Source: Paraspadella gotoi (taxonomy: Eukaryota > Animalia > Chaetognatha). Taken from it: DNA of 64,000 nt. The stretch is taken from NCBI GenBank assembly GCA_051294375.1, contig CM119269.1:8057225-8121224 (forward strand). Direction: 5' to 3'. The notes beneath the pieces were generated by a model that was not told the origin of the DNA, did no database searches, and saw nothing but the letters and a program-made list of their open reading frames with translations. Made by a program: the position numbers and the translations under genes. Of the stretch, positions 1-64,000 are shown piece by piece; the stretch's first letter is position 1; each line of letters starts with the position of its first letter.

Positions 1-220
1 TTTAATAAATAAAAAAAGAAGCAGAAATTGAGTTATTAAAAAGGCGACATAAATTCAACAATGTAATAAATGAAAAAGTAACTAAGACCGAAAATCTCGG
101 GCCTTCAGTTACGTTCCGACTACGAGTTACCATGACGACCGCGGCGACTTCCTGCGTCCGGACCAAAAGGAATTTAGGGCAAAAGCAGAAGGAAACAAAA
201 GTCGTGTCGTTTGGGGGACG

Positions 221-658
221 GAGAGAAGATGCCATTTGGAACCTGGGGCGGTCAAAGTGTAAGTTTTAGAGATAGGAGAGAAGATGCCATGTGGAACCCT
301 TGAAGGTCAAAGTGTAAGCTTTAGAGATGGGAGAGTAGATGCCATCTGTAACCAGGGGCGATCAAAGTGTAAGTTTTGAGATGGGAGATAAGATGCCATC
401 TGGAACCCGAGGTGGTCAAAGTGTAAGTTTTAGAGATAAGAGAGAAGATGCCATGTGAAACCCGGGAAGTTCAAAGTGTTAGTTTAGAGATGGGAGATAA
501 GATGCCATCTGGAACCCGAGGTGGACAAAGTGTAAGTTTTAGAGATAAGAGAGAAGATGCCATGTGGTTTGTGGAACCCGGAAAGGTCAAAGTGTTAGTT
601 TTAGAGATGGGACAGAAGTTGTTATCTAAAACCAGAGGCGATCAAAGTGAAAGTTTTT
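221..658. repeat. 55-bp minisatellite, ~8 copies
   Basis: Unit ~GAGAGAAGATGCCATCTGGAACCCGAGGTGGTCAAAGTGTAAGTTTTAGAGATG recurs at 221, 276, 331 and onward; alternate units are nearly identical (110-bp dimer). Confidence 0.9.
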
Positions 659-706
659 CTATCTGGAATATTTATTCTCATTTGATTTTTATTTTTATTT
701 TTCTAG

Positions 707-18128
<17,422 letters not shown>

Positions 18129-18631
18129 GTATAAAGAAGACGAAGAAATCAAAGGGAATCTGACGACGAGAAAATTTGGAAGACTTAAGTTATTGACCAA
18201 ATATTGACTGATGTCGTCGTTACCTCAAGGTTCATTTCATGTAACGTATTTCATTACTATTGTCTGTTATTTGGCGAAACATGACCCTTTTTCGAATGAT
18301 AAATTTATTTTGTGACATAAACGCGTTATTTTTAGTTTTGGTGTCATAACCAAATTATCAAGAACTTGTTTTTGTTCCCATAGTTAAAAGGGAAATTATG
18401 ACGAAGAGAAGAGAAAAGAAAAGGAAAAGAAAGAGCGAGAGAGAGAGAGAGAGCGAGAGAGAGAAAAAGAGATCGAGAGAGAGAGAAAGAATAAGAATTA
18501 AAGAAACGCAGTTTTTGGATCCTATTTGGTTATTTTAAATATATTAATATTAATATATATTAATCTTAAAAGAAAATGGTAAACTCTAAAAGAAAAAGTA
18601 GAAGAAGAAGAAGAAAAGAAGAAGAAGAAGA

Positions 18632-18721
<90 letters not shown>

Positions 18722-18917
18722 GAGAGAGAGTGATAGAGAGAAAGAACTAAGCTTTTGGATCCTATCCTATTAAAAATACCTCATTAAGTGGAAACATGTC
18801 CGAATTAAAAATTCTGTCGTTGTTGTAAATAAAGTAAATAATATATATAATAATATAAAGAAACTATACAATGCTTTCTTCGATATGTTTGTCTATTAAA
18901 CTTAAAGGGAGAGAGAG

Positions 18918-19000
<83 letters not shown>

Positions 19001-20104
19001 AAAGAGAGAGAGAGAGTTGTTCTTCTCACTGGCGACTAAGTCTTTATTTTTTCTTAAAATTATATACTAAAGTGAGAAAGTTTGACACGGTCGGTTTGCT
19101 CTTTAACCCGACGTGTTTTTCAAAATCAAAGGAACAAAGATTCGTTGACGTGGGAAAATAAAACACGTTTTCCGACGTCAATGCGAATGCATCGGTGATT
19201 CAGTATAGTACGTGTCTTTCTTATTCAAATATTTTATACATTGATTGCCTCATGTTTTCTAAATTAAGAAGAATCAGTTAGTCGCTTCAGGTTTTCTTTT
19301 ACAATATAAAATTGGTACAACCAATATAAAAATATGTGAATAAACAAGAACGTTTTCGATAAATCGGAACGGTCCATGAAGCGTCATGGTAGGTGGTGCG
19401 AGGTCATGGTAGGAAAGTGAACTCATTTCTTGGCGGATTTCTGAAATGAAACCGGATCTAAGGCCCATGGAATACAAACTATTTGATTTACTAAAATAAT
19501 GAGATGAGGATGCTGGTTCGTTGATCTGCAATCCATGAGAAAAAAAAGTGTTTTGGCTTTTTGGTTTGACGTGACATGCTACGGGGAGGAATGCCGAGTT
19601 AATTCTGAGAAATAGGAAATCTCAGAAATACTGTATGGGTTAGAAATGATTGCTATGATTTTAACATTTTTGATTAAAATCAAAAAAATATTTTATGTAA
19701 TATATAATATAAAATATTATTAAAATGCTTTACTTAAATTTAAAATAATTAATTTAAATAATTTTTTTAATATTTAGAATATTTGTTTTATACAACTAAA
19801 TATTTAATTAAAATAATATTTTTAGATGTCAAAAAAGTTTATAAAATATTAAACTATTTTATAAAAAAGTTAGGTACTCTTTGAATTAATAAACTAACCT
19901 GATAAAAATTTTAATTAAATGCTTACCATATAGCTTATCAAAATTTTTAAAAAATTTAAATAAATTAAAAAAAATTTTTAAGGAGCAGTTTTTTCATCCA
20001 CCACAGTAAAAAAAAGGAGCGGCCTCCTTTTCTTTCTTCTTCCTTTTTATTTTCGATCCTATTTCACCTGAGTTCGATCGAAGACTCAAGAGTCATTCAT
20101 CCGG

Positions 20105-20245
20105 ATTCAAATTCCATTCCATTTTGATTCAAATTCCATTCCATTTTGATTCAAATTCCATTCCATTTTGATTCAAATACATTCCATTTTGATTCAAATT
20201 CCATTCCAATTTGATTCAAATTCCATTCCTTTCCTATTTCAATTC
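20105..20245. repeat. 22-bp tandem repeat (ATTCAAATTCCATTCCATTTTG) x ~6
   Basis: Direct inspection; ends about 30 nt before the OAS-like ATG. Confidence 0.9.
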
Positions 20246-20276
20246 CATCCTATCTGCTTCTTTTCCATCTCCACAA

Positions 20277-22055
20277 ATGTGGGAATCCGTCTCCTCGGAC
20301 GTCTCAAGAGGCTCGTCCGCCTTCTCCTCTTCATCCTCTTACGATTCTGGCTTCGCTCAATGCATTGCCTCCGACGTCAAGTGTGAGATCTGCCTCCTCA
20401 CCAGCTCCACCAGCGGCTGCGATTGCACCTACTCCCTATGCTGGGTGTTGGAGATCATCGTCGGCTGCGTCGCCAGCATCCTGCTGATTTGCTGCATCGC
20501 CTGCTGTTGCTGCAGGAAGAAGACGATCAACCAGACGAACATTCACAACGGGAACCAGACGAGCGACTGCAGATGCTTAAGCTGCGCGGAGATGTGCTTC
20601 AGCGCCGGACGCGACATCAACCAGATCGCGTCGTCCATCGACGGAAGCGAACCTCCTTATCAGAGGATGGAGGAGCCGGCGTCCTTAAACGCCGGAGGTC
20701 CTTGGGGTCCTGGAAACGGCGCTCTCTTGGCGACGTCGATCGGGGTCGACGGCGGTTGGAAACCGATAGAAGGCGCCGCCGATCAGACGATCATTCTCGA
20801 CGCCTTGGCTTTGCAGTCTGTGCAGATGCAACCGGAGCAGATAGTCCAGCAGCAGCAGTCCCAGCCGGTGCAGGAAACGGCTAAGATGCTCGGAGCGGCA
20901 GCTCCAGCTATCGACGCCGCCGCAGCTGCCGCCGCCACCGTACCTGCAACCGCAAAGGCTCCCGCCATTCCGGACTCCCTCTCCGCCTGCCTAGGGTTCC
21001 CCAAGACGGAGAAGGAGATCAACAAAAGCCTGGCTGAGTCCATTCGTCCAACCGAAGACGAGAAAAAGAAAATCGGTCGCCTGATGGAGACGCTGCGCAT
21101 TTGCCTGACGAAGCACTCCAAGTCGGTCGTCGTTACCAGGTGAACCGGTTAAACAATCAATCTATCATTCAGTCAATCAGTTATCTCATTAAAAGTTAAG
21201 TTAATTTATCAATCAATCCATAAACCCCCTCCGCGCCGCAGAATCTGCAAGATCGGCTCCCAGGGCAAAGGGACGGCGATTCGCAGCGACGCTGACCTCG
21301 ACGTCGTCGTCTACGCGCAGAGCCTCGTCCTCGGCGCGGAATCCGTTCCCTTGGCGCCGCAAAACGTCTTCCGTCGTTTTCGCGAAGTCTTCGTCAAGGA
21401 GCTCATGTGGAGCTTCCAAGAATGTCGAGAATGCGAGGGCGGGTCTCGACGGGATTGCGTCTCCAAAGCGCCTTTCGGTTTTTCCGCCAAAGTCGAGGGC
21501 GTGGGGATCGACGTGGGCGTGGCTTACGATCTTCTCGCCGAATGCTCTGTCGACGGCGTCGTCTCTTGGGCCGATCTAGTCGAACGTCTCCACGGGTCAG
21601 AGTTCAACGCCTCCCTGGCCGAACTGCAGAAGCGGTTCGTCCGCGACCGGCTCAACGAATGCGACCGCCTCAAGGATCTGTCGTTGCTCGTCAAGTTTTG
21701 GTATAAGCGCGTCGTCCGTCCGCGCTATGGCGGCGCTCGAGCTCCGTCTTACTTCTTCGAACTCGTCTGTCTGCATCACTGGGAGAAGGGGCTGAACCGG
21801 TCCAAGGGATTCAGGCTCGTGGCGGGTCTGCGCGGAGTGTTGGAGGCGTTGAAGCAACCGAAAGGACTCAACATCTTCTGGACGGTCAATTACTCCAAGG
21901 AAGAGGTTCGATCGGAGACTCTCATCGACTTTCCGCTCGTCCTCGATCCGGCAAACCCCACAAACAACTTGGCCAAGTTCGAAGACCCAAGGGTGTGGGC
22001 GAGCATCTCCGCCGCGGCAGCCGATGCTTTGGAGGAAGAGATCTTTAAAGGGTGA
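20277..22055 (+). CDS. 2'-5'-oligoadenylate synthetase-like nucleotidyltransferase with N-terminal transmembrane/Cys-rich extension, ~558 aa
   Basis: Exons 20277-21139 and 21242-22055 (GT-AG, phase 2, 1677 nt). OAS motifs in order: INKSLAESIRP helix, KIGSQGKGTAIRSDADLDVVV (P-loop + DxD), GIDVGVAYD (third Asp), SLAELQKRFV, LKDLSLLVKFWYK, PSYFFELVCLHHWE, IFWTVNY, PLVLDPANPTNNL. Hydrophobic run WVLEIIVGCVASILLICCIACCCC followed by RKK. True start codon uncertain. Confidence 0.88.
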
Positions 22056-23239
22056 CGTGGAAACAGTTTCAAGTTCGAATTGAAGAGAAAAAAAATTTAG
22101 AATCTTTGAAAAATGTAAATAAATCTGAAACTTAAATATTTTATTTTTATATATATACGGATTTGGGAATGAAATGAAAAGAATTGTTATAACTCTTAAC
22201 TGAATGAATGTGATTAATATTTGTTCATTTCTTTAGTTAGAAAATTCCGTGACGTTTATGTTCCTATAAAGCAACTGGTGCGCTTGCCTTCCAGCAGCTT
22301 TTTTTGCAACATTTTTCCCCTCTTATTTGATAATTCAATTTTAAACTCATTGTGAAAAAAATTGAGACGAAAGTTTTAATTTATTTTACATTTATAGTTA
22401 GTATAATGTCTCAGGAGCATGCCAAAAAATTTTCATTAATATATTTCTAGGTTTAGTTAGGCAACAGGCTCTTGCAAGATCATTGTTCTTTTCCAATTAT
22501 TTTTCAAAGCAGAAATTTTCATTTTCTATAAGTTTTAACAAGAAAACCTATAAAATGAAAATGGCTGTCATTGGAATTTTGCTCAGACATCTACTCCAAT
22601 GTCTATATTTGTAAGATGACATTTCACTTTTTTTTCATAAAATTATATCTAATAACAGGAAATTCGACCATGTCATTGATGAGCCCATAACTAAGAAACT
22701 AAGTAAGCTGGCCTACTGGGAGTTGGAAAATAAAAAACGTCAGCGATTTTTCTACCAGCGTGCAAAATCTGAAGTTGCTATAAAAAATTATTTAGCCACA
22801 GTATTTGATCCTTTAATTTCACTCCCATTTGAAATCTGTATGCGTAAAATTGGGAATAATGTGGGTTTTTTTTTACTTTTGGTTGAAATTACATGTCATA
22901 GCACTTGCCTTAATCGTGCAGTCAATTTAAGAATGTTGCATTAACAAATGTATAAACTTGTTTGGATTCATCCTCAACTGTAAATAATGTAGTACCGGAT
23001 AATATAGCTTAATCTTTGTAGTACATATCAGTTTCACGTATGTAGTTTAAATTTTTACTTTTTTTATTTAATCTTTGTGATTAATGCTGGCGAATGAAAA
23101 TATATCAAACTGGAAGAAAGATGTACAAATCATTTTTCTGGTCAAAACTTACTAGATACTTTCTTCAGAAAATTAAAATTTACATCAACATAGGATGGAA
23201 ATATTTACGGTCGTAGCGGCGCACGGTCGTGACGGTAGG

Positions 23240-23460
23240 GGGAGAAAAGTGGCTCGACGTCCGACGGCCGTGAAATCGATATCTGCGTCTTACTTTGCCC
23301 AGTTTCTCGAGAGAAAGAACGCGACGACGATTATGAAGACGATGAAGAAACGTGAACTCGGGATATCCCGATTATTTTTTATTGAAAGAATAGTTTAACT
23401 TTAAGAATCAGGGGCAGTTGCCTCCGACGTCGTACGGTTTTAGGACAGTTTGTTTATATA
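23240..23460. repeat. Interspersed repeat family C, copy 1
   Basis: GGCTCGACGTCCGACGGCCGTGAA...TCGAGAGAAAGAAC...AACTCGGGA...CAGTTGCCTC recurs at ~33409-33600. Confidence 0.7.
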
Positions 23461-24099
23461 TTGGACTTTTTTATGATTTATGGATTAACTATCGGCCAGA
23501 TTATGAACCGTTTTAAACCTTCACTTTGAAACAACGATCGTCGCGATCTTGAAAGTCAGCTAGAAAGTTAATTAAGTTTTTCAGCAGTGTCAAGTTTTGT
23601 AATACCGAAATATTGCGACGGAGATCAGATGATTAGAGAGAACTAACCTTGGACTATGATGCATAATAAAAGAGTAATTATCTGATTAATATGTATCTAT
23701 TTAAACTTCATACATTTCCAGAATAAAAAATAAACTTGTCACGAGTTTATATTTTCAAAATTACATAGACTTCGAAAAAGTAAAAAAGATTTTTTTTTTT
23801 ACAAACAATTCCAAAAAGATTAAATTACCTACAACTAAGTATGAATTCAAATAAATTTACGTACAACACAAAAACTTCAACATTACAGCATTAACAAAAG
23901 AAGAAAAACAATTTTTTTTGGTTACAAAGCCTTTTTCGGTTTGTACTTTACAAGACTGGATCCCAAATGAAGCAAAAGTCCATCTAAACTTCTAAGAAAA
24001 TAACGATAACAATATAATACTCGTAGGTTCAACGATATCTACTTCCTCATCGATCGTTATCCATCATTTTCTGACATCTAACCCCCAACTTTTGCAGTT

Positions 24100-27000
24100 C
24101 TATATCTCGTCGTCCCATTCCAATCCCCTGGAGGCTTCATCGGCTTCATCGGCTCCATCGCTCGTCAGAGATCGACTGCGGTCGGTCAAGAACACGTCGT
24201 TATCGTCGTCTTCGTCGTCGTCGCCGACTGAGATTTCGTCGATGATTTCGTCGTCTTCTTCGAATCCGTCGTCGTCGTCTTCGTTGTCGTCGTCGTCGTT
24301 ATAATCTTCGTGGAAGACGATGCGTCCTTCGTCCAGATCGATGACAGCATCCTGAGGAAAGGAAAATGTCGACTGTAAGAGTCTTCATTGGAATTGCTAT
24401 GTTATTATGTTGGCCTTATTGGCCTCATTGAATGATTAGATATTTTTTATATTAGTTGTACCGATTTCATACCCACTGAACCACCAGCCCTACCACCCGA
24501 TTCACTAACCACCCAAACCACCACCTTTAGCGGATTGACGAAGAGATTCAACTCCATCTTCTCTTCTCGATCGAGATTCTCCGCATCGACGACGTGAATC
24601 AAGGATCGAGCATTGCTCAACGAGGTCGTCGACTGCTTCAACGCCTTCCCCGAGGGTCGGTCCGTCAATCGGCCGACGCAGTACCTCAAATAGGGCATAA
24701 GGGCGGCGGCGATCAAGGCGACGATGAAGATGCAACAAACGATCATCATGACGTAGCGATATATTGTGTACGGCGGCAAGTAGTCAAGGTTGTGAAGGCT
24801 AACATCGTCCTCAACTGGCTCGTCGCTCGTCAATCTTTCCTCGATAATCTTGAGCTCGATCTCGACATCCGGCGTCTCCACCTTCTCGCCGTCGCCGCAA
24901 GTCGCCGTCGCAGTGACGATCAACTTGCGTATCGGATCCGCGGAATCGCCCCTCGTCCGGAAGAAGGCGACTTTGCGAAGGACGGAGTTGAATTTCTCCA
25001 GAGTCGTCGATCTGATGGAGAGAGACGAGTTCTCGTTGAAGTAGACGGCGCTGCGGTTCTTGCTGTCGTCGTCCCTCCATTCGAATCCTACTCCTTCGGC
25101 GCAAGTGTAGAGGCACGTCAACGTCCCGCCCAACAGATTTCCGTTCATCACTTTCATTCCCGCCAATTCGCCCCGGAAGTGACGCGTCATGACGCCATCG
25201 GCGCCGCGCCAACAAGCGCCGACCACGGTGCGAATGTCGACGACCGGCGCCGCGTGCAGCGCCCAGTCGTCGACGATTTCGGGACGAGAGGTCCAGTAGG
25301 TGGAGCCGTCGAGGTAGAGAAGGACGTTGGGGTAAGATATTATGAAAGAGTAGTGATGCCATCTGGAAGTTATGGGGTTGGAGAAAAGAATGGCGATTAT
25401 GGAATCTGATGTAGTTTGCGAAATCATTTGGTATTTTGGTAATGTAATTTGGTTTCTGAGTAATTAAATACTTATATACTTACGTATATGGTTATCTCGG
25501 ATTTAAATAAGTCCTATTTATATTCTTGTTTTTACACTTATACGTGTCCGCCTAAAACTAACATTTTAAGTTGTTCAATCTTATTTATAATTTGAAGTTT
25601 GGTTTATATGTCATTCAGTTATGATGCATAAGTATTATTTTTCCACGCATTATACGTATATTATTTATTAGAGAAATCACCTGCCGTCATCCAACTTGGG
25701 CAAACGCCAGCGCCACTCGGTCGGCATCATCTTATGACTGTGCCGCTGATCAGGAGAGTGTCGCAACAGCAGGTGCATCTTTCCGCGGGTGAGGAATATG
25801 GAAAGGTGAGGTCGATTGGAGAGAACGTAGTCGGAGAGACAGAGGATCTCCTCCTAGGGTAAGGAAAGGATGCAGTTAAATATTAAATGTAATTAAAATA
25901 TAATAAATCAACAAATCAATCTATAGATTAATAAAATCGAATAATAATAATTTTAATAAATAGATAAAAAATAATCAAAGAAAAAAATAGATAAGAGAAT
26001 AAATAAATAGGGGAATAAATAAGTAAATAAATAAATTAATAAATTAATAAGTAGATAAGTAAATATATAAAGCAATCAATCAGTCTATCACCTTGACCCC
26101 CAATTCGTTTTCTTTGTGACGCATGAAAAACACAATAGTTTTTTCGAATTTTCCGGCGACGACCGGCGTCTTAAGGGAAGCGGCGGAAACGATGATGGGG
26201 TCGTTCGGCGTAGAAAAGCGCTGCGCGTCTCCGACAAAGACGCCCGTCCACGGCAGAGGGCGCGCGGAGCAGGCGAGCTCCCTCGCCGCCGCCGCCAGCG
26301 GTGACGGCGGGGAGCAGTTAGTCCCAGCTCCGCCGGCGAGCCCGACAACGCCGTACACTTCCTCAACCTTGCAGCGCCCTCCCAATTCGAGACGCGCCTC
26401 GTCGCCGAAAATATGACGCGGCCTCGGTCCCACGAGAAAGTGAATCGCGCGGTCGACGCCGAGGAAGTTGGCGCTACGAGCGGAGACTCGGACGACGACG
26501 GTGACGGGAAATCCGCGCCGACCGCCGCAGTCTTCGGCGACGACGCCGAAAGTGACGTTGGGCGACGCCGTGTCGAGATCGAGCGGCGTGGTGATGGAAA
26601 GGACGCCGGTTGAGTCGATGGTGAAAGGCGGCGTCGGTGGTTGGATGGAATAAGAGCAGACGTCACCGAAACCAGAGGCGCAATCTTCGTCTTCAGCTTG
26701 GAGCTGTGGAAACGTGGGATGGAAAAGGAGAAGGAGGAATACGGTGAGGGATGGCGGAGTGGTAGAGCGTGGCAGAGTGACAATGGGAGAGTGGCAGAGA
26801 GGCATTGTGGCAAAGAGTCACTAAGTTAAAGTTACAGCGTAGCATTGTGGCATTGAGTCAAAATGGTTGAGTGGCAGAGTTAAATAATACATACTACATA
26901 AAAAATAATTAAACATGGCTGCCTTCATTAGCAAGTTTAATGCGAAAAAAGCTTTTTGATAATAAAAAAAAAATTATGAGACGAATAAACAAAAACGAAT

Positions 27001-28765
27001 CCAAATCTATACGCAACCAAATAAAAACCTGAATGATTCTTTCATTGATTTTTCCCTCATCGATTTCCACGACGACAGAATTTTCTGGAAATTCCGGCGC
27101 GTAACGGTTCTCGTCCTTGACGTCCACGTGAATCACGCCCCTAGCGGAGAAAGAAAAAAAGATGTTTAGTCATTTTCTTATTTTTTTTTCCTATAATTTA
27201 TTGATTTGCGTATATTTATACATTTTCATTTTTAGATCACAAACAGAGGGAAGAAATTTGATCACATGAGTTGTAACTTTTTTTAGTTTTATATTTTACT
27301 CTTATAAAGTACAGCATTGTTTTTTTTTCGTCCATATTCAAATTTTCTCGACGGATGACCGAAAAAACTGTTTAATCTTCGCTCACCCACCCATCTACCT
27401 AGGTTTTCATTTTCGCATCTAACTTCTGTTTTTACATCATTTCCTTTCAATACTTAACTTTCTTCTCTACCTTTTTTCCCTTCCTTTCATTCATTTCTTC
27501 CTTTCCTTTCTTTCCCTTTCATCCTTTCCTTTCTTTCCCTTTCTTCCTTTCTTCCAATCCATAACTCACTTGATCCCGTATCCCGAATCGCATGCCAGCG
27601 CCGCCACGTGAAGAGTCCAGCGTCGGCGGTGTCGGCAGCCGAGATGCCGACGTAGAAAGAGCTCGCCGACGCTGGGATCCTGCGTCGACGGGCGGATGGC
27701 GAAGGAGGGCGAAGCCTCGGAGTCTTCGGGATGGAGGGAGAGAATTTCGAACCCGCAGATTCCTGGGGGGGGGGATGAATAGGAGGGGGTTTGGGGAGAG
27801 AGGAGGGGGGAGAAGGGGGGAAGCCGGGGAGAGGGGTGGGAAGGAATGGGTAGCGAATAGAAGACAAATGTATTGGGTAACTAAGAAATCATTTTTTCTG
27901 CTCGAGTCGTATTCATTTTCGTACTTAACCACTAACAAGGTGGACTTTTTTTGTAACCGAGGGATTGCCTTACGCCTCTGACAACCCGGGCGCAGGGTTT
28001 CTCACCAACTGTCACAGGGGGACACGGGCTGCGGAACCCAAGTAACCGCCTCCTGTCACTGGCAAATTAATTTCTTATATCAAATATTTTGTTTTATTAT
28101 TTTCACATCACTCTACTAGTCAGCCATTTAAAATGTTTACGAATTAAATGACATTAAGTGGGACTGTTTGAGAAGCCATAGGCGAGGGAGGTCGTACAGG
28201 ATGGTTTGAGGGACTGCGGACCCTTAGGCTGAGTAGTCTTTTCTAATCGTTGCATTGGCTGAGTAAAGCCAGTTCCGTCAGGAATTAAGCATGGGACACG
28301 CGCGGGAGACCACTTAACCATTAGCCGGTGATTCTACATAACCTTCGCTATATTATTACTTATTATTTTATTTATTATTACTTTGTACAATCGAGTCTTA
28401 GTATGTACTTGTTTTGAACTTCGTAACACTAAATTTTTTTTTAAACAGTCAGTTTAAAACTCAACAACAACAACAAACTCAACAACAACGGCCCCAAACT
28501 TACCCTGCGGCGCCACTGCGATTATCGTCGGTGTCAAATCGACCTTCCTCTCGGCCGGCGCTCCTTCGTCGTCGGAGTCGATCGAAACGACGCCGTGAAA
28601 GACGCCGTCGCCCGCTGTGTCGACGCCGGGAACTGCCTTGGACGATGTCGCCCACATTGGCAGCGCCGTCAGCACGTCGGCGAGGAGGCCCGAACGCGGA
28701 GACTCCGCCGTCGCCGTCGCCGAAACCAACGCGGCGATCACGAGCCACTGGACTCTAACATCCAT
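24100..28765 (-). CDS. CLSTN: Calsyntenin (cadherin + LamG + TM + acidic tail), 7 exons, 813 aa
   Basis: Exons 28765-28504, 27762-27570, 27140-27029, 26703-26092, 25853-25681, 25362-24525, 24351-24100 sum to 2442 nt. Signal peptide, ICGFEI, DENRYAPEF, AEDEDC...VCSYSI, AEDCG, EEILCLSD..SNRPH, EWRW, WHHY, DDWALH, VGACWRG, TM (VMMIVCCIFIVALIAAAL), LFVNPL, acidic tract, LEWDDEI*. Confidence 0.9.
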
Positions 28766-30385
28766 GGCAACCGTAAACACTTTCCTTGTTTGGTCTTTCG
28801 TTGATTGTTTAAATTCGTTCTATGTAAATAAATCCACTGGAAATTAACGCAAATGAATGCAAAATTAATGGGAAAAAAATAATCGCATAAAATCGGAGTC
28901 GGTAGGTTTCGGTTTTTCGAGAGATTGAAAGATGGTTGCTTCGGCTATGCGATCGAAAATCGAAATGGTGAGGCAGAGAGAGAGAGAGAGAAGCTTAGAT
29001 TTTCCTCACCCTGATTCTCCTCCGCGTGCATTATCTCTCTTCTCTCGCTCTCTCTCTCTTCTCTCGCTCTCTCGCTCTCTGTCGCTCTCTCGCTCTCTCT
29101 GGCTCTCCACCCACGAAACAGCCGTTAACGACGACGACGACGACGACGACGACGATAAACGTTTCTTTGTGTTCGATTTTGACCCAAATAAGAAAGCAGC
29201 TTATGGTTCGCGCTGCTGAGGCTGTGCCCTACGGCTGATGCGGCGGCCCTGCTGCGGTGACGACGGTCACGACGGCAGCGTTCGAGCCGGTACCGCGATT
29301 CTGTGAGGTTGGAACGGCTTTTAGGTTTTTCACGGTCACCACGCTGCTCTTCGTGAGCGTGATCGGTCGCTTTCTTTTTCACCACGGACTGTTCTTCACA
29401 GTCGTAAATTTCTTTGCTGATTACTCCTTCACAACTTACAACTTATAAGTTGATATTTACTTAACAATTCCGCTTTTTTTTTCTTAATCATGTATCATTT
29501 CATTGTCTTCCAATAGGTCATTTAAAATTGATAGTAATACCTTACACTTTTCTAGCATTTCCATCCTCCCACCATTTTCACCCACGCCACCCACCACTAT
29601 CCGTCAACCCCTGACCGACTTAATCCTCCTCCTCCTCTTCCTCCTCCTCTCATCTTCCTCTTTCTCCTTCGTCCGCCTACGATTCCCTTGATTTTTATCC
29701 TTTTGTTTTCTTCTTTCGTTTTCCCCCTTTGGTTTTTTAGCATTGTTTTCTTTCTTTCTTTTGTTTTTCCTGTTCCTTTACTCCCCCCCTATTTTTCAAA
29801 CGGCCTTCCCGTTTTTACCCTTAATCTCCACAAAACTGGAAAAAAACTTGTGGTCATTTTGAGGTGACCGCATTTGATTGATTTATTCACGAATTAATTC
29901 TTACAGTTATGAATTGAATTTAAAAGACAGAATAATTATTACGAATTAATTATTAAACCGTATGTACTGAGCTTCGTATAAGGCGATAGCATCATTCTAA
30001 AGCGCCATTTTTTATTTAAGTGATTAGCTGCTACCGGTAATAATAATAAACCATTACATATACATTACAAGTTAAGAAAGAAATAAAAATGATAAGACAA
30101 AAAAAAAAGAAAGAGAGCGAGAAAAAAAGAGCACGCGCTAAAGTGACAAAAAAGGAACGTGCTTTAACACGATTTAGGAAAAATTTAGTCTAAATCTGAA
30201 TTCTATTTCTTGAACAATTTAAGGTAATATAAAAATCAATTCTCTCTTTCGAATTTAATCTCTTTGTGATCATATTAAATCGATCAATCAATCAAGTTGG
30301 CTTGTATGTAGTAGATCATTTCATATGAGATTCAGTTCTTTAATCTCATTTACATATATCTCACAATTTTAAATTATATCTCCAA

Positions 30386-30527
30386 GCAGTTAAGAGGGAC
30401 GGGGCGCTTAATCCGCCTGTAACATGGTGTTACAGCCTGATCCGAAGCTCAGGGACTGCTTAATAAGCGCTTACTTATATTGAACGGTTCTGTCATTAAC
30501 GCTTATCAATAATTACTGTCTCTTCAG
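30386..30527 (+). mobile_element. Partial inverted copy of repeat family A
   Basis: Reverse complement of the 8951-9085 segment. Confidence 0.75.
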
Positions 30528-42991: not shown

Positions 42992-43728
42992 CAGATTAAA
43001 TGTTTGCGACTTAGACACTCCGATAGGGGCCGCCTTCTCAACCGACATCGGGCAGCCGCGTGAAGGCCACCTCGAACGACCTTGCAACTTCTGTCGGGTA
43101 AGCATGGCCGACAACCTACAACCGATAACCGACAACCGACAAAATATCGTCGCCCGTCTTAAAGTAATTCTCGCGGCCGTGTTGCGCAACGCGACGGAGA
43201 AGCAAGAAAATGATAAGAAGAGCGAGATAGAGACAGAGTCACTGTTTCCTTAGAGACTGAGTCATCGCTAAGCGTCGAGAGCGGAGGGGGTCGAAGTTCG
43301 ATTTCCGAGCGAGGGGCCTAAAAAAAAGCGGGCAGAGCGAGATAGAGAGCGAGAGAGTGGTTAGGTCAGATTGAAGCTTAAAAGCAGTCAGAGCGAGATA
43401 GAGAGCGAGAGACAGTGAGTACCATGAATGGATAATTTTATCTCTGAATATAAGAATAGAATTAATGAAAAAAAAAAACATCAACAAAAATCAAATATCG
43501 GTCATCATTAAGTTAGACAATAGTTAATAAAAATTCAGGATAACTTTGTTATCGATTTAGTAATCTGCTTGGTCTTTTTCAAGTAAGAAATTCATAGATT
43601 TTTATAGAATGTAATTTGTTTTGTAAGACTTAACGCAAAGTTTAGCAAAACCTTACTGTGCCCTGATTCTCCTGTTTACTTCAGCGAACACGTCAGGGTT
43701 TGTATTTTTCGGGTCAGAGCAGCAAAGC

Positions 43729-43771
<43 letters not shown>

Positions 43772-44978
43772 CATCTCCTCTCTCTTCTCTAGACAAAATT
43801 TATCTCTGCTTCAGCTGCTCCGCTGCTCCTGCGGCGGCGCCGGCGCTCGGAATTCGGGTAAGTTAACGAATCCCGACTCGAGGTGAGTCGATGCGGAAAA
43901 CCGAATCTGACGGGAAATCCGTTGAGGAATAAAAACGTTTTGATTTATATCGCGGGAAGAAAGAGGGGAGGCGTCGCCTCGAGGGTGACGCCGTGACATT
44001 CGCGCCGAGAGACCGTCACCACTGTCTTCCCCCTTGCGTCAAAAAAAGAAGGGACGGGTCTTCTTATCTAATTATCTCGATTTTTTCGAGGGCAGGAAAT
44101 CAGAACTGTCTGTTGCTGCCGCTGGCCTCCGCTGCCCGGCCCCTCGCCGCCCGCCGACGCCGCCCGCCGCGCTACGCTGTCAACCGAATCTTCTGCTACC
44201 GCATCGTCGTCGTCTTCGTCGTCGTCTTCGTCGTCGTCTTCGTCGGTTGGTGGCATAATTTTTTTTTTCTTCAACTTCCTAAAGTCTGGATTTGTTTTCT
44301 TTTTTTTTTTTCTTCTTCGCGTTGGACCGACGGCTTGACGTCTCAAGGATTAAGGGGGAGTTTAGACTCTCGCGACGTCAACGGGATTAATATAAACTAC
44401 GGAAGTCTTAAGTCAAACAAAAGGCTAAAGGAAAAAAAAAAAAACTTAATCGAAATTGCGGAAGCGAAAATAAAAAAAAAAAAGAGAGAAAGAAAGATTT
44501 TGGTTTCATTTTGTTGCGAAGGAAAGAAGAAAAGATCAAGGCTTTCCCATTTTGCTATCTTCGTCTTCCGTCCATCTCAAGTTAAAACGCGTTCAATCAA
44601 ATTTCGGTCGAGTATCTTTAATTTTATTTTTTCGTCCCTTTTTTTTTTGTTGGGAAACCGGAAACCATCCTAAATGTGACCCCTGAATGTGATCCTAAAT
44701 GTGATTCATTTTGACGCCGATTCGAATCTTGGTCACGCTTGAAGCGGCTTATTTCTTGGGCTGACCCACAATCCTGACTCCTCAACCTCGATTATAGTTT
44801 GAAATCCATGAATTAATAAAATTATGGCACCTTATGGTGGACTAAAATCCACCAACCGTTCGTCAAGCGGCCATTGGTGCCGGAGGCAAGTCATTCGCTT
44901 AAATTGAACGGTTCTGTCACTAACGCATCATAATAATGACTGTCTCTTCAACCTCTGATTAATCGAGAAATATTTAAA

Positions 44979-45003
44979 NNNNNNNNNNNNNNNNNNNNNN
45001 NNN
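44979..45003. other. Assembly gap (others at 8039-8048, 42635-42644, 62652-62676)
   Basis: N runs; three of the four gaps are flanked by duplicated sequence. Confidence 0.99.
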
Positions 45004-45054
45004 TGATTGTATATTTATATTTCCAGATATGATTTGATTGATTGATTGATTGAT

Positions 45055-45136
<82 letters not shown>

Positions 45137-46149
45137 TTTTATTTATTATTTATTTATTATTCTATCTATCATATCTATCTATCTATCTATTCTATCTATC
45201 TATCTATCTATCTATCTTATCTATCATACTATCTATCTATCTATCTATCTATATATCTAGTATCTATCTATATCTTCTATCTATCTATCTTTTATCCATT
45301 AATTTTTTTCAAATTTTTTTCCCTGTCCTTTTCCTTTCCCTCTTCAGATTATTAAAAGAAAAGTTGGCAAGCGTCGGAAAGGTCAACCTTGCTGGAGGTC
45401 ACGCCGTGTCATAGACAGGGTCGTATCGTGACAAGAACGAGATCATTTTAAGGGTCATGACGTGTCATTTCAGGGGTCAGGACTCGAAATAAGAGGGATC
45501 GACGAATCAATTTATTTTGACCTCAGTTTCGAGCGAAATATTCGCGTTCGATCCCCTTCGACAGATATTTCATCTCAGGTACTGGATATATATTAAGTAA
45601 TTCTTTTTTATTTTTCATTTAAAACTATTTAATACAACACTATCCAATGATTTGATTGACCGTCAGGCCATTTCATTCCAAGGAAAACACATATGCGGTC
45701 TTGAGGAGGAAAAGTGGGAACCTGACACAAAAGTGTTTTTTTTTTCATTTTGACGTCGGCGATACTGCACGCCCGTACTAAATGGAAACTGTTAGAAATA
45801 CAACAACAACGACGACAAACACGGAAATCTATGAAACGTATAAAAGGTGCAACCCAAATTTTATGGCGGTTTTTTTTTGTTACTCATGAACTCATATCGA
45901 TGAGAATTAGCGACAATAACTACGGCGACCGAGAAGAAGGAAAAGGAGACGACGACAACTACGACGACGACGACGACGACGAATAATAAAAAGTAAGTTC
46001 AATCATGGACGGAACACGCGAACGATAAATCCAAAGTTTAAAAGAAACGAAGTAAAAAAATAAGAATGAAAAAAAATGTGTGTCTCTTTTGATTTTCCAG
46101 AGGATTTTTCTCCTTCTTCACGAAAGTCTTTATTTTCCGCAGTTACGAC

Positions 46150-46187
<38 letters not shown>

Positions 46188-46539
46188 AACAACAATAGTT
46201 TTAGAATAAACGTAAATGTCTCAATCGTTTATTTATCGTTTCGCTAAACGAAGGTTTTTCTTTATTATTAGGAATAAAAAAAAAAACACACAACGAAACG
46301 AAAAGGAATAATACACTAAAAAAAAAACCCAAAAAAAGACTGAAATTTAATTTAAACATATCAATGTTATAGCTGTTGTTTACATTACATTCGTTTACAT
46401 TTTTTTCAGCGACGATGGATCAACAAAGAGATATCTACATCGTAATCATCTTAATTATCCTCGTCTATGTCTTCATACTAATATTTATCCTCGTAGAAAT
46501 ACTAATAACAAGAAACAAATGGCTTTTCGTAATTAAGCG

Positions 46540-46572
<33 letters not shown>

Positions 46573-46684
46573 TCGTCGTCGTTCACGTCGTCTAAAATAT
46601 CCTTCCGAAAGCAATGAGAGGTCAAGTCATATATTAAAAAAGTTCATTGGTTTCGTCGTCGTCGTCCTCACCCTTCTACTTTAA

Positions 46685-48484
46685 ATGGCGCAGTCGGACA
46701 AACCCTGGGAGAAGGTGCTGGAGGCGCAGCGGCGCAACCGACGGAGGCGTCGAAGCTGCAGGCGACGCTGAAGCATCTCGATCGGGAGCTCGCCAAGTCT
46801 CTCTGGAGGTCTGAATAGAAAGATAGGTGAGCGGTTGGGGAGGTGAGAAGGGGTTGTTAAAAAGAAAAAAGAAAGAAGAGTAGGGAGAAAGGGAAAAATA
46901 TTATATTTCTTAAGGACATTTACATATTTACGTATTTTCGTAATTCGTTATGTATATTTTTTTAACCAAATATTTCGTAATATGTTTTTTAAATCATCTA
47001 AATTCTCTTTTTTCTTTTACTTTCCTGTAACAGTATGAGGTTTGGATGATAAATTGGTCAGTTTAATTTTAGTTTAAATAAACATTTTGTATTTATCTCA
47101 CTCATTTCCAGTTAATCATTGATTAATCATTATCAACCATTCGCCATACTACATCCACTTAATTATGAATTAATTTAATTTTTAACACGATCTCTCTGCC
47201 TATCCATTATCCAATCAGTCAAAACCGAAGATATTTTTTAAACATAAGGAATTAAGGAATTAAGGAATTCACACTCTCACATTAACAAAGGTTCACTAAT
47301 TTTTTTTTCAGAAATCGTAAAAGAAGAAATGACGGAGTAAGAGAGACGAGCGGTGAATCAAAAAAAGGAATTGAACCCGGAAAGTCTGATGCCGAAGTCA
47401 GTCAACTTACCTTATTTTACCTACTTTTTATAATTCTTTATATCTGTTTTAATATACGTAGCCTACACTGCTTAATTAAATCCACACTTTTGATTTAAAC
47501 TTTAACATTATTACTACGATATACTAAATTCTTGCTACGTATATCTTTTATTTGTCAATGAATAAACTTTCAAATAAATTCACAAAAGTTTCTTCACTCC
47601 ACCTTATTAACTTTCTCTTAGGTTTTACCACGCTATCCTTTCAGTTTCATTTCAACCTAAAATCTTCTTTTCGATCTACACCCTACTCTCAAACCCGCTC
47701 CCCCACTCCCACTCCATCGCTCCAGTGGCTCCACAAGCATCCTTACTTCACTTCGGGCCCGCTCCTCAACCAGAACTACCTCGTCCGCTGGAAGATCGTG
47801 GAGCGAGAGGAGCAGCGCCTCTTGGCGCTCGCCATGCGCATCCGGTCCGACAAGCGTCAGGTGCGCGCGCACGCCGCGAAGCGCGCCGAGCGCCCGCGCA
47901 GCGCCGAGACAGCCGTGGAGCGCGAACGGCGTATCGAGGCGCCCGCGAAGACAACAACGACGACGACGACGAGGCGAAGAAAGGGCGTGGCATCGGAAGA
48001 ACGCGAGGAGAAGAGGGAGATGGAGAGGAGAGGAGAGAGATTGAGAGGATTGAGGAAGAGGAAGAGGAGGAGGAGGAGGTGTTCCTCGATCTTCCAGTTT
48101 CGAGAGGAAAGGAGGTTTTGCGTCCGTTGAGCGCTCCGACGAGGAGAGCGAGAAAGGAGGACGCGATTCCGGAGGAGGTGGAGGAGGAAGAAAGGGAGGA
48201 AATGGAGGAAAATGGGGAAAAGGAGGGAGAGAGGAAGAAGGAGAGGAAGAAAAAGTGGGTGGAGGAGAAGAGGAAGGAGAGGGAGGAAAGGAGGAAAGAG
48301 GAGTGGGAGAGAAGACGGAGGAAAGGAAGATCAAGAGGAGGAAGAGAGTGGAGGAGAGGGAGGAAAGGAGGAAAGAGGGGAAGAAATTGATTTGGTTGAA
48401 GAAAAACAGAGAGATCAGGGAGAGGAAGAGAGGGAGGAAGAGTTGGAGAGGAATGAAGTGGAAAGAGGAGATATTGGAGATTAG
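46685..48484 (+). CDS. Copy 2 of the coiled-coil/Glu-rich gene (with indels)
   Basis: Near-identical to 40216-42020 inside the tandem duplicate. Confidence 0.5.
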
Positions 48485-48488
48485 AGAA

Positions 48489-48550
<62 letters not shown>

Positions 48551-49215
48551 TTTCAATTTCTTAGTACTGATTATTAACTATCCCCCTTTCAATGATCCTA
48601 ATTACTCAAAAGTCGCTTAAAACTAAATCGTTGTTCCTATGTTCTACGACTATATCTCCCTTGCGCCCGATCGCCATCTGGCGAAGAAAAATACGATGCC
48701 CTATTGTTTCTCATCTGTATTCTGTATTAATCAGAAGGCATGGCTCTTTATTTTTGTTCAGATTACATTTTAAACTATCTTTCGATTATGTAATGTACAT
48801 ATGAACGCTCTGTTGCATTCTGTTGTTTATTATCGCTTCAAAGAGAATAAAAAAACCGAAACCGGATTGCTATACATTTTGAAATCTGATATTTTAATTG
48901 TAACGTGAGGAGAGCTTTCTTTTACGGTAGAGATCTTTTATTATACAAAAAATGAATGATTAATAAATAAATAGACAAACAAAAGAATGAATTAATAAAA
49001 ACCCCGCGCCCCCCGATAGGGAAACTCTTCTCGAATTGGTCATCGCTGCTAATTCGTTCCACTCCTCCGACTGACCCAGGATCAGATTTAAGATCAGATT
49101 TGGGATCAGATTTGGGGTCAAAATCGGGTGGGAAAATCCGAGGCTCCGCGCCTCCGAATTGGACACAAGGGCGGATATAAAACGATCACTCTCTTTCACT
49201 CTCTCTCACTCTCTC

Positions 49216-49312
<97 letters not shown>

Positions 49313-49996
49313 CAGATTAAATGTTTGCGACTTAGACACTCCGATAGGGCCGCCTTCTCAACCGACATCGGGCAGCCGCGTGAAGGCCACCTCGAACGAC
49401 CTTGCAACTTCTGTCGGGTAAGCATGGCGCGACAACTACAACCGAACACGACAACCGACAAAATATCGGCGCCCGTCTTAAAGTAATTCTCGCGGCCGTG
49501 TTGCGCAACGCGACGAGAAGCAAAAAAAATGATAAGAAGAGCGAGGTAGAGACAGAGTCACTGTTTCCTTAGAGACTGAGTCATCGCTAAGCGTCGAGAC
49601 GGGAGGGTCGAAGTTCGATTTCCGAGCGAGGGGCCTTAAAAAAAGCGCGGCAGAGCGCAGAGCGAGATAGAGAGCGCAGAGACAGTGAGTACCATGAATG
49701 GATAATTTTATCTTGAATATAAGAATAGAATTAATGAAAAAAAAAACATAACAAAAATCAAATATCGGTCATCATTAAGTTAGACAATAGTTAATAAAAA
49801 TTCAGGATAACTTTGTTATCGATTTAGTAATCTGCTTGGTCTTTTTCAAGTAGAAAAATTCATTGATTTTTATAGAATGTAATTTGTTTTGTAAGACTTA
49901 ACGCAAAGTTTAGCAAAACCTTACTGTGCCCTGATTCTCCTGTTTACTTCAGCGAACACGTCAGGGTTTGTATTTTTCGGGTCAGAGCAGCAAAGC

Positions 49997-50097
<101 letters not shown>

Positions 50098-51990
50098 AGA
50101 CAAAATTTATCTTCTGCTTCAGCTGCTCCGCTGCTCCTGCGGCGGCGCCGGCGCTCGGAATTCGGGTAAGTTAACGAATCCCGACTCGAGGTGAGTCGAT
50201 GCGGAAAACCGAATCTGACGGGAAATCCGTTGAGGAATAAAAACGTTTTGATTTATATCGCGGGAAGAAAGAGGGGAGGCGTCGCCTCGAGGGTGACGCC
50301 GTGACATTCGCGCCGAGAGACCGTCACCACTGTCTTCCCCCTTGCGTCAAAAAAAAGAAGGACGGGTCTTCTTATCTAATTATCTCGATTTTTTCGAGGG
50401 CAGGAAATCACGAACTGTCTGTTGCTGCCGCTGGCCTCCGCTGCCCGGCCCCTCGCCGCCCGCCGACGCCGCCCGCCGCGCTACGCTGTCAACCGAATCT
50501 TCTGCTACCGCATCGTCGTCGTCTTCGTCGTCGTCTTCGTCGTCGTCTTCGTCGGTTGGTGGCATAATTTTTTTTTTCTTCAACTTCCTAAAGTCTGGAT
50601 TTGTTTTTCTTTTTTTTTTTCTTCTTCGCGTTGGACCGACGGCTTGACGTCTCAAGGATTAAGGGGGAGTTTAGACTCTCGCGACGTCAACGGGATTAAT
50701 ATAAACTACGGAAGTCTTAAGTCAAACAAAAGGCTAAAGGAAAAAAAAAAACTGAATCGAAATTGCGGAAGCGAAAATAAAAAAAAAAAAGAGAGAAAGA
50801 AAGATTTTGGTTTCATTTTGTTGCGAAGGAAAGAAGAAAAGATCAAGGCTTCCATTTTGCTATCTTCGTCTTCGTCATCTCAAGTTAAAACCGGTTCAAT
50901 CAAATTTCGGTCGAGTATCTTTAATTCTTTTTTTTCGTCCCTTTTTTTGTTGGGAAACCGGAAACCATCCTAATGTGACCCCTGAATGTGATCCTAAATG
51001 TGATTCATTTTGACGCCGATTCGAATCTTGGTCACGCTTGAAGCGGCTTATTTCTTGGGCTGACCCACAATCCTGACTCCTCAACCTCGATTAGTAGTTG
51101 AAATCCATGAATTAATAAAATTATGGCACCTTATGGTGGACTAAAATCCACCAACCGTTCGTCAGCGGCCATTGGTGCCGGAGGCAAGTCATTCGCTTAA
51201 ATTGAACGTTCTGTCACTAACGCATCATAATAATGACTGTCTTCTTCAACCTCTGATTAATCGAGAAATATTTAAATATCAAATCGGTCAAATTAAAAAT
51301 TCGAATAATTTCATTTATGCAAAACAAACCTATTAAAACTCAAAATCAAAATCTCATCGCAAATTAATAAAAAAAGACACTAAATTTTTTTCTAATCTCT
51401 CTAGATCCTGGAATCACATCCTCCGCTTGAACGATCTTTAAATTCCAAACTTCGCCTTTTTCAGTTTATGATTCATGACTTTACTTTTTTTTTTAAATCA
51501 AAGGATGATTAAACTCACATTTTTTCTCACTTTCACCTTTAATCTTTGAAAGTCACTGTTTGACGATGGAATTTTTCAGGTGCTAAAAGACTTTTTTTTA
51601 GCTCCTTGAACCTTGAAAATAAAGAAACTTTGTTCGGCTGATCGTGCTTACTAAAAATATATTTGACAAAATTTAAATTTAACATTAGCTTCACTTCTTT
51701 TTGTAACTTTTTCTTCTACTTTTTTAAAAATTCCAACCGAGAAAGTTTAAAAGTTATTCTCTACAATGTAACTAACCATATCTGTATCACATCGGTCAAT
51801 TTTAAGCATTAACGGTATGAGTTCGAGAGTATCGTCCTTCCTAAACAGTATCATCTGGCCTTTAATCGAACCCTTTATTTGCATTGGATTCGCTTCTCAA
51901 AAGTCAAAATCTTTGTAGAGAATTTTCCGGCTTAATTCTCTATTCTTTGTCGTCCCAATCTTCTTTGCATCCTTCCTTCCTTTCTTTTTT

Positions 51991-52090
<100 letters not shown>

Positions 52091-52827
52091 TTATTTCATT
52101 CTTTCAATTTTTTTTTATTGTTTCTGGCTCTTTTTTCATAAGACTTACACCCAATACTCATTCTACATTTGTTATTCTTTAAATAGCCGCGAGCACTCGC
52201 GAAGGGACTGTAGTAGAAAATCTTTTCGGTCGATCGGTCGGTCTTATTTTTTATCTGTTGGTTACATTTAAGATGCGCATAACTATGTTAAACAGAATAA
52301 TTTCAGATGATACTAGGGAGGTTGGTACTATATGTGCATATGTTTCATACTAGTCACGTTATTACGGTAATATACATGCACTTTTATTCAAATTCAGTAC
52401 AAATAACATTAATTTAGCGCCGCACCTTGGAATTTTTGTTCTTTGTTATTCTTATATTAAATTATTCACTTAAATTTAATTTATTTTTCATCACCTATTT
52501 TTTTTCTATGTATTATTTTAGCGTCCCTCAAATCTCATTTACCATTACTTCTTTTTTTCCTTAATCACTACTCATTCTCCTTTATCATAACTCCTTTCAA
52601 TTCTTTTATCACTACTTATTCTCATTTATCATCACTCCTTTTTTCTCTTCACTGCTTCTCTCCCCCCTCCACCCAACGTCCTTCTACTCTCGCTTACTTT
52701 TTACTTTTAAATTGTGGCAACGAATCTTTTAGGCTTCTGAGTTTTGGGCCAAATTTGGGTGTCACGTCCGATTCGCGCCAGAGCGAATTTCGATTTGCGA
52801 GACAGAATAAACAGAAATCAGAAACAT

Positions 52828-52867
<40 letters not shown>

Positions 52868-52958
52868 AAATGTGCGATGGAATAAATCTCTTTGCTTGCA
52901 GAGCCTAACACAAATTCACGCTTTCTTGCTCTTGCAATCGCTCTCTCTCTCTTCTCTT

Positions 52959-52991
<33 letters not shown>

Positions 52992-53181
52992 CCCAATATC
53001 TGTTTCTGACTTTCATTTCTAAATCTTTTGTATCAAGACCTAATACATTCTTTCTTCTTTTTATTTCTTTAATTTCTTTTCAGTTATTTTAGTTTCTTAT
53101 TCGGTAATCATCATTATTTTTTTTTATCTCCTTCCATTTTTTCCTAAACTCGCTCTCTCCTTCTCTCTCTCTCTCTCTCCT

Positions 53182-53237
<56 letters not shown>

Positions 53238-55971
53238 ATGTTTCTGATTTCTGTTTATTCTGTCTCGCAAATCGAAATTCGCTTCTGGCGCGAATCGGAC
53301 GTGGACACCCAAATTTGGCCCAAAACTCAGAAGCCTAAAAGATTCGTTGCCACAATTTAAAAGTAAAAAGTAAGCGAGAGTAGAAGGACGTTGGTGGAGG
53401 GGGGAGAGAAGCAGTGAAGAGAAAAAAAGGAGTGATGATAAATGAGAATAAGAGTGATAAAAGAATTGAAAGGAGTTATGATAAAGGAGAATGAGTAGTG
53501 ATTAAGGAAAAAAAAAGTAATGGTAAATTGAGATTTGAGGGCGCTAAAATAAATACATAGAAAAAAAATAGGTGATGAAAAAATAAATTAAATTTAAGTT
53601 AATAAATTTAATATAAGAATAACAAAGAACAAAAATTCCAAGGGTGGCGCTAAATTAATGTTATTTGTACTGAATTTGAATAAAAGTGCATGTTATATTA
53701 ACGTAATAACGTGACTAGTATGAAACATATGCACATATAGTACCAACCTCCCTAGTATCATCTGAAATTATTCTGTTTAACATAGTTATGCGCATCTTAA
53801 ATGTAACCAACAGATAAAAAATAAGACCGACCGACCGACCGAAAGATTTTCTACTACAGTCCTTCGCGAGTGCTCGCGGCTATTAAAGAATAACAAATGT
53901 AGAATGAGTATTGGGTGTAAGTCTTATGAAAAAGAGCCAGAAAACATAAAAAAAAAAATTGAAAAGAATGAAAGAAAAGAAAGAAAGAAAAGAAAAGAAA
54001 GAAAGAAGAAAGAAAGAAAGAAAGAAGAAAGAAAGAAAGAGAAGAAAGAAAGAAAGAAAGAAAGAAAAGAAAGAAGAAAAAAGAAAGGAAGGAAGGATGC
54101 AAAGAAGATTGGGACGACAAAGAATAGAGAATTAAGCCGGGAAAATTCTCTACAAGATTTTGACTTTGAGAAGCGAATCCAATGCAAATAAAGGGTTCGA
54201 TTAAAGGCCAGATGATACTGTTTAGGAAGGACGATACTCTCGAACTCATACCGTTAATGCTTAAAATTGACCGATGTGATACAGATATGGTTAGTAACAT
54301 TGTAGAGAAATACTTTAAACTTTCTACGGTTGGAATTTTTAAAAAAAGTAGAAGATAAAGTTACAAAAAGAAGTGAAGCTAATGTTAAATTTAAATTTTG
54401 TCAAATATATTTTTAGTAAGCACGATCAGCCGAACAAAGTTTCTTTATTTTCAAGTTCAAGGAGCTAAAAAAAAGTCTTTAGCACCTGAAAAATTCCATC
54501 GTCAAACAGTGACTTTCAAAGATTAAAGGTGAAAGTGAGAAAAAATGTGAGTTTAATCATCCTTTGATTTAAAAAAAAAAGTAAAGTCATGAATCATAAA
54601 CTGAAAAAGGCGAATTTGGAATTTAAAGATCGTTCAAGCGGAGGATGTGATTCCAGGATCTAGAGAGATTAGAAAAAAATTTTAGTGTCTTTTTTTATTA
54701 ATTTGCGATGAGATTTTGATTTTGATTTAATAGTTTGTTTTGCATAAATGAAATTATTCGAATTTTTAATTTGACCGATTTGATATTTAAATATTCTCGA
54801 TTAATCAGAGGTTGAAGAGACAGTCATTATTATGATGGTTAGTGACAGAACCGTTCAATTTAAGCGAATGACTTGCCTCCGGCACCAATGGCCGCTGACG
54901 AACGGTTGGTGGATTTTAGTCCACCATAAGGTGCCATAATTTTATTAATTCATGGATTTCAAACTACTAATCGAGGTTGAGGAGTCAGGATTGTGGGTCA
55001 GCCCAAGAAATAAGCCGCTTCAAGCGTGACCAAGATTCGAATCGGCGTCAAAATGAATCACATTTAGGATCACATTCAGGGGTCACATTTAGGATGGTTT
55101 CCGGTTTCCCAACAAAAAAAAAAAAGGACGAAAAAAGAATTAAAGATACTCGACCGAAATTTTGATTGAACCGGTTTTTAACTTGAGATGACGAAGACGA
55201 AGATAGCCAAAATGGAAGCCTTGAATCTTTTCTTCTTTCCTTCGCAACAAAATGAAACCAAAATCTTTCTTTCTCTCTTTTTTTTTTTTATTTTCGCTTC
55301 CGCAATTTCGATTCAGTTTTTTTTTTTCCTTTAGCCTTTTGTTTGACTTAAGACTTCCGTAGTTTATATAATCCCGTTGACGTCGCGAGAGTTCTAAACT
55401 CCCCCTTAATCCTTGAGACGTCAAGCCGTCGGTTCCAACGCGAAGAAGAAAAAAAAAAAAGAAAAAAATCCAGACTTAGGAAGTTGAGAAAAAAAAAATT
55501 TATGCCACCAACCGACGAAGACGACGACGAAAGACGACACGAAGACGACGACGATGCGGTAGCAGAAGATTCGGTTGACAGCGTAGCGCGGCGGCGGCGT
55601 CGGCGGGCGGCGAGGGGCCGGGCAGCGGAGGCCAGCGGCAGCAACAGACAGTTCTGATTTCCTTGCCCTCGAAAAAATCGAGATAATTAGATAAGAAGAC
55701 CCGCTCCTTCTTTTTTTTTGACGCAAGGGGGAAGACAGTGGTGACGGTCTCTCGGCGCGAATGTCACGGCGTCACCCTCGAGGCGACGCCTCCCCTCTTT
55801 CTTCCCCGCGATATAAATCAAAACGTTTTTTATTCCTCAACGGATTTCCCGTCAGATTCGGTTTTCCGCATCGACTACCTCGAGTCGGGATTCGTTAACT
55901 TACCCGAATTCCGAGCGCCGGCGCCGCCGCAGGAGCAGCGGAGCAGCTGAAGCAGAAGATAAATTTTGTTC

Positions 55972-56068
<97 letters not shown>

Positions 56069-56814
56069 TGCTTTGCTGCTCTGACCCGAAAAATACAAAC
56101 CCTGAGTGTCGCTGAAGTAAACAGGAGAATCAGGGCACAGTAAGGTTTTGCTAAACTTTGCGTTAAGTCTTACAAAACAAATTACATTCTATAAAAATCT
56201 ATGAATTTCTTACTAAAAAAGACCAAGCAGATTACTAAATCGATAACAAAGTTATCCTGAATTTTATATTAACTATTGTCTAACTTAATGATGACCGATA
56301 TTTGATTTTTGTTGATGTTTTTTTTTTCATTAATCTATTCTTATATTCAAGATAAAATTATCCATTCATGGTACTCACTGTCTCTCGCTCTCTATCTCCG
56401 CTCTGACTGCTTTTAGCTTCAATCTGCCTCACTCTCTCGCCTCTATCTGTCTGCCCGCTTTTTTTAGGCCCCCGCTCGGAATCGAACTCGACCCCTCCCT
56501 CTCGACGCTTAGCGATGACTCAGTCTCTAAGAAACAGTGACTCTGTCTCTATCCTCGCTCTTCTTATCATTTTTTGCTTCTCGTCGCGTTGCGCAACACG
56601 GCCGCGAGAATTACTTTAAGACGGGCGACGATATTTTGTCGGTTGTCGGTTTATCGTTGTAGTTGTCGGCCATGCTACCCGACAGAAGTTGCAAGGTCCG
56701 TTCGAGGTGGCCTTCACGCGGCTGCCCGATGTCGGTTGAGAAGGCGCCCCTATCGGAGTGTCTAAGTCGCAAACATTTAATCTGATTCTAAGCAGAGAGG
56801 AGGGAGAGAGAGAG

Positions 56815-56852
<38 letters not shown>

Positions 56853-57527
56853 AGAGAGAGAGAGTGAGAGAGAGTGAAAGAGAGTGATCGTTTTATATCC
56901 GCCCTTGTGTCCAATTCGGAAGACGCGGAGCCTCGGATTTTCCCACCCGATTTTGACCCAAATCTGATCCCAAATCTGATCTTAAAATCTGATCCTGGGT
57001 CAGTCGAGGAGTGGAACGAATTTTGCAGCGATGACCAATTCGAGAAGAGTTTCCCTATCCGGGGGCGCGGGGTTTTTATTAATTCATTATTTTGTTTGTC
57101 TATTTATTATTAAATTCATTAATTTTTGTATAATAAAAGATCTTTACCGTAAAAGAAAGCTCTCCTCACGTTTACAATTAAATATCCGATTTCAAAATGT
57201 ATAGCAATCCGGTTTCGGTTTTTTTATTCTCTTTTGAAGCGATAATAAACAACAGAATGCAACAGAGCGTTCATATGTACATTCATAATCGAAAGATAGT
57301 TTAAAATGTCATCTGAACAAAAATAAAGAGCCATGCCTTCTGATTAATACAGAATACAGATGAGAAACAATAGGGCATCGTATTTTTCTTCGCCAGATTG
57401 GCGATCGGGCGCAAGGGAGATATAGTCGTAGAACATAGGAACAACGATTTAGTTTTAAGCGACTTTTGAGTAATTTGGATCATTGAAAAGGGGATAGTTA
57501 ATAATCAGTACTAAGAAATTGGAAGTG

Positions 57528-57583
<56 letters not shown>

Positions 57584-57586
<3 letters not shown>

Positions 57587-59384
57587 ATCTCCAATATCTC
57601 CTCTTTCCACTTCATTCCTCTCCAACTCTTCCTCCCTCTCTTCCTCTCCCTGATCTCTCGTTTTCTCTTCAACCAAATCAATTCTTCCCCTCTTTCCTCC
57701 TTTCCTCCCTCTCCTCCACTCTCTTCCTCCTCTTGATCTTCCTTTCCTTCGTCTTCTTCTCCACTCCTCTTTCCTCCTTTCCTCCCTCTCCTTCCTCTTC
57801 TCCTCCACCCACTTTTTCTTCCTCTCCTTCTTCCTCTCTTCCTCCCTTTTCCCCATTTTCCTCCCTTTCCTCCCTTTCTTCCTCCTCCACTCTCCCGGAA
57901 TCGCGTCCTCCCTTCTCGCTCTCCTCGTCGGAGCGCTCAACGGACGCAAAACTCCTTTCCTCTCGAAACTGGAAGATCGAGGAACACCTCCTCCTCCTCC
58001 TCTTCCTCTTCCTCAATCCTCTCAATCTCTCTCCTCCTCCCTCTCCATCTCCCTCTTCTCCTCGCGCGTTCTTCCGATGCACGGCCCTTTCCTTCGCCTC
58101 GTCGTCGTCGTCGTTGTTGTCTTCGCGGGCGCTCGATACGCCGTTCGCGCTCCACGGCTGTCTCGGCGCTGCGCGGGCGCTCGGCGCGCTTCGCGGCGTC
58201 GCGCGGCACCTGACGCTTGTCGGACCGGTATGCGCATGGCGAGCGCCAAGAGGCGCTGCTCCTCTCGCTCCACGATCTTCCAGCGGACGAGGTAGTTCTG
58301 GTTGAGGAGCGGGCCCGAAGTGAAGTAAGGATGCTTGTGGAGCCACTGGAGCGATGGAGTGGGAGTGGGGGAGCGGGTTTGAGAGTAGGGTGTAGATCGA
58401 AAAGAAGATTTAGGTTGAAATGAAACTGAAAAGATAGCGTGGTAAAACCTAAGAGAAAGTTAATAAGGTGGAGTGAAGAAACTTTTGTGAATTATTTTGA
58501 AAGTTTATTCATTGACAAAATAAAAGATATACGTAGCAAGAATTTAGTATATCGTAGTAATAATGTTAAAGTTTAAAATCAAAGTGTGGATTTAATTAAG
58601 CAGTGCAGGCTACGTATATTAAAACAGATATAAAGAATTTTAAAAAGTAAGGTAAATAAGGTAAGTTGACTGACTTCGGCATCAGACTTTCCGGGTTCAA
58701 TTCCTTTTTTTGGATTCACCGCTCGTTCTCTCTTACTCCAGTCATTTCTTCTTTTACGATTTCTTGAAAAAAAAATTAGTGAACCTTTGTTAATGTGAGA
58801 GTGTGAATTCCTTAATTCCTTAATTCCTTATGTTTTAAAAATATCTTCGGTTGTGACTGATTGGATAATGGGATAGGCAGGAGAGATCTGTTAAATTAAT
58901 TCATAATTAAGTGGATGTAGTATTTGCGAATGGTTGATAATGATTAAACAATGATTAACCTGGAAATGAGTGAGATAATACAAAATGTTTATTTAAACTA
59001 AAATTAAACTGACCAATTTATCAATCCAAACCTCATACTGTTTACAGGAAAGTAAAGAAAAAAAGAATTTAGATGATTTAAAAAACATATTACGAAATAT
59101 TTTGGTTAAAAAAATATACATAACGAATTACGTAAATACGTAAATATGTAAATGTCCTTAAGAAATATAATATTTTTCCCTTTCTCCTACTCTTCTTTCT
59201 TTCTCTTTTTAACACCCCTTCTCCACCTCCCCAACGCCTCACCTATCTTTCTATTCAGACCTCCAGAGAGACTTGGCGAGCTCCCGATCGAGATGCTTCA
59301 GCGTCGCCTGCAGCTTCGACGCCTCCGTCGGTTGCGCCGCTGCGCCTCCAGCACCTTCTCCCAGGGTTTGTCCGACTGCGCCAT
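57584..59384 (-). CDS. Copy 3 of the coiled-coil/Glu-rich gene (with indels)
   Basis: Reverse complement of 40216-42020 inside the palindrome arm. Confidence 0.5.
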
Positions 59385-59868
59385 TTAAAGTAGAAGGGTG
59401 AGGACGACGACGACGAAACCAATGAACTTTTTAATAATTATGACTGACCTCTCATTGCTTTCGGAAGGATATTTTAGACGACGTGAACGACGACGATGAC
59501 GACGACGACGACGACGACGGCGCTTTAAATTAACGAAAAGCCATTGTTTCTTGTTATTAGTATTTCTACGAGGATAAATATTAGTATGAAGACATAGACG
59601 AGGATAATTAGATGATTACGATGTAGAATCTCTTTGTTGATCCATCGTCGCTGAAAAAAATGTAAACGAATGTAATGTAAACAACAGCTATAACATTGAT
59701 ATGTTTAAATTAAAATTTCAGTCTTTTTTTGGGTTTTTTTTTAGTGTATTATTCCTTTTGTTTCGTTTGTGTGTTTTTTTTTTTATTCCTAATAAAAAAA
59801 ACTTCGTTTTAGCGAAACGATAAATAAACGATTGAGACATTTACGTTTATTCTAAAACTATTGTTGTT

Positions 59869-59906
<38 letters not shown>

Positions 59907-60802
59907 GTCGTAACTGCGGAAAAATAAAGACTTTCGTGGAGAAGGAGAAAAATCCTCTGGAAAATCAAAAGAGACACACATTTTTTTTCTATACTTATTT
60001 TTTTACTTCGTTTCTTTTAAACTTTGGATTTATCGTTCGCGTGTTCCGTCCATGATTGAACTTACTTTTTATTATTCGTCGTCGTCGTCGTCGTCGTAGT
60101 TGTCGTCGTCTCCTTTTCCTTCTTCTCGGTCGCCGTAGTTATGTCGCTAATTCTCATCGATATGAGTTCATGAGTAACAAAAAAAAACCGCCATAAAATT
60201 TTGGTTGCACCTTTTATACGTTCATAGATTTCCGTGTTTGTCGTCGTTGTTGTTGTATTTCTTAACAGTTTCCATTTAGTACCGGCGTGCAGTATCGCCG
60301 ACGTCAAAATGAAAAAAAAACACTTTTTGTCAGGTTCCCACTTTTCCTCCTCAAGACCGCATATGTGTTTTCCTTGGAATGAAATGGCCTGACGGTCAAT
60401 CAAAATCATTGGATAGTGTTGTATAAATAGTTTTAATGAAAAATAAAAAAGAATTACTTAATATATATCCAGTACTGAGATGAAATATCTGTCGAACGGG
60501 GATCGAACGCGAATATTTCGCTCGAAACTGAGGTCAAATAAATTGATTCGTCGATCCCTCTTATTTCGAGTCCTGACCCCTGAAATGACACGTCATGACC
60601 CTTAAAATGATCTCGTTCTTGTCACGATACGACCCTGTCTATGACACGGCGTGACCTCCAGCAAGGTTGACCTTTCCGACGCTTGCCAACTTTTCTTTTA
60701 ATAATCTGAAGAGGGAAGGAAAAGGACAGGAAAAAAATTTGAAAAAAATTAATGGATAAATAGATAGATAGATAGAGATATAGATAAGATACTAGATAAT
60801 AT

Positions 60803-60848
<46 letters not shown>

Positions 60849-60941
60849 GATAGATAGATAGATGATAAATAGAAGATAAATCAATAAATCAAAATAAATA
60901 AATAAATAATAAATAAATAAATAAATAAATAAATAATAAAA

Positions 60942-60973
<32 letters not shown>

Positions 60974-60990
60974 AAATAAATAAATAAATA

Positions 60991-61028
<38 letters not shown>

Positions 61029-62867
61029 AAATCAATCTGGAAATATAAAATATACAAACAAACAAGAAAAACGAGCAAGCTACAAGAAAGCCACAATAAA
61101 ACAAGCAATTAAAAAAAGCTAGCTAAAAAAGCAAATGCCAATCAGTCAAACCTGAGATCACGCTCTACCATTCGAGCGCTTTACAGGTTTTCTCCCAGCC
61201 GTTCACGCGCGCGACTTGGCTCCTCCATCATTTCCCCGCGGAATCGCAAATATCGTTATTCGCAATAATATCGCTTGATTGAATATTGCGCGGCGAAACA
61301 TCGCTTCCTCACTTTTACTTCAATTTGCCTCACTTTTCCCGTGACTTACCTTTTTTTTTCATATCGATTGTCGAGAAAAAAAAAAGTTTTTTTAAATAAC
61401 GAAGAAAAAAACCGAAGAAGAGAAAATGAGATTGCCGACGAGAAATCCGGAATGAAAAGCCAGTCGATTTAAGTTCGTTTAAAATTTTATTATTTATTAT
61501 TTAAATTATTATTATTATTTGCATTTAGAATTTAAATATAATTCTTTTTTTTCTTTCCAAATTTCATTTTCAGCTTTCTTTGGATAGTTGGCAGTTGCCT
61601 CGTCCCTTTTGCAAGGTAAGAATGTCTCAATTTGTATATTTCAACGCTTTTCCTAGATGCCTTAAAGAATACTTGACATTCCGCCATACAATCAAGAACG
61701 TGTATAGCCTGTTATAAGCTGTTTCTGCGATTTCCGTGTACAAGTCTGCGGTGAAGTTTAGCGGTATTCGTCGGCTGTTGGCGAGAGCACGATCAGAACG
61801 CCTTGGCTCGAAGAACCGATTGCTGGTTGAGATCGTTGTGTGTTGTTGTTTCTGCCGGCCGTGTGCGTTTGGTGTAAGCGAGAGAATTGTATCGGTTATC
61901 TATATTGTATGTGATCGGTTATCATTATGCTATCGTAGTCTTGTATGTGAAGATTAAGAGACAAGCGAGCTGGGTGACCGCTGGTTTTGTGACAGTCGTA
62001 TGATAAGTCCTTTAACCAATCTACTAGCTTGTTAACGAAGAGCGAACCCAAATAAAAAAATCAAGGAGTTTTCCGTGCCAAGTCTAGTGTGTCGTGGTAG
62101 ACTCCGGCGGAGCGCGTCCGGTCCGTGTAGTCAATGAAGATGAGTAGTATTTGTAGTAGAGTTAGGATTCAATGTGGACCAAGAAGGACACCCCGTATAA
62201 CCTACCTTGAATTATTAACTTTTTTTCCTTTTTTCTCATCGATATCTGCAGGTGTGAAGAGTGCTAGAAGTCGGTTGCATCATTGTGTAGCGCGCAACAA
62301 AATAATCTGGATGTACCAGACGAGGATTGGCGCGCCATGGTTAACGAAAACGCCGCTGAAGAAAAGGTGGAAGTTCCTCGTTTTTTTGTTTTGCGTTATT
62401 AACGAATTGTTATCGTGCCAGTCCGAAATGAGAAAGTTATAGTAACGAATTGTATTCGATTAGTATACTAGAATTTAAATTACATCCAGACATGTTTACG
62501 TAATTTTCCGCCAGAAGACTCACCCGCCTCATTTTATTGTTAAGATTCCTAATGGTAAGTAATTATGTGTGATTAAATATCAGTGAGGTTAGGATTTAGG
62601 TTTGGATTAGGTTAGTGATCAAGGTTAAGGACTGTGATTATCTCTCTCCTGNNNNNNNNNNNNNNNNNNNNNNNNNTTTTTTTTATCTACAATTGCTTGC
62701 ACGTCTTACTCAAGTGGTTCTGCCATAAAGATGTTTCTCCAATGTAAACTTTGGAATCCATTAATTTTAATAAACAGTTTTTTAAAAATTTCTTTCTTTC
62801 TTTCTTTTTTTCTTTCTTTCTCGTATTTTGTTTACTCCTTCCTTTTCTCTCTCTTCTCTCTTCTCTC

Positions 62868-62920
<53 letters not shown>

Positions 62921-63341
62921 ATCTCTTCTCTCCTTTCCTCGCCGTGACTTTGACGCCAAGCATCTCCCTCTCCGATTTTGTTTACTATGAATGGATTGTT
63001 TATAACGTCGTCGGTCGAAGGGTTCGTAACTCGGTCAAGTTTTTTTTTCAAATAAAAGATGAATGTGACGTTCTATTGACTTTATTTTAAATATACTATA
63101 AGTATAAATGTTACCCGAACTATTTCGAATTCTCTCTCAAACGTTTTTCTTTTTTTTTTTAAATTCGATTCACTACGAAAAAAAAAGAAGGAAATGGTTG
63201 GGATTCTGTCTCATTAGCCATTTGTTTCCGGCCTCGATTCCCTAGAGATTCTTCGCGGAATCAATTCCCCGGCAAAGGCGGGCCGATCGTGAAACAACCG
63301 TTGTGCTGTAAACTCGTGGAGACGGATGCTGCATATGCCGG

Positions 63342-63515
63342 TGCTGCAAAAACATCGAATCGAATGCCGCAAATGCTCGAGCCGTAAAAGCAAAGACTTT
63401 GATTCTGTATATTCCGCGCTGCAAAAACATGGAATCTGAAGCAGCAGATGCTAATGCTGCAAAAGCAAAGACTTTGATTTTGTATATATCGTGCTGCAAA
63501 AGCATCGAATCTGAA
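63342..63515. repeat. 75-bp tandem repeat, ~2.5 copies
   Basis: AAAAGCAAAGACTTTGATT at 63386 and 63461; GCTGCAAAA.CAT.GAATC occurs three times. Confidence 0.75.
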
Positions 63516-64000
63516 GAGCTGAAAAAGCCGCGCCTCTGATGCACTAAATGATGTACTTTAAAAACATCATATTTGATGCTGCATTTTTCTAAAAACATCG
63601 TTGCAGATAAATCAACCGTTGTGTTGCGGTTGTCGTTATTAAACTAAGCCACGATGTATGTTTCTCTGTTTCCTGACATGAGCGAAATTTCAATCTCTTT
63701 GGATGAAGTGTAATTATAATTTTAAAAGAAGTAACGAAAAATTGGACGACAAGTGAAACGCCAGAATCAACAGCAAATTTATCGGTAGATGAAACGGTAG
63801 ACGCAACAAGTAGATTGCCTCCGCCAACTGAAAACAGCGAACCGAAAAATACCTTCTCTCTTTTTCTCTCTCGTTCTTCAATTTTCCCGCGAAATTCTTT
63901 CAGCTCTTTCATTTTCTTTTTCAATTTTCCACATTGCACTTTTCTCCTTTCAATTTTCCACTGACAATTTTCCACTTTCCACTCTCAATGCCAACCTCCG

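What the first reader, a model, noticed from the sequence alone, without database searches (positions are those of the whole stretch)
20277..22055. Membrane-anchored, receptor-like OAS: Cys-rich segment + TM helix + Cys cluster fused to an intact 2-5A synthetase domain
Seen: one uninterrupted exon encodes a Ser-rich start, a Cys-rich segment (CIASDVKCEICLLTSSTSGCDCTYSLC), a ~24-aa hydrophobic helix (20442-20513) ending in CCIACCCC-RKK, a second Cys cluster (CRCLSCAEMC), an EPPY motif, an Ala/Gln linker and the first OAS helix. Exon 2 has the P-loop and all three catalytic Asp positions. Because the TM and OAS start share an exon, the fusion is not a gene-joining artefact. Known: vertebrate OAS enzymes are soluble dsRNA sensors, and human OAS1 p46 reaches membranes by C-terminal prenylation rather than a TM helix; Cys-rich/TM/poly-Cys/PY layouts are typical of Shisa-like/WBP1/VOPP1 adaptors. 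Inference: basic residues after the helix put the enzyme in the cytosol, so this may be a palmitoylated single-pass sensor that makes a nucleotide second messenger at membranes, either at viral replication organelles or upon a lumenal/extracellular cue. I do not know of a described OAS with this architecture.
Basis: partly seen in the sequence, partly recalled or inferred. Interest (0 to 1): 0.88.

Follow-up and report, generated by a model that had tools for sequence, protein, structure and literature searches.

The report
Membrane-spanning OAS enzyme with cysteine ectodomain
This animal gene, spliced in one transcript assembly and shared with at least three related sequences, joins an OAS antiviral-type nucleotide enzyme to a predicted membrane-spanning helix and a small conserved cysteine-rich outer domain, so it likely works as a double-stranded-RNA sensor built into cell membranes rather than held there by a lipid tag.

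Summary
The gene has two exons and encodes 558 aa. One contig of run X7 covers the TM and OAS parts and skips exactly the 102-nt GT-AG intron, which DNA run X2 keeps. Exon 2 is OAS by Pfam (E 2.4e-30) and by fold (pLDDT 92, top hit human OAS1); the P-loop, three Asp and the K66/R195/E233 switch positions are kept. Three further unnamed sequences (P0001, P0003 cluster, P0156) share the six-Cys/TM/basic/PYxxPhi N-terminus, whose ectodomain is about as conserved as the enzyme. Corrections: EPPY is not a PPxY/LPxY motif; the conserved motif is YxxPhi. The Cys pattern and the missing signal peptide do not fit Shisa-like proteins. Membrane OAS has precedent: lipid-anchored OAS1 p46 and OAS2, and mouse Oas1b with a C-terminal TM but no activity. 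An N-terminal ectodomain plus TM on a catalytically intact OAS was not found in my literature searches. Best reading: a type III endomembrane-tethered dsRNA sensor, possibly making a non-standard product (altered acceptor pocket). A ligand-gated receptor is not excluded (about 15%), but a variable 150-250 aa linker argues against it. Host taxon, activity and localisation are untested.

The parts
20104..20229 (.). 22-bp tandem repeat, 5.8 copies, just upstream of the start codon (5' UTR/promoter region); contains the in-frame TGA at 20190-20192
   Evidence: TRF; upstream stop and no ATG or AG between 20093 and 20276
20277..21139 (+). Coding exon 1 (residues 1-288): N-terminal module, linker and first OAS helices/strand
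   Evidence: covered by X7 contig
20277..20339 (+). Ser-rich start, residues 1-21, not conserved, no signal peptide-like hydrophobic stretch
20340..20444 (+). Six-Cys mini-domain (C29, C36, C39, C48, C50, C55; consensus C-x6..14-CExCLL-x5..6-GCxCxYxxCW), predicted lumenal/extracellular
   Evidence: invariant columns in alignment A4; 19/35, 19/35 and 13/35 identity to P0156, P0001, P0003
20445..20513 (+). Predicted transmembrane helix (residues 57-79) ending in a Cys run; the Cys are likely palmitoylation sites (inference)
   Evidence: hydropathy; homologs keep it at 6-8 of 23 identity
20514..20522 (+). RKK basic stop-transfer cluster, predicting a cytosolic C-terminus
   Evidence: flank charges 0 vs 3-5 K/R in window, P0001 and P0003; KKR in P0156
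20568..20597 (+). Second, cytosolic-side Cys cluster (C98-C107); only C107 invariant
20655..20669 (+). P-Y-x-x-Phi motif (PYQRM; PYAVL and PYGVL in homologs): a tyrosine-based sorting-signal pattern, not PPxY
   Evidence: YxxPhi base rate 603 of 2334 Tyr in the held proteins
20670..20972 (+). Low-complexity Ala/Gln/Pro linker; TM-to-OAS distance 152 aa here, 189-253 aa in homologs
20973..21139 (+). OAS N-lobe helices and first strand (residues 233-288)
   Evidence: 25-29 of 56 identical to four homologs; profile alignment to OAS1
21140..21241 (+). 102-nt GT..AG intron
   Evidence: skipped in the X7 contig, retained in DNA contig X2
21242..22055 (+). Coding exon 2 (residues 289-558): P-loop G293/S294, K297, D306, D308, D378, Q417, K418, R422, K439, E461; clade-specific Cys C349/C352/C360/C389 and N410
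   Evidence: PF10421 E 2.4e-30; PDB sequence hits; model pLDDT 92; Foldseek top hit 4ig8 E 4e-14; column counts

Best explanation
The gene encodes an OAS-family nucleotidyltransferase fused behind a conserved six-cysteine mini-domain and a predicted single membrane-spanning helix, and it likely acts as a membrane-built, cytosol-facing double-stranded-RNA sensor that would make an oligonucleotide messenger at endomembranes. Shown: the spliced fusion, its conservation, the OAS fold, and retention of the catalytic and RNA-switch positions. Inferred: type III insertion (N-terminus out, no signal peptide, basic cluster inside); disulfide-bonded ectodomain; palmitoylation of the juxtamembrane Cys; YxxPhi-driven sorting to endosomes/TGN. 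The enzyme would hang 150-250 residues off the membrane on a flexible tether, to meet dsRNA at membrane-bound viral replication or entry sites, as OAS1 p46 and OAS2 do with lipid anchors. The ectodomain would serve sorting, folding or partner binding rather than switching the enzyme directly. The product may not be standard 2-5A, because acceptor-pocket residues are changed. The downstream effector is unknown and probably not RNase L.
For: Splicing and one-contig continuity. Same architecture in P0001, the P0003/4/5 cluster and P0156, all OAS domains forming one clade at 100/99. Catalytic triad, P-loop and the Lys matching pig K212 are kept in 4 of 4 full OAS domains. The dsRNA-switch triad K66/R195/E233 (PMC13372824 and PMC11359028 passages) maps to K297/K418/E461, and pig R194/R198, whose charge swap cuts dsRNA-dependent catalysis about 10,000-fold, maps to K418/R422. 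Precedent that membrane targeting is required for OAS2 and OAS1 p46 activity. Linker identity is 19-24% and its length 152-253 aa, which fits a tether. YxxPhi sits at the same place in 4 of 4 N-termini against a 26% base rate, though these share ancestry. All 3 SNPs inside exon 2 are synonymous, and none of 7 SNPs breaks the frame.
Against: No activity, localisation or dsRNA binding was measured, and topology rests on hydropathy and charges only (no DeepTMHMM/SignalP here). The ectodomain core is 52-67% identical across homologs, as high as the enzyme (52-53%), which is more than a passive anchor needs. Pig R209 is Leu in the clade (Arg in 65 of 78 other rows) and S186 is Asn (Ser in 71 of 78); the window alone has Gly for L149. 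Sponge-type OAS appear to be dsRNA-independent (PMC6307210 section 13). Expression rests on one run whose RNA status is the tool's guess.
Confidence: 0.55

Rival explanations
1. True receptor-enzyme: a lumenal or extracellular ligand (or a partner membrane protein, or a redox change) engages the six-Cys domain and clusters the protein, and clustering licenses or triggers the cytosolic synthetase, alone or together with dsRNA.
For: Ectodomain residues beyond Cys (E37, L40, L41, G47, Y52, W56) are invariant in 4 of 4 distinct N-termini, and the ectodomain is as conserved as the enzyme while the TM and linker are not. OAS2 shows that oligomer state and membrane position control OAS activity.
Against: The ectodomain is only about 30-35 residues. 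The enzyme is 152-253 low-complexity residues from the membrane, so conformational coupling is implausible and only clustering could work. The dsRNA-switch residues are retained.
Confidence: 0.15
2. dsRNA-independent membrane nucleotide synthase, like sponge OAS, making 2'-5'/3'-5' or mixed-base products and controlled by trafficking and turnover rather than by RNA.
For: Acceptor-pocket positions pig S186, T187, T190 (and probably R129) are changed. Hu et al. link T187/T190 change to 3'-5' products and describe ancestral OAS as apparently dsRNA-independent (PMC6307210 section 13). R209 is Leu.
Against: K297/K418/R422/R430/K432/E461 are kept across the clade. The clade groups with vertebrate-type OAS at 99/98 in a 32-row tree, though on long branches and with a midpoint root.
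Confidence: 0.15
3. Different topology: the hydrophobic helix is re-entrant and the N-terminal CxxC/CxC motifs bind zinc in the cytosol (LITAF-like, recalled), or the protein is type II with a lumenal OAS domain.
For: CxxC before the helix and CxxC after it in the window and P0001. No signal peptide. N-x-T sequons lie C-terminal to the helix in the window and P0003.
Against: The downstream CxxC is absent in P0003 and P0156. There is no LITAF Pfam hit at E<=1 or E<=5. Charges are 0 vs 3-5 K/R. The six Cys are an even number that fits three disulfides. A lumenal OAS would lack its ATP/dsRNA context (inference).
Confidence: 0.1
4. Catalytically weak or inactive membrane scaffold acting like mouse Oas1b (RNA binding and partner recruitment without messenger synthesis).
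For: Oas1b is a TM-anchored, inactive but antiviral OAS. The window's Gly at the L149 position and the other pocket changes could lower activity.
Against: All three Asp, the P-loop, K297, Q417 and K439 are kept in 4 of 4 sequences at about 52% overall identity. R129A costs only about 40% activity in pig OAS1 (PMC13129866 passage).
Confidence: 0.05

Closest known systems
Vertebrate OAS1 (human 4IG8, pig 4RWN)
   Same: Fold (Foldseek E 4e-14, TM 0.76-0.78, 27-28% identity); P-loop, Asp triad and K66/R195/E233 switch positions.
   Different: OAS1 has no TM or ectodomain (p46 uses C-terminal prenylation). Acceptor-pocket S186/T187/T190 and R209 positions differ. The clade has four extra conserved Cys (C349, C352, C360, C389) in the OAS domain.
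Human OAS2
   Same: Best sequence hit in PDB (9H1Z, E 1e-39); anchored through its N-terminus, with membrane targeting needed for activity.
   Different: OAS2 uses myristoylation, has two OAS domains and a C652/H654 zinc dimer. This protein has one domain and an integral helix with an ectodomain.
Mouse Oas1b
   Same: OAS with a protein TM anchor at an endomembrane (ER) (PMC13372824 and PMC5473748 passages; Courtney 2012 itself not read).
   Different: The Oas1b anchor is C-terminal and the protein lacks synthetase activity. Here the anchor is N-terminal with a Cys ectodomain and the catalytic residues are intact.
Shisa-like / STMC6 adaptors (WBP1, VOPP1, CYYR1, TMEM52-like)
   Same: Six Cys, then one TM, then juxtamembrane Cys and basic residues. 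Weak leads only: TMEM52 E 0.003-0.007, below its cut-off, for P0003/P0004; Atlas scores 0.75-0.78 for CYYR1/WBP-1/Shisa clusters.
   Different: The Cys pattern is C*CxxC*CxC*C, not C*C*CC*CC. There is no signal peptide, no PPxY/LPxY, and a fused enzyme.
Other invertebrate OAS gene models with an N-terminal hydrophobic stretch (Amphiura XP_072036190, Dendronephthya XP_028407254, Orbicella XP_020627944)
   Same: Hydrophobic segment ahead of one OAS domain.
   Different: No six-Cys module (N-terminal HMM does not hit them); they fall on the other side of a 99/98 branch; they are unverified automatic models, and the Orbicella one seems to lack the first OAS helices.
TM-bearing members of the cGLR branch (MiD49/MiD51, ITPRIP)
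   Same: Nucleotidyltransferase fold on a membrane anchor (TM recalled, not tested; listed as cGLR paralogs in PMC10732462 passage).
   Different: They belong to the Mab21/cGLR superfamily, a separate origin from OAS according to that paper.

Membership tests
OAS superfamily | OAS1_C domain (PF10421) above the curated cut-off | tested here: met
   105.9 bits against 19.9
OAS superfamily | OAS fold | tested here: met
   model of exon 2 pLDDT 92, pTM 0.89; top 10 Foldseek hits all OAS1/2/3/L
OAS superfamily | P-loop GS, three catalytic Asp, triphosphate-binding Lys | tested here: met
   G293/S294, D306/D308/D378, K297, K439 in 4 of 4 full domains
Vertebrate-type dsRNA-activated 2-5A synthetase | dsRNA switch and basic RNA-binding residues | tested here: inconclusive
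   K66/R195/E233 and pig R194/R198/K203 positions kept as K297/K418/E461/R422/R430; pig R209 position is Leu; sequence only
Vertebrate-type dsRNA-activated 2-5A synthetase | 2'-specific acceptor pocket (pig V78, R129, L149, S186, T187, T190, Q193) | tested here: not met
   V310 and Q417 kept; N410, A411, A414, G380 differ (homologs keep Leu149 and Thr187 but share Asn and a non-Thr at 190); R129 position uncertain, probably Pro
Vertebrate-type dsRNA-activated 2-5A synthetase | Makes 2'-5' oligoadenylate on dsRNA and activates RNase L | not testable with these tools
   needs assay; no host genome held to look for RNase L
Shisa-like / STMC6 | Six Cys in a C*C*CC*CC pattern | tested here: not met
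   pattern here C*CxxC*CxC*C; definition from PMC5578492 passage
Shisa-like / STMC6 | Signal sequence before the Cys domain | tested here: not met
   no second hydrophobic stretch; in-frame stop at 20190, no upstream ATG or AG acceptor after 20092. P0156 has a hydrophobic N-terminal extension that may be untranslated read-through; no SignalP available
Shisa-like / STMC6 | Cytosolic PPxY/LPxY motifs | tested here: not met
   none in window, P0001, P0002 or P0003
Shisa-like / STMC6 | Single TM followed by Cys and basic residues | tested here: met
   shared with many unrelated membrane proteins
LITAF-like monotopic Zn domain (recalled) | Conserved CxxC knuckles on both sides of the hydrophobic helix | tested here: not met
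   downstream CxxC in 2 of 4 N-termini only; no Pfam hit

The most novel reading that the evidence does not exclude
A receptor-type OAS: the conserved six-cysteine ectodomain senses a lumenal or extracellular ligand, and clustering turns on a cytosolic synthetase whose altered acceptor pocket makes a new nucleotide second messenger. This would be the first animal CD-NTase/OAS wired as a transmembrane receptor enzyme, in a lineage without a known RNase L effector.
Probability: 0.15. Interest if true: 0.92.

Novelty: new variant of a known kind. Interest (0 to 1): 0.63.

Why it matters
Membrane position is now known to decide whether OAS1 p46 and OAS2 work, and both use lipid tags. Here an invertebrate lineage appears to have solved the same problem with an integral helix, a sorting motif and a conserved ectodomain, which would be independent evidence that endomembrane surveillance is a recurring design for OAS. 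Invertebrate OAS have no known effector (no RNase L in 12 of 12 lower metazoans in PMC6307210 Table 1). A single-domain enzyme with a changed acceptor pocket and a fixed location is a direct handle on what invertebrate OAS make and where. If the ectodomain gates the enzyme, it would be a new class of receptor.

Tried and rejected
Gene-joining artefact or downstream start: rejected, because TM and OAS start share one ORF and one spliced contig and homologs share the layout. No listed run is on record as RNA: 'no RNA holder listed'. Whole-genome checks (paralogs, RNase L, STING) were impossible because no genome is held. Full-length fold of P0003 from a 5-row alignment failed (pLDDT 36), so there is no model of the ectodomain, and no coordinates were available to test whether C349/C352/C360/C389 form a zinc site. 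Homodimer prediction for residues 22-90 gave no answer (score 0.02); it is not evidence either way. ESM Atlas gave only leads under 0.9 for the N-terminus (best 0.83 and 0.81, unnamed nematode clusters). N-terminal search with P0001 residues 1-110 found only itself among 19 candidates. No relatives in JGI metagenome contigs or viral contigs. Host lineage could not be placed: the neighbouring calsyntenin exon gave no hit at E<=0.01 among 7997 candidates. Earlier scan findings: none by sequence or words. Literature searches gave no paper describing an OAS with an N-terminal TM/ectodomain; 'transmembrane' occurs 0 times in PMC6307210.

Full report
Observation. The region holds a two-exon gene on the + strand: exon 1 20277-21139, a 102-nt GT..AG intron, and exon 2 21242-22055, giving 558 aa. 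It lies between a TPR gene that ends near 18128 (TPR hits; CFAP70-like is my recalled label) and a calsyntenin-like gene on the minus strand (weak cadherin and CLSTN_C hits). The host is therefore a spliceosomal animal; no genome is held and the lineage could not be named. Nine runs of one organism in three studies hold the stretch. Of four laid, X7 has one 1881-nt contig that runs from 20262 to 22100 and skips exactly the intron; DNA run X2 spans the stretch unspliced in one piece, and none of the three DNA runs shows the joint. X7's RNA status is the tool's guess, but an exact GT-AG skip absent from DNA is what a transcript gives. X1 or X2 may be the window's source. Seven SNPs were seen: three missense in exon 1 (V57M, A152S, I172L) and four synonymous, including all three in exon 2.

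The enzyme. Exon 2 matches OAS1_C at E 2.4e-30. All but one of 8 PDB sequence hits are OAS proteins, best OAS2 at 1e-39, the eighth being bacterial CdnC. An 85-row alignment gave a model with pLDDT 92 whose top ten Foldseek hits are OAS1/2/3/L. P-loop, D306/D308/D378, K297, Q417, K439 and E461 are present in 4 of 4 full clade domains. The RNA-triggered K66/R195/E233 exchange of OAS1 (passages of PMC13372824 and PMC11359028) maps to K297/K418/E461, and pig R194/R198 map to K418/R422. Against a plain OAS1 reading: the pig S186 position is Asn in the clade (Ser in 71 of 78 other rows), T187 and T190 are Ala here, L149 is Gly in the window only, R129 is probably Pro, and R209 is Leu (Arg in 65 of 78; the first domain of OAS2 also has Leu). 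These residues line the acceptor pocket (PMC6307210 section 13; PMC13129866 passages), so the product may differ from 2-5A. The clade also carries a conserved CxxC-x7-C plus C389 in the OAS domain; a zinc site is possible but untested.

The N-terminus. Residues 57-79 are the only strongly hydrophobic stretch (2.94 against 1.47), with 0 basic residues before and 3 after. A search among longer proteins gave 3 hits of 7995 candidates. P0001 (687 aa) and P0003 (715 aa; cluster mates P0004, P0005) have the same N-terminus; P0002 (486 aa, on a 1836-nt contig) starts inside the linker and may be truncated. A fourth N-terminus, P0156, came up as a cluster mate of fragment P0029 and runs from the Cys module to the OAS P-loop. 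Across these four distinct N-termini C29, C36, E37, C39, L40, L41, G47, C48, C50, Y52, C55, W56, C76, C79, C107, D113, P127 and Y128 are invariant. Similarity far exceeds shuffles (0 of 2000). Identity to the window by region is 37-54% for the ectodomain (52-67% in its core), 26-35% for the TM, 19-24% for the linker and 52-53% for exon 2; TM-to-enzyme distance is 152, 189, 194 and 253 aa. YxxPhi as an adaptor-binding sorting signal is established knowledge, recalled. All homologs are unnamed ENA records, so whether they are different species or paralogs is unknown; four more clusters of C-terminal fragments (P0009, P0014, P0017, P0039) look like the same clade.

Distribution. The profile search of 1.84 billion representatives gave 371 hits, of which the top 150 were inspected. 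Of 152 proteins then held, 11 had a hydrophobic window of at least 1.9: four clade members, three unrelated single-domain OAS models with an N-terminal hydrophobic stretch (Amphiura, Dendronephthya, Orbicella), one mid-protein stretch in a ray model, and three marginal. An HMM of the N-terminal module hit only clade members, 5 of 163 held proteins plus the window's own frame. In a careful 32-row tree (chosen from 101 domains of the quick tree) the four TM-OAS domains are one clade (100/99), sister to three unnamed OAS without the module (97/94), and together they group with nine vertebrate-type rows (99/98; only three of the nine are named). Branches are long and the root is a midpoint, so that placement is a hint. 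The fusion most simply arose once on the clade's stem.

Mechanism. Shown: spliced fusion, conservation, OAS fold, intact catalytic and switch positions. Inferred: a type III single-pass protein with a small disulfide-bonded outer domain, palmitoylated juxtamembrane Cys, a YxxPhi signal that would sort it to endosomes/TGN, and a cytosolic OAS on a long tether that dsRNA would activate near membranes (0.55). The conserved ectodomain keeps a ligand-gated receptor open (0.15), but the long variable linker allows only clustering, not direct coupling. A dsRNA-independent sponge-like synthase (0.15), another topology (0.10) and an inactive scaffold (0.05) are the other rivals.

Comparison with what is known. 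It is a member of the OAS superfamily; it fails the pocket test for vertebrate 2'-specific OAS1 while resembling it in switch residues. It is not a Shisa-like member: Cys pattern, signal peptide and PY motifs all fail (definitions from passages of PMC5578492 and PMC6125347; Pei and Grishin 2012 not read). Membrane OAS is known: prenylated OAS1 p46 and myristoylated Golgi OAS2 (bioRxiv 10.1101/2025.01.28.635220 passages) and mouse Oas1b with a C-terminal TM and no synthetase activity (passages). Searches (listings and abstract starts), passages of PMC10732462 and passages plus sections 12-13 of PMC6307210 showed no OAS with an N-terminal ectodomain and TM. The library lacks most subscription papers, and I read no supplements, where invertebrate OAS domain tables could mention such proteins.

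Verdict. A real, spliced, conserved and apparently undescribed architecture: a new variant of a known kind. Interest 0.63; the receptor reading has probability about 0.15 and would deserve 0.92.

Noticed in passing
window 37071-62640: Several kilobase-scale direct and inverted copies (92-98% identical, units up to about 5.8 kb) carrying GA-rich low-complexity ORFs; a segmental array or repeated element, or an assembly artefact.
   Followed up: partly
window 5292-7191 (-): Multi-exon PfkB-family (ribokinase-like) gene.
   Followed up: no
window about 12745-18128 (+): Multi-exon TPR gene ending upstream of the OAS gene, CFAP70-like by recall.
   Followed up: partly
window 24447-26817 (-): Highly diverged calsyntenin-like gene with few, long exons; no database homolog at E<=0.01.
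   Followed up: partly
window 20104-20229: 22-bp tandem repeat (5.8 copies) directly upstream of the OAS start codon; the X7 contig would reach into it if collinear.
   Followed up: partly
P0001, P0002, P0003: Homologs carry 60-110 aa Gly/Ser-rich insertions right after the second catalytic strand of the OAS domain, where the window has a short hairpin.
   Followed up: no
P0145 (KAJ3329148.1, Blyttiomyces): Chytrid protein with five dsRNA-binding motifs fused to two OAS domains.
   Followed up: no
P0006, P0012, P0013, P0016: Multi-OAS plus multi-ubiquitin-like tandem proteins, up to four OAS domains and six ubiquitin-like stretches in the shark model P0006.
   Followed up: no
P0083/P0153 (Amphiura XP_072036190/189), P0020 (Dendronephthya XP_028407254): Unrelated invertebrate OAS models with their own N-terminal hydrophobic stretch, suggesting repeated gain of membrane anchors.
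   Followed up: partly
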